Part shown: positions 1 to 64,000 of the stretch, piece by piece
Layout: each line of letters starts with the position of its first letter
Numbering within the stretch: the stretch's first letter is position 1
Assembly: GCA_009914755.4 (NCBI GenBank)
Contig: CP068257.2
Location: forward strand, 27,584,001 to 27,648,000
Origin: the human T2T-CHM13v2.0 reference genome, Homo sapiens
Direction of reading: 5' to 3'
Length of the DNA stretch: 64,000 nucleotides
The notes under the pieces: generated by a model
The model's input: the letters and a program-made list of their open reading frames with translations, nothing else
What the model was told of the DNA's origin: nothing
The model's database searches: none
Program-made: the position numbers and the translations under genes

Positions 1-20
1 CTCCAAAAAAAAAAAAAAAA
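1..20. repeat. A-rich tract at the window edge, probably the poly(A) tail of a retroposon (Alu-like) lying just upstream of the window
   Basis: ctcc followed by 18 A at positions 3-20; resembles an Alu 3' end (..gtctc/ctcc + A-tail). The body is outside the window. Confidence 0.35.
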
Positions 21-2240
21 AGCAAGTATGGAATGCCTCTGAAATTATTATGATATTCCAAAATAAAGAATTGTTATATGTTAAAAGCTCCCTGAGGATC
101 AAGTTTTGGACTCCTCTCATCTCACGTAATGACTCATATGACAGCATATCATCAGGATATGGTTTATGAGATTTTCCTGGAATTACATCATATTGATGAC
201 ACATTTATGCGCCTTTGCGATTACAAAATTCCTCCTATGTTGAATGTTGTTATTCTCCCCTCATGATTCAGTTCAAATGCCTTCTTCTCTTTAACGCCTT
301 TGTCAACATCCCACTTCCTCCAGTCTCCCCAGTGCTCTGCTCATAATTCTCCTATCCACATCACATTGTGTAATGATTGTTTATTTACATGTCTGATTAT
401 CCTGCTAGTTTGTGAGCACTTGGAGAAGAGAAAATGCACAGCCTATATTTTATTCATGTCTGTATGCCCAACGTGTGCACCAACTGACAGCATAAGTGCT
501 CCATGTGTATTCAATATTTCCTAAATGTAAAGTTGAGAGTAGTCCTTCAGCTTTGGGATTTTGTTGACGTTCTCAGTGAAACCCAGGTTTGGAACTCTAA
601 CAAATATATTTGAATATTTCTCGGGCCTATAAATGCAGCTTGGAACTAAAGACATCTGGTCTACTATAAAAATCTTCTGAATGGTCTCTATTCCTCTATT
701 CATGTTTCCTTTCAATCATTTTCCAATTCCTGCCAAAGAGAATATTCCAAAACAAATCTGTTTATTACTTTTTAATTAAAAGTCTTCAAAGTCTTCCCCT
801 TGCTAAAGGATAAAATTTTTTTTAGGGTGGCATCCAAGACCTTACTTAATTTAATCCTCTCGATCTTCCATGACTTATCTCTTGATGCATCTTCTCCATT
901 CTCCCCTCAGTCCCCCACCAATACACACAACTACCTCACAACCCTGCACTTTCCACCCCACCTACCTGCTTTATAGATGCTGAATTACAAGTAATTATCT
1001 AAATGGACCACACTGCAGGAACTTCTGTAGCCATTTTCCATCATTGTCCTGTTCTTTCATTGTTGTTTCTATTTCTTTTTTTATCTCCCTAATTATTTAA
1101 ACCATATTTTACAGACTTGTTACATTTACTGACTCTCATGGTGGTGGAGATGGATTTTTTCCTAGTGTGCCTGTGTGTGGGTGAGTTTTGTTTTATTTGC
1201 TTATTTTATTGTGAGATCATTTTCAGCAGGGGTTGATTTGCTTCCCACTCCCAGGTAGTAGAAGTACCAGTTTTGCCAGTTTCCTAGTGGTTTTATGGGT
1301 CCTAGACCAGCTCTATGTTAATGTCCCAGCTTGGGATTTTGATAGCATGGGGACAATATAAATTGGAGCCTTACATGCTTGTGTGCCTTAGGTTTGCAAT
1401 TTCTCGTTTTTTCCCTACTGAGTCGCGGGTAGATGGCAAACTTCCTTGCTACCTCTCTAGGCTTTTGGGTGGAGTATTTCTAGTTCCTTTTTAACAGATG
1501 GGCCTGGCTAAATGTAGAGGATTCAGCTCTAGCTCTCCATGTCAGATCTCACATGGGTCAGTGTCCTTACCCTCTTCCTGCCTGGACATTAAAAGTCAGC
1601 TGTATTGCTAAGCAGGCCTGACAACCCCGTGAGAGGCTGTTGCATCAGCTCTATTTACTAGCCTGTATTTAATTTCCCTCTTCCTTGCTTAAACCTATGG
1701 GTTTGTTTCTGTTTTCTTTTTTCAAGCTCAATCATTTTTCCTTACGCTGTTTTATCTAGCATGTGGGAGAATTGGTGTCAGTGTAGTCCAATAGGTTGTT
1801 GGAGGGCCTCTGTGTTACCTGCTGTGGTTATTCCCACGTTCTCCTTTACATGGAAGACTCTGTCATCAAACCAACCCAGACTGCAGGGCAACCTTGCTCT
1901 TCATACTCAGCCGAGCATCCCCTTCTCTATTGAACTTTTTTAAACCTTTCTCCAGATTAGAATTAGTCTCTCCCTCACTGGTACTTCCACCACACACTGT
2001 TTAGTTTTAAACCGTAAGACCCGTGACGCTGATGTGCTTACATTGTGTTCATGAGTCCTTTTTCCTTCTTGAAGATTATATTTTATTTATCTTTGTGTCC
2101 TTAGGGTCCTGCGCTTTGCAGGGTCCATAACAGGTGTTTAATACAAGCCAAATAATGGATGAATGAGTGAATACATAAAATGGGTGGATAATAAGAAATG
2201 ACAGAATAGTAGCAATAGTAGAATTTCATAGTTCCCCTAG

Positions 2241-2398
2241 GTCAGGCATGGTGGTGTGCACCTGTAGTCCTTGCTATCCAGTAGGCTGAGGCAGGAGGAT
2301 CACATGAACCCAGGAGTGCCAGGCTGGAATAAACTATGATTACGCCACTGCACTCCAGCCTGACAACAGAGTGAGACCCTAAAAAGAAGAGAGAAAAG
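2241..2398 (+). mobile_element. Partial Alu (right monomer only, free-right-arm-like)
   Basis: ggtcaggcatggtggtgtgcacctgtagtcc...gccactgcactccagcctgacaacagagtgagaccctaaaaag matches the Alu right arm; no left monomer precedes it. Confidence 0.8.
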
Positions 2399-3148
2399 TT
2401 CCTCTCTCTCTGTCTTTATGCTGTGTTTCTAGGCCACATCTATAAATAAATTAAGAAAGTCAAATTTAAACTATCTTATCCTGAAAAGAAGTGAAATGTA
2501 AGATGTTTATTGAAACTAGCAGCGATCACATCTAGTGCCCCCCATGTGCCAGGCACATTAAATTCACATATCTACTTTTTACAGCAACATTTTGATGTAG
2601 GTGCTATGAATATTCTTTTTACACGTGAGGGAAATGAGTCACCAAAAGGTTGAATAACTTGACCAAACTCAAAAATGATAGAGCTGGGATTTGAGCTCAG
2701 GTAGTCTGGCTCCAGAGTCTGTATTTTTAACCATAATATTAGATAACCTATCAGTACTAACGAAGAAGACAGAAGGAAGTTTCTGGGTCCATTTTTTTAA
2801 AGGAATTATTTGTGAGTTTAAAGTGAATCATTATTTTCTGATGAATATTCAGGTACTTCTTAGAACCCTGCCATGCGGGAAGATAAAAGTCTCACTCAGT
2901 AAAATACCTCTAAATTTAACTGATAGGTCTAAAAATCCTTCCACAATTGAACCTAGATCTCAGATGTTGTTATTTAAACACCTTTCTTTCTGTTTCCTTC
3001 CTTATTCACAGGAAAAAAAAAAAAAAAGAACAAATACAACCACCTCCTTTTGGTCTTCCTAGAAATATAAGTTGAAGCCTTATTAGAAATCATTTGGTAT
3101 ACATCCCTTTTCCTTAAAATCCGGAAAGCACCACGAATATTTTGAATT

Positions 3149-3446
<298 letters not shown>

Positions 3447-4507
3447 TATTTTGGATATACTGATAGAAAATCACCCTGCTCATTCATTCTCCTTATCACC
3501 GACTGAGAAGTAAGAAGCAAGACATACTGGATGGAGCAAAGCAACAGGCTCCATCTGCCCAGTCATTTTGACTGTCATACTGCCTGCAGGTGGTAACCAC
3601 AATGCTTATACTTGTGGATGCAGAGGCCCAATAATTCCTGCATTGCAAATATGATCTCATCTCCTATCGAAGCTCCTTTAATGGAATTTTGTGGAGAAGT
3701 GATAACCTTCCCTGAATGTAAGAGTGGGCGAAAGAATCTCAAACCACAAGACACATTGACCATAAGCAAAATGGGAATGTGTTTTTGGAGCAGCAGAAAC
3801 TTTTTACTTAGGATTATTAAAGAATATGCTAAAGAAAGATAAGCAACTTGAGCGGTTACTAAATATACCAAGCATGCATGGGGCTGAGATATGTGGGGTT
3901 ATGTGCAGCTGAGCAAACAAAATGACTATTTTTGTAGGGACCCTGAGTGTGTGGCGCTTTGGGTTTGATGACGCACCTCACTATTTAAGGAATGCTGGAG
4001 AATTATCCTATCTGAAGTCCAGAACAGATTTTTCTCTTCGAGAGAAAATTAGTTTTTTAATGTTTGAATGGACATTGAGTAAAATGTATCATGAAAATAT
4101 CTAATAATTTACCATGCCACCAAGATGGCACAGCCTCAGAGCCATGCTGAGATCAGAAGAAAATTGAAATAATTGGTAGAGTACAAAGGGCTTCATTTTT
4201 CTTTTCCTTTTTGGCAATAAACTGGCTCCATTACAGTGTTAGTGAGTTTCAGAAAATGGATGGTTATTGACATGAGATTACTTGTGAAGCATAGTGTAGA
4301 TCATTCAGTTGAAAAGGATTGTGTTTTTTTCTTTTTAAGCCCAAAGTACTATATTTAGGTCAATATTTAAACACATGGTAGAACTTATTAAAAGTAGTAA
4401 AATTGAAATGTTTGTCACTTAATGAATGATTGGCAACCTTGCTTAAGATATCTTGGCCACGTGTAGGCTCATAAGCAAGATCCTTAAGGTATTTAAAAGG
4501 AAATTAG

Positions 4508-5739
<1,232 letters not shown>

Positions 5740-6132
5740 TTATACTGAAAGATAGTATTTAATAAAGAGTTCAGATGGTTTATGTTCATATGTGAATCAG
5801 TATCAGGCAATGGATTTATCATTTTGGAAATTAAGCTCCCTTGTAAAAAATATCTGAGTTGTTTATTGAGTTACAGGCACTTTCTTATAAAGCTCCAGTT
5901 GTTGCTTTTCTCAGAGAACTGGGAAGCCCCTTTCAATTTTGTTGTGTTCTGTGAACAGCTTTCCACCCCGAAGACTGGAAAATCTCTTTTCTAACCATGG
6001 GAGAAAAACTGAAGCAGAAACAGCAAGAAATACAGGTATTTTGACAAAAGGATTTTCTCATCCCAGTGCTTTCTTACTGCCTGAAATTCTAGTAGTTAAC
6101 AATTCTTCAAGAGTCAGATACTTGTCACAGTG

Positions 6133-6513
6133 TGATATGGTTTGGGTCTGTGTCCCCACCCAAATCTTACCTTGAATTATAATCTGAATTGTAATTCCCA
6201 CATGTTGAAGGAGGGAGCTAGTGGGAGATGATTGGATTATGGGGGCGGTTTCCACCATGCTGTACTCATGATAGTGAGTGAGTTCTCATGAGATCTGACG
6301 GTTTTATAAGTGGCAGTTTCCCCTGCGTGCTCCTCTCTTTCCTGCCACCGTGTAATACATACCTTGCTTCCCCTTCCCCTTCTGCCATGATTGTAAGTTT
6401 CCTGAGGCCTTTCCAGCCATGAGGAACTGTGAGTCAATTCAACCTCTTTTGTTTATAAATTACTCAGTCTCAGGTAGTATCTTTGTAGCACTGTGAGAAC
6501 GGACTAATATACA
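6133..6513 (+). mobile_element. THE1/MST-class ERVL-MaLR solo LTR
   Basis: tgatatggtttgggtctgtgtccccacccaaatc...gattatgggggcggtttccaccatgctg...ttctgccatgattgtaagtttcctgaggcctttccagccatgaggaactgtgagtcaattcaacctc...ggactaatataca: canonical THE1 start and end motifs. Confidence 0.8.
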
Positions 6514-8377
6514 ATGACTCAGAAAGAAAAAGACATCTTTTGACTTTGGAGGGATATATTTTTAGGGTGAGATGATATAAATGGGGATCTCACGGTACCA
6601 GGATAGTTGACCTCAGTTGACCAAAGAGCCTAAGCTGAAAAACAAAAATAGTAGCTTATTTTTAAAAATAGCTAATGCTATAGAGGAAAGCAGTAAGTAA
6701 CTTGGAGAAAAGGCAGAGAAAGCACAAACACGGTCAACATCTGGAGAAGCTTGAACCTCATATGGCAGATCATAATTGTAACACAATTGCTTATTTTATA
6801 CCCTGAAAATTTTCAGTTCTAAATGAAATCTTGCTGGGTAAGAATATTTTTCAATGACTATTTTAAAGAAAAGCAATTCTGCCAGTTTTGTGGTATATGG
6901 TTATTAAAGAGTTAAAGAGCAACAGTTAAGTCATATTGTTAATACTGTGGCATAGAAAATAATCTAATCATGTCCTTTGCCCATTTCTAAATTGGATTAA
7001 TTTTACTAATATATTTTATTTAACCCAATATATATAAATGTTTCATCATGTAATCAACATAAAATGTTAATGAGATTTTTACCTTTTTATTCATAAAGTC
7101 TTCAAAATTCAGGATGTATTTTATATTCGGAATGAAACTCAGTTTAAAGTGGTCACATTTCAAGTGCTCAAAACACAGATGTAGCTGTCATATTGAACAG
7201 CACACTGCAGATAGTTCTCATTTCTAGCTGGGTGTTTGGCTTTGCAGAAGTCTGAGGTCCGTATGGTTTTTTTTCTCCTTGTAGGTGATTAGCTTTCTGA
7301 TACCTGAACAATTATTTTTCATTCTTACAATTCAAGAACTTAACAAAGATACATATCAAAGAGGTCCATACTTAATTTTCATGTTCATTCACTGTGCCAA
7401 TTGAGTTCTCATTTCAGGACTGTTACTTATTTTGTGATATATCTTTGTAATACTTTTCTTATTCCACTGTTGAGTTATTTTTTCTTCTGAGACATCAGTT
7501 AACATTTGTTGGGCTCTCTATTTTTGTCCTCCATATCTAGTAGTTTCTTTATGATTCTTTAAGCACCTCATGTTATTTGCATTACTGTAATTATCACAAT
7601 CTTTTTCTAAATGTAAGTATATTGATTTTGTTTTCTGCTCTTTTGATCTTATTTAACTTGTGTTTTTAGCTTGCTTAATTTTGATGACATTATTTTGGTT
7701 CTTATTTCCTGTTTCATACTACAGCATTCTTTATATTCTAATCTTTTTGCTCTCATTTTGTCAAATTCAAGTGGCTATTGTAAGCTTGTCCTATTACTCA
7801 AAGCTTTTTTGAAAATGTTCCTTCTTACTGCAGTCGAGTCATATAAATGAATAAACAACAAAAATATACAAGAGAATTTTTTTAAAAAGAAAACTAAAGA
7901 AAATGTTCCTTCTGTTTCTTGTTTGCTTTAGTTTTTTTTCCCTTAAGATTAGGTTGTTTATTTGGTATCTAGCTAATGTTGGTCTTGTAAAATAAAGTGG
8001 GAAGTGTTTCCTCCTCTTCTAAGGAAGAGCTTATGTGGAATTTGTGCTATTTCTTTTTTAAATGTTTGGTAGAACTGATTGGTGAAATAATTTGTCCAAG
8101 AGATACCTTTTTCAGATGTTTAAACTATCAATTCAATTTCTTTAATAGTTTTAGGACTATCCAGGTTATCTATTTCATCTTAGGTAAGCTTTGGTATTTA
8201 TTGATTTTGGAGAAATTGGTCCATTTTATCTCAGTTGTCAAATGTATGTGTATAGAATTACTTGTAGCCATTATATATTATCTTTTTTTCACATCCATGG
8301 GGTTTGTAGTCATATATTCTCTTTCACTCCTGATCTTGCCAAGTCAGTTCCAAATAATAGAAATTTTCAGTTGATAG

Positions 8378-8439
8378 AATTCCAAGAAAATTAGATTTTA
8401 TCTCAAAGAATTCCAAGAAAATTAGATTTTATCTCAAAG
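8378..8439. repeat. Perfect 31-bp tandem duplication (2 copies)
   Basis: aattccaagaaaattagattttatctcaaag repeated back-to-back. Confidence 0.75.
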
Positions 8440-8874
8440 TAAAACAAAATAAGACCTCTAGATCTTGAAATCGATGTATCTCAAGTTAATATGTTCAAAA
8501 TGAATTTCATCATCTGTTTTCCAATTCCTTTTCCTGTTACATACCTTTCTTTTTCAAATGTCACTTATCCAAGACAAAAACTGGGGTACTTCACTATCCC
8601 CTTTCCCTAATCCCCCAACTGGTGTGTTAGTTTTGAAAGTTTGCCTTTTTAATATCTCTAGGAGGCATTCCATTTTCTCTAGCCTATCTGCACTGCACTT
8701 GTTCAGATTCCCTTTACTTCTTTCCAGGATTATTTCAGAAGCCTCTAAATGATTTTTCCGCCTTTGGCTTTAGCTTCCTTCTAAACTATTCTCTATGTTG
8801 TAGCCAAGCCATATTTTTAAAGTATGATTCTAGGAATATTATCTACCCCTCACTATCATGGAAATCCTTTAGAG

Positions 8875-9237
8875 TTTGCCTTAGTCTTTCAGGCTGCTAT
8901 AACAAAAATCCATAAACTTAGGTGGCTTATAAACAATAAACATTTGTTTCACACAGTTCTGGAGCCTGAGAAGTCCACGATCAAGATGCCAATACATTCA
9001 GTGTCTGGGGAGGGTCTATTTCTGGTTCATAGAAGACGTCCTCTAGCTGTGTCCTCACATGGTGGAAGGCTCAAGCTAGCTCTCTGAAGCCTCTTTTACA
9101 AGGGCACTCATCCAATTAATGAAGTCTCTGCCCTCATGACCTAATCACTCCACAAAAGGTCACACTTCCTAATATCATCATGTTGGGGGTTAGGATTTCA
9201 CCATATGAATTTTGGGGGACACAAACAGAACATAGCA
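8875..9237 (-). mobile_element. Older MaLR-type solo LTR (MLT1/MST-like), reverse orientation
   Basis: gctgctataacaaaaatccataaacttaggtggcttataaacaataaacatttgtttcacacagttctggagcctgagaagtccacgatcaag...ggttaggatttcaccatatgaattttgggggacacaaacagaacatagca has the same architecture as reverse-complement THE1 but is more diverged. Confidence 0.5.
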
Positions 9238-9295
9238 GAGGCCCTCTGCAGTGGTTGAGATAGAGAATAAACTCCCAGGCACATTTGCTCTTTCT

Positions 9296-9330
9296 GTGTT
9301 TTTGTTTGTTTATTTGTTTGTTTGTTTGTG
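9296..9330. repeat. (GTTT)n microsatellite
   Basis: tttgtttgtttatttgtttgtttgtttgtg. Confidence 0.85.
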
Positions 9331-9869
9331 ATCAGATCCCTGCCAGTGTCCATTTTCACATGTTGACACTCTCTTGTTTTTGTACTCCAGCCATTGCGTT
9401 TATTTCACCAAGCTTTTATTCATCTCTGTGACTTTACACAAATTGTTCTTTATGCTTGGGGTGCTCTCCCTTGTCACAGCTCCTCTCCTGTCTAAGACAT
9501 GCTTAGAAGATTCAAGAATAAGCTCCTTTGGTGGCCTCCCTGACCTTCCTCATCTCAGTCCCCTGTGTACTCTCAAAATATCCTGTACACGCTGTTTGAC
9601 ACTTACATTTTACTTGTCTAAGCCCGCTTCAGGCAGAGACTGTATCTTTTTCATATTTATCTTGGTACATAGTAAGTACTCAATAATTATTGAGTGAAGT
9701 TCAAATCTTTTGCATTAAGGGATATGAAATTCCAACTGGAAAAGTTAACAATTGTAATGTGAGAATAATATCTTTAATTAATTTTGTTTGCTTGCATATT
9801 TTCATTTTGTCCTTATAGTAACTCTGTGAATTAACAGGAACCCTCAATTGAATAGAGAAACAAAGTGAG

Positions 9870-9960
9870 GCTTGGGAGGGTTGGTAATTTTCCCAAAGTA
9901 ACTCAGCTAATAAGTGGCAGAACCAGGAGTCTGGTATGTGGTCTTAATTTAAAGCTGTTT
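9870..9960 (-). mobile_element. MIR SINE fragment
   Basis: gggttggtaattttcccaaagtaactcagctaataagtggcagaaccaggagtctgg resembles the MIR reverse complement (aggttaagtaacttgcccaaggtcacacagctagtaagtggcagagccagg). Confidence 0.4.
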
Positions 9961-11880
9961 TCTTCCCACTCTAACATCAAGCCCAGAATAGGAGAATAAA
10001 GGGTAAGAGAACCTGAAGGTGTTTTAAATGTGCTCATACCCCCAGTATTAGGTAAATTACTTTTCAGGGTATAAAGGTCTCCTGGATGTGTTATCAGAGA
10101 CAGTAGGGAACTGCAGAGATGAAAGAAGCTTGGAAATGTGCAAATATTTAAAAAGTATATCTGAGAAATCCTTTTCTCAGAATTTTTTATTAGCTAGATC
10201 GTTGTTGAACATTTGGAATAGAAGATGGCAATCAATCAGGACTGACACACGTTTCCTTCGAATAGATCAGGTAAAGTAAACTCCAATTTTCTTTCTATTC
10301 TAAGTTTCCTAGATTGTATGATCACAATAAAATAGCAGACAAAATGTTCACTTATTTGTTCTGGGACCACCCCTCCCCCCCACCACCAGTTGTCATCATT
10401 GGGCCAAAATCCACACAGAATAAGATAAAGTAATCAGCAAATTCAAATGAATTAGCAAGGACCAGTCTCAAGACTGTCTACAAAAAGAATGATCAGATCT
10501 TAACTCTAAGTCCTCAAAGGCTTCATCTTCCATGACCCAAGTGGGTGGTCTCCATCTCTATTATCATTGTATGGTATCTACTGCATCCTATAATGTACTT
10601 ATCCTTTCATGCACCCTAAACATTTCTACAATATCCTAGCAGAGTGAAGAGGCATATTGCCTAGAAACATGGGAGTTTTCAAAGGGATAAGGATTTCTTC
10701 ATTGTCATGACCTTTTGTACATGATGTACATGATTTGGTGGTGTGTCCCACTATCTGGGCCTTGTGGTTTCCTTACAGACAGTTTCTGCTGTTGTTTTTG
10801 TGGTTGGTTCCTCCTTCAGCCTTCTTATCCGTTAGATATCTGTGCAGTTCTTCATTTTTCTTCATAAAAGTAACAATAAACAGCACAAATGAACCCCTGG
10901 CAACCTTTATTATTGTATTATACATGAATAAAGCCTATTTTAATAATCTTATGAGCGAGATAAAAGCATGTGGGATGGCTACCTCTGATGTTCCAGATGA
11001 TTTTTTAAGTAGTTGGACAGTCACACAAAAAGGGTATAAACCAAGGGAGGTCAACCTTAAAAGAAGTTTCTTTGTTCTTTGACTTCTGTGAAAATGTTAT
11101 CGGAGACTTGAATATAAGCATAAAAGCCACATTTATCAAATTTAAAAATTTATAATGCAAAAAGCTGCCAGCTTAGCGAAAAGAACTCTTTTTTTTTTCT
11201 TTTTTTGCTGCTAGTTGAAGATGAAAATTCTAAGTAATCTCACCAGGTTGGACAACTGGCTATGAAATGGCATGAAATATGTAAGTTACTATTGTCAGCT
11301 TTAAAAGAGCAAATCTGCAATGATAAGATATAAGATCTGAAAATCTTTGTGGCAGCAGCTTTTGTAAAAACGAAAATAAGACATAAACAAATAAATTAAT
11401 TACAAATTTGCTGTGAGACCAAAATACCACACAGCCCCCAAAAGCTGAGATAGTCACTGCAGATATTGAAGATCTGCATTCTAAACCACATGTTTTATCC
11501 CCAATGTTCAGCTCAATGTATTGTGCTTGGTAGATTCTTAATTATTATTTGTTCAGTAACAAATATAATGATCAGGTCTTTGCAGGAGTATTAAATTAAA
11601 ATTTGTCTGTTACACTTTAATGGTCAGTTGTTAACCTGGAGTGCACACAAATAATGATAGATCAGCAAGGAGGGTCTAAAAACCACATACTAGGAAGTCC
11701 AATGGAAGAATTAGGCGTGTACAGAAGAGAAGGTTAATTTATTAAGAGACCGGCTATTTTATTATAGATTGTCTTATTCTGTCCCAAGGGAAGTATTCTA
11801 ATTGATGTTATAGGGAGGCAGGTTTAAACTCAGTATTAAGAAGAGCTTTCTATAATTAATAAAAGACAATGATATGGACT

Positions 11881-12243
11881 TGTATTAGTTTGTTGTCACA
11901 CAGCTATAAAGAGCTACCCGAGACTGGGTAATTTATAAAGAAAGGAGTTTTAATTGACTTACAGTTCCACATAGCTGGGGAGGCCTCAGGAAACTTATAA
12001 TCATGGCAGAAGGTAAAGGAGAAGCAAGCACCTCCTTCACAAGGCAGCAGGAGAGAGAGAGAACAAGGTGGGAAGTGCCACACTTTAAACCATCAGATCT
12101 CGTGAGAACTCACTGTCATGAAAATAGCAGAGGGAAACCCGCCCCCATGATCCAAACACTTCTCACCAGGTTCCTCCCCTGACATGTAGGGATTATAATT
12201 TCAGATGAGATTTGGGGACGGGAGCACAGAGCCAAACCATATC
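11881..12243 (-). mobile_element. THE1/MST-class solo LTR, reverse orientation
   Basis: tgtattagtttgttgtcacacagctataaagagctacccgagactgggtaatttataaag...ccatcagatctcgtgagaactcac...gatgagatttggggacgggagcacagagccaaaccatatca; possible 5-bp TSD ggact with 1-bp slippage. Confidence 0.75.
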
Positions 12244-13111
12244 AGGACTATTGCATGACCATCTATTAGGCACGTTGTAGGGAAAATTTCTATCTATATA
12301 TTTGGTGTAGTGATTTAGCTTGGATTGTCTTTCCAACTCAAAGACTACATTGGGTAGTAAGAGCTAGTCTAATTTTTTAAAAAAATAATAAATATCTGGG
12401 CTATATGCACTTTTTTCATTATCAACAAAACTACTAAAATATCTTTTCACAGATTAAGCCTAACAATGGGGTTTCTAATTCTTTCTTACTATATTACAGT
12501 TTTGTTTTTTACAGTTTGTTAGAGATCACTAGACAGTTACTAATATCCATTATTTTGTCAACATGTAGCTATCTCTGTTGGTTTTTAAAATGCTTGAATA
12601 TTTTCTGAATTTAAGAAGTGATTTTACAGTATTTGCTGTATTTACAGTATTTGCTGATTCAGATCATTATGATTATTTATAAAGCCAATCATATGTTTCT
12701 GTTTCTGTGTATTTTACAATTTTTTTCAATATGTAAGTGAGGACTGAGAATTAAGAAGTTTTTTGGAAAATGCTAGTTTTTATTAGATGGTGCCCAGAAT
12801 ATCTCAATAATGAAAAGTTGAGTATGTTGGAGTTAAACCAATTGCCTGCCCTCAATGCAGTGCTTATTTCAGTTTGCTGACAGCACTAGTCAGCAGTTTG
12901 CTGTTCTGAGTGTTTACTACCACATCCCTGACATATTCTACCCTGGAATCCCAGGACTCTGTGTTTTCTGGTTACGCTCGGCCTCTCTGGCTTCTTCACA
13001 GCTGCCGCTCCCTCATTCTCATCTTAACTGTGGCCACACCCAAAGGAAGGATTTGTAATTCTCTTCTTTGCAATTTTCTGCTTAGAGGTCTCCTCTGCTT
13101 CCATGCCTTAA

Positions 13112-13758
<647 letters not shown>

Positions 13759-14289
13759 CAGGGTGTTTAAGGATAACTTGGTGGGTGGGGGAAGACCAGT
13801 GAATTGAGAGTGCTGCTTGGTTGGGTCAGAGATGAAATCATGGCAAGTTGAAGCTGTCCTCTTGTGCTGAGTCAATTCCTGGGTGGGGGCCACAAGATCA
13901 GGTGAGCCAGTTTATCAGTCTGGGTGGTGCCAGCTGATCCATCAAAATATCTGCAAAATATTTCAAGCACTAATCTTATGAGCAGTTTAGGGAGGGTCAG
14001 AATCCTGTAGCCTCCAGCTGCGTAAGTCCTAAAACATAATTTCAAATCTTGTGGCTAATTGGTCCTATAAAGGCAGTCTAGTCCCCAGGCAAGAAGGAGG
14101 CTTGTTTTGGGAAAGGGCTGTTATGGTCTTTGTTGTAAACTATAAATTCCTCCCAAAGTTAGCTCGGTCTATGCCCAGGAAGGGACAAGGACAGCTTAAA
14201 GGTTAGAAGGAAGATGGAGTTGGTTAGGTCAGATCTCTTTCACTGTCTCAGTCATAATTTTGCAAAGGCAGTTTCAATATCACAGTTCC

Positions 14290-14520
14290 TCTCCTCCCTG
14301 CTTAGGGAGACAGTGTCCCATAATTGTTAAGAGCACACCCTCTGACTCAAGCCATCTAGGTTCAAATCCTAGCCCTTCCCTTCTCCAGTTGCCGAACTCG
14401 AACAAGTATTGTAGCCTCTTCAAGCCCCATTTTTCATATCTGTAAAGCGGAGATCGTAACAAACTGTACATGTCGATGATGTCCACAGAGTTGGATCAAG
14501 GGTTACGAATCTGACAGCCC
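14290..14520 (+). mobile_element. MIR SINE (diverged)
   Basis: gttaagagcacaccctctgactcaagccatctaggttcaaatcctagccc...gccccatttttcatatctgtaaagcggagatcgtaacaa resembles the MIR core (..ggttcgaatcc..cctcagtttcctcatctgtaaaatgggga..). Confidence 0.45.
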
Positions 14521-14684
14521 AAACCTCCAGACTGGCTGTGCTATTATTTCAGTTATTCTGACATGGCTCTGATGCAATGTGGACGTCAACAAAGCATTAA
14601 AAGTGAGAGACAGATTAGTAAGCAACTCCCTAAGGGTGGATTTTTAAATATGCACTAAAATTGTGGAGAAGTTAATATACTATA

Positions 14685-15489
14685 TTAGTTCACTAGGGCT
14701 GCCATAAAAAAGTGCCAGAAGGACGCTAGGTGACTCAGAAAACAAAAATTTGTTTTCTCACAGTTCTGGAAGCTGTGAATCTAAGATCAATGTGTCAGCA
14801 GGTTGACTTCTGAGGCCCCTCTCCCTGGCTTGTAGATCTGTGACTTCAGATTGTCTTCCTTCTGTGTGTCTGTGTCCTAATCTTATAAGGACACCAGTCA
14901 GATTACATTAGGACCCATGCCAATAACCTCATTTTACCTTAATTACCTCTTTAAAGCCTTTATGTCTGTTAAAGCAAACTATAGCCTGAGAAGGACTCCC
15001 TACTTCTATATTTGAGTCCTTGCGGATGAACCGTAACCTAACTTAATAGGCAGATAAAATTGAAAACCTAACTTAGTAGTATGCACCTGTAACAATAGCT
15101 AAATCCTAGCCAATCCCAGCAGCCATATTTCAACCATTCATACACTGCTTAGTGCTCAAACTGTGTTCAAATAAGGCAAACGCCAACCTCTAACCAATCC
15201 AGCCGTTCTGTACCTCACTTCCAATTTCTGAACGTCATTTCTCTTTTTTTTTTTGGTCTATAAATCTTCCACCACATGGCTGCGCTGGAGTCTTTGTGAA
15301 TCTGCTGTGATTCTGGGGGCTGTCTGATTTGTGAAACGTTCATTGCTCAATTAAACTCCTTTAAATTTAAACCGACTGAAGTTTTTCTTTTATCATGTCC
15401 CAAAACAGGAACATTCTGAGGTACTAGAGGTTTGGAGTTCAACATATACATTTGGCGGAGGTTGCAGGAAGACAATTCAGCCCATAGCA
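14685..15489 (-). mobile_element. Older MaLR-type LTR (MLT1-like), split by a nested ~430-bp insertion
   Basis: Left part ..gggctgccataaaaaagtgccagaaggacgctaggtgactcagaaaacaaaaatttgttttctcacagttctggaagctgtgaatctaagatcaatgtgtcagcag...cttataaggacaccagtcagattacattaggacccatgccaataacctcattttaccttaattacctctttaaagcc; right part resumes at 15396 ..aacattctgaggtactagaggtttggagttcaacatatacatttggcggaggttgcaggaagacaattcagcccatagca. Confidence 0.5.
14967..15395 (+). mobile_element. Putative ERV1-type solo LTR (TG...CA ends, about 430 bp) nested in the MaLR LTR; carries CCAAT boxes, TATAAA and AATTAAA signals
   Basis: Begins tgttaaagc, ends cttttatca, flanked by tgtc on both sides (14963-14966 and 15396-15399), a 4-bp TSD typical of class I ERVs. 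Contains ccaatcc x2, ggtctataaatcttcc (TATA, ~15253) and cattgctcaattaaactcc (poly(A) signal, ~15345). The interrupted host LTR resumes immediately after. Confidence 0.35.
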
Positions 15490-15999
15490 TGTACCTACCT
15501 AAGGTCTTAACTGGTAAACAAACAAACAAAAAACCAACCTAGTTATAGTTTTAAATTTGTTTCTATTTTATTTCCCATGAGGTAATCTAAAAGAACCTGG
15601 GGAATCCAGGTGCTTTTCAAAGCAGTACTTGTATGGTGTTTCATCATTACCTCTCAGCGGGAGGGAAATGAAACTCAGACGGGCCCATTTGGTTTCTATG
15701 ATACCAGCTTTCCTCACCTTTCTTGGGGAGAGTGATTTTGAAACTATGGGCTACAAAAGACTTTTGGATTATGTGTGAGCTATGCTCTCTCTCTGGGACT
15801 CCTACTATGCTTTGTGATTGTGAAAATAAGTGATTCAAAATCTAAGCTGTTGGAACTCTAAATTATTTTGAGCCATAAGGAAATGTGAATTATGGGGCCT
15901 GAGTCACAAGACAGGCAGCTGTAAACTAGGCAGCTGTGAACTTTTTGTAATATTTTTGATTGTCTGAATTGTCTTTTCCCTTACCTACATTATTTTGTA

Positions 16000-16760
16000 A
16001 AATGTTGTGAATGGTTGTAGGACGTGCGACAGGTGTAGCTCACCTGCTTGGTCGCCCCAAAGCTCAAAGGAGGAGCATGCAGACAGGCAGGTGCAGAGGC
16101 CAGTACAAGCACTTTTGGGCTCCTGTCCCACGGCAGAGTCTAGGGGTGGGTCTCTGTGTCACTCGAAGCCCATGTAGGCATGTATTACAAAGCTCTTTCA
16201 GATTTGTTGTCTGCAGACGGCTTGTGTGTTAATCAGCTTAACGGACCCTCTGCCTTATTGTGAGGGCAGGGGGCCAGCGTGACAACTTTCTTTATCCCAA
16301 GCTCTTGTCCAGTGTCCTGAAAGAATCAGATCACACATGGGCTTGAAGGATGAGTGCAAGGTTTCATTGAGTGGTGGAGGTGGCTCTCAGTGAGATGGAT
16401 GGGGAGGCAGAAGTGGGGATGGAGTGGGAAGGTGGTCTTTCCCTGGAGTCGGGCATCCAGCGGCCCAACTCTTCTCCAGCCACCCCTGGCCAAGCTCCCC
16501 TATGAGTCCAGACATCCTTCCTTTTCTCTCTTTCTCTGCTGCATTGTTCCACTGTCACTGGTCTGCTGGTTCACTGGTCCACTGGTCTGCTGGTCTTGAT
16601 GTCCAGCTTCTTGTGTATGTGCCCGCTAAGGTCTTGGGTTTGTATGGGGGCAGGATGGGGGGTGCATGGCAGGCCAAAAGGCAAATTTTGGCCATGAAAA
16701 CAGAAATGCCTGTCCTCCTTTAGGGCTGCCGGTCTTCAGGCTTGAGGGTGGGCCGTTTGT
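16000..16760. other. GC/CpG-rich block of unknown identity (possible CpG-island-like element or ERV LTR fragment)
   Basis: Many CpGs (gacgtgcgacagg, ggtcgcccc, gcagacggc, aacggaccc, ccagcgtgac, gtcgggcatccagcggccc, gcccgctaagg, tgccggtc, gggccgtttgttggggaaccgccccc) in an otherwise AT-rich, CpG-depleted window; no match to Alu, L1, MaLR, Tigger or GAPDH. Confidence 0.4.
16556..16595. repeat. Short tandem repeat (about 2.5 copies of a cactggtctgctggtt-like 13-16-mer)
   Basis: cactggtctgctggttcactggtccactggtctgctggtc. Confidence 0.6.
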
Positions 16761-19700
16761 TGGGGAACCGCCCCCTTCTACCCAGTATTTCCCTGTTTCC
16801 TGTCCATATCAGTGAAGGATGCCAGAGGAGACCCCTTCCCTCTTACTATTGACTTTCATTATAGATTAACCTCTTTCTTCTCACACAAAAACTTTATGGC
16901 CATCTCAATGCCTCAAGATGGAATGTTAAGCACACTCTTTTAAAATCAAAAGGAAATGAAAAGGAGCGATAAAGAAAAGAAAACAAGCTGCATGGAAAAG
17001 AAAAGAAAAGAAACTGATTAATTTGTTGTAACTCATAAACTGGCCCTGTATTGAAAATGTTGTAATCTTGTTAAATTTCTTTGCTTTTTCCTATATAAAA
17101 GAGAATTTAGCTTTTAACTTCAGAGCACTACCCCCATTTCTCTGGGACAGAGCATCCAGAAATGGCCATTCCCAGCTTTTTGCTTGAATAAACTCTCTAA
17201 AATTGGAATCTGACCCTTTAGATTATTTCAGGTTGACATGATGAGGAGTTGGCTATAAAGTCACTGCTCTGGCAAAGACTGAATTTCTCTCCTAGTATCA
17301 ATCCAACACCACTGTTGCCCTGATACATACTGCATTACTGTGGAAGGTTTAAAATCAATCTACTTAGTATTTTCCCTTTTGTAGAAGTGGATTTTAATTA
17401 TTTCAAGGATCAGGTTTATGGTGTGGGGTGGGGGCTCCAGGGATGTGGGGAGGGTAGCATCACAAGGAATTTTCCTCCAAAATGAGTGTAAGCTCAAGTC
17501 CTCTCTTGTGTCTGCTTTGCCTTACTTTGCAGGGAAAGAACCCAAGTTGCATGCAACTTCCCATCTAACTTCTCATTCTCTCTTAATTTTCAAACTTGTT
17601 TTCATCCCTATTAATAGCCAGGTCATAGAATCATTTTCAGAAACATTTCAGGTGCTTCAGGATTTTTGAAACCCTTTAGTTCGCATGGTTTGAGTGTGTC
17701 ACAGGTTAGTAAACCCTCAAAGCTATGCTGTCATGGTTATTGTGTGGTTTATGCCGAGAGAAACTGGTCATAGTCTGCCCCAAGTAGCAATTAATGGGGA
17801 CCCTGAGGGGCAGTCGGGAGAAGTGACTAAATCAATCCAGCAAGCTCTAGAGAAGCATTTCCTCTTGAGAAGTTCACTATTTTGTGAAAATCAAACGCAA
17901 CCAAATGCCAGGGGAAAGAACATCTCCCACTGGAGCTTGACAATATTTGTAGAATTAAGTGAAGTTGTGTTTCTGGTGGTTGAAAGTGTCTGTTTGTGAT
18001 CTCATGTATTCTATTTTGCTGAATAGGTACTTAGGATCTGATTTGGGAGGAAATGAAAGCATGACCACTGGCAAGAGTCAGAAAGAGCTACAGGCATTGG
18101 CATTTTCTGTCTATTTCTAAGATCTTTTTGTCAATCCGGTGTTTGGAAACAACTTTCAGTCTACCTGCAGGCATTTTAAATGAGTCCTTTACCTTGTTTC
18201 TCATAGGAAAACTTCATTTAGCTGCATCCACTCCAGGCAAGTTCTTTGTTTTCACTACTTGTCAGTGTTTTTTCTTAATCACTTCCCTCATCTTCCTTCC
18301 TCTCTGAGCCCCTCCTTTTCAACCTCCTCCAGTTCCCTACCCCCAGCCCCTAATGGAGTGTGATGTATTATACTTACGCTTTATGAAATTCTCATTAGGG
18401 AGGATCCTGTCCATTGACAATAATGGTTGACTTGCAGAATTCTCAAATATGAAGTTTCAATGGTTTGTACATCACATGTTGATTTTCTTTCCTTCCACAT
18501 GTGGATAATATCCACACAACAGTATCTCACACCCCTATTCTTTGTGAAAACATTATGTGGAAAAGTCGATGTCTTGGGTGGATCAATTGTCAATAACAAC
18601 AGTGTTTCGGATACATAAGCCCTTCCTGTTGTAGTCACACCTTCTCTCTGACTTTAGGGGCTCCTACAAGGTCCTTGTATTTATTTCAGAATAGGCTAGT
18701 GTAGAGACTTAAGGAAGAGCTCTCGGCATCAGTCAGGAATTCATCGGTCAGGCCCTGAGCCCTGCCTCTGCCATGCTGTCATTGACTTTGGCCTTAGGTG
18801 GGTCATTTTGCATCTCTGGGCCCAGTTTCCCCACCCTTAAAAGAAGAAGACTGGCCTGTCAGGAGTTCTAGCATCCTTGTGATAGGTCATCCTTGTTGGA
18901 CAATCCTTGTTTTGTTCCCATTAAGCTTTACTTGCCAGTGAGTTCCTTTTCGTCCTTTTGTAGATTCCGTAAGACCCAGAGGGTGAGTCTAGCCAAAGAG
19001 GGAATCAAGCTGGGCTAGCCAAAGAATGTATCCTCTTTGCTCCTAATCTTCTGAAGAATAAGTCACTCCAGAGGCAGGAGGAACCATCTCTGATTGAGCC
19101 AGTGAGCATGTGGCTGGCTGTCCTTATGAGCCCCAGGCCCCACCATCAGAGCTAAGCTTGCCAAGGAATGCGGTGTTCCTTCCATAGCTCTGCTTCAGAT
19201 CTGCTTCCCAGCCCTGTCTGTCCTTCTTGGATTAGGCAGCAGCATTCTAGGAACAAATCCCCTTTGCTCAGCCATGCATCACTGCCTTCCAACTCATTTT
19301 CTGAATCTCACAGTTCTTGTCCCCTCCCTGCTGGTCCTGGCAAGACTGAATTTGTCAGGCCTTGTTGAGTTCCTGTAGCCTGGTGCATGTGGTTAGGACC
19401 TAGGTTGCTTTTGGCTGCTCTAGATATTTTTAAGTACTTTTAATTGATTGGAAAAACATGCTAACTTTGAGTTTTAAAGTATTTGTAATTATACCCCCCC
19501 AAGGCCACTGACTTAGCTGTGGGGTTGTCAAAGAGCCATTAATAAGCAAATTAAAAGGAAGAGGTGGAGCCGTAAAAGCAGTTGCAGAACTAGAAGCCAA
19601 AAGCAGCACTTTCTGTTTAGTGACTGTAATAGCCCTGACTGTGTGTGGACTCCTGAGATGGAGGACAAGTGAACTTACTATGTGTTTGAAAAAATGGTTG

Positions 19701-20239
19701 CAGTGGGGCAAATATAAACCTATGCTGTGCCACACTCCTTCAAGGCTGATCTATTTCATGGCCACTTCCAGAATTGTGCAACAGGTGACCTCCAGGATAA
19801 CTATGGCTTATCTTACAGCAACGTAGTTCATCTAGGATAGAAAATTGTACCTTTATCCCTGGTACCTTCTGACTACAGATGACATAGTGCTTGAACCAAT
19901 CCTATCTAATCTCTTTCCACTCATTTTTAGAATAAAAGCCAAGCCTCTCATGGATTGGGATGCCCTTAGAGAAAGAATGCTTATTTCAATGCAGTTGTGT
20001 TACTGCTTCGTGGTGTCATATATATTAGTCAGTTTCACTGCAATAATATATAGTCTCCAAATCTCAGGGGCTCACGCCAACAAATTTTCATTTCCCACTT
20101 GCATTACATAGTGATGGTCATGCACTGATTGCTACAGTTCTGCTCCCAGTGTCTTCTCTTTCCTGGAATCAGAAACATAGCCATGTATAGTTGGGACTTG
20201 CTATTTTTGTTTCGTAACTGCATTTTTGTACCCAGTAGC

Positions 20240-20420
20240 TGTCTGCACTCCTTCCCCTTCCCTGTCCTCTTCCCAGCCTCTAGTAACCATCATTTTACTC
20301 TTTACCTCCATGAGTTCAATTGTTTTGATTCCTAAGTCTCACATATGAGTGAGAACCTGCGAAATTTATCTTTCTGTGCCTGGCTTTGGGACTGCTGTTT
20401 TTGTGGCAGAAAGAAAAACA
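20240..20420 (+). mobile_element. L1 fragment (ORF2 3' region, older L1P/L1M type)
   Basis: cctctagtaaccatcattttactctttacctccatgagttcaattgttttgattcctaagtctcacatatgagtgagaacctgcgaaatttatctttctgtgcctggctt resembles the L1 segment ccctctggtaaccac...agttcaact.tttagattccacatataagtgagatcatg..tgtctttctgtgcctggctt. Confidence 0.5.
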
Positions 20421-21536
20421 GAGTATTGGCTGGAAAATGTCATGCTTCAAAGTGTTTGCTTGAACTGGCACACTGTCACCTCTGCTTACATTTCACTGGC
20501 CCAGACACCTCATGTTGCCAAGCCTGAAAACATGGCAGAGAAATATTCTCCACGTATGGAGAGGCACCACAAGTCATTCGGAAATGGGTTGGATGTATAA
20601 TCACTTACAGGGAAGAAAGCCAATATGGGGAATAACAGTCCCATCGATCATCAGGTTCACATGCTAGACAGGTAACTTCATGAGAAAGGCCATGCTCTGG
20701 ACAGAAGCCTCTGATCCATAAATCTGTCTTTCCTATCCTTGAGTGCTGTTATGTAAGGAAGACAGGGGAGAATAGCTCTTTGATTTTTATATTTGGGAAG
20801 GCCTGTGCCAAGATTCCTTTTATGAGATGGGATCTGTTTTTGTTCTAACACCCTTCAGGTTCACTTATTCCTGCCTTAGACGGTGTCTCCTCTTCTGCAA
20901 ATTGCTCGATTTGTTTGGCTTCATCTTTTGATTGCAGTTGATGGCTTTGGCGTTAATAAATGTTTTGCTCTTCTTTCAGCTGACTCTCAAATGTGCTCTT
21001 GCAGATGCAAAATCACTGTGGTTTGGCATCAGACCAGAAGATGTAGGAATCAGTATCAGCAGAGATGTGGGCTTCTTGGTCCGAGGCAGATTCAAGAAGT
21101 AGAAGATTACAGGAGAAGAGCTAGACATAGGAATAAATGCATCTATTTCCTTGTTTTAAGAGAGACTATAAAAGTTAACATTTTTTTCTTCACTTTCCAC
21201 AGGTGAATCTTTTTTGGACCATTTTGCTGTTTTAGCAGTGTCTTTCTCATGGAACATATAGCTTAGATGGTGAAATTATTTTTCTTAACTTTCAGACTTT
21301 CTGGAAAGTCAAGGAGGATGGGTGTTTCTGATCTGTGACAACAATGAATTTTTTATAATAACTTGAGATAGGAAAAAAATCTGATTGCAGTATATAATAA
21401 TCAGAAAATTTCCTCTTTGCAGAAATCAAAATTACTTCCAGCATATATAAAACAATCTTTGCTAATAAAGTAATACAAACCCTCCAGTTATTATTTATTT
21501 TTATTGGCTTTTTTGTAAAAGTATAGATATTTATAA

Positions 21537-22100
<564 letters not shown>

Positions 22101-22581
22101 TTTTGTGGCATTTGTATTGAATGGAATGAATAACTAAGCCAATGAATGAGCAAAATATACAGTCTTGTTCCAGAAAACAAAAGAACAACAAATGCAGACC
22201 AGGCAATAGATAGGGGGAATGCCTGCCTGCCCCAGTTTCCCAACCTTCTTTCCTTGGCTTTTCTGCCTTCCATGCTGAGTTACCTCATGGACCTGCAGCT
22301 ACTGTGCCAGGACTCCTGGTGTTTGCTTTTTCTCTTCCAACTCCAAGCAATGACAATATCAAGTTTTTTACTCCATGTTAGCACTCTTAGAACCCAATAT
22401 TTTAAAAATTGACTAAAATTCTAAGAGAAAATGTAAAAAGAAAAAAAATTACAACTCCCATTCAAAAGATGAAAAATAACAGCCTACCACTAATTGACAT
22501 TTTCCTGTACGCCGGACACTGTGCAAGGTTTCTACAGACATGGGAAGAGGGATTACTCTCTCCATTTTGGAGGTGTGGAGA

Positions 22582-22956
22582 TGATATGGTTTGACTGTGT
22601 CCCCACCCAAATCTCGTCTTGAATTGTAGCTTCCATAATTCCCACATGTTATGGAAGGGACCCGGTGGGAGTTAATTGAATCCTGGGGGTGATTTCCCTT
22701 ATACTGTTCTTGTGGTAGTGAATAAGTCTCACGAGATCTGATGGTTTTATAAGGGGAAACCCCTTTTGCTTGGCTCTCATACTCTCCTGCCTGCCGCCAT
22801 GTAAGACGTGCCTTTCGCCTTCCGCCATGATTGTGAGGCCTCCCCAGCCACGTGGAACTGTGAGTCCATTAAACCTCTTTTTTTTTTTTTTTTTTTTTTA
22901 AATAAAGCAACTGGTCTTGGGTATGTCTATCAGCAGGATGAAAATGGACTAATACA
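22582..22956 (+). mobile_element. THE1/MST-class solo LTR
   Basis: tgatatggtttgactgtgtccccacccaaatctcgtcttgaattgtagcttccataattcccacatgttatggaagggacccggtgggag...ccatgattgtgaggcctccccagccacgtggaactgtgagtccattaaacctc + T23 replacing the usual ..tttataaattacccag.. + ggtatgtctatcagcaggatgaaaatggactaataca; flanks ggaga / ggagc (imperfect 5-bp TSD). Confidence 0.82.
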
Positions 22957-23402
22957 GGAGCCGAGGCCTGGAAAGAGTTTTCCTTGTCCTGTGTCCCACT
23001 GCTGGTCAGTGGTGAAGCTTGGGATGAGAACAATGGTTATTTCATTCTACAACCCATACTTTGAAAAGCAGGCATTGCTAAGTAAAATAATTCTAGTTTA
23101 TGCAGAGAAGAGATTGACTTAGCATAAAGTTCCCTCTTTTGAAGACTCAGTGAGCAGCCTTGCAGCTGCTGCTGTGTAGGCCTTTCACAGTCAGGTTGCC
23201 TGGATTTTCTGCCCATGCATCTGACAGTAGCTCTTCTCCCAGCCATAGGTTACTTGTTTTCAAAACAAACACAGGCTTTTCTTTATAAGTTTTTTTCTGG
23301 TGCTCACCTCTCTCATCCCCTATACCTCTCTTCAACCTAGGCTCTTCCAAAAAGTACATCAGGCAGGTGAAGTTTACACCTCTAACTTCAGAGAAGTGGT
23401 TA

Positions 23403-23722
<320 letters not shown>

Positions 23723-24535
23723 AAAAACCCAAAGCTTGGCTGGTCTGCCTCATCTTATTTCCCAATATTTTCCACTTAGTTTCCCTATGAATCTCTTAGA
23801 TCCTTTAGTGTCTTACTTCTACCCCACCAACAAAAGGAGTAGTGTGTATGAATTAGGATTTTACAATATAAATATACATTTACAGTAACATACTTATAAT
23901 GAGGATGTTTTTCTCTAAAAAGAACTATGCTAACATACTTTATATAATTGCAATGAATTTGTTTTTCACTGTTTATAACTTCTTAAAAAATATACTGGGC
24001 ATGAGAAGACCTATCCAAAAGCAGGAAAATCTTATTTTAAGTGCTGCAATTGTGTCAGTTATGTCATGAAATCATAAATGGTGGCTATCTGTCAAAATGT
24101 GCTATGTTTCCTTAGACATAAGGAAGACAATGAATTTTCAAGATAACTCACTGATGTGTCTTTGTTAAGCTGACATATTTGGAAGAATTCCCAAATAATT
24201 TTCATGGTCAGAGAGATTCTCATTTTGCAAGCTACCCCTAAGCAAGAGGCACTGGGGACTTTGCCCAACCAGTAATATTCAGATGAGTTGCAGATTGTTT
24301 AAGTAGCTAAATCATGTTAATCCTCTTTCCATGTATGGCAGCATTTATTTAAAATTATTTATTGAATGCATTCTATGTGCCAGGCCCATTTCCAAGTACT
24401 GGATATTCCTGGTGAACAAATCCTACACATATTACTACCTTTAGGGAGCTTACACTCTGGCATTAGGCATCAAAACAACACATTCTGGCAAATGAGGCTG
24501 GTAACTTTTAAGGATTAAATAGCTTAGAGTTATCA

Positions 24536-24836
24536 GAGTGTTGACCAGGCATGGTGGCTCATGCCTGTAATCCCAACACTTTGGGAGGCTGAAGTGGGCA
24601 GATCAATGGAGGTCTGGAATTTGATACAAGCCTGGCCAACATGGTGAAACCCGGTCTCTATTAAAAATACAAATATTAGCTGGGCGTGGTAGCAGGCACC
24701 TGTAATCCCAGCTACTTGGGAGGTTAAGGCAGGAGAATGGCTTGAACCCGGGAGGCAGAGGTTGCAGTGAACTGAGATCTAGCCATTGCTCTCCAGCCTG
24801 GGCAATAAGAGTGAAACTCTGTTTCAAAAAAAAAAA
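24536..24836 (+). mobile_element. Full-length Alu with poly(A) and about 9-bp TSD
   Basis: ..gaccaggcatggtggctcatgcctgtaatcccaacactttgggaggctgaagtgggcagatca...ctccagcctgggcaataagagtgaaactctgtttc + A11; TSD ttatcagag on both sides. Confidence 0.9.
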
Positions 24837-25240
24837 TTATCAGAGAGTAGATTTATGTATTAAGCATCTTTCAAAAGGCCTTACACAGTTACAGTTTACA
24901 TTATTAATGTACTACATTTCTTGGCAAATAATTTATTGCTGTTGGTCTTCCAGTCCCCATTCTATAAGATACATATGCAAAGTCAGGAAACAAAGTAAAC
25001 TTTTCTTAAAACAGTATGTTAGTTATCTTCAAATAATATGCTTTCAGTTGAAGTGGATTTGCTCTAGATTTAAAATAATGGGCCTAATTGCTGATCTAGA
25101 AAAAAATAACTTATAAAACATATTGAGCATCCAAAAATTCTGGCAGCATAGGAAGCTTACTATATTCATTATACTTTTGAAGGGGAATGGAAGTTAAAGA
25201 AATGCAGATTATGTTGTTTGAAAATTATCTGAGTCCATTT

Positions 25241-25647
25241 GTGTTGCTATAAAGGAATATCTGTGACTGGGTAATTTATAAAGAAAAGAGGTTTATTTGG
25301 CGCACACTTCTGTAGCCCATACAAGAAGCATGGCACCAACATCTGCATCTGGTGAGGGTCTCAGGCTGCTTTCACTCATGGTGGAAGGTGAAGGGAAGTC
25401 AGTGTGTGCAGAAATCATTCAGCAAGAGAAGAAGCAAGAGAGGCAGGAGGTGCCAGGCTCTTTTTAACAATCAGCTCTCACAGGAACTGATAGAGCAAGA
25501 ACTCACTCATTACCATAAGGATAGCACTAAGCCATTCATGAGAAATTCACCCCTATGGCCTAAACACGTCCCCTTAGGCCTCATCTCCAACACTGGGGAT
25601 CAAAGCTCAATGTGAGGTTTGGGGAGACAAACACCCAAACCATAGCA
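25241..25647 (-). mobile_element. Older MaLR-type solo LTR (MLT1/MST-like), reverse orientation
   Basis: gtgttgctataaaggaatatctgtgactgggtaatttataaagaaaagaggtttatttgg...catggtggaaggtgaagggaagtcag...cactggggatcaaagctcaatgtgaggtttggggagacaaacacccaaaccatagca. Confidence 0.5.
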
Positions 25648-25671
25648 AACATATAAGTGACATACTGTTAA

Positions 25672-25919
<248 letters not shown>

Positions 25920-26139
25920 TTCACCCCAGTAACTCTCCCCTTAAACAATTGGCAGTTGTAGGAAGGAGCAAAAGATGCACAACTGTGCAGAGAACAAGGG
26001 TAGTATCCCATTACTTGTTATTTAGGATTCCGTGGCATGTACTTATTCTTGAATAATTTACTCAAAAAAAAATGGGAAGCTTCCACATCTTGGCGATTAT
26101 ATATAGTGCAGCAGGAACATGGGAATGTGGATATCCCCT

Positions 26140-26580
26140 CCATAAACTGACTTCCTTTCTTTTGGGTATATACCTAGCAGTGGGATTGCTGGATCGTGTT
26201 GTAGTTCTATTTTTAATTGTTTGTGGAGCATCCATACTATTCTCATAGTGGCTGTGGAGAATAATTTACATTCTAATTTAGTACTAATTTATATTCCCAC
26301 CAACAGCATGCAAGGGTTCCTTTTTCTCCACTTGAATAAGATCTAATATTTAATAGCACAACAGGGTGATTACAGCCAACAACAATTTATTGCACATTTA
26401 AAAATAACTAAAAGAGTATAAACGAAATGTTTGTAACACAAATAAATGATAAATGCTTGAGGTGATGGATACTCGGTTTACCCTAATGTGATTATTACAC
26501 ATTGTATGCCTGTATCAAAATATCTCATGTACCCCATAAATATGTACATCTACTATGTACCCATAATTTTTTTAAGTAAG
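26140..26580 (+). mobile_element. L1 3' end fragment (ORF2 C-terminal region plus 3'UTR)
   Basis: ccatcttggcgattat...tgggtatatacctagcagtgggattgctggatcgtgttgtagttctatttttaatt...ctcatagtggctgtg..aatttacattcccaccaacagcatgcaagggttcc...gaggtgatggatactcggtttaccctaatgtgattattacacattgtatgcctgtatcaaaatatctcatgtaccccataaatatgtacatctactatgtacccataattttttt, the characteristic L1 3'-terminal sequence. Confidence 0.65.
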
Positions 26581-27639
26581 CACTTTCAGAAAGGATGCTT
26601 CTCAGAACTCACAAACATTGCATTTTTATACTTTCATAGTTGAAAAATATAAATCAGTTTTGTTAAAGGTGGTGCATTAGAGAGTAGGAAGATGAGGCCC
26701 GGAAGATCTCGTGTATTTTAACATGTTGTTCTCAGGAAGCTTCATATGGATATCTGTAAATTTTAAGAAGCCACCCTAGGATACCCCAAAATAAGTCTGT
26801 GGTCACGCACTGCTCACAAACAGAGCGTAAGGCAGAGGGCACTGTTTCGATGCATCCTCTATCCAGCTGGAAAGCCAGAAATATTATTTTCGTAGTCAAA
26901 TGATTAAAATAGTAATGGTTTATTTACTCTCCCCAAGTGTAGTTGGGAAATACATGAGGTTAAAATTCAGGCATCTGAGTTTCTGTTTCTCCTCCTCCAA
27001 CTATGAAGGTAAGTTGGTCTCTCCCTGTGCCCATTGTGGCAAGTGTCTGCCCAGGCCCTTGACCAGAGAGACAGGAAGCAATGATGACAGAGCCAGGCAA
27101 GCCCAGACCTCACATGAGCCTCCTCTGTAATTTTGGATAGTTCTGGAAACTGGACCATCAGCCTTAATGGCCTATGCTGGGAATCCTGTGCACACCAGGC
27201 CACATTTCTCAGCAGCTTGCCTGTGCCGTGCCCCTAAAAAGAACAGCTCAGACCTGCTCTGCAGGGGCATTTATCTTGTCAGCTGAAGAGGGTGAGCTCA
27301 TTTTAGGCACGTTGCTGTAAACAACTGAAAGATCCACTCTCCTAAGCATAGACCTGACTCAACTATGTCTCTGCAAATGGTCTCCCTTTTGCAACACAAC
27401 TGCACCGAGAAGCTACACACTTTCACCTTCCAGCAGATCTTGGTCAGATACATTGCAGTGAACTTCCCACTCTCTTCCCACTCCTTTCAAACTCAGTCAC
27501 TGAAACCACAACCACCCCACCACTGTAACAACAGAACCAATTTCAATAGTTTGAGGCCATTCCCAAGCTCTATCTCTCAGGCTAGAACAAATGAACAAGC
27601 TCCTTGTGCCATCAGCATTAATATTTGTGGTGTCAAGTG

Positions 27640-27790
27640 GGCATTGTATAGATTTTCCCCACTATCTACACATCAGACTGTGAGGTGGGTAGAAGGGCAT
27701 GATGGCCATTTCACAGATAAGAAAGCCAAGTTAAAATTAGTTGCACAAAGTTATAGCTTACAGCGACAGAATTGGCCCATGAATTCATTA
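27640..27790 (-). mobile_element. MIR SINE fragment
   Basis: ggccatttcacagataagaaagccaagttaaaattagttgcacaaagttatagcttacagcgacagaattgg resembles the MIR reverse complement (cattttacagatgaggaaactgaggctcagagaggttaagtaacttgcccaaggtcacacagctagtaag). Confidence 0.4.
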
Positions 27791-28170
27791 CCCTTTCATT
27801 CCACTACAGTATCAGTCAAATTTTAAAAACAAGCCCAAAAATATATTTCCATATATGTTTTATTTTCATCCTAGGATTTTGAGCTGTCTTGTTAATATTA
27901 ATTTATTTAAATTTCATAGGAAGAATACTATTGAAGTTTCTATTACTACTTCTGAGTGACTGTATGCTAAAAGGGAATGATATGACTTGCAAATATGTTT
28001 TGAGGAATGTTCTATGAATATGCCTAAAATTCATGGTTTCTACCCAATTAAAATTTTGTATTCATGTGAAATAGTTTAAGAAAGAGAAAATATACCACAT
28101 ATTTTTATTTGATGATTTTTAACAATTATGAAGAAAAAATTGATGAGAAAAAGTACAGACTATACTCTTA

Positions 28171-28457
28171 GATTTTTTTCTTTTTCTTTTGTTTGTCCTG
28201 TTTTGTTTTGAGACAGGGTGTTGCTCTGTCTCCCAGGCTGTAGTGCCATCATGGTTCATTGCATGCAGCCTTGACCTCCTGGGGTCAAGTGATCCTTCCG
28301 CCACAGCCTTCCGAGTAGCTGGGACTACAGGTGCATGCCACCATGCCTGGCTAATTTTTATTTTTATTTTTATTTTTGTAGAAGCAGGGTCTCACTATGT
28401 TGACCAGGCTGGTCTCTAACTCCTGAGATTACAGGCAGGAGCCACCACGACCAGCCC
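28171..28457 (-). mobile_element. Alu (older, AluJ-like with internal deletion), minus orientation, about 14-bp TSD
   Basis: T-rich run, then gagacagggtgttgctctgtctcccaggctgtagtgccatcatgg...ccgagtagctgggactacaggtgcatgccaccatgcctggctaatttttattttt...ggtctctaactcctgagattacaggcaggagccaccacgaccagccc; TSD agactatactctta / agactataatctta. Confidence 0.8.
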
Positions 28458-28857
28458 AGACTATAATCTTAAATACATTTTTCAAATATGTGTTAAGAAC
28501 TAGTTGTGCGCAGGCTACTTTGCTAAAGAGTATCTGTTCATTGGAATGTTCAGTTTTGAGAAAATAATTATTTTATAGGCTTATCAATGGCCATTATCTT
28601 GAGTAAACTAAAATATTTACATTAATGATCTTGAGAGGAGATTGACAACAAAGAGCCAGGTTATAGAGCAATCTTCTCTTGAGCCTGGATTTGTTCGGAT
28701 GAATGATTACATAATGATGTCCAGTGGGAATCGCAGGATGTGACAGCTGTTTGACAGCCTGTCAATTTTACAAATGAAGCAACTGAAGCCAAGTGAAGTT
28801 ATGTCTTGCTCAAGCTTCTAAGGATAAGCTGAGTCTGAAACCTAGATTTTCTTTTAT

Positions 28858-29360
28858 TTTTCTTTATTTTAATTTTTATAGATTTAGGAGACACAAGTGC
28901 AATTATGTCACATCAATATAGTGTATGGTGGTGAAGTCTGAGCTTTTAGTGTAACCATCACCTGAATTGTGTACATTGTACCCATTAAGTAATTTTCATC
29001 CGTCACCCCCTTCCCACCCTTCCACCTTTCTGAGTCTGCAGTGTCTACTCTTCTATTCTTTATGTCCACGTACGCACATCATTTAGGCCCCACTTATAAG
29101 TGAGAACATGCAGTATTTGACTTTCTGAGTTATTTCACTTAAGATAATAGACTCTAGTTCCATCCATGTTGCTGCAAAAGACTTGATTTCATTCTTTTTT
29201 ATGGCTGAATAATATTCCATGGTGTGTGTGTGTGTGTCACATTTTCTTTATCCAGTCATCCCTTGACGGACATTTAGGTTGATTTCATATCCTTGATATT
29301 GTGACTAGTGCTTCAATAAACATACAAGTGCAAGTATATTTTGATATGATGATTTCAGGT
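28858..29360 (+). mobile_element. L1 fragment (ORF2 3' region), older subfamily; contains a (GT)8 microsatellite at 29221-29238
   Basis: ..ccccacttataagtgagaacatgcagtatttgactttctgagttatttcacttaagataatagactctagttccatccatgttgctgcaaaagacttgatttcattcttttttatggctgaataatattccatggtgtgtgtgtgtgtgtcacattttctttatccagtcatcccttgacggacatttaggttgatttcatatccttgatattgtgactagtgcttcaataaacatacaagtgcaagtatattttgatatgatgatttc. Confidence 0.6.
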
Positions 29361-31109
29361 TTTCTGATAGTAAGCCATTTGCTGGTTTTAGCAAACCCTA
29401 GGATCTCTTCTAAAGGAAAATTTCTCCACCTGGCAGCTTTGCAAAATTTATTCAGGGAAATTAATTTCAGGTTGGCCACTCCCAAGGCTATGCTTCTGCA
29501 GAGAAGAAGTTGGATGTGCTTCTGAGGTATATTTTTTCCCCATCAAGAAATAACACAGGAAATTATAGTAACACATTTTACGTTTAAAATTCATATTTTA
29601 AATTGATTGTACAAGGTGAAAATGGGAAATATTTCTTCACTTGTCTTAAGAATGTCCATATGAAGATTTCTCATACTTTAAAATTTTTATGATAAAGGTG
29701 AAGAAATGTAGCCAGTAAGCTTTGATTTGACCTCTGGTAACAATGCATGTTTCACCATTTTCCAAACTGGGAAACTGGTTTATGTCCTACCTTTCAATTC
29801 CTTATAACTCTACATTTCTTGAGTTAATCAAAAGTAAAAATTGTCCAATGTTATTTCATGTAGTATTCAATTACTATTTCCCATTGACTGTACAATGATT
29901 TTTGTTCACATATAGAAAATAGCTAAAAGTGGGATACATATTGTTGAATGATTATTTTTTCTAATAGAACTTTTGTCTTTTGGTTACATGAACTTCTATT
30001 TTGAGTTTCCAGATAATTTAATTTTTATTTATCTTTAATTTTTTATTTTTATCTATTATTTTAGTAACAGACATTAAGCTTCCTATTGAACATCTCCTAT
30101 TTTCAGTCTATTTACTATTAGATACAGAGACACTGAATCTTTATTCATAAGAGGAAGAGCTTATTTCCTCATTTTTGTCATAGTTCCCAAAGTGCTTTTT
30201 TTAGATGATTTCGTTTCTTCTTCCAAGAAGAAAATTGGTCAACCTTCCTTTAAAAGTTATATTGTACATCAAGTGTTCTGATGTTTCATTGAGTCATAAA
30301 TGAGAAACAGAATTTATTATAACATAGCTTTCATTCTGTGTGGAGAGCTGTGTGGGTGGGTATTAGCATTATTTATTTATTTATTTATTTTTTAAAAAGA
30401 CAAACTCTCCTTTATTCTCCTGTTCCAGATTCTATAAATCTGGAGTTCCATCTGAGCTCCTGAAATCATGTAATTTATATCCATCTCTGCTTTCCTGATA
30501 AGAAGGCTATATGCAGAGATTTTTAGAACAAGACTTGTTCAGCTTGAGCTAGAACTAAAATTTTTATTTATTTTCACACTTAAAGTAAACCTTTCCAGCT
30601 TTCAAATTTTTTTTCCTATAATCTGATTATTTGGTGAAGAATAAAAATAAGAAGCCAGAACTTTGTTTTTAAAAAGCATTAAGTATGAGTATGTATTTAA
30701 AAAAAAAATTCAGTAATGATTGATAGTGATATCTATTTTACCATAGTGACATTGAAGAGGTTTTAATATCTTACTGTATTAGGTATTCTCAAATATTTTC
30801 AACTTTAAACCTTCAAAATTCATTCAGAAATTATTTACGTGTCTTCTTTATGATTAGGATTCTGTATAAGAATTCATTTGAAAGAGATTCCCACTTCTTT
30901 AAAAATTTGAAACCATCACTTAGAAGACTTTCTTTTTCCATTGTAAAGTACCACATTTTTATTAACAATATTTAGAACACATAAAAGACTTAAAACATGC
31001 CAATGATCCCAGCTATACACAACCACTGTTGATGTGTAGTATTTCTTTTTCTTTTCTTAAACATTTTCTCCCCTCTATATGTTTTTACTTATTGATTGGT
31101 TAAACTTCA

Positions 31110-32045
31110 ACTTTTATTTTAGACACAGGAGGTCCATGTGCAGATTTGTTACATGGCTATATTTCATCCAGGTAATAAGCATAGTACCTAATAGGTAGTT
31201 TTTCAATCCACACTCTCTCCCTCTCCCTCTCCATCTCTAGTAGTCCACAGTGTCTCTTTTTTCCCTGTTTATGTCCATGTGTGCTCAATGTTTAGCTCCC
31301 ACTTGTAAGTGAGAGCATGTGGTATTTGGTTTTCTGTTCCTGCATTAGTTTGCTTAGGATTATGGCCTCCAGCTCTGTCCATGTTCCTGTGAAAGACATG
31401 ATGTCATTCTTTTTTATGGCTGCATAGTATTCCATGGTATGTAGGTATTGCATTTTCTTTGTCTAATCCACCACTGATGGGCATCTAGGTTGATTCCATG
31501 TCTTTGCTATTGTGAATAGTGTAGTGATGAACATATGAGTGCATGTGTCTTTTGAGTATAATGATCTTATTTTCCTTTAGGTATACACCCAGTAATGGGA
31601 TTGCTAGGTTGAACAGTAGCTCTGTTTTAAGTTCTTAGAGAAATCTCTGAACTGCTTTCCACAGTGGCTTAACTAATTTTCAGTTCCACCAACAGTGTAT
31701 GTGTTCTTTTTTCTTTGCAGCCTTCCAGAATTTTCTTTTTGACTTTTTAATAATAACCATTCTGACTGGTTTGTGATGATATTTCACTGTGGTTTTGATT
31801 TGCATTTATCTGATGATCTGTGATGATGAGTATTTTTTCATAGTTTGTTGGCTGCTTGTATATCTTCTTTTGAGAAGTATCTGTTCATCTCCTTTGCCAG
31901 TTTTTTAATGGAATTTTTTTTTGTTGTTGATTTAAGTTCCTAATAGATTTTGGATATTAGACTTTTGCTGAATGCACAGTTTGCAAATATTTTCTCCCAT
32001 TCTGTAGGGTGTCTGTTTACTTTATTGGTAGTTTCTTTTGCTTCT
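31110..32045 (+). mobile_element. L1 fragment (ORF2 3' region), independent copy covering the same L1 segment as 28858-29360
   Basis: ggaggtccatgtgcagatttgttacatggctatatttcatccaggtaataagcatagtacctaataggtag...agctcccacttgtaagtgagagcatgtggtatttggttttctgttcctgcattagtttgcttaggattatggcctccagctc...ttttttatggctgcatagtattccatggtatgt...gattccatgtctttgctattgtgaatagtgtagtgatgaacat...ccaccaacagtgtatgtgttc...ccattctgactggtttgtgatgatatttcactgtggttttgatttgcatttatctgatgatctgtgatgatgagtattttttcatagtttgttggctgcttgtatatcttcttttgagaagtatctgttcatctcctttgccagttttttaatgg...cagtttgcaaatattttctcccattctgtagggtgtctgtttactttattggtagtttcttttgcttc. Confidence 0.7.
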
Positions 32046-32379
32046 CCGTATATATATTTTTAAAACATTTTGATAATTATAGTATATATGTATTTTTCCA
32101 TGCCTTAATTTTATATGTATTTTCCATAGAATTATTATATCAGTATTATCATATCTCTGGGAAAGAGATAGGTGCCAAGATGGTTTTTCATAGATGCCTA
32201 GCTAATTATTTGAAAGTATGATTTGTATATGATTTGATTTGGCAATGGCATGATAATTCATAGAGCTTGTCATCATTAATCCGGAATGCTATCTTTATTA
32301 TATACTAGATTCTCAAAGGAATTTGGGTCTATTTCTATACTTTGTTTTCTTCTATTGGTTTATCTCTCTGGTGGTAGCA

Positions 32380-32962
32380 GGCAGATTTGTACGATGATCC
32401 CTGCCTCCTGGTATTCATACCCGTGTGTAATCCCCTCCCCTTGAATGTGGGCTGGACCCAGTGATTTGCTTCTAATGAACTGAATACTGAAAAATTGATG
32501 AGATGTCACTTCTGCAATTAGATTACAAAAACTGAGACCTCCATCCTACTGGTACTCTGTTGCTCTCTCTCTCGTCCTCTCACTTGCTTGCTCTGCTAAA
32601 GCCACCTGCCATGTTGTGAGTTGCCCTGTGGAGAAACTCATGTGCCAAGAGAATGAGCAAGATCGCTAGCCAACAGCTGAGGAGGAACCGAGGTCATCAG
32701 TTCAACAGCCTGAAAGGAACTGAATCCTTCCGACAACCAAGTGAGTGAGCTTGGAAGCAGGTCTTACCCTAGTTGAGCCTTGAGATGACTGTGGCCCCAG
32801 TAGACACGTTGATTGCAGCCTTGTGAAACACCCATAGTCAGAGAACTCAGCTAAATCATGCCCTGATTCCTGACCCACAAAACTATGAGATAATAGGTGT
32901 GTGTTGTTTTAAGCCAATATGTTTTGGGGAAATTTGTTATGCAGCAATAATTAACTAACACA
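32380..32962 (+). mobile_element. LTR-like interspersed repeat (ERVL/MER-type), family not assigned
   Basis: Shares long motifs with 56440-56982 (..gagtgagc.tggaagcag..gatgactgtggcccc..cttgattgcagcc../..cttgactacaacctcatgagagac; cctgacccacaaaactatgagataataggtg.tgttgttttaagcc..tttgttatgcagcaataattaactaacaca). Ends ..aactaacaca, like the THE1 ..actaataca terminus. Confidence 0.35.
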
Positions 32963-33964
32963 GTAATCCTGCCACAAAATGCTTTAGTTCCTGTAGTCTT
33001 ATATGCTTTGATATTTGATAAAAATAGTTCTGCCTCATCTTATTTTTTCCACATTTTTTCCATTTAATCTTCCAGGCGAACTTATTATAATTTTTTCAAA
33101 TACCTCCCGAATTCCTGTTGCTTTTTTTGAATTTTTGAAAGTTGATTTGATAATTTTAGAGTTTTGAGTTTTTCTATATGGGGACATTTACTCAATTCTG
33201 CTTTTATGTCTCTTCAGTAAAGTTGTAATATTTTCTTTTTATTTGTCCTGTATGTTAACTGCTAAGATGATTTCTAATTATTTTTGTCTTGTTATTATGG
33301 GGTTTTGTTTAATCCTTTTTTTCTTATTATGATTTTGTAGATAGGTAAACTACTCATTTTTGTAAATAACATTTTTAACCAGCCACATTATTTTATCCTT
33401 TTACGCAGTCCTGTAATCTCCAAATTATGACAATTATGCATCTTCTTTTCTAGTACATATACTCTCCTTATTTATTTTTATTTGCTTGCATTAAATTTTA
33501 CTTCCAGAACAATGGACAATAATTGTGATAGCACCATTGTTTCGTTTGTGAAATTTGAATGGAAAATCGAAAGTTTACTGTTAAATTTGTTGCTAGCTTT
33601 TGATGTGATTAAGTGTAAGAACTGATCAATTTTGCTTTGTGTCAGAAATGGGTGTTGTATTTTATGTCATTTCTGCATTTATTGAGATATTTACCTGATT
33701 TTTTATGTGAACTACTAAAATTAGAAGTTATATAATAGATTCTCTAATGTTCACCAATGTAGCGACTACATAATATTTCATCAGGTGAAAAGCATTATAG
33801 CTCATATACCTATGCAAGCCAGTTTTTGCTTTTGTAAACACCTATTTGACAAACATATTTACATAGACAACTTTATCCTTTGTTAAAAATAATAATGGGT
33901 AACACATGGAAATGTCTGTATCTCAGGTACTTTACAATCTTTCTATTTACTAACTCATTTTTTA

Positions 33965-34059
33965 ACAATTACAATCACCTTATGAAATAGGTATTATTAT
34001 GATATCCATTTTACAGATGAGATAACTGAGGCACAGAGAAGTTAAATAACTTGCCCAAG
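33965..34059 (-). mobile_element. MIR SINE, left part, interrupted by the THE1 insertion
   Basis: gtattattatgatatccattttacagatgagataactgaggcacagagaagttaaataacttgcccaag is the MIR reverse complement; continues at 36342. Confidence 0.55.
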
Positions 34060-36341
34060 TATATTAGTCCATTTTCACACTGCTGATAAAGACATACCTG
34101 AGACTGGGAAGAAAAAGAGATTTAATTGGACTTACAGTTCCACATGGCTGGGGAGGCCTCAGAATCATGGAGGAGGTGAGAGGCACTCTTACATGGCAGA
34201 GGCAAGAGAAAAATGAGGAAGATGCAGAAGGGAAAACCTCTGATATAACCATCAGATCTCGTGAGACTTATTCAATACCATGAGAACAGTATGGGGGAAC
34301 TGCCCCCATTATTCAAATTATCTCCCACTGGGTCCCTCCCACAACATGTGAGAATTACGGGAGTCCAATTCAAGATGAGACTTGGGTGGGGATACAGAAT
34401 CAACCCATATCATTCCACCTCTGGCCTCTTCAAATCTCATGTCCTCACATTTCAAAACCAATCATGCCTTCCCAACAGTCCCTCAAAGTCTTAAGTCATT
34501 TCAGCATTAACCTGAAAGTCCACAGTCCAACTCATCTGATACAAGGGAAGTCTCTTCCACCTATGAGCCTGTAAAATCAAAAGCAAGCTAGTTACTTCCT
34601 AGATACAATGGGATACAGATATTGGGTAAATATAGTCATTCCAAATGGGAGAAATTGGCCAGAACAAAGGGGTTACAGGGCCCATGCAAGTCTGAAATCC
34701 AGCAGGGCAGTAAAATTTTAAAGCTCCAAAATGATCTCCTTTGATTCCATATCTCACATCCAGGTCATGCTGATGCAAGAGGTAGGTTCCCATAGGCTTG
34801 GGCAGCTCTGCCCTTGTGGCTTTGCAGGGTACAACCCCCCTTCTGGCTGCTTTCACGGGCTAGCATTGAGCGTCTATGGCTTTTCCAGGTGCACAGGGCA
34901 GGCTGTCATTGAATCTCCCATTTTGGGGTTTGGAGGACAGTAACCCTCTTCTCACAGCTCCACTAGGTGGTGCACCAGTAGGCACTCTGTGTGGGGGCTC
35001 TGACTCCACATTTCCCTTCTGTACTGCCCTGGCAGAGATTCTCCATGTGGGCCCCACCTGTGTAGCAAACTTTTGCCTGGGCATCCAGGCGTTTCCATGC
35101 ATCTTCTGAAATCTAGGAGGAGGTTCCCAAACCTCAATTCTTGACTTCTGTGCAACTGCAGGCTCAACACCATGTGGAAACTGCCAAGGTTTGGGGCTTG
35201 CACCCTCTGAAAACATGGGCCAAGCTGTATGTTGGACCCTTTTAGCAATGGCTGGAGTGGCTGTGACACAGGGCACCAAGTCCCTATGCTGCACACAGCA
35301 TGAGGACCCTGGGCCCAGCCCATGAAACCATTTTTTCCTCCTATGCTTCTGGGTCTGCGATGGGAGGGGCTGCCATGAAAACCTATGACATGCCCTGGAG
35401 ACATGTTCCCCATTGTCTTGGGGATTCACATTCAACTTTTTGTTACTTATGCAAATTTATGCAGCCAGGTTGAATTTCTCCTCAAAAAAATGGGTTTTCC
35501 TTTTCTACTGCATCATCAGGCTGCAAATTTTCTGAGCTTTTATGCTCTGTTTCCCTTTCAAAATGGAATGCTTTTAACAGCACCCAAGTCACCTCTTGAA
35601 TGCTTCTCTGCTTAGAAATTTCTTTCACCAGATACTCTAAATCATCTCTCTCAAGTTCAAAGTTCCACAAATCTTTAGGGCAGGGGCAAAATGCCACTAG
35701 TTTCTTTGGTAAAACATAACAAGAGTCAACTTTGCTCCCGTTCCTAACAAGTTCTTCAGCTCCATCTGAGGTCACCTCAGCCTGCTTCTTATTGTTCATA
35801 TCACTATCAGCATTTTTGTCAAAGCCATTCAACAAATCTCTAGGAGGTTTCAAACTTTCCTACATTTTCCTGTCTTCTTCTGAGCCCTCTAAACTGTTCC
35901 AACCTCTGCCTGTTACCCAGTTCCAAAGTTGCTTCCACATTTTCAGGTATCTTTTCAGCAACACCCCACTCCTGGTACCAACTTACTGTATTAGTCCATT
36001 TTCACACTGCTGATAAAGGCATACCTGAGACTAGGAAGAAAAAAAGGTTTAATTGGACTTACAGTTCCACATGGCTGGGGAAGCCTCAAAATCATGGTGG
36101 GAGGCAAAAGCCACTTCTTACCTGGTGGTGGCAAGAGAAAAATGAGGAAGATGCAAAAGTGGAGACTCCTGATAAAACCATCAGCTCTCATGAGACTTAT
36201 TCACTACCACAAGAACAGTATGGGGGAACCACACCCATGATTCAAATTATGTCCCACCAGGTCCCTCCCACAACCTGTGAGAATTATGGGAGTACAATTC
36301 AAGATGAGATTTGGGTGGGGACACAGAGCCAAACCATATCA
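34060..36341 (-). mobile_element. Full-length THE1-class ERVL-MaLR retrotransposon (5'LTR-internal-3'LTR, about 2.28 kb), reverse orientation, with 5-bp TSD CCAAG
   Basis: LTR copies at 34060-34412 and 35991-36341 (both tattagtccattttcacactgctgataaag...ccatcag.tctc.tgagacttattca.tacca..agaacagtatgggggaac...caattcaagatgagatttgggtgggga.acaga..caa.ccatatca, roughly 88-90% identical to each other). They bracket about 1.58 kb of THE1-internal sequence. ccaag lies immediately before (34055-34059) and after (36342-36346), and MIR sequence continues on both flanks. Confidence 0.85.
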
Positions 36342-36425
36342 CCAAGTAAGTGTCAGAACCAAGATACAAATCAGGTAGACTGGGCCTTGTTACAAACTAG
36401 ACAATGGCCACTACCACAGTCAAAA
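36342..36425 (-). mobile_element. MIR SINE, right part, continuing after the THE1 insertion
   Basis: ccaagtaagtgtcagaaccaagatacaaatcaggtagactgggcc resembles the MIR reverse complement cccaaggtcacacagctagtaagtggcagagccaggattcgaacccaggcagtctgac. Confidence 0.5.
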
Positions 36426-36519
36426 TATAGAACATTTCCTTCACACCAAAAACTGTCTTCCAGCATTTATGCATTCAGTTTCCTATCCTGCCTAGCTGCA
36501 GGCAATCACTGATGTTTGC

Positions 36520-36850
36520 TTATCTCTATAGATTAGTTTTCTTGGACTTTCCTGTAAATAGAATCACATTGTAAGTCTTCTTTTACATCTAACTTGTTTT
36601 GGTCAGTATAATGTTTTTCAGATTCACTCATGTTGTTGCATATATCATTAGTTTGTTCCTTTTCCTTGTTAAATAGTATGCCATTGTATGGATTTACCAC
36701 AATTAGTTTATCTATTCACCTATAAATGGACACTTTGTTGGTTTTTCATTTTTAACTATTATAAATATAGCTGCTGTGAACATTTGTATACCCGTTTTGT
36801 GGACATGTTATTATTTCTTTTGGGTAAATAAGTAAGTGTATAACATGTCT
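36520..36850 (+). mobile_element. L1 fragment (3' ORF2/3'UTR region of an older L1)
   Basis: ..gttgttgcatatatcattagtttgttccttttccttgttaaatagtatgccattgtatggatttaccacaattagtttatctattcacctataaatggacactttgttggtttttcatttttaactattataaatatagctgctgtgaacatttgtataccc.. Confidence 0.5.
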
Positions 36851-37099
36851 TTGCTTACATCAATACTGGAATGTCTTGACTTCTAAATTCTCATAACCAC
36901 TCTTCTATTAAATTTTGCTTGTAAAAATATATAAACTACTATTAAAATTTTTAAGTTAATTCTTTTCAGACTCTGTCATCTCAGTGTTGTCATCTATTGC
37001 TTGCATTTTTCATTCAGCTCACGGCTTTCCTGGTTTTTTGTGTGACTAGTACTTTTTGATTAAAACCTGGATACTCAGAACACTTTCATCAAAAAACAA

Positions 37100-37920
<821 letters not shown>

Positions 37921-39492
37921 CTAAGTGTGCTGTATCCAATGAGCAATGATTCCTCCTCCTTCTCCTCTCCCCAACTCTTGTCCTCAACCTACTGTTTGCA
38001 TATACTGCATGGCATGTAGTTAAAATTGCCTACTTTATCCTGCACTGGGGCTTGGTGTTTAGGGGGAGTTCACATTCACTTGCCTACGGGTTGTAGATTT
38101 TCCCACACACTTGGCTGAAATTGGTTTGGCCTATTAGCTCTTTGATTCAGTGTTTTTTTCAGGTTCCTCCTTTTTTTGTACTACACCGTTTTCTGCTACC
38201 ACAATACTTCAAAATCTGACTATGTCATCTGTAATGTTTACTTTTCTGAAGGAAAGGTTCGCCACTCACTTCCTAGATAATATGCAATGATAAAAACTTG
38301 GCACAATTTATGACACTGGAACTGGCTACCGTTTTCTACTATGTGTCAATTCCTCTAACTCCAAGAACTGTTGTCCTCCTTTAAATGTATATCTTATGCT
38401 GTCCTAAGTTGGCTATGATGTTTGTAATCTGCTAGTACTTGAAGTAGCCATTGGGGCTTATGTAAGAAAGTGGCCTACTACTCACCTGTGGCAGATGGAA
38501 AAGAGGGGTACTGCTGCCAAAAAGCCCATCTGCTCCCATTGTCTGTGGACTATTTTCAAAGCAAGAGCTCATATGATTCACAGTCATCATCGCTCTAGGA
38601 AAATAAAAAGTTCAGCACATTGGAGCTACCAGCTGTAGGGGAGGGCATCCAATCACTTAGCTTCCCTATCCATTCTAGTGACAAAGGACGCTTTGAAATT
38701 ATATTTAACAAGATATATTATTTCAGGAAGTAACTATTGCTCTCTAAGCAGCATTTGCCTTAGCAGCCTTGAGCCATATGCTAACATATGAGTGTTGCAT
38801 AAGTTCATTTTGTGATCTTCGGTGAGTTAGATACTTTCCTAAATCTCCTTGTTAAAAATCTGTGAAATGGGGCTAATTATGCTAACACATCATGGCATGT
38901 TTGTAGGATTAGGTACTGACAAGATTTGTAAAGAGATTAGCCAATAAAAATCCTTACCATATATATATGCCTTCTATTTAGAAAAGATACCAAGTTCAAA
39001 ATATTTTTACTTATTACATGTACAAAAGAAATTAGAATCTTAAGCAAAGAGGCAAGGATGTGACCAACAGGTCACTTTTGAATGATAAAATTTTTGGTTT
39101 TGGCTTTCACATAAGTGCACAGACTCTGGCTTCTTCTTGCATATGGTAAATTGTTGTAAATGGTTTATTGAGAATTCTCAACATGATATGGCATAAACAG
39201 AAAACTTCTGTTTCAATGACTTCTTTCTCCCCAACTGCACTATAATTACCATCTCCTTTCTTGCTGGGTATATTCACTCTTACCAACATCTTGGTCAGAT
39301 TTTCTAACTTTTCGCTCTAGGTATTAGCTTGGACCTACTTAGGTACTTGCAAATTATCTGAGACTCTTTTACCATTGATAGGTAGTTTAGGTTTTCTCTC
39401 CTTGAGTCTGGGTGAATTTGGGGCTGCTTTAATCATCAGAGAACCACAGAAGTGATACTGTGTGACTTCTAAGGTTAGATCACAATATACTT

Positions 39493-39575
39493 GGTGACAT
39501 TTGTTATATATTATATAATATATATATAAACTTCCATATATATATATACATATATATATATATCTCCTATTAGTT
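39493..39575. repeat. AT/TA dinucleotide-rich simple repeat
   Basis: atatataatatatatataaacttccatatatatatatacatatatatatatatc. Confidence 0.75.
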
Positions 39576-40249
39576 CTGTCCCTCTAGAGAACCCTGACTA
39601 ATACAGCTACCACGAAAATCATCTGTGGTTTTTAAAAACCCAGTGATTTAACTTATGTGCATAATTAATGAATACCTATAATGTCCTGGGTGCTATGGTA
39701 GGCCTTTTACCTTTATTATTTAATCTTCATAACATTTATATAAAGCAACTTCTATTACCTGTCTCTTTCAGAGCAGGACACTGATAGTCTGGGAGGTTGC
39801 GTAACTTGCCTGAGTGGTGAAGTCAGGACTGCAGGATTTCTGTCTGACCTCGGAACCCATTGTCATTTCTCTATACCACCTGCCTCTTTGTTCAAGAATG
39901 TTAACATGTAATTCTCAAATCAAGTTTTTAAAAATACCTTGTTACTTAAATTGTAAAGTGGACAAAAGTCAGAGTTGCTGGAATTTTCCAAGGAAGTGAC
40001 CTTCATGTTTCCTATTTTGCCACTTTTCTTGGGGTAAATTTATTTTAAACTCCTCTTTAATCCTCACAACGTCCTTATGAAGTATGAAGGAGGAAAATAT
40101 CATTCTTTTTTCCAAGGACATTAGACTAAAGAACTTTAGAATGTGGCATAGTAGAAAAAGTATAGACTTTGGAGTCAGACAGAAGCTCTAATCCTGACAG
40201 ATGCTAAAAATCTAAGTACTTTCAGGAAACTTTCTAAATAGTGCTCTTT

Positions 40250-40541
40250 GGCCAGGTGCGGTGTCTTACGCCTGTAATCCCAACACTTTGGGAGGCCAAG
40301 GCAGGCAGATCACTTGAGGTCAGGAGTTCAAGATCAGCCTGGCCAACATGGTGAAACCCCTTCTCTACTAAAAATACAAAAATTGGCCGGGCATGGTGGC
40401 ATGCGCCTGTAGTCCCAGTTACCTGGGAGGCTGAGGCAGGAGATTCTCTTGAACTCGGGGGCGAAGGTTGCAGTGAGCTGAGAGTGTGCCATTGCACTCC
40501 AGCCTGGGCAACAGAGTGAGACTCCACCTCCCCCCGCCAAC
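40250..40541 (+). mobile_element. Full-length Alu (AluS-like), short tail, about 13-bp TSD
   Basis: ggccaggtgcggtgtcttacgcctgtaatcccaacactttgggaggccaaggcaggcagatcacttgaggtcaggagttcaagatcagcctggccaacatggtgaaacccc...gagactccacctccccccgccaacaaa; TSD aaatagtgc(t)cttt before and aaatagtgccttt after. Confidence 0.9.
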
Positions 40542-42040
40542 AAAATAGTGCCTTTACCTGTAAAATGAAAATAATACCACCTCCTTTATAGGATATGAGA
40601 CTTAATACAATATGATCAAACATGATAAGCGTCTGTCTTGGAGCCTAGTTCACAAGAGAAATCCATTAAATGTTAGTCCTTCTTTGCCTATTGCAGCCAC
40701 AATTATTTTACTAACCCTGAGACATTCAAGTGAGGCTGAGTATGAATCACACAGGAAAAATGCTAAGAGCTAGTCCTGTTTTGAGGTAATTTGATCAGTT
40801 ATACATAAAGTGATGCTGTGCAATGGTACTCACAAACATGGGACACCCCAAATCAATATGTTTAGTGAATATTTAAAATACAATTCCAAAAGTTTAGGAG
40901 AGAAGGGGCAAGAAGATACATAGATGATAGAGAATGGGAGAAACCTAGGACTTGTTATCGATTGCAGGAATTGTGATTTCTTTCTGTTGGAATGAGCCAA
41001 GGGAAGGGGAAGAAAATTCATGGAACAGGAGATTGGAATTTGGGTGCAGCCTCCTGGCACGTGCTCATCCTGTTCTTCCAATTTCTGGAGGCTGTGCCTA
41101 CGTGCCTTTTGCCTGTTGCATACCTCGCATCAGTCAGCTCTCTTTGTTTTATTATAGAAAATTGTGCAATCCTTTCTGGTTTGTTTTTGTTAGGATTTCC
41201 TTCCCTTTATCTCTAGCAGGAAAATATTATCCCTTGAAATTTCCTCTGGGACATGATTATTTACAGTAAACTACAATTTAGTGAATTCTTGAGGATTTCT
41301 TCTTGATGTATCCTCTTTTTTATTTTTCATTCTTAAATGCCTTTTGTTTTTGGCTGCTTCTCTCTTGAGTGTTTTGTATATATTTTGAAAAATACCTACC
41401 GGCAGCTTGTATATCTTTTTTCCAAAACCTCTCCAAAGTATTTAAGAAGATATCTTCCATATATATCTTTTGTATATACAAATATATATATTATTTACAT
41501 ATAATATATATTTCATCAGACATATAGTATTTGTGCATCATTATTTTTGTGCATCACAGCTTTATATCTTATATATTTAAGATAATAATCTGCATCATCT
41601 GGCTAGCTTCACTGCTCAGGGGATGGTCAGCTCAGTCCAGATCAGTGTAATCTCTTGCTCCAGTTACCAGATCAGCCTCCTGTCTAGTCTTCCTGGTCCT
41701 GGATTTGCTCACCTTCCCATCTTCCACACACTGAAGGCAGACAAGTCGTCTTCTGAAGAGAAAACCTGATCATATCTGCTTAGTATCTTTCAATAGGGTC
41801 ATCAGACTCAGGGAAGCATGATCTGGCCCCTACCTGTCTCTCCAGCCCATCTCATGAGCTCCCACCCCATTCTATGCCTGGCCATAATGCTGACTTAAGA
41901 GTTACCTGAAGAATGTTTTCCTCTTTCTCCCCTCCTACCCTCTGCACTTGTTACTCTCTCTGCCTTGGGAAGCTCATCTTCACCCTGTAGCTACTTTTGG
42001 CCTGTTTAATTCCCACTCATTGTTTAGGACCTTTGTTTTG

Positions 42041-42391
42041 TGCTGCTCTAACAGAATACCATAGATGGGATAATGTTTAAATGAACAGAAATTTATTTCT
42101 TACATATCTGGAGGCTGGGAAGTCCAAGATCAAGTGCTTGCATCTGATTGAAGGTCTTCTTGCTGTGTCTTCACAATAGTGAGGCCCAGGGAGAGAGAGA
42201 GAGAGAGAGAGAGACCTGAACTCACCATTCTATAATGATCACACTCCAGCAATATGACACTCATTAATCCATTCATTAGGGTAGAGCTCTCATGCCTAAT
42301 CACCTTTTAATGGTCCCCCTCTTAATACTGCTAAAATGGCAATTACATTTCAACATGAGTTTTGGAGGGGGTAAATATTCCAACCATAGCA
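42041..42391 (-). mobile_element. Older MaLR-type solo LTR (MLT1/MST-like) containing a (GA)16 microsatellite (42191-42222)
   Basis: tgctgctctaacagaataccatagatgggataatgtttaaatgaacagaaatttatttcttacatatctggaggctgggaagtccaagatcaagtgcttgcatctgattgaagg...gagagagagagagagagagagagagagac...ggagggggtaaatattccaaccatagca. Confidence 0.5.
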
Positions 42392-42597
42392 AGACCCAAC
42401 TTAAGCATGACTTCTTTCTGGAAGCCTTCTCTAATGTCCCTAGACTGATTTTGTGCTGTTTTATTACTCCTATTTTCTATGCCTATCATGATACCATACT
42501 CTTTTCAAATTATTTGACTGCCACATTAGGGCAGGGCCCTGGCCTGATGAGGTACGTACTCAATAAATATTTGTTAACTGAGTGAGTGAATGAATGA

Positions 42598-42750
42598 AGA
42601 CAATGCCTTGAGGCAGTGTTGCTCAAAGGTTAAGGAAGCTGGAGTGAGGTGGTCTTGGTTTGGATCCTGGTTCTACGCCTAACTAACTGTGAGACTTCTG
42701 GCAAGTTATTGCATCTCAGTTTCTTAACCAGTAACATGGGGATTATAACA
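42598..42750 (+). mobile_element. MIR SINE
   Basis: gaggcagtgttgctcaaaggttaaggaagctggagtgaggtggtcttggtttggatcctggttctacgcctaactaactgtgagacttctggcaagttattgcatctcagtttcttaaccagtaacatggggattataacag resembles the MIR core (..ggtttgaatcc.gctctgccacttactagctgtgtgaccttgggcaagttacttaacctctctgagcctcagtttcctcatctgtaaaatggggataataata). Confidence 0.55.
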
Positions 42751-43365
42751 GGAAACATCTCATTGAATTATTTTGATTAAATGTTAATAGATATAAACAG
42801 AATGGTACTTACACAGAATACAGTTTCAGGTGTTAGCTATTATTATTATTATTATTGCCTAAATATTAATCTGGCAACTTAATAGCCAAAGTGGAGGCGT
42901 AGCACCTGACACAGTTTATGAGGAATCGTCCACTCTTAGCTCCATGAGGGATTCACAAGAATTGATTTTTTTAAACTGCTGGATTTCTACAACAATGTTG
43001 TAAATGATTTTAAAAGGTATCCTATATTATAATTTAATATTACAGTTATGGAGAAGACAACTCATATCATTGCTTGAAGGTTTTTAATATGTGCTGGATA
43101 AGTATGTTTTAAGGAATTAGCATCTATTATAGGCTGAATTTTCAGTTAACACAGTCTTGACGACAGACAGAAATCCATGTTAAATAACGTTCTCTAAAAA
43201 CTATATTTAAGATACCAGAAATTAGGTAGAGGAAACTGTAGAATTTTTCAAATAGAAAATACTGATTAAGACTTAGATGAAAACTGTTAGAAAGGTCATA
43301 AATTAGAGAAAAATCATGTTTCACTTGAGTCAACAACAATGGTGTGATTAACACTTTTTTTTACT

Positions 43366-43452
43366 GGGTCCAGAAATGAAGGAGGAGGGAAGGAGAGAGA
43401 GAGGGAGGGAGGGAAGGAGGTAGAGAAGGAGGGAGAGAGAGAGAGAAAAAAA
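43366..43452. repeat. Purine-rich (GGA/GAG/GA)n low-complexity tract ending in A10
   Basis: ggaggagggaaggagagagagagggagggagggaaggaggtagagaaggagggagagagagagagaaaaaaaaaa. Confidence 0.8.
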
Positions 43453-43991
43453 AAACTTGGAAGGAGTATTTTCCATCACAAATTATAGGGAGTAGCTATC
43501 AATCACACTTTTTAAGGAAATCAAAGGTGGGATAAAAGTGCTTGCAGGGTCTTTGGATACAAAGATGGTGAGAAGCCAGATAAGCTTTGAGAAGCTCAAT
43601 CTTCAAATTACGAGATTCAGCATGAATTAGATTGACTTGAACCAGGGGAAAAACCAGGATTAGGTTAAGCAGTGATTCAGAAATGTTCAGTTAGTAACTG
43701 AGACAACTCTATGTAGGTACTAACATAAATGATATTGAATGTTTGAGTGTCATCTTCTTTAGGATTTATGTTTTTGTTATTTTGGCAAAATAGCATTAAC
43801 TAAATGGAAACCATACTGTATTTTATTTTCTTCATTTTAGTTACTTCTGCCCATAGCAAACAGCTTTTTGGATTGAGAGGCAGTGTTAAATGTAACATCG
43901 GCTACAGGAATAAACAAGAGTTCCTGCCCTTGCCTTGAGGCAGTGTAGCTTGAGTCAGACAGCCTGCGTCTGGGTTCTACTGCAAGTCAGT

Positions 43992-46328
43992 ACAGGCATA
44001 CCTCGAAGATATTGTGGGTTTGGTTCCAGACCACCATAATAAAGCAAATATCACAATCAAGCAAGTCATATAAATTTTTCCATTTTCCAGAGCATATAAA
44101 AGTATGTTTACGATATATTATAGTCTATTAGGTGTGCAGTAGCATTGTCTAAAAATGTACATACCTTATTTAAAAAATATTTTATTGCCTAACAAGGCTA
44201 TCACCTGAGCTTTCAGTGAGTTGTAATCTTTTTGCTGGTGGAATGTTGATCAGGGTGGTGGTTGCTGACTCTTAAAATAAGACATTTGAAGTTGGCCTCA
44301 TCAGTTGACTCTTCCTTTCACGAAAGATTTCTCTGTAGAAAATGTTGTTTGATAGCATTTTACGCACAGTAGAACTTATTTCAAAATTAGAGTCAATCCT
44401 CTCAAACTTTGTCACTGCTTTATCAGCTACATTTATGTAATATTCTAAGTCATTTGTTGCCATTTCAATAATGTTCACAGCATCCTCACCAGGATTAGAT
44501 TTCACTGGAAACCACTTTGCTCACCCATAAGAAGTAACTCCTTATCCATTCAGGTTTTATCACGAGATTGCAGCAATTCCGTCACATCTTTAGCTTCGAC
44601 CTCTAATTCTAGTTCTCTTATTTCCACCACATTTGCAGTGACTTCTTCCTCTGAAGTCTTGAACCCCTCAAAGTCATGCATGAGGGTTAGAATCAACTTC
44701 CAAACTCCTGTTAATGTTGATATTTTGACCTTCTCCCATGAATCATGAATGTTCTTAATGACACTTAAAATGAAGATTTTTTTTTTTCCAGAAGATAGTC
44801 AATTTATTTTTCCCAGATCTATCAGAGAAATCACTATCTATGGCCGCTATACCCTTATGAAATGTATTTCTGAAATGATAAGACTTGAAGATTACAATTA
44901 TTCCTTGATCCAAGGGCTGCAGAATGGATGTGGTGTCAGCAGCATGAAAACATTATTCTCCTGTACATCTCCATCAGAGCTTTTGGGTGACTGGATGCAT
45001 TGCCAATAAGCAGTAATGCTTTTAAAAGAATCCCTTTTTTGAGCAGTAGGTCTCAACAGTGAGTTGTGGGCTTCAAATATTTGATAAACCATGGTGTTAC
45101 CAAATATGCTGTTATCCAGGCTTTGTTGTTCCATTTATAGAGCATAGGCACAGTAGATGTAACATAATTCTTAAGAGCTGTAGGGTTTTCAGAATGGTAA
45201 TGAGCATTGGCTTTAACTTAGAGTTGCCAGCTGCATTAGCCTATCTTTTGAATTTTTGAAGCCAGGCACTGACTTCTCTTTAGAAGTCCTAGATGGCATC
45301 TTCTTCCAGTAGAAGAGTGTTTCATCTACATTGAAAATCTGTTGTTTAGCTTAGCCACTTTCATCAATGATCTTAGGTAGCTCTTCTGGTTAACTTGCCA
45401 CAACTTCTACATTAGCACTCACTGCTTCACCTTGTACTTTATATTATAAAGAAGGCTTCTTTCCTTAAAAATCATGAAGCAATCTCTACTAACTTCAAAC
45501 TTTTCTTGTACGGCCTCCTTATTGCTCTCAGCTTTCATAAAGTTAAAGAGAGCTGGGGTCTTTCTCTGGATTAAACTTTGGCCTGAGGGCATGTTGTGGC
45601 TGGTTTGATCTATCCAGACTATTAAAACATTCTCCATGTCAACAATGCATCTGTTTTGTTCTCTGATCATTCTTGTGTTCACTGGAATAGCATTTTTAAT
45701 TTCCTTCAAGAATTCTCCCTTTGCATTCACAACTTGGCTGTTTGGTGCAGAAACCTAGCTTCTGGCCTATCTTGACTTCCAACATGCCTTTCTCACTAAG
45801 CTTATTAATAATGTCTAGTTTTTGATTTAAAGTGTGAGATATGTGACTCTTCCTTTCACCTGAACACTTGAGTGTTGAACACTAAGTGTTCACTTGAACA
45901 CTTTGAGGCCATTGTGGGGTTATCAATTGGCTTAATTTCAATATTGTGTCTCAAGGAACAGGGAGGCCTGAAGAGAGGGAGAGAGGTGGGAAACAGCCAG
46001 TTGATGGAGCAGTCAGAACACAAACATTTATTAAGTTTGCCTTCTTATATGGGCGGGGTTTGTGGCATCCCCAAACAATTACAATAGGAACATCAAAGAT
46101 AACTGCTCACAGATCACCATAACAGATATAATAATAACGAAAAAGTTTGAAATATTGCTAGAATTACCAAAATGTGACACAGAGGCACAAAGTGAGCACA
46201 TGCTGTTGGAGTAATAGCATCGATAGACTTGCTCAACACGGGGTTGCCACAAACCTTTAATTTGTAAAAAGCGCAGTATCTGCGAAGCACAATAAAGCGA
46301 AGCGCAAGAAAACAAGATATGCCTGTAG
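43992..46328 (-). mobile_element. Near-complete Tigger1 DNA transposon (pogo/Tc1-mariner superfamily), reverse orientation, with TA target-site duplication and decayed transposase ORFs
   Basis: Terminal inverted repeats caggcatacctcgaagatattgtgggtttggttccagaccaccataataaagc (left) and gcgcagtatctgcgaagcacaataaagcgaagcgcaagaaaacaagatatgcctg (right), each flanked by ta. Minus-strand ORF remnants match the pogo/CENP-B-like transposase (45419-45730 ..ipvntrmireqnrcivdmenvlivwidqtshn.., 44272-44505 ..[24 protein letters not shown]..[21 protein letters not shown]..). Multiple frameshifts and stops. Confidence 0.85.
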
Positions 46329-47320
46329 TTTGAAGGACATTTTCACCTTCTCATATATGTACTATATTTATTAAGCCAAGATTATCTGGTAAGAAAACAT
46401 ATTTCATTTTATAAATGTCACAATTCATGACAGATACTTTCATAGTTAATGAGAGTTTACAGTACATGTGACTATTTAGATAAGGCACTTATTTTTGACA
46501 CTGTGTTTTATGTTACAAGTATTGTAGTTTCACAACACGCAATAAGGTGGTCCCCTGACCTTGCTATGCCAAGGAATCTGAAATAAGCTTGACCTTGCTT
46601 TATAATCCTATTCTTCTCTCCATCTCCTACTTTAAAAGAAGGATTACACTGCATTACAATAAAATGAACTGATATATAAAGAGTACATAGCCAGGTGGTG
46701 GCACATAGAAAATGATCAGTGGACATTATCTGCTCTTACTGTTGTTAGTGGAAGAGGTATGTGTCTTTGAAATATGCTGGATGCTTTGCTGAGTCGTTTA
46801 TAGTGATCACATCTACTCCTCAAAAGAACCATGGGAAATAGGTGACATCATTTCCATTTCTAGATGAAGAAACTGGGCTCAGAGAAGTTCAGAATTTGTC
46901 CTAGAGAGTGGGGGGCAGAGCCAGCATTTAAGCCAGACTGGTCCAATTTTGAAGTACTTCCACTCCTCAGTGATGATTTCTGTACTGCCAAAGAAGACCA
47001 AGCAGAGGTTAGTATGGTGGGGAGGGGTAGGGTGTGTGCATAGAAAGATGTTCTCCAGTTCTTTCTCCAGTTACCAGGTTGTGGATTGAATAATGTGATT
47101 AATATACTGGAATTCATTTTGTATATAGTTACATATATAATATATATTATATATTTATATGTATACATCTTTTCCCAATGAAAGAAAAACATACATTTTA
47201 CTTAAATTTCCACATCTATTTTTCCTATTATTTCATTATAAATGTGTTCATTAAATATTCTTTGATCACAAGATTTAACACATCACATGTAAACAGCAAC
47301 AAACCTGTAAACAAGAACTA

Positions 47321-47620
<300 letters not shown>

Positions 47621-47652
47621 AGAGGTAAATGTAATACTTTTTGATTAACATG

Positions 47653-48011
47653 TGATACGGTTTGACTTTGTCCTCATCCAAATCTCTCCTTGAATTGTAA
47701 TAATCCCCATGTGTCAAGGCCAGGCCAGGTGAAGATAATTGAATGATGGGGGCGGGGGTTTCCCCCATGCTGTTCTTGTTGTAGGGAATAAATCTCACGA
47801 GATCTGATGGTTTTACAAAGGGGAGTTCCCCTGCACATGCCCTCTTGTCTACTGCCACGTAAGATGTGTCTTTGTTCCTCCTCCACCCTTCTGCCATGAT
47901 TGTGAGGCTTCCCCAGCAATATGGAATTGTGAGTCAATTAAACCTCTTTCCTTTATAAATTACCCAGTCTTAGGTATGTCTTTATTAGCAGCATGAGAAC
48001 AGACTAATACA
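47653..48011 (+). mobile_element. THE1/MST-class solo LTR
   Basis: tgatacggtttgactttgtcctcatccaaatctctccttgaattgtaataatccccatgtgtcaaggccaggc...gatgggggcgggggtttcccccatgctgttcttgttgtagggaataaatctcacgagatctgatggttttacaaaggggagttcccctgcacatgccctcttgtctactgccacgtaagatgtg...ccatgattgtgaggcttccccagcaatatggaattgtgagtcaattaaacctctttcctttataaattacccagtcttaggtatgtctttattagcagcatgagaacagactaataca; flanks acatg / acata. Confidence 0.85.
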
Positions 48012-48345
48012 ACATATTAAAACCTCACTGATGTAAATCCTAGACATTTTGATTTGAAATGAAACTTCCAACTTCAAACCTGACTGCATGTTAGGTTTGC
48101 CTGGCAGCTCTGGGACTATGGGGACAACAACCATCACCACCACCCCATGCCTGGGACTCAGCCGCAAAGATGGTGTTTTAACTGATGGGGGAGTTGATAC
48201 TGTTTGAAACCTCCCCAGGGGATTCTAATGAGTCATCAGGGCTGGGAATCACTGGCCTAAAAAAGTAGAAGCACCTACTTGAATGGGACAATAAATACTT
48301 GCTGAAACAGATTAAGTACTCAGTACTTTAAAACCAATGCCCTTG

Positions 48346-48639
48346 GTCGGGTGTGGTGGCTTGTTTCTGTAATCCCAGCACTTCAGGAAGCTGAGGCAGG
48401 TTGATCACTTGAGATCAGGAGTTCGAGACCAGCCTGGCCAACATGGTGGAACCCTGTCTCTACTAAAAATACAAAAATTAGCTGGGCCTGGTGGCGGACA
48501 CCTGTAGTCCCAACTTCTCAGGAGGCTGAGGCAGGAGAGTCACTTGAACCTGGGAGGCAGAGGTTGCAGTGAGCCAAGATCACACCACTGTGCTCCAGCT
48601 GGGGTGACAGAGTGAGACTCTGTCTCAAAAAAAAAAAAA
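48346..48639 (+). mobile_element. Full-length Alu with poly(A) and imperfect TSD
   Basis: ggtcgggtgtggtggcttgtttctgtaatcccagcacttcaggaagctgaggcaggttgatcacttgagatcaggagttcgagaccagcctggccaacatggtggaaccctgtctc...ggggtgacagagtgagactctgtctc + A13; flanks aaaccaatgccc / aaatcaatgctc. Confidence 0.9.
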
Positions 48640-49325
48640 TCAATGCTCTCATCTGCACAGCATCCATGAAAGAATTTTCCTTTGGTCTTTAACCTTCCTC
48701 AGATGCTATCTCCTTCTCCAGACCTATTTGTCTCTAAAGAGTAGAGGCTGCTCAAAGTTTCTATTTCCTCCACTTCTTAATCCATCTCAAACAACAGTCA
48801 TGATCTCCATCCTCCTGCAACTGATCTTATCAAGCCTCAATCAGTAATTCATTTACTGTATCTTAATATGTAATTTATAACTAATATATAACATCAATGT
48901 ATATTGAAGACCTACCTGAAGACTGCAGTGGGTCATAAGAGGGCTATTGAATGCCTGAGTCTCTAGGAATTGATAAGATTATAGAGTTGAACAAAGATTT
49001 TAAAATTACCTTGTCCTGTGCTTCTCAAGATAATTTCATTTAGAGTGACACATCCCTTTATTTGGGAAGCTTATTTGAAATGTCAGCAGGTAATAAAAGA
49101 GAGGGTGGGGCTACTTTGTGTGGTATTGATGGTGGGGACAGAGCCCTGATTGCTGGGTTCTGTCCACCTTTCTGTCCACTGTTCCCTCAGAGATAGCCCT
49201 TAGAGATCTCCACAGACCCTCTGCATCTCTGCAAAGGACAGTTTGGAAACTACCCATCTAGTCTTGATCCCTTTCAGATACAACACAGGATATGTCTGCC
49301 ACCTTAAGAAGCTTCTAGGTTTTCT

Positions 49326-49598
49326 TTCTGTTTCTTTTTTTCTTTTTTGAGATGGAGTCTCACTCTGTTGCCCAGGCAGTCTCCCAAGTAGCTGAGACTA
49401 CAGGCGCCGCCACCATGCCCAGCTAATTTTGCTGAGACTACAGGTGCCTGCCGCCATGCCCAGCTGATTTTTGTATATTTAGTAGAGATGGGGTTTCATC
49501 GTATTGGCCTGGCTGGTCTCGAAATCCTGACCTTGTGATCCCCCCACCTCGGCCTCCCAAAGTGCTGGGATTACAGGCGTGAGCCACCATGCCTGGCC
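49326..49598 (-). mobile_element. Rearranged Alu, minus orientation: internal deletion plus about 38-bp internal tandem duplication
   Basis: ..gagatggagtctcactctgttgcccaggc | agtctcccaagtagctgagactacaggcgccgccaccatgcccagctaattttgctgagactacaggtgcctgccgccatgcccagctgatttttgtatatttagtagagatggggtttcatcgtattggcctggctggtctcgaaatcctgaccttgtgatcc...gggattacaggcgtgagccaccatgcctggcc. The block ggagtgcagtgg...cctcagcct is absent and gctgagactacagg.gcc.ccgccaccatgcccagct.atttt appears twice. Confidence 0.85.
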
Positions 49599-50487
49599 AC
49601 TTCCAGGTTTTATAAGTAAAACACCTGTCAGTGTTAAAAACATTATAACTTATGAGCTCCCATTTACAATGTGTTTATTATTTGGCAGTCACCTTTCTAT
49701 GTCACATGTAGTGACTTGTTTGGTCTCACAACAGTACTGTGACTGCAGTTATTATCACTCCCATTTTATTGATGAGTACACAGAAGCAGGAGGCTTTAAT
49801 CTGCTTGCCAGTCACAGCTGGGGAATGTACTTATGAGCCCATGCTCTTAACTGGTAACACTTTGCCTTGTATTAATATATACAAGGATTCTGTCTGGTAG
49901 CCTGCACCACACAGACACCATGTCTTTGTGCATATACATTATTTAACCAACAGATCTTTAGTACTGGTGGCTCATTATTCATTAGTGGCAGATACTGTAG
50001 ATACAGGAGTTAATGCCATGCTAGGAAGACAGACAACACACCTGTAAACAAATAAGGAAATAAGATGATGCAGTAGGGAAGAGCAAAGAAGAATATATGA
50101 CGGTGAAGCCACAGGAGTTACCAGGGTGACGGTGCATCTTACTTCCTACAGGCTTGCTAGAACCTTGCCGCTCAAAGGGTGTCCAGCAGCCGGGGAGGAT
50201 TGTGTCATATGAAAGGTTGTTAGAAACAAAGAATCTGGAGAATCACCTGAGACTTACCCCAGATTCAGAATCTGCATTTTAAGAAGCTTCCCAAGTGATT
50301 CATGTGCACATTAAAATGTGAGGGGCACTGAACAGCAGAGGGCATGTTTCTGTTGCTAACAGCCAAGATTCATTCTTTCTCTCCCCTGACCATTCACACA
50401 CACACACAAACACAAAATATATGTACATAAATAAAAAATATGGACTTTGCATTTTGAAATGTTACATTGTAATATAAGAACAGTCCT

Positions 50488-50853
<366 letters not shown>

Positions 50854-51239
50854 CTAATGATATAATTGGGGGTTATTTGCTGATTCAACATGAAATAATT
50901 CATAGCACTGACTAAAAGGAACATAAAAGAAAAGCTAAGTAAAATTTCTATATATTCTTTTAAAATATGAAATTTAATGCTTCAACTCCAATAAAATGAG
51001 TAAAAAATACACTGTAAAGTTAAGTATATAAAGAACTTCAATTTGCTGTAAAAAAGATATATAGTATATAAATATGATTCCAGTGTAAATTTGCTTTAAA
51101 TTAGGATGCCAATTATAAGCATTATTTAAACATTTAATTAAAATGACTGTATTTGCATTTTGATAAGAAAATTCATAATTTTCCAGGCCACTTTTATTTA
51201 TTCGTTTATTATTTTTATAAAATTGTTTAAATTTTTAAT

Positions 51240-51625
51240 ATTTTGATACATAGTAGGTGTTTATGGGGTACATGAGGTGTTTTCATACAGGCATCCAATG
51301 TGAAATAATCACATCATGGAGAACGGGGGATCTATCCCCTCAAACATTTATCCTTTCAGTTACAAACAATCCACTTAAACTCTTTTAAGTTATTTTAAAC
51401 TGTACAACTAAGTTATTATTGACTATAGTCACCCTGTTGTGCTATCAAATAGGTGTTATCCCCACTACTTTATTTGTATCCATTAAACATCTCCACCTCC
51501 CTCACCCACCAGTACCCTTTCTAGCCTCTGGTAACCATTTTTCTGCTCTCTATGTCCGTGAGTTCAATTGTTTTTATTTTCAGATCCCACAAATAAGTGA
51601 GAACATGTGACATTTGTCTGTCTGT
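51240..51625 (+). mobile_element. L1 fragment (ORF2 3' region, older subfamily)
   Basis: gatacatagtaggtgtttatggggtacatgaggtgttttcatacaggcatccaatgtgaaataatcacatcatggagaac...cctctggtaaccatttttctgctctctatgtccgtgagttcaattgtttttattttcagatcccacaaataagtgagaacatgtga, the same L1 segment as 20240-20420. Confidence 0.55.
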
Positions 51626-52087
51626 TGTCCAGGCCACATTTAAAGACCATCTAGTTTTATTTCAACACATACAACCTTTTTCTCTGAGGACAAGTAACAC
51701 TCAGAATCATCCTGATTATCTTAGAGTTTTCAGAAACTAGTACTCAGAGTACTGAGGTGTTATTTCAGCAAAGGTTGGTGGCACTTTTCTTACTAAAGAC
51801 ACTTAGAAAATAGAAACCACCCCAAATACCCCTACTTGGCACTGCCCAGCCTTTTCAGTTTCCTCAGAGATTTTGTATAGCAAAGGTCAATCAGAAGCCA
51901 CTGGGGGAAGAAAAAAAAAAACTACCAAGGGACTCAAGTCCTTTCAAAGCCAGCTGAACAATCATCATCCCAAACAATAATCCCAGTTTGCCTAGGACTT
52001 TCCTGGGTTTAGCACTGAAAGTCCCAATTCCCAGGAACCCTCTCAGTTCCTGGAAAACTGGAATGGTTGGTCTCTCTAGGTCACTGG

Positions 52088-52452
52088 TACGGTTAGGCTT
52101 TCTATCCCCACCCACATCTCATCTTGAATTGTAATTCCCATCATCCCCATGTGGCAAAGGAGAGACTAGGCGGAGGGATCATGGGGGCGGTCTCCCCCAT
52201 TCTGTTCTCGTGATAGTGAGTTCTCACAAGATCTGATGGTTTTATAAGGGGCTCTTTCTCCTTTGCTCAGCACGTCTCCTTCCTGCCATCTTGTGAAGAA
52301 GTGCCTTGCTTCCCTTTCACCTTCTGCCATGATTGTAAGTTTCCTGAGGCCTCTCCAGCCATCCTGAACTGTGAGTCAATTAAACCTCTTTCCTTTCTAA
52401 ATTACCCAATGTTAGGTAGTTCTTTATAGCAGTATGAAAACGGACTAATATA
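52088..52452 (+). mobile_element. THE1/MST-class solo LTR (more diverged)
   Basis: acggttaggctttctatccccacccacatctcatcttgaattgtaattcccatcatccccatgtggcaaaggagagac...gatcatgggggcggtctcccccattctgttctcgtgatagtgagttctcacaagatctgatggttttataaggggctc...ttctgccatgattgtaagtttcctgaggcctctccagccatcctgaactgtgagtcaattaaacctctttcctttctaaattacccaatgttaggtagttctttatagcagtatgaaaacggactaata. Confidence 0.8.
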
Positions 52453-53120
52453 GTCACTAAAGATTAATTTTTAAAAATGGGTTTCACAGAATTGTGACAC
52501 AATATTGGGTTTTATTTTGCTACTTGCAAAGAAAATCCTCCCAAAATATTAAAACTCAACACCAAAGAGTATCAAATGTTAATTTAATAGTATCAAATGA
52601 ATAGAACATGTATCTGGTAAAAAGAAAAACAGAAATTGCCATCGCCTTTTTCTTCCCTTTCTTAATATTGTGTTATAGCCTGTTTGGGAGAAAGCAGAAA
52701 AATAGACATTGCCTTTATGATTCACTAAACCACTGAGCTCCAAAATGGAGGTAAATGAAGCCAATATTAACAGTTCTATTTTTATTGATTTAATTTTGCT
52801 AAAACTGAATAATAGAAATTATGCTTTACTCATGTGTAATATACAGATTGATACTAGTGTCTTCAGTGGACCAGTAAGTCAGAATGCATACTTCTGGAGG
52901 GAGGATGGGGTGACATCGGTTCCTTCTGCCATTGGTTTATTTCTGAGAATCTTAGGGTGTATTATCAGTGACGTACTATACGAGGTCACCTTTGTGTTAA
53001 TTTATAAAAATGAGACCTTTGAATATGTGATACTTTTTGAGATGGAATGTATTAATCAGCTTTTACTGTGTAACAAAGCATTTGAAAACTTAGTGGCTTG
53101 AAACAACAACTTTTATTCTT

Positions 53121-53445
<325 letters not shown>

Positions 53446-53577
53446 TGAAGCCTGAACGAAAGCTGAGTGGTTCTTCTGATGTCCTTGTTTGAGGTGGGTT
53501 AAACTAGGACGACTTTATTACTTTATTAGTAAGTATGGCGGGCTGGGAGTGCTGGGACAATCCCCTATGCCACATGA

Positions 53578-53908
<331 letters not shown>

Positions 53909-54498
53909 TAGTCTGGATTTCTTCACTTGCCGATTAATGAAGAGCAAACAGCAGAAAGAGAGAAAGCCACACGCCCTTTTCGAGCCTTTGCTTGCATCAC
54001 GTTTGCTAATGTCTCATTGGCTAAGGCAAGTCACATGGCCAAGCCCAGGTTCAAAGGTTAGAGAAAAATACTCCGCCTTTTTCTTGTAGGGTCTGCAAAA
54101 TCACATTGCAGGAATGGGTAGAATTTATGGCTATGTTGCAAGCAATCACAGAAGTGGAACTAGTAAACCATTAAAATGTTTTGCAACCCAGAAGTTCCTG
54201 GCTCAATTTCTGGCAAAGCATTTAAAAGATGTATTAAAAGATGGCATGCATGATACAAACAATCCAAATTTGCTGACTTTTTCTGTAAAGATAAATGGCT
54301 GTTAGAATCATGTTATGGAGCAAATATTTTGAGCAAATAAACACAGTCTGTCCTTTCAAAGTAAATATGACATTTCAACAATGTGTAAGAAAGCACTAAT
54401 TTTTCAAAAGAAAATTATGGAAAAAAAAAGCCTTTCAAAATAGTTTGAAAATATTTCCAATGTGAACTTATTCTGTTTTAAAAATGGATGTTAATTAA

Positions 54499-55154
<656 letters not shown>

Positions 55155-55943
55155 AAGGAACAGTAGATTAACATGAGATTAAACATGCCACATATTTTTA
55201 GGTTATCAATTATACTCAAAGATTCATAATAAAATATATTGACACAAAATAGTTATATATTGGAGTAACAGGCAAAAATAAAAAAGCAACATTTACAATG
55301 AAACATGAAACTTCAAATGAATTCTGAAGTTTTTGCCATATCTTCAGACTTGGTGAGGAGATGTGGGAATAGGTATAAGGTGAGACAAACTGCATTTTTA
55401 TGTTTCTCTATCACTAGGGGTTCCTTCCCAGAAAAGCTTGTTTGAGATGTACTATCACCCTATAGGGAACTATCCTTACATATGTAATATCTTGGAATTG
55501 TCTGTTTGCCTATATGTTTTAGATACAATTTTTCTTTTAGTTTAGATTATGTTCTCCAGGACAGGGTTATATTTCTTAATTACTTTTTAGGATAATATAA
55601 GGTCATTATAGTTTTTAATTAATAAAAATTAAAAGTCTTGAAAATCTTTTGAAGTTTTAGTGGGGAGGTAAACAGGTGCAGTAACTTTGGAAAACAGATG
55701 GATATTCATATACCAGGTGAGTTAGCAGTTTTATTCTTAGGAATATATGAGAAGCTCTTGCACATGTTTAAGACTGGTCACAGCAACACTGTTCCTAAAA
55801 GCAAAAACCTGGAAAGAACTCAAATGCACATCAACAGGAGTGTGGATTCAAGAATTGTTGTGTAATCACACAATGAAATATTACATAGCATTCTTACCTA
55901 ATAAGACACTACAATACCCACAATTGGATAAATCTTACAAATA

Positions 55944-56022
55944 TTAGGTTGGAGCAAAAGTAACTGTGTTGTTTTCTATTAAAAGCAATGACGAAAACCG
56001 TAATTACTTTTGCATCAACTTA
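55944..56022. mobile_element. MADE1 (Hsmar1-derived mariner MITE), about 79-bp palindromic element with TA TSD
   Basis: ttaggttggagcaaaagtaactgtgttgttttctattaaaagcaatgacgaaaaccgtaattacttttgcatcaacttaa resembles the MADE1 consensus ttaggttggtgcaaaagtaattgcggtttttgccattaaaagtaatggcaaaaaccgcaattacttttgcaccaacctaa; flanked by ta on both sides; the two arms are reverse-complementary (a hairpin). Confidence 0.82.
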
Positions 56023-56067
56023 ATATACTATCCAATGGAAAAAAGTTATCAGGACACTATCTATAGC

Positions 56068-56308
56068 ATACTACCTTTACATAATATAAATGCTGGTCCC
56101 TGTATATCAATGTGTCACTGAGTTTTGCAGTTTTGGTAGGTCACACAATAGAAATGAAAGGGTTAGTTTAAATATCTAACTTGTAACACAAATAGCTTTT
56201 TTTAGGCATATTAAAACTTTTACTAAAAAGAAAAAAGATTTAAACGTGTTAGAATGGATATAGCAAATTATGGATTTTATGTTTTTAGTGAATTTAATAA
56301 TAAATAAA
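56068..56308 (+). repeat. Copy 1 of an about 240-bp dispersed direct duplication (partner at 57107-57352)
   Basis: ataatataaatgctgg...caatgtgtcactgagttttgcagttttggtaggtcacacaatagaaatgaaagggttagtttaaatatctaacttgtaacacaaatagctttttttaggcatattaaaacttttactaaaaagaaaaaagatttaaacgtgttagaatggatatagcaaattatggattttatgtttttagtgaattt; roughly 95% identical to copy 2. Confidence 0.8.
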
Positions 56309-56439
56309 TACAAGTATATAGATTTATGTTTATATATAGGTAAAAATTAAAAGAGCAAAACAATATTTTTGTTGAATTGAACGTAATATAATTTTAAAAA
56401 CTGATACTCTCCTGATGTAGTACTTAAGCATTAGATTCC

Positions 56440-56982
56440 AATTAAGGTTCATGGTAGCCAGCCTCCAAGATGGCCCTGAGTGATCCTGAACTCCTCATGT
56501 TCATGCCCTTTTGCAGTACCCTCCTACTTGGATTAGGATGGAGTTTTGTAGCTATAGGATATTGTGGAAATAACCATGTGTGACTTCTGAAGCTAGACTG
56601 TGAAAAGACAATGCAGCTTCTGTCTTGCTCTGTCTTGGGTCTCTCACTTTTATGGGGAGCCAGTCACTATATCATGAGGATTCTCAAGCAGCCCATGGGG
56701 AAGCCCAGAAGAGGAGGATCTGAAGCCTCCTGCTGGGAAACAGCAGCAGGTGAGTGAGCTTTCTTGGGAACAATCCTAAGCTTCGTCCAACCCTTCAGGT
56801 GACTGTGGTCCTGGACAGCATCTTGACTACAACCTCATGAGAGACTCTGAGCCAGAACCACTCAGCTAACTGTTCCCAAATTCCTGACCTGCAGAAACTG
56901 GGAGTTAATACATATTTATTGCTATTTTGAGCTGTTATGATTTACAGTAATTTATTACACAGCCATAGACTAATACAAAATT
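56440..56982 (+). mobile_element. LTR-like interspersed repeat (same unassigned ERVL/MER-type family as 32380-32962), lying between the two 240-bp direct repeats
   Basis: ..ccagcctccaagatggccctgagtgatcctgaactc...caggtgagtgagctttcttgggaacaatcctaagc...caggtgactgtggtcctggacagcatcttgactacaacctcatgagagactctgagccagaaccactcagctaactgttcccaaattcctgacctgcagaaactgggagttaatacatatttattgctattttgagctgttatgatttacagtaatttattacacagccatagactaatacaa. Confidence 0.35.
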
Positions 56983-57106
56983 AGCTAGTTATGGTTCTTT
57001 TATACTTAATGCTTCCAGTGGCTATTTTTTTCATACCAAGCGCCTTAACATTCAACATATTAACAATAAATTATTTCAAAATAACTCGTGCTCTGTTATG
57101 TGTCAC

Positions 57107-57352
57107 TTCACATAATATAAATGCTGGTCATAATATATATACATAATATAAATGCTGGACACATCTCAATGTGTCACTGAGTTTTGCAGTTTTAGTAGGT
57201 CACACAATAGAAATGAAAGGGTTAGTTTAAATATCTAACCTGTAACACAAATAGCTTTTTTTAGGCATTTTAAAACTTACTAAAAAGAAAAAAGATTTAA
57301 ACATTGTGTTAGGATGGATATAGCAAATTATGGATTTTATGTTTTTAGTGAA
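57107..57352 (+). repeat. Copy 2 of the about 240-bp direct duplication (contains an extra about 25-bp internal duplication ataatataaatgctgg..)
   Basis: ataatataaatgctggtcataatatatatacataatataaatgctggacacatctcaatgtgtcactgagttttgcagttttagtaggtcacacaatagaaatgaaagggttagtttaaatatctaacctgtaacacaaatagctttttttaggcattttaaaacttactaaaaagaaaaaagatttaaacattgtgttaggatggatatagcaaattatggattttatgtttttagtgaatttt. Confidence 0.8.
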
Positions 57353-60114
57353 TTTTCCTATGGATTTTTCTAGTTTTCCTTTCCCCCATTGATTAAATTA
57401 AAACCTCTATATTATCCATGAGTTCCTTAACAGAAGTCCTGGTGCCTGGAAATTATTTATATAATGAATAATAGCTGCCATTTTTGAGCACTTATCGGGG
57501 TAGAGGTTGTGCTAAGGCTTTTATATTCATTTCCTCATGCAATTAGAAGAATTAGATGAGAAAGGAAGGCAATCACCACAGAAAGGAAGGCAATCACCAG
57601 GAAGAGGTATTATCCAGAAAGTAGGAATGAGAAAGGGAAAGATAAAATGATGTTATTTGTTTTCCTTATGTTTTTTGACTTTGTTTTTTTAGAGCAGTTT
57701 TAGGTTCACTGCAAAATTGAGAGGAAGGTACAGAGGTTCCCCATGTCTCCCCACCCCACACATGCATAGCCTCCACCATTATTGACATCCCCTACCAGAG
57801 TGGTACATTTGTTGCAGTCAATAAACCTAACTGACACATCATTATCACCCAGAGTCCATAGTTTACATTCAGGTTCACTCTTGGTGTTCGGCATTCTATG
57901 AGTTTGGACAAATGTATAATGACATGTTTTCCTTATTTTCAATGGTTCTTTGAAGAGCATTCATAGTGCTTCATTAAAATATATTTCTTTTTATATTGTA
58001 TTTTTCTTAATTGAAACACATAAACATTTTGTCATTTAGCTGCAATTTCATTCAATTTAAAATGCATTTCATCTTCATAAGAAGTAATTTATAGTTTAAA
58101 TTTAAAATATTACCTTTTAAAATGATGATCTTTAATATACAGTGAAAGCTTAAGTTTTTAGCATAGTAGATAGTATAACTAGAGCTTGGTGATTAATGCT
58201 AAGCTAGTGAGTGAACTACTTTATTATGGAAATAAATAAGTATAAAATATTAATTTATCTCTTAAAATTTGAAGTACTAAGTTTTATTCCTCATAATTAC
58301 TTGTATTTTTCCCAATTGAATACTTCTACTTTTTGAAGAAAGATATAACTGTGTTGAATGTTATAATTCACTGGCAGTCATGATATACTTTTTAAAGACT
58401 GAGCCTGTTAACATGATTTTAATAAAAATCAGGAGAGTGAAAATTTAAACTAAAAACAGATTCCAGCTTTCTCCAACATCTTTATCACTTTCCTTATGGG
58501 CAGTGTTAAATGTATCTTATTCTCTTTAATTTTTCCTTATTGAGTTTAAAGTAATAACAAATAGCAAATCTTAAATGTGACTTAAGTATATACTAAGTGT
58601 TCCCTATTGACTGACTCCTATTCATTTATTTCTCCTGTTGGATATTTTCGTAAGCATGTAGCATAGAGCTATTAGGAAGGTTGGAGAAGGTTCCAATCAG
58701 GAGATGAATTTTGAGCTGGTCTTGAAAGCAAGTAATGAGTGAAAAAGAGGTGAGGTGGGTGACTTTGGGTACAATTCCATTCAGGATGAGATGATAGCAG
58801 GTGAAAAAGTACAGAGCTAATTTTTTCTATAAAGCAACAGAAAGCTGAAAAAATTAAATTTCAAAACAATACCAGTTACAATACTATCAACCATCATAAC
58901 ATATTAAGAATAAATTCAACCAAATGTGTGGTAGGCAATTTTTGTATATCAGCTTTGTATTCTCTGACCTCATTAAATTCACTTATTAATTCTAGTAAGT
59001 TAAAATTTTTTTCTTATGATTTTTCTACATAAAAGAACATATCAACTACTAATATGAAGTCTTCTGTTCACTTTTTACGTTATTTATTTATGTATTTTTG
59101 CCTTATTGAACTGGCTATTACCTCTAGTATAGCACAAACTACAAAACATTGCAGAGAATAAGTAAAATATATCTAAATATATCTAATATAAAATATATCT
59201 AAATAAATAATGAAATATACCATGTTTATACGTTGGCAGATTCAAGACTGTTAGGACATCTATTCTCTCCCAAATATAAACTTAACACTATTCCAAATAA
59301 AATCTCAGCATGCTTTAAAAAAAATCTAGAGGCCAATTCTAATATATTTATGGATTGCTGAAGACCTAGAATATGCACATTCTGAAAAAAAATTTTATTG
59401 GAGAATTCACACACCTGATTTCAAGGTATACTTTAAAGCTTCTATAATTGAGACAATATGGCATTAGTATAAGGAGAGACAAGTAGATCCAAGAAAAAAA
59501 AAAGTGTCTAGAAGTTGTTCCATAGTTACATGGTAATCAATTTTTGGCAAAGTGCCAAAGTAAATCAATGGGAAAAGAACAATTTCAACAAATGATGTGG
59601 TACATCTGTATGTCTGCATGGGAAAATAAATTAACCCTGACCTCTGCCTCACACCATCCACAACATTTTTTAAGATGGGAAGTAGACCTCAATGTAAAAG
59701 ATAAAATGGTAAAACTTCCAGAAGCATAGGAGAATGTCTTTGTGCTCTTGCCACTGCCATCGATTTTTAGGCTAGGACACAAACACTATCTATAAAAAGA
59801 AAAACTGATAAGACTTCAGAACAATACATCATTAGGATAATTAAAAGGCAGAATAAACAAGAATAAAATATTATCTCTCTTGCTCTGTGTGTGTGTGCAC
59901 ATGTGTATGTGCGAGCATGTGCATCTTAAATCCGGAATACATAAAGAACTCTTAAAAATCAAGAATAAAAGTATAAACAGGCAGTAATACATAGGCAAAG
60001 ACTTGAATAGATACTGCACAAAAGAAAATATAGGAATGGCCAATAAATACATGGAAAAGTAACAAGGTGTTCAGCGTCATTGGTTGTCAGTGAAATGGAA
60101 ATACATCTCCATAA

Positions 60115-60401
<287 letters not shown>

Positions 60402-60563
60402 TGAGAACATGTCATACCCACTAGAATGACTAGTGCTTAAAAAATGGACAATATAAGAGTTGCAGGGAATGTGGAGCTCACACATTGCTGATGGGAGTGT
60501 AAAATGTTACAAAACTTTAGAAAACAGTTTGGGATTTCTCATAAAGTTATAAATACACCTATT

Positions 60564-60858
<295 letters not shown>

Positions 60859-62653
60859 GGGCAGGGGGAACCACCTATCTTAGGTCCAGCAATCCCACTG
60901 CTAGGGAAATGAGGGAAATAAAAACAAATATTCATAAAAAATATTGTATATGAATATAACACTTTTATCCATAATAGTCTAAACCTGAAACAACCCACAT
61001 GCCCTTCAATAGGTGAATGGATAAGCAAATTTATGATACAGTCAAACAAATGACTATTTCTCAGCAATAAAATGAATGAACTATTGATACACACAATAAT
61101 GTGGGTGAATCCATACTTTCCAATTCTTTTAATTGAGGCTTGAGAACAGCAAAAATTAAGCCATGGTCAAAGAAATTGGATCAGGTGTTGCTTGGAGGAG
61201 AGGGAGGATAAGTCATGGTAAAGGGGCATGAGAGAATCTTCTGACATGATGGGAATGTTCTAGATCATGATTGGGGTTGCACATATATATACATTTGTCA
61301 AAACTCACAGAACTGTACACTTAAAATCTGTGCAGTTAGTGTAATAAATTTTACACTGACTAATCCAATTAAGAGATTGAAAAAGCCACAGAATAAGGAA
61401 AAATCTAAAAGACATATACCCCTAAGTTATATATTTTCAAAATCTTCCTAGAACTCATTAAGAAAAATACAGACAGTCCAATGAAAAAAGCCAAATGACT
61501 TGAGCAAGACCTCACATATCAGGGTTTTCAAAATGGTCAATAAATTTATGAAATGTGGCTTAACATCATGGAAATGCAAATTAAAACCACAATGAATGTC
61601 ATTACCCAACAACCAGAATGGGAGAAACTTCAAAAACTGACAGTGCCAGGTGTCTTAGTGGATGTGAAATACTTGGAACTCTCATACACCACTCATTGGA
61701 ATGTTAATTGAAGAACTATTTAGGAAAGTTGTTGGGCAGCATCTGTGAATGCTGATCCTCTGCATATCCTTTGATCTAGTAATCCCATTCCTAGTTTTAT
61801 ACCCAAAACAAATGTGCATATAAATGTACCAGGAAGCATTTGCAAGTATGTTCATGGCAACTTTATTCATAATGGCCTCAAACATGCCTACCAACCATAC
61901 AATGGATACATGCACTGTGGTACATTCATACATGCAATGAAATACGGATATTATTGCTACTCCTAATAACAGGGATAAATTTTGCAAAAAAAAAAAAAAA
62001 ATAGAGCTAAAGAAGCCAGACACAAGATTATATACTGTATAATTCTACTTCAAAATTAATTTAAACTTACATGAAGTTCAAAAAACTGGTAAAACGAATC
62101 TGTGGTATTTGGTTGCTGAATAATGGTTATCTTTTGGGGACACAGGTAATTATTGGTAAGGTACACCAGGGAGTCATCTGGGATAATAGAAAAATTCTAC
62201 ATACTGATTAGGTGGTGTTTACATAGGTGTATTCACCTTGTAAAAAAAAATTAAGTTTTATACTTACGATTAATGTATCTTTCTATATGCATGCTTCATT
62301 TTAATAAAAGATTTATATTAAATTAAAATGGAAGAAATAATGAAGGCCTGAAGTAATGTTAATAGAGAGAAGGGGAGAAAAGTGCCTGATTTTAAGGATA
62401 TTTCAGAGGTAAATTCCATAGGATTTGGTGATTGATTGGTTTTGAGGAATCCAGATGAAATAGAGATGAGAACAAGCTAGCCTGGTGGAAGAGGGTGATA
62501 TCATCAATGGAGACTGAAAATATAAGCAACGAAGGAGTTTGAGGTGAGGAACGAGATGGGGTGATGGAGGAAGTAGGATCATAAAATGGATGTACAGAAT
62601 TAAGAAACTTTGGGACTATGGTTATGCCTGGGGCAACTGAAAGTAAAGATCTG

Positions 62654-62947
62654 CTGGGCATGGTGGCTCATGCCTGTAATTCCAGCACTTTGGGAGGTTG
62701 AGGGAGTGTGGATCGCTTCAGCCCAGGAGTTTGAGACCAGCCTGGGAAATATGGTAAAACCCCGTCTCTACAAAATACAAAAAAATTAGCTGGGCATGGT
62801 GGTGCATGCCTGTAGTCACCTATTTGGGAGGCTGAGGCAGGAGAACCACTTGAGTCCAGGAGGTCAAAGTTGCAGTGAGCCGAGATTGCGCCATTGCACT
62901 CCAGCCTGGGTGACAGAGAGAGACTCTGTCTCAAAAGAAGAAAAAAA
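62654..62947 (+). mobile_element. Full-length Alu with 13-bp TSD
   Basis: ggctgggcatggtggctcatgcctgtaattccagcactttgggaggttgagggagtgtggatcgcttcagcccaggagtttgagaccagcctgggaaatatggtaaaaccccgtctc...ggtgacagagagagactctgtctcaaaagaagaaaaaa; TSD aagtaaagatctg both sides. Confidence 0.92.
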
Positions 62948-63364
62948 GTAAAGATCTGAAAGCTTAGAAATAGGTTAGGGAGGGGGATATTGTCTTCCCA
63001 TCATTATTATATAAGGTAGTTTGCCATAACTATCATATGAGGTATTTAGGTCATCCTTTTTTGCTGATTTCACCTTGGCTTTATTCTACACTTTGATCTA
63101 GTATGTAAGCTTTTTTTTTCTTTCTTAAATCTCTTTGATTCTTCTGATTGCTTCCTCCTTATGTATAACCTCATCTGTTTTTTAAATGGATTGGATGGAG
63201 AGTTCAAACCTCACCTGACTTCCTGCACTAAAGCTCTTGTTTGTTTGGAATACAATTTGGGGGTGTTATCTCCTTATCTAAGCAACGTTTATGGTTGTGT
63301 AATCATTCTATTCTAAGTTTGTTTGCATTGTACTATAAGATGCCTTTTTCTATGCTTGGAGTTT

Positions 63365-64000
<636 letters not shown>

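What the first reader, a model, noticed from the sequence alone, without database searches (positions are those of the whole stretch)
14685..15489. Nested solo LTR with an intact-looking promoter/poly(A) cassette inside an older MaLR LTR
The MLT1-like LTR at 14685-15489 is split exactly at 14966/15396 by a 429-bp insert (14967-15395). The insert starts TGTT.. and ends ..TATCA, with the tetranucleotide TGTC on both flanks (a 4-bp TSD, the size made by class I ERVs). It contains two CCAAT motifs, a canonical TATAAA (ggtctataaatcttcc) and, about 90 bp downstream, cattgctcaattaaactcc (AATTAAA poly(A)-signal context). This is a typical U3-R-U5 layout in plus orientation. I could not assign the family from memory. 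If it is a known ERV1 LTR this is routine. If not, it is an uncharacterised LTR.
Basis: partly seen in the sequence, partly recalled or inferred. Interest (0 to 1): 0.5.

Follow-up and report, generated by a model that had tools for sequence, protein, structure and literature searches.

The report
Ordinary MER57-type solo retroviral LTR
The 429-bp segment is a leftover single LTR of an ancient primate endogenous retrovirus of the already catalogued MER57 (ERV1) group, inserted into an older MaLR repeat; it is a routine genomic fossil, not a new element.

Summary
Window 14967-15395 (429 bp, TGTT...ATCA) is an insertion flanked by TGTC/TGTC. It splits an older MaLR (MLT1-like) LTR at 14681-15489.

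One 18-mer scan of public metagenome contigs, which carry human host DNA, returned 42 related copies at 73-87% identity. Their ends coincide exactly with 14967 and 15395. Two other solo copies have 4-bp target duplications.

Copies that are still part of proviruses are:
- followed by GA plus TGGTGTCAGAAGTGGGAT, a tRNA-Leu primer-binding site;
- preceded by a polypurine tract and a degraded env. That env matches the published MER57 env consensus of Vargiu et al. 2016 (tblastn E = 2e-116).

That paper gives exactly this primer-binding site for its MER57 group and says the group's LTRs are the Repbase MER57 LTRs.

The element is therefore a solo LTR of a known primate ERV1 family. It is about 10% diverged from a crude family consensus. 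It keeps the family's CCAAT boxes, TATA box and ATTAAA poly(A) signal.

I could not run Dfam/RepeatMasker, the orthologous empty-site test or any expression data, so the subfamily and any present-day activity are open. Interest is low.

The parts
14681..14966 (-). Left part of the older MaLR (MLT1-like) LTR, the host element. It holds the 3' portion of that LTR if the LTR lies on the minus strand.
   Evidence: It aligns at 77% to positions 3-309 of an MLT1 consensus recalled from memory, which is a lead only. It is colinear with a real second copy at window 8875-9245. CpG observed/expected is 0.12.
14963..14966 (.). Left copy of the 4-bp target-site duplication, TGTC.
   Evidence: In the alignment the two TGTC copies fall on the same four columns of the uninterrupted MaLR copy and of the recalled consensus.
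14967..15395 (+). Solo LTR of a MER57-group ERV1, 429 bp, TGTT...ATCA.
   Evidence: It is full length against 13 or more copies from metagenome contigs that share the same termini. It differs by 10.1% (K2P 0.11; 31 transitions, 12 transversions, 4 indel events) from a crude 432-bp family consensus. The window has no ERV internal sequence next to it.
14967..15282 (+). U3. Its 3' boundary is inferred, not mapped. It holds CCAAT boxes at 15110 and 15194, the decayed ETS-like core CACTTCC at 15216, and a T-run.
   Evidence: Conservation among family copies: CCAAT_1 in 13/15, CCAAT_2 in 12/21 (3 further copies carry a deletion there), CACTTCCGAT as the commonest form of the ETS-like core. NF-Y, ELK1 and SRF motifs and NF-Y binding are reported for MER57 LTRs (PMC3480842; PMC12065363).
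15259..15265 (+). TATA box, TATAAAT.
   Evidence: TATAAAT is found in 16 of 27 family copies that cover it, and CATAAAT in 6 more. This region was not part of the search seed.
15283..15375 (+). R region. Both boundaries are inferred. The start is placed about 25-30 bp after the TATA box at GCGCTGGAGTC. The end is placed about 15-25 nt after ATTAAA.
   Evidence: This is inference from standard spacing rules for RNA polymerase II promoters and poly(A) sites. It is the most conserved block of the family alignment. No transcript data were available.
15350..15355 (+). Poly(A) signal ATTAAA, within AATTAAA.
   Evidence: It is present in all 29 aligned copies, but it lies inside the 18-mer used to fish them, so that count is biased. 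A T-rich stretch, GTTTTTCTTTT, follows at 15381 and could be the downstream element.
15376..15395 (+). Short U5 (inferred), ending in the canonical ...CA.
   Evidence: Family copies end TTTTATCA (10) or TTTTAACA (9). In 5'-LTR copies this end is followed by GA plus the primer-binding site.
15396..15399 (.). Right copy of the 4-bp target-site duplication, TGTC.
15396..15489 (-). Right part of the same MaLR (MLT1-like) LTR. It ends ...ATTCAGCCCATAGCA.
   Evidence: 15395-15458 aligns at 80% to positions 305-368 of the recalled consensus. That range directly continues the left part, with a 5-nt overlap that corresponds to the duplication. It is colinear with the copy at 8875-9245.

Best explanation
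A MER57-group endogenous gammaretrovirus-like provirus (ERV1, tRNA-Leu primer) integrated in the germ line of an ancestral primate. It landed inside a much older MaLR (MLT1-like) LTR, antisense to it, and integrase duplicated the 4-bp target TGTC.

Homologous recombination between the 5' and 3' LTRs later removed the internal region and left one 429-bp solo LTR.

The LTR has the usual U3-R-U5 layout. Its parts, in order, are:
- CCAAT boxes and an ETS-like site;
- a TATA box;
- an R region of about 90 nt;
- an ATTAAA poly(A) signal with a T-rich downstream element;
- a very short U5 ending in CA.

Shown here: the insertion, its exact ends, the duplication, membership of a multi-copy LTR family, and that family's proviral context (primer-binding site, polypurine tract, MER57-type env).

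Inferred: the recombination step, the U3/R/U5 boundaries, and an age of a few tens of million years.

Not known: whether this copy is transcriptionally active today.
For: **Insertion and flanks**
- The MaLR flanks are colinear with an uninterrupted in-window paralog and with the recalled consensus.
- tblastn with the published MER57 env finds no ERV internal sequence near the LTR in the window, so it is solo.

**Family membership**
- 42 of the 61 contigs fished with one 18-mer hold copies at 73-87% identity. Many cover positions 1-429 exactly.
- Solo copies have 4-bp duplications: window TGTC, L034 TGGT, L045 GAAC. L023 matches at 3 of 4 positions.

**Proviral context of other copies**
- 5'-LTR copies are followed by GA plus TGGTGTCAGAAGTGGGATC (L057, L026, L048, L021, L036).
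- 3'-LTR copies are preceded by ...CCAAAGGGAAGGCAT (L054, L048, L055 and the L030 cluster).

**Link to the MER57 name**
- Vargiu et al. 2016 list tggtgtcagaagtgggat as a perfect tRNA-Leu primer-binding site in chains of taxorder 10520.
- They define 10520 as 'MER57 ... [quoted passage not shown] PBS: L'.
- Their mer57b env consensus hits the sequence upstream of the 3' LTRs: L048 E = 2e-116, L055 4e-51, L052 3e-33, L054 3e-30, L002 2e-22.
- Kojima 2018 pairs MER57-int and MER57A-int with the LTRs MER57A1 to MER57F.
- NF-Y, ELK1 and SRF motifs and NF-Y binding reported for MER57 LTRs fit the conserved CCAAT and CACTTCCG motifs.

**Age**
- Divergence from the crude consensus is 10%. Divergence between the two LTRs of the same MER57 provirus averages 16%. 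Both fit an old primate family.
Against: - No curated repeat library (Dfam or Repbase) could be searched. The name MER57 therefore rests on the proviral context of related copies and on a published classification, not on a direct alignment of this LTR to a MER57 consensus. The subfamily (A1 to F) is unassigned.
- Pfam found nothing in stop-masked translations of the internal regions. The env homology rests on the published consensus alone.
- Several aligned copies (L013, L014, L029) show no clean duplication.
- One apparent duplication (L052, AGAC) flanks an LTR that is still preceded by env-like sequence, so it is doubtful.
- The MLT1 identity and orientation of the host element rest on a consensus recalled from memory plus one in-window paralog.
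- ERV families recombine. HARLEQUIN, for example, contains MER57I. An LTR attached to MER57-int could in principle carry another name.
Confidence: 0.85

Rival explanations
1. It is a solo LTR of a known ERV1 family other than MER57. One example would be another MER4-group or MER50-like LTR that became attached to MER57-like internal sequence by recombination.
For: ERV1 families are mosaic, and MER57I segments occur in recombinants such as HARLEQUIN. No curated LTR consensus could be aligned. A Leu-type primer-binding site also occurs in at least one chain of another group and in MER65.
Against: At least five independent 5'-LTR copies abut the same Leu primer-binding site, and at least four independent 3'-LTR copies abut the same polypurine tract and MER57-type env. 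This is therefore the regular LTR of that provirus. The published group with this primer-binding site and env is said to carry MER57 LTRs. The MER65 LTR shown in the supplement starts tgagataactt... and is unrelated.
Confidence: 0.09
2. It is an uncharacterised LTR family that is absent from repeat libraries.
For: Only that I could not query Dfam or Repbase directly.
Against: - The family has many copies in human-derived contigs: 42 hits from a single 18-mer seed.
- It has recognisable proviruses.
- Its primer-binding site and env are already tabulated under MER57 in a genome-wide HERV census.

Human repeat families of this copy number have been catalogued for decades (Kojima 2018).
Confidence: 0.02
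3. It is a class III (ERVL or MaLR) LTR with a 5-bp duplication, ATGTC, and an LTR end of ...ATC.
For: The literal direct repeat is 5 bp, ATGTC/ATGTC. An AATTAAA poly(A) context close to the 3' end also occurs in MaLR LTRs such as THE1 (from recall).
Against: All family copies end ...CA. In L045 the fifth base does not match, so the duplication is 4 bp. The proviral copies carry an env gene related to MER57 env, and MER57 is classified as class I.
Confidence: 0.01
4. The 429 bp are a contiguous part of the MLT1-type LTR, with no insertion.
For: None found.
Against: The segment occurs with the same ends in many unrelated flanks. A second MaLR copy in the window runs across the junction without it.
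Confidence: 0
5. Beyond being a fossil, this particular copy is an exapted regulatory element. It could be an NF-Y-bound promoter or enhancer, or an intronic poly(A) site, used by the host.
For: Both conserved CCAAT boxes, the TATA box, ATTAAA and the T-rich downstream element are intact. MER57 LTRs are reported as NF-Y-bound, often in open chromatin marked as promoter or enhancer, and MER57E3 copies regulate ZNF genes.
Against: - Only 5-20% of MER copies are reported bound.
- This copy has lost the ETS-like CpG core and carries deletions next to the TATA box and near the 5' end.
- No ZNF-type ORF is visible in the window.
- No expression, chromatin or conservation data could be consulted.
Confidence: 0.1

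Closest known systems
MER57 LTRs (Repbase/Dfam MER57A1, B1, B2, C1, C2, D, E1-E3, F) of the MER57-int / MER57A-int ERV1; the 'MER57' group, MER50like supergroup, of Vargiu et al. 2016
   Same: - Related copies of this LTR flank proviruses with the exact tRNA-Leu primer-binding site (TGGTGTCAGAAGTGGGAT) tabulated for that group, and with its env.
- Length is about 430 bp, with TG...CA ends and a 4-bp duplication.
- CCAAT and ETS-like motifs match what is reported for MER57.
- Divergence is in the range of the published LTR-LTR divergence.
   Different: Nothing contradictory was found. The subfamily is unassigned. The aligned copies fall into at least two sequence types just downstream of the TATA box, and the window copy has the CTTCCACCACATGGCTGCGCTG type. 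Relative to the crude consensus it has a 5-bp deletion near the 5' end and a 3-bp deletion after the TATA box.
Solo LTRs of other primate ERV1 families that are nested in older repeats (for example LTR12/HERV9, MER41, MER4-group)
   Same: The same mechanism applies: integration with a 4-bp duplication followed by LTR-LTR recombination. The same U3-R-U5 logic applies, with CCAAT, TATA and poly(A) modules.
   Different: The sequences are different. The MER57 group uses a tRNA-Leu primer-binding site, whereas most class I HERVs use Arg, His, Glu, Phe or Pro. By inference its poly(A) signal lies only about 45 bp from the LTR end, which gives a very short U5.
MaLR MLT1 LTRs (the host element at 14681-15489)
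   Same: The flanks align at 77-80% to an MLT1-type consensus recalled from memory and are colinear with another copy in the window.
   Different: The flanks were not tested against a curated library. The insert itself is unrelated to MaLR.

Membership tests
Solo LTR of an endogenous retrovirus | Terminal TG...CA and a short target-site duplication at the exact ends | tested here: met
   The insert runs TGTT...ATCA and has TGTC on both sides. The ends coincide with the ends of 13 or more full-length family copies.
Solo LTR of an endogenous retrovirus | Member of a dispersed multi-copy family with different flanks at each locus | tested here: met
   42 contigs, which fall into about 26 distinct loci after clustering.
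Solo LTR of an endogenous retrovirus | No proviral internal sequence on either side; the same host sequence continues across the insertion | tested here: met
   Both flanks belong to one MaLR LTR. There is no primer-binding site after 15395 and no env-like hit nearby.
ERV1 / class I (gamma-like) ERV | 4-bp target-site duplication | tested here: met
   Window TGTC, L034 TGGT, L045 GAAC. The fifth base mismatches in L045. L013, L014 and L029 have no clean duplication.
ERV1 / class I (gamma-like) ERV | Proviral copies encode a gamma-type env and are placed in class I by protein similarity | tested here: met
   tblastn of the mer57b env consensus from the class I census of Vargiu et al. gives E = 2e-116 on L048. 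Pfam on stop-masked frames gave no hit, so this support rests on the published consensus.
ERV1 / class I (gamma-like) ERV | Pol (RT) phylogeny places it within class I | not tested
   The contigs held only env-proximal and leader sequence.
MER57 (Repbase/Dfam LTR family) | The LTR bounds MER57-int proviruses | tested here: met
   LTR copies homologous to the window insert lie directly after a polypurine tract and MER57-type env, and directly before the primer-binding site. Vargiu et al. state 'Its LTRs are MER57'. The Kojima 2018 table pairs the names.
MER57 (Repbase/Dfam LTR family) | tRNA-Leu primer-binding site TGGTGTCAGAAGTGGGAT | tested here: met
   It is found 2 nt after the LTR in L057, L026, L048 and L021, and with a small deletion in L036. 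It is identical to the primer-binding site listed for taxorder 10520 chains.
MER57 (Repbase/Dfam LTR family) | Significant full-length nucleotide match to a curated MER57 LTR consensus or HMM | not testable with these tools
   No Dfam, Repbase or RepeatMasker was available. Supplements with MER57E3 guide sequences are not held.
MER57 (Repbase/Dfam LTR family) | Reported motif content: CCAAT (NF-Y) together with ETS/ELK1-type sites | tested here: met
   Two conserved CCAATC boxes and CACTTCCG are seen in the family. In the window copy the latter has decayed to CACTTCCA. This is soft evidence only.
MaLR MLT1 LTR (host element) | Similarity to a curated MLT1 consensus | not testable with these tools
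   Only a consensus recalled from memory was used: 77% over 311 columns and 80% over 64 columns. Scans of genome contigs and viral contigs for an MLT1 18-mer found no mammalian copies.
MaLR MLT1 LTR (host element) | The two flanks are adjacent parts of one element | tested here: met
   They are colinear with the uninterrupted paralog at window 8875-9245. Both TGTC copies fall on the same four alignment columns.

The most novel reading that the evidence does not exclude
This particular MER57-type solo LTR, which keeps its two NF-Y boxes, TATA box and ATTAAA signal, might be used by the host. It could act as a cell-type-specific promoter or enhancer, or as a premature poly(A) site for a plus-strand transcript that runs through it. 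Nothing here tests that possibility, and it would only add one more locus to a phenomenon already documented for MER57 LTRs.
Probability: 0.1. Interest if true: 0.2.

Novelty: already known. Interest (0 to 1): 0.06.

Why it matters
It matters little. Nested solo LTRs of catalogued primate ERV1 families occur by the thousands, and this one fits the MER57 group in every feature that could be tested. Two small points have some use:

- It is a textbook case of nested insertion. A younger ERV1 LTR (CpG observed/expected 0.51) sits inside an older MaLR (0.12) with a clean 4-bp duplication, so it can be used for relative dating.
- MER57 LTRs are reported NF-Y-bound regulatory elements, so anyone studying the neighbouring genes might check this copy in CAGE or ChIP data.

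Tried and rejected
**Searches that found nothing useful**
- blastn of the insert against the rest of the window found no second copy.
- Rfam over the whole window gave no hits.
- Scans of viral contigs with two LTR seeds and one MLT1 seed gave nothing.
- A genome-contig scan for an MLT1 18-mer gave one chance hit in a bacterial MAG. Uninterrupted MLT1 copies therefore had to come from the window itself.
- blastn of the joined MaLR flanks against the 61 fetched loci gave nothing.
- Pfam on stop-masked three-frame translations of the proviral internal regions gave no families. The env link was made instead with the consensus published in the supplement of PMC4724089.
- An attempt to link the LTR to the name MER57 at the nucleotide level, through published MER57E3 guide RNAs, failed because the supplements are not held.

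**Readings considered and rejected**
- A 5-bp duplication with a class III LTR, rejected on the family ends and env.
- The segment being part of MLT1.
- The LTR being a 5' or 3' LTR of a provirus still present in the window.

**Evidence not relied on**
- L052's AGAC/AGAC was first counted as a target duplication. I then set it aside because env-like sequence precedes that LTR.
- Consensus sequences recalled from memory (Alu, MIR, MLT1) were used only as leads to locate real copies.

Full report
**Setting.** The window is primate DNA. A recalled Alu consensus finds more than 25 Alu copies at 72-91% identity, and MIR fragments are also present. Rfam finds nothing.

**The observation**
- Reading 14300-15900 and checking coordinates confirms a 429-bp segment at 14967-15395. 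It starts TGTTAAAG and ends TTTTATCA.
- TGTC lies immediately to the left (14963-14966) and to the right (15396-15399).
- TATAAA is at 15259 and ATTAAA (in AATTAAA) at 15350, 91 bp downstream. A T-rich stretch, GTTTTTCTTTT, follows at 15381.
- CCAAT occurs three times (15110, 15194, 15221), not twice.
- The literal direct repeat is 5 bp (ATGTC) if the last A of the insert is counted. This ambiguity is settled below.
- The insert has no second copy in the window.

**The insert is a repeat family with exactly these ends**
- A single scan of public metagenome contigs with an 18-mer from the putative R region (TTGCTCAATTAAACTCCT) returned 61 contigs.
- blastn shows that 42 of them contain copies of the insert at 73-87% identity. 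Many cover positions 1-429.
- Several contigs are labelled human skin or gut metagenome and contain Alu sequence, so they are host DNA.
- Clustering gives about 26 distinct loci.
- In a MAFFT alignment of the window copy with 29 copies, the family begins TGTTAAAG (9 of 13 copies that reach the 5' end). It ends TTTTATCA or TTTTAACA (19 of 29).
Because every copy ends in CA, the ambiguous A belongs to the LTR and the duplication in the window is 4 bp.

**Target duplications elsewhere**
- Two other solo copies with both flanks available show 4-bp duplications: L034 TGGT/TGGT and L045 GAAC/GAAC. In L045 the fifth base mismatches.
- L023 has 3 of 4 positions matching.
- L013, L014 and L029 show none.
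- L052 has AGAC on both sides but is preceded by env-like sequence, so I do not count it.

**Proviral context identifies the class and the family**
- Copies that are 5' LTRs are followed by GA plus TGGTGTCAGAAGTGGGATC (L057, L026, L048, L021; L036 has a small deletion).
- Copies that are 3' LTRs are preceded by a purine tract...CCAAAGGGAAGGCAT (L054, L048, L055 and a 13-contig cluster).
- In the supplement of Vargiu et al. 2016 (PMC4724089), tggtgtcagaagtgggat is a perfect-score tRNA-Leu primer-binding site. It is found in chains of taxorder 10520.
- The same supplement defines 10520 as 'MER57 ... [quoted passage not shown] PBS: L'.
- I took the paper's mer57b env consensus and ran tblastn against the contigs. 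It matches the sequence just upstream of the 3' LTRs: L048 E = 2e-116, L055 4e-51, L052 3e-33, L054 3e-30, L002 2e-22, L010 3e-21.
- Kojima 2018 (PMC5753468) pairs MER57-int and MER57A-int with the LTRs MER57A1, B1, B2, C1, C2, D, E1-E3 and F.
- Pfam on stop-masked translations was negative, so the env link rests on the published consensus.
- The LTR is thus the regular LTR of MER57-type proviruses, a class I (gamma-like) primate ERV.
- I could not align it to a curated MER57 consensus, and the subfamily is open.

**The host element**
- An MLT1-type consensus recalled from memory (a lead, not a test) aligns to 14683-14966 at positions 3-309 (77%). It aligns to 15395-15458 at positions 305-368 (80%). 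The two flanks therefore abut, with an overlap that equals the duplication.
- The same query revealed a real second copy at window 8875-9245.
- In a four-way alignment that copy runs uninterrupted across the junction, and both TGTC copies fall on the same four columns.
- This is the in-window equivalent of the empty-site test. The true orthologous test could not be run.
- CpG observed/expected is 0.51 in the insert and 0.12 in the flanks, as expected for a younger element inside an older one.
- Scans for more MLT1 copies in genome contigs and viral contigs found none.

**Anatomy and state of this copy**
- Against a crude 432-bp consensus of the other copies, the window LTR differs at 43 of 424 aligned sites (10.1%; K2P 0.11; 31 transitions, 12 transversions). 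It has 4 indel events, including a 5-bp deletion near the 5' end and a 3-bp deletion just after the TATA box.
- Published divergence between the 5' and 3' LTRs of MER57 proviruses averages 16%.
- Both figures point to an integration some tens of million years ago. That date is inferred, and the consensus mixes at least two subtypes.
- Conservation among copies, in regions outside the search seed:
  - TATAAAT in 16 of 27 copies, plus CATAAAT in 6;
  - CCAAT_1 in 13 of 15;
  - CCAAT_2 in 12 of 21 (3 more have a deletion there);
  - an ETS-like CACTTCCGAT as the commonest form at 15216.
- In the window that ETS-like site is CACTTCCAAT, a CpG decay that creates the third CCAAT.
- The poly(A) signal is present in all copies, but it lies in the seed, so that count is biased.
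- The U3/R/U5 boundaries given in the parts list are inferred from standard TATA-to-start and signal-to-cleavage spacing. They imply an R of about 90 nt and an unusually short U5 of about 20 nt.

**What is known about the family**
- MER57 LTRs are reported to carry co-occurring SRF, ELK1 and NF-Y motifs (PMC3480842).
- They are bound by NF-Y together with TALE factors, often in promoter or enhancer chromatin (PMC12065363).
- The MER57E3 subfamily regulates neighbouring ZNF genes (PMC9122532; PMC12947407).
- The motif content of the present family fits these reports.
- Whether this copy is active cannot be decided here. No ZNF-like ORFs are seen in the window.

**Verdict**
- The element belongs to an already catalogued family, the MER57 group.
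- Novelty is 'already known', and interest is low.

Noticed in passing
window 4700-5510 (+): A GAPDH processed pseudogene. ORF 5081-5506 hits Pfam Gp_dh_C (E = 2e-15), and neighbouring frames read GAPDH-like peptide with frameshifts.
   Followed up: partly
window 8875-9245: A second MaLR (MLT1-like) LTR in the same orientation as the split one. It is uninterrupted across the point where the MER57-type LTR inserted in the other copy. Further MaLR fragments lie at 42042-42134 and 32878-32962.
   Followed up: partly
loci L002, L003, L004, L006, L008, L009, L010, L019, L030, L043, L049, L051, L058: Thirteen metagenome contigs from different studies are 97-99% identical over about 5 kb, including non-LTR flank. 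Where assembler coverage is given in the contig name (8 of the 13), it ranges from about 3x to 15x, against about 1-2x for other host contigs. This looks like a multi-copy (segmentally duplicated) host segment. It carries a truncated MER57-type provirus end whose 3' LTR has a 15-bp deletion. MER57E3 copies are reported to have spread with ZNF gene duplications, but I did not test whether this is such a case.
   Followed up: no
L002 1414-2147: A minisatellite of a 35-bp unit repeated 21 times, lying between the env remnant and the 3' LTR of the MER57-type provirus. A shorter version is in L010.
   Followed up: no
L048 1686-2099: One LTR copy has the polypurine tract and env on its left and the tRNA-Leu primer-binding site on its right. 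It is either a tandem provirus sharing one LTR or an assembly collapse of the 5' and 3' LTRs.
   Followed up: no
window 6240-6410 (-): This region matches the C-terminal tail (residues 476-530) of the published mer57b env consensus (E = 2.5e-5). That tail reads like a translated MaLR (THE1/MST-type) insertion in the published chain rather than env, so the hit probably marks another MaLR fragment in the window.
   Followed up: no
window 14340-14460: A MIR-like SINE fragment lies just upstream of the MaLR LTR, and an Alu lies at 13474-13758. The neighbourhood of the finding is a patchwork of interspersed repeats with no evident exon.
   Followed up: no
metagenome scan: A single 18-mer from a human LTR retrieved 42 host-derived contigs from public metagenome assemblies. 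The same collection did not contain the window's own locus. Host DNA in these assemblies is plentiful but patchy. 19 of the 61 hits were unrelated chance matches.
   Followed up: partly

What the first reader, a model, noticed from the sequence alone, without database searches (positions are those of the whole stretch)
16000..16760. Isolated GC- and CpG-rich 0.8-kb block of unidentified origin
Against an AT-rich, CpG-poor background this segment carries at least 15 CpGs and long G/C runs (ggtggaggtggctctcagtgagatggatggggaggcagaagtggggatggagtgggaagg; gggccgtttgttggggaaccgccccc) plus a short tandem repeat at 16556-16595. It does not match the Alu, L1, MaLR, Tigger or GAPDH sequences I can recognise. 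It could be an unmethylated CpG-island-like regulatory element, a fragment of a GC-rich ERV LTR, or a diverged exon/UTR. It is the only part of the window whose composition suggests a non-repeat function.
Basis: seen in the sequence. Interest (0 to 1): 0.5.

Follow-up and report, generated by a model that had tools for sequence, protein, structure and literature searches.

The report
Old decayed retroviral LTR copy
The GC-rich 0.8-kb block is not a CpG island but a worn-out copy of a dispersed repeat, most likely a lone retroviral LTR left in primate DNA tens of millions of years ago, so it is ordinary.

Summary
The block exists, but it is not what the title says. It is the GC-richest 760-bp stretch of the window (54% against 39%). 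It holds 13 CpGs, not 15 or more. CpG observed/expected is 0.24 (best 200-bp window 0.40; window background 0.18), so it fails the CpG-island test.

Likelihood change-points put its edges at about 16013-16020 and 16840. Within their support intervals lies one TG...CA unit, 16012-16811, flanked by a 5-bp direct repeat GTGAA (chance 2.3%).

A metagenome scan found two unlinked relatives. L002 aligns over 16044-16812 (K2P 0.26); the match stops at the predicted CA end, and the flanks are unrelated. L001 aligns over 16296-16406. CpGs are almost never shared between copies (1 shared, 19 private, partners mostly TG/CA), which indicates independent methylation decay.

On the minus strand L002 has one TATAAA upstream of one AATAAA (1.7% of shuffles). 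The window copy carries one-base-mutated versions of both.

There is no coding signal, Rfam match, tRNA or terminal inverted repeat.

Verdict: a decayed interspersed-repeat copy, most likely a minus-strand solo ERV LTR. I could not name the family because no repeat library was available. Interest is low.

The parts
16012..16811 (-). 800-bp copy of a dispersed repeat, read as a solo LTR. On the minus strand it runs 5'-TGATATGGACAGG...CCTACAACCA-3'.
   Evidence: The GC change-points coincide with it. It is the only TG...CA unit with a target-site duplication (TSD) of 5 bp or more inside the support intervals. L002 aligns to 16044-16812 at 73.7% identity counting gap columns, K2P 0.26.
16007..16011 (.). 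Left copy of the 5-bp direct repeat GTGAA (putative target-site duplication).
   Evidence: Such a TG...CA plus 5-bp repeat occurs in 2.3% of equally sized interval pairs elsewhere in the window.
16812..16816 (.). Right copy of the 5-bp direct repeat GTGAA.
   Evidence: Homology with L002 stops at 16812 and the flanks beyond are unrelated.
16639..16644 (-). Relic TATA box: TACAAA in the window copy, TATAAA at the aligned position in L002.
16363..16368 (-). Relic polyadenylation signal: AATGAA in the window copy, AATAAA in both L001 and L002.
16366..16405 (.). 40-nt core ATTGAGTGGTGGAGGTGGCTCTCAGTGAGATGGATGGGGA, identical in the window, L001 and L002.
   Evidence: Part of this identity is forced, because 22 of the 40 bases were the search seed.
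16548..16595 (.). Short tandem repeat (period 8 or 16, CACTGGTCTGCTGGT) inside the element. The same region is repetitive but different in L002.

Best explanation
The block at 16012-16811 is an old, methylation-decayed copy of an interspersed repeat. It is most likely a solo long terminal repeat of an endogenous retrovirus lying on the minus strand.

Inferred history:
- A provirus integrated here and duplicated 5 bp of target (GTGAA).
- Recombination between its two LTRs removed the internal genes and left one LTR.
- Germline methylation then turned most CpGs into TpG or CpA, and point mutations disabled the TATA box and the poly(A) signal.

Its GC richness is inherited from the element and says nothing about present function. 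I infer that it is now a neutral relic.

Shown here: the discrete boundaries, the direct repeat, the TG/CA termini, unlinked relatives whose homology ends at the predicted terminus, and private CpG decay.
Inferred: the LTR class, the orientation, the recombination step and the lack of present function.
For: 1. Boundaries. The ML GC change-points (16013-16020 and about 16840) bracket a single TG...CA unit with a 5-bp direct repeat. This has a 2.3% chance by the window's own statistics.
2. Dispersed relatives. Metagenome contig L002 aligns to 16044-16812 (749 aligned bases, p-distance 0.215, K2P 0.26) and stops at ...CCATATCAG, the predicted CA end. Its flanks match neither the window's flanks nor anything collinear in the 64 kb. 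L001 carries a third copy of 16296-16406 at 82-85% identity next to an L1 scrap.
3. CpG decay. One CpG is shared and 11 plus 8 are private. The partner dinucleotide is mostly TG or CA. CpA observed/expected is 1.61 in the block.
4. LTR signals. L002 has exactly one TATAAA and one AATAAA, both on the minus strand and with the TATA upstream; this occurs in 1.7% of shuffles. L001 shares the AATAAA. The window copy has one-base variants at the aligned sites. The same strand begins with TG (TGATATGG in both copies).
5. Nothing else fits. No protein relative, no Pfam hit to the right, no Rfam family, no tRNA and no terminal inverted repeats.
Against: - No repeat library (Dfam, RepeatMasker) could be run, so the family is unnamed and the LTR class is inferred from anatomy alone.
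- Only two relatives were found, both through one exact seed and both from unknown host species. L001 is an assembly chimera.
- The implied layout is unusual: U3 about 170 nt, about 275 nt between the TATA box and the AATAAA, and about 350 nt after the poly(A) signal.
- The window copy itself has no intact TATAAA or AATAAA.
- The leftmost 32 nt (16012-16043) do not align convincingly with L002, and no matching direct repeat was found around the L002 copy.
- The termini share no inverted repeat beyond TG/CA.
- A 5-bp duplication fits class III (ERVL, MaLR) elements better than the gamma-like class that the poly(A) region resembles. That resemblance rests on my own knowledge, not on a test.
Confidence: 0.62

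Rival explanations
1. The block is a repeat of another architecture. One version is a 5' LTR of about 580 bp (ending ...GATTAACA near 16230 on the minus strand) plus about 220 bp of proviral leader, truncated at 16012. Another is a fragment of some other retroelement. In either case the GTGAA repeat is a coincidence.
For: The stretch after the poly(A) signal is too long for a normal U5. ...TTAACA is a typical LTR end (my own knowledge), and it is shared by the window and L002 and, as GGGTTAACA, by L001. L002 continues leftwards with sequence that the window lacks. L001 lacks 41 nt in this region.
Against: No primer-binding site starting TGG follows the alternative end. The left edge of homology, the GC change-point and the TG with its 5-bp repeat all fall within about 30 bp of each other. 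No gag, pol or env remnants were found nearby (only the 5 kb to the right was scanned).
Confidence: 0.2
2. The block is an L1-mediated retrocopy of a non-coding RNA or UTR. The insert would span about 16013-17053, flanked by the long direct repeat AAAATGTTGT(G)AAT, with the A-rich stretch at 16940-17013 as a degraded poly(A) tail.
For: A 10-mer, extendable to 13 of 14 bases, repeats at 15999 and 17054. The left copy abuts the block and starts with AAAA after GT, resembling the L1 endonuclease site TT|AAAA (my own knowledge). An A-rich tract lies at 16943-17013.
Against: Forty non-A bases separate the A-rich tract from the right repeat, so the tail does not abut the duplication. No AATAAA or ATTAAA lies upstream of the A-rich tract. 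Homology with L002 ends at 16812, not at the A-rich tract. The 10-mer is AT-rich, and a second unrelated 10-mer match occurs in the same search.
Confidence: 0.06
3. The block is a CpG-island-like or otherwise functional regulatory element, either unique or an exapted LTR acting as a promoter or enhancer.
For: It has the highest GC of the window. A 40-nt core is identical in three copies that are otherwise 15-26% diverged. A GC-box-like GGGGGCGG lies at 16768-16775 on the minus strand (read).
Against: CpG observed/expected is 0.24, with a maximum of 0.40. CpG loss is private to each copy. The GC box is not conserved in L002. The identity of the core is largely ascertainment: I estimate about 2.5% chance for the extra 18 bases in L002 given the seed, before allowing for rate heterogeneity.
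Confidence: 0.05
4. The block is a diverged exon or UTR of a gene or lncRNA.
For: Both copies end in a pyrimidine tract plus CAG that looks like a splice acceptor (16785-16812).
Against: Homology stops at the AG instead of continuing into an exon. No protein relative was found in six frames. The longest ORF is 99 aa. Rfam gives no family.
Confidence: 0.03

Closest known systems
Solo LTRs of ancient primate or eutherian endogenous retroviruses (RepeatMasker classes LTR/ERV1 and LTR/ERVL)
   Same: A discrete unit of several hundred bp with TG...CA termini and a short target-site duplication. It has dispersed, diverged copies with unrelated flanks. A TATA box lies upstream of a poly(A) signal on one strand. 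It is GC-richer than its surroundings and its CpGs have decayed.
   Different: The family was not named, because no consensus library was available. The spacing of signals is atypical, with a long stretch after the poly(A) signal. No copy attached to gag, pol or env was seen. The termini share no inverted repeat beyond TG/CA.
CpG island (Gardiner-Garden and Frommer criteria)
   Same: Longer than 200 bp and above 50% GC.
   Different: CpG observed/expected is 0.24 against the required 0.6. The CpGs show methylation-type decay.
MaLR LTRs (THE1, MST, MLT1)
   Same: A 5-bp duplication and a 5' end TGATATGG like THE1 (consensus recalled from memory). A MaLR LTR lies next door at 14690-15489.
   Different: The block is about twice as long as MaLR LTRs. 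I saw no similarity to the recalled THE1B consensus beyond the first 8 bases, but no formal alignment against a library was run.

Membership tests
CpG island | Length of at least 200 bp and GC of at least 50% | tested here: met
   800 bp; 53.9-54.8% GC.
CpG island | CpG observed/expected of at least 0.6 | tested here: not met
   0.24 over the block. The best 200-bp window gives 0.40.
Solo ERV LTR | TG...CA termini | tested here: met
   TG at 16012-16013 and CA at 16810-16811. L002 shares the ...CCATATCA end.
Solo ERV LTR | Target-site duplication of 4-6 bp directly flanking the unit | tested here: met
   GTGAA at 16007-16011 and 16812-16816. Chance is 2.3% given the boundary intervals. No such repeat was found around L002.
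Solo ERV LTR | Dispersed copies whose homology ends at the unit's termini | tested here: met
   The right end is exact (16812). The left end agrees to within about 30 bp. The flanks are unrelated. Only two relatives were found.
Solo ERV LTR | Promoter (TATA) upstream of a poly(A) signal on the same strand | tested here: inconclusive
   Present in L002 (1.7% of shuffles), and the AATAAA is also present in L001. Both are mutated by one base in the window copy.
Solo ERV LTR | Match to a curated LTR consensus, or the same sequence flanking gag-pol-env somewhere | not testable with these tools
   No Dfam, Repbase or host genome was available. Six viral-contig scans found nothing.
Processed retrocopy (L1-mediated) | Poly(A) tail abutting a 7-20-bp target duplication | tested here: not met
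   The A-rich tract ends at 17013 and the candidate repeat starts at 17054.
DNA transposon | Terminal inverted repeats | tested here: not met
   No terminal inverted repeat in 15990-16840.
Structured RNA gene or tRNA-derived SINE | Match to an Rfam model or a tRNA-like fold | tested here: not met

The most novel reading that the evidence does not exclude
The 40-nt core at 16366-16405 is identical in three copies that are otherwise 15-26% diverged, and it contains the palindrome TCTCAGTGAGA just upstream of the poly(A) signal. It could be a constrained protein-binding or RNA element of this repeat family, in which case copies such as this one might have been co-opted as regulatory modules.
Probability: 0.04. 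Interest if true: 0.3.

Novelty: already known. Interest (0 to 1): 0.07.

Why it matters
It matters little. The finding shows that GC richness in AT-rich mammalian DNA does not by itself indicate function. Here it marks an old retroelement whose CpGs have been lost to methylation. The practical value is in triage: the window's one supposedly non-repeat candidate can be set aside unless chromatin or methylation data say otherwise.

Tried and rejected
- A second copy inside the window: none found.
- An LTR pair formed by 15850-16400 and 16950-17300: only a weak, low-complexity alignment.
- Exact look-up of the 99-aa ORF: not on record.
- Six-frame translations of the block and of L002 against 5.8 billion proteins: no hits. 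Short spurious ORFs may simply not be in that collection, so this rules out coding homology only.
- Pfam on six frames of 16800-21800: nothing apart from one sub-threshold chance hit, FpoO. The first attempt with raw references failed on stop codons.
- Rfam at gathering and E-value thresholds, and ARAGORN: nothing.
- The first metagenome seed and the first genome seed: nothing.
- The second genome seed: only a chance 22-mer in a Pseudomonadales MAG, L003.
- Six viral-contig scans: nothing.
- Literature search for core sequence strings and for the contig accessions: nothing.
- L002 as an orthologue rather than a paralogue: rejected, because its flanks match nothing collinear in the window.
- L002's 161-aa ORF as a gene: rejected, because it has no relatives and runs from the flank into the repeat.
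- NUMT, rRNA fragment, L1 5' UTR and SVA: considered and dropped on composition, Rfam and the absence of neighbouring ORF1/ORF2.

Full report
**Context.** The window is primate genomic DNA. Alu copies lie at about 13.5, 21.8, 23.4 and 24.5 kb. Overall GC is 38.9% and CpG observed/expected is 0.18. Just left of the finding, a minus-strand MaLR LTR (14690-15489) is itself split by a small LTR-like insertion (read; the MaLR consensus is from my own knowledge). The neighbourhood is therefore a nest of retroelement relics.

**Observation.**
- The block is real. 16000-16760 is 53.9% GC, and a 760-bp window starting at 16021 is the GC-richest in the 64 kb at 54.8%.
- The two quoted strings are present.
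- The tandem repeat at 16548-16595 is present.
- The stated span holds 13 CpGs, not 15 or more.
- CpG observed/expected is 0.24, little above the window's 0.18. No 200-bp window exceeds 0.40. The CpG-island criterion of 0.6 is clearly failed.
- Two other stretches are nearly as GC-rich: 4921, which overlies a GAPDH pseudogene, and 34641. Three other 760-bp windows hold as many or more CpGs.

**Boundaries.** A two-change-point likelihood scan puts the GC step at 16013-16020 on the left and about 16840 on the right. The 2-lnL support intervals are 16001-16038 and 16775-16857. Inside those intervals there is exactly one TG...CA unit with a flanking direct repeat of 5 bp or more: 16012-16811, flanked by GTGAA on both sides. 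The same test at 1673 other positions in the window succeeds 2.3% of the time.

**Relatives.**
- The window holds no second copy.
- Protein-based routes were empty.
- One of two metagenome seeds hit two contigs.
- L002 (1342 bp, coverage 1.55) aligns with 16044-16812 over 749 bases, with p-distance 0.215 and K2P 0.26.
- The L002 alignment ends at ...CCATATCAG, the CA terminus predicted from the window alone.
- The sequences on either side of the aligned part are no more alike than shuffled controls. L002's flanks match nothing collinear anywhere in the window. L002 is therefore a paralogous copy in a different context, not an orthologue.
- L001 is an assembly chimera. Its first 250 bases or so carry an L1 ORF2 scrap and a third copy of 16296-16406 (82-85% identity). 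The rest is bacterial, with a 330-aa secreted-protein ORF.
- The block is therefore a copy of an interspersed repeat.

**CpG history.** Across the window/L002 alignment only 1 CpG is shared. Eleven are private to the window copy and 8 to L002. Opposite a private CpG the other copy mostly has TG or CA. CpA observed/expected is 1.61 in the block. This is the pattern expected when two copies of a once CpG-richer element are methylated and decay independently, and it is the opposite of an unmethylated island. A K2P of 0.26 between copies implies roughly 13% divergence per lineage, which points to an age of several tens of millions of years. The age is an inference, and the neutral rate behind it is from general knowledge.

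**Class and orientation.**
- L002's copy has exactly one TATAAA and one AATAAA. Both are on the minus strand, with the TATA 279 nt upstream of the poly(A) signal. Only 1.7% of shuffles show such an arrangement.
- L001 shares the AATAAA.
- The window copy has TACAAA (16644-16639) and AATGAA (16368-16363) at the aligned sites.
- On that strand the element begins TGATATGG in both copies and ends ...ACAACCA in the window.
- The sequence after the poly(A) signal (CTCAATAAAAC-TTG-A-TCATCCTTC...) resembles retroviral R/U5 regions. This is my own knowledge and was not tested.
- There are no terminal inverted repeats, no coding remnants in the 5 kb to the right, no Rfam family and no tRNA.
- Taken together, the termini, the 5-bp duplication, the dispersed copies and the promoter-then-poly(A) order fit a solo LTR on the minus strand.

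**Weak points.**
- No repeat library could be run, so the family is unnamed.
- Only two relatives were found, both through one seed and both from unknown hosts.
- The layout is odd for an LTR, with about 170 nt before the TATA box and about 350 nt after the poly(A) signal. An LTR-plus-leader fragment or another retroelement architecture therefore remains possible.
- The first 32 nt on the left do not align convincingly with L002.
- A competing long direct repeat, AAAATGTTGT(G)AAT at 15999 and 17054, could suggest an L1-mediated retrocopy. However, the A-rich tract does not abut it, and the homology with L002 ends 130 bp before that tract.

**Verdict.** This is a decayed interspersed-repeat copy, most likely a solo ERV LTR. 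I put about 0.62 on the LTR reading and about 0.9 on it being a repeat relic rather than a CpG island. It is an ordinary feature of primate DNA. The most unusual observation is the 40-nt core at 16366-16405, which is identical in all three copies. Much of that identity follows from the way the relatives were found.

Noticed in passing
window 14963-15399: A 429-bp LTR-like unit on the plus strand (14967-15395, TGTT...ATCA, with TATAAA-like and ATTAAA motifs) is nested inside a minus-strand MaLR LTR (14690-15489). It is flanked by TGTC on both sides (14963-14966 and 15396-15399). The MaLR sequence resumes across it, which suggests a nested solo-LTR insertion with a 4-bp duplication.
   Followed up: partly
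window 15819-17238: Without the GC block, the AT-rich flanks could form one LTR of about 615 bp on the plus strand. It would run TGTG...ACA with TGAT on both sides (15815-15818 and 17239-17242), and it has TATATAAAAG at 17092 and AATAAA at 17187. The GC block would then be a nested insertion into an older or unrelated LTR. The 4-bp repeat alone is not significant.
   Followed up: partly
window 15999-16012 and 17054-17066: The direct repeat AAAATGTTGTGAAT / AAAATGTTGTAAT brackets the block plus 240 bp of AT-rich sequence that includes an A-rich tract (16943-17013). It is either a chance match in low-complexity DNA or a relic of another insertion event.
   Followed up: partly
window ~4700-5500 (+): ORF fragments translate to GAPDH-like peptides (for example ...[27 protein letters not shown]...). 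This is a processed GAPDH pseudogene, and it overlaps the second GC-richest 760-bp stretch of the window.
   Followed up: no
window 34860-35435 (-): A 191-aa ORF lies in the third GC-richest stretch (52.6% GC, only 4 CpGs). I did not identify it; it is probably repeat-derived.
   Followed up: no
L001 1-1690: Metagenome contig OHAM01018863.1 is a chimera. About 250 bp is mammal-like DNA (an L1 ORF2 scrap at 34-89 and a repeat copy at 100-250). This is joined to bacterial DNA encoding a 330-aa secreted protein. It appears to be host contamination mis-joined during assembly.
   Followed up: partly
L003 3167-3188: A Pseudomonadales MAG shares an exact 22-mer with the block's core but nothing else. 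It is a chance match, not contamination.
   Followed up: yes
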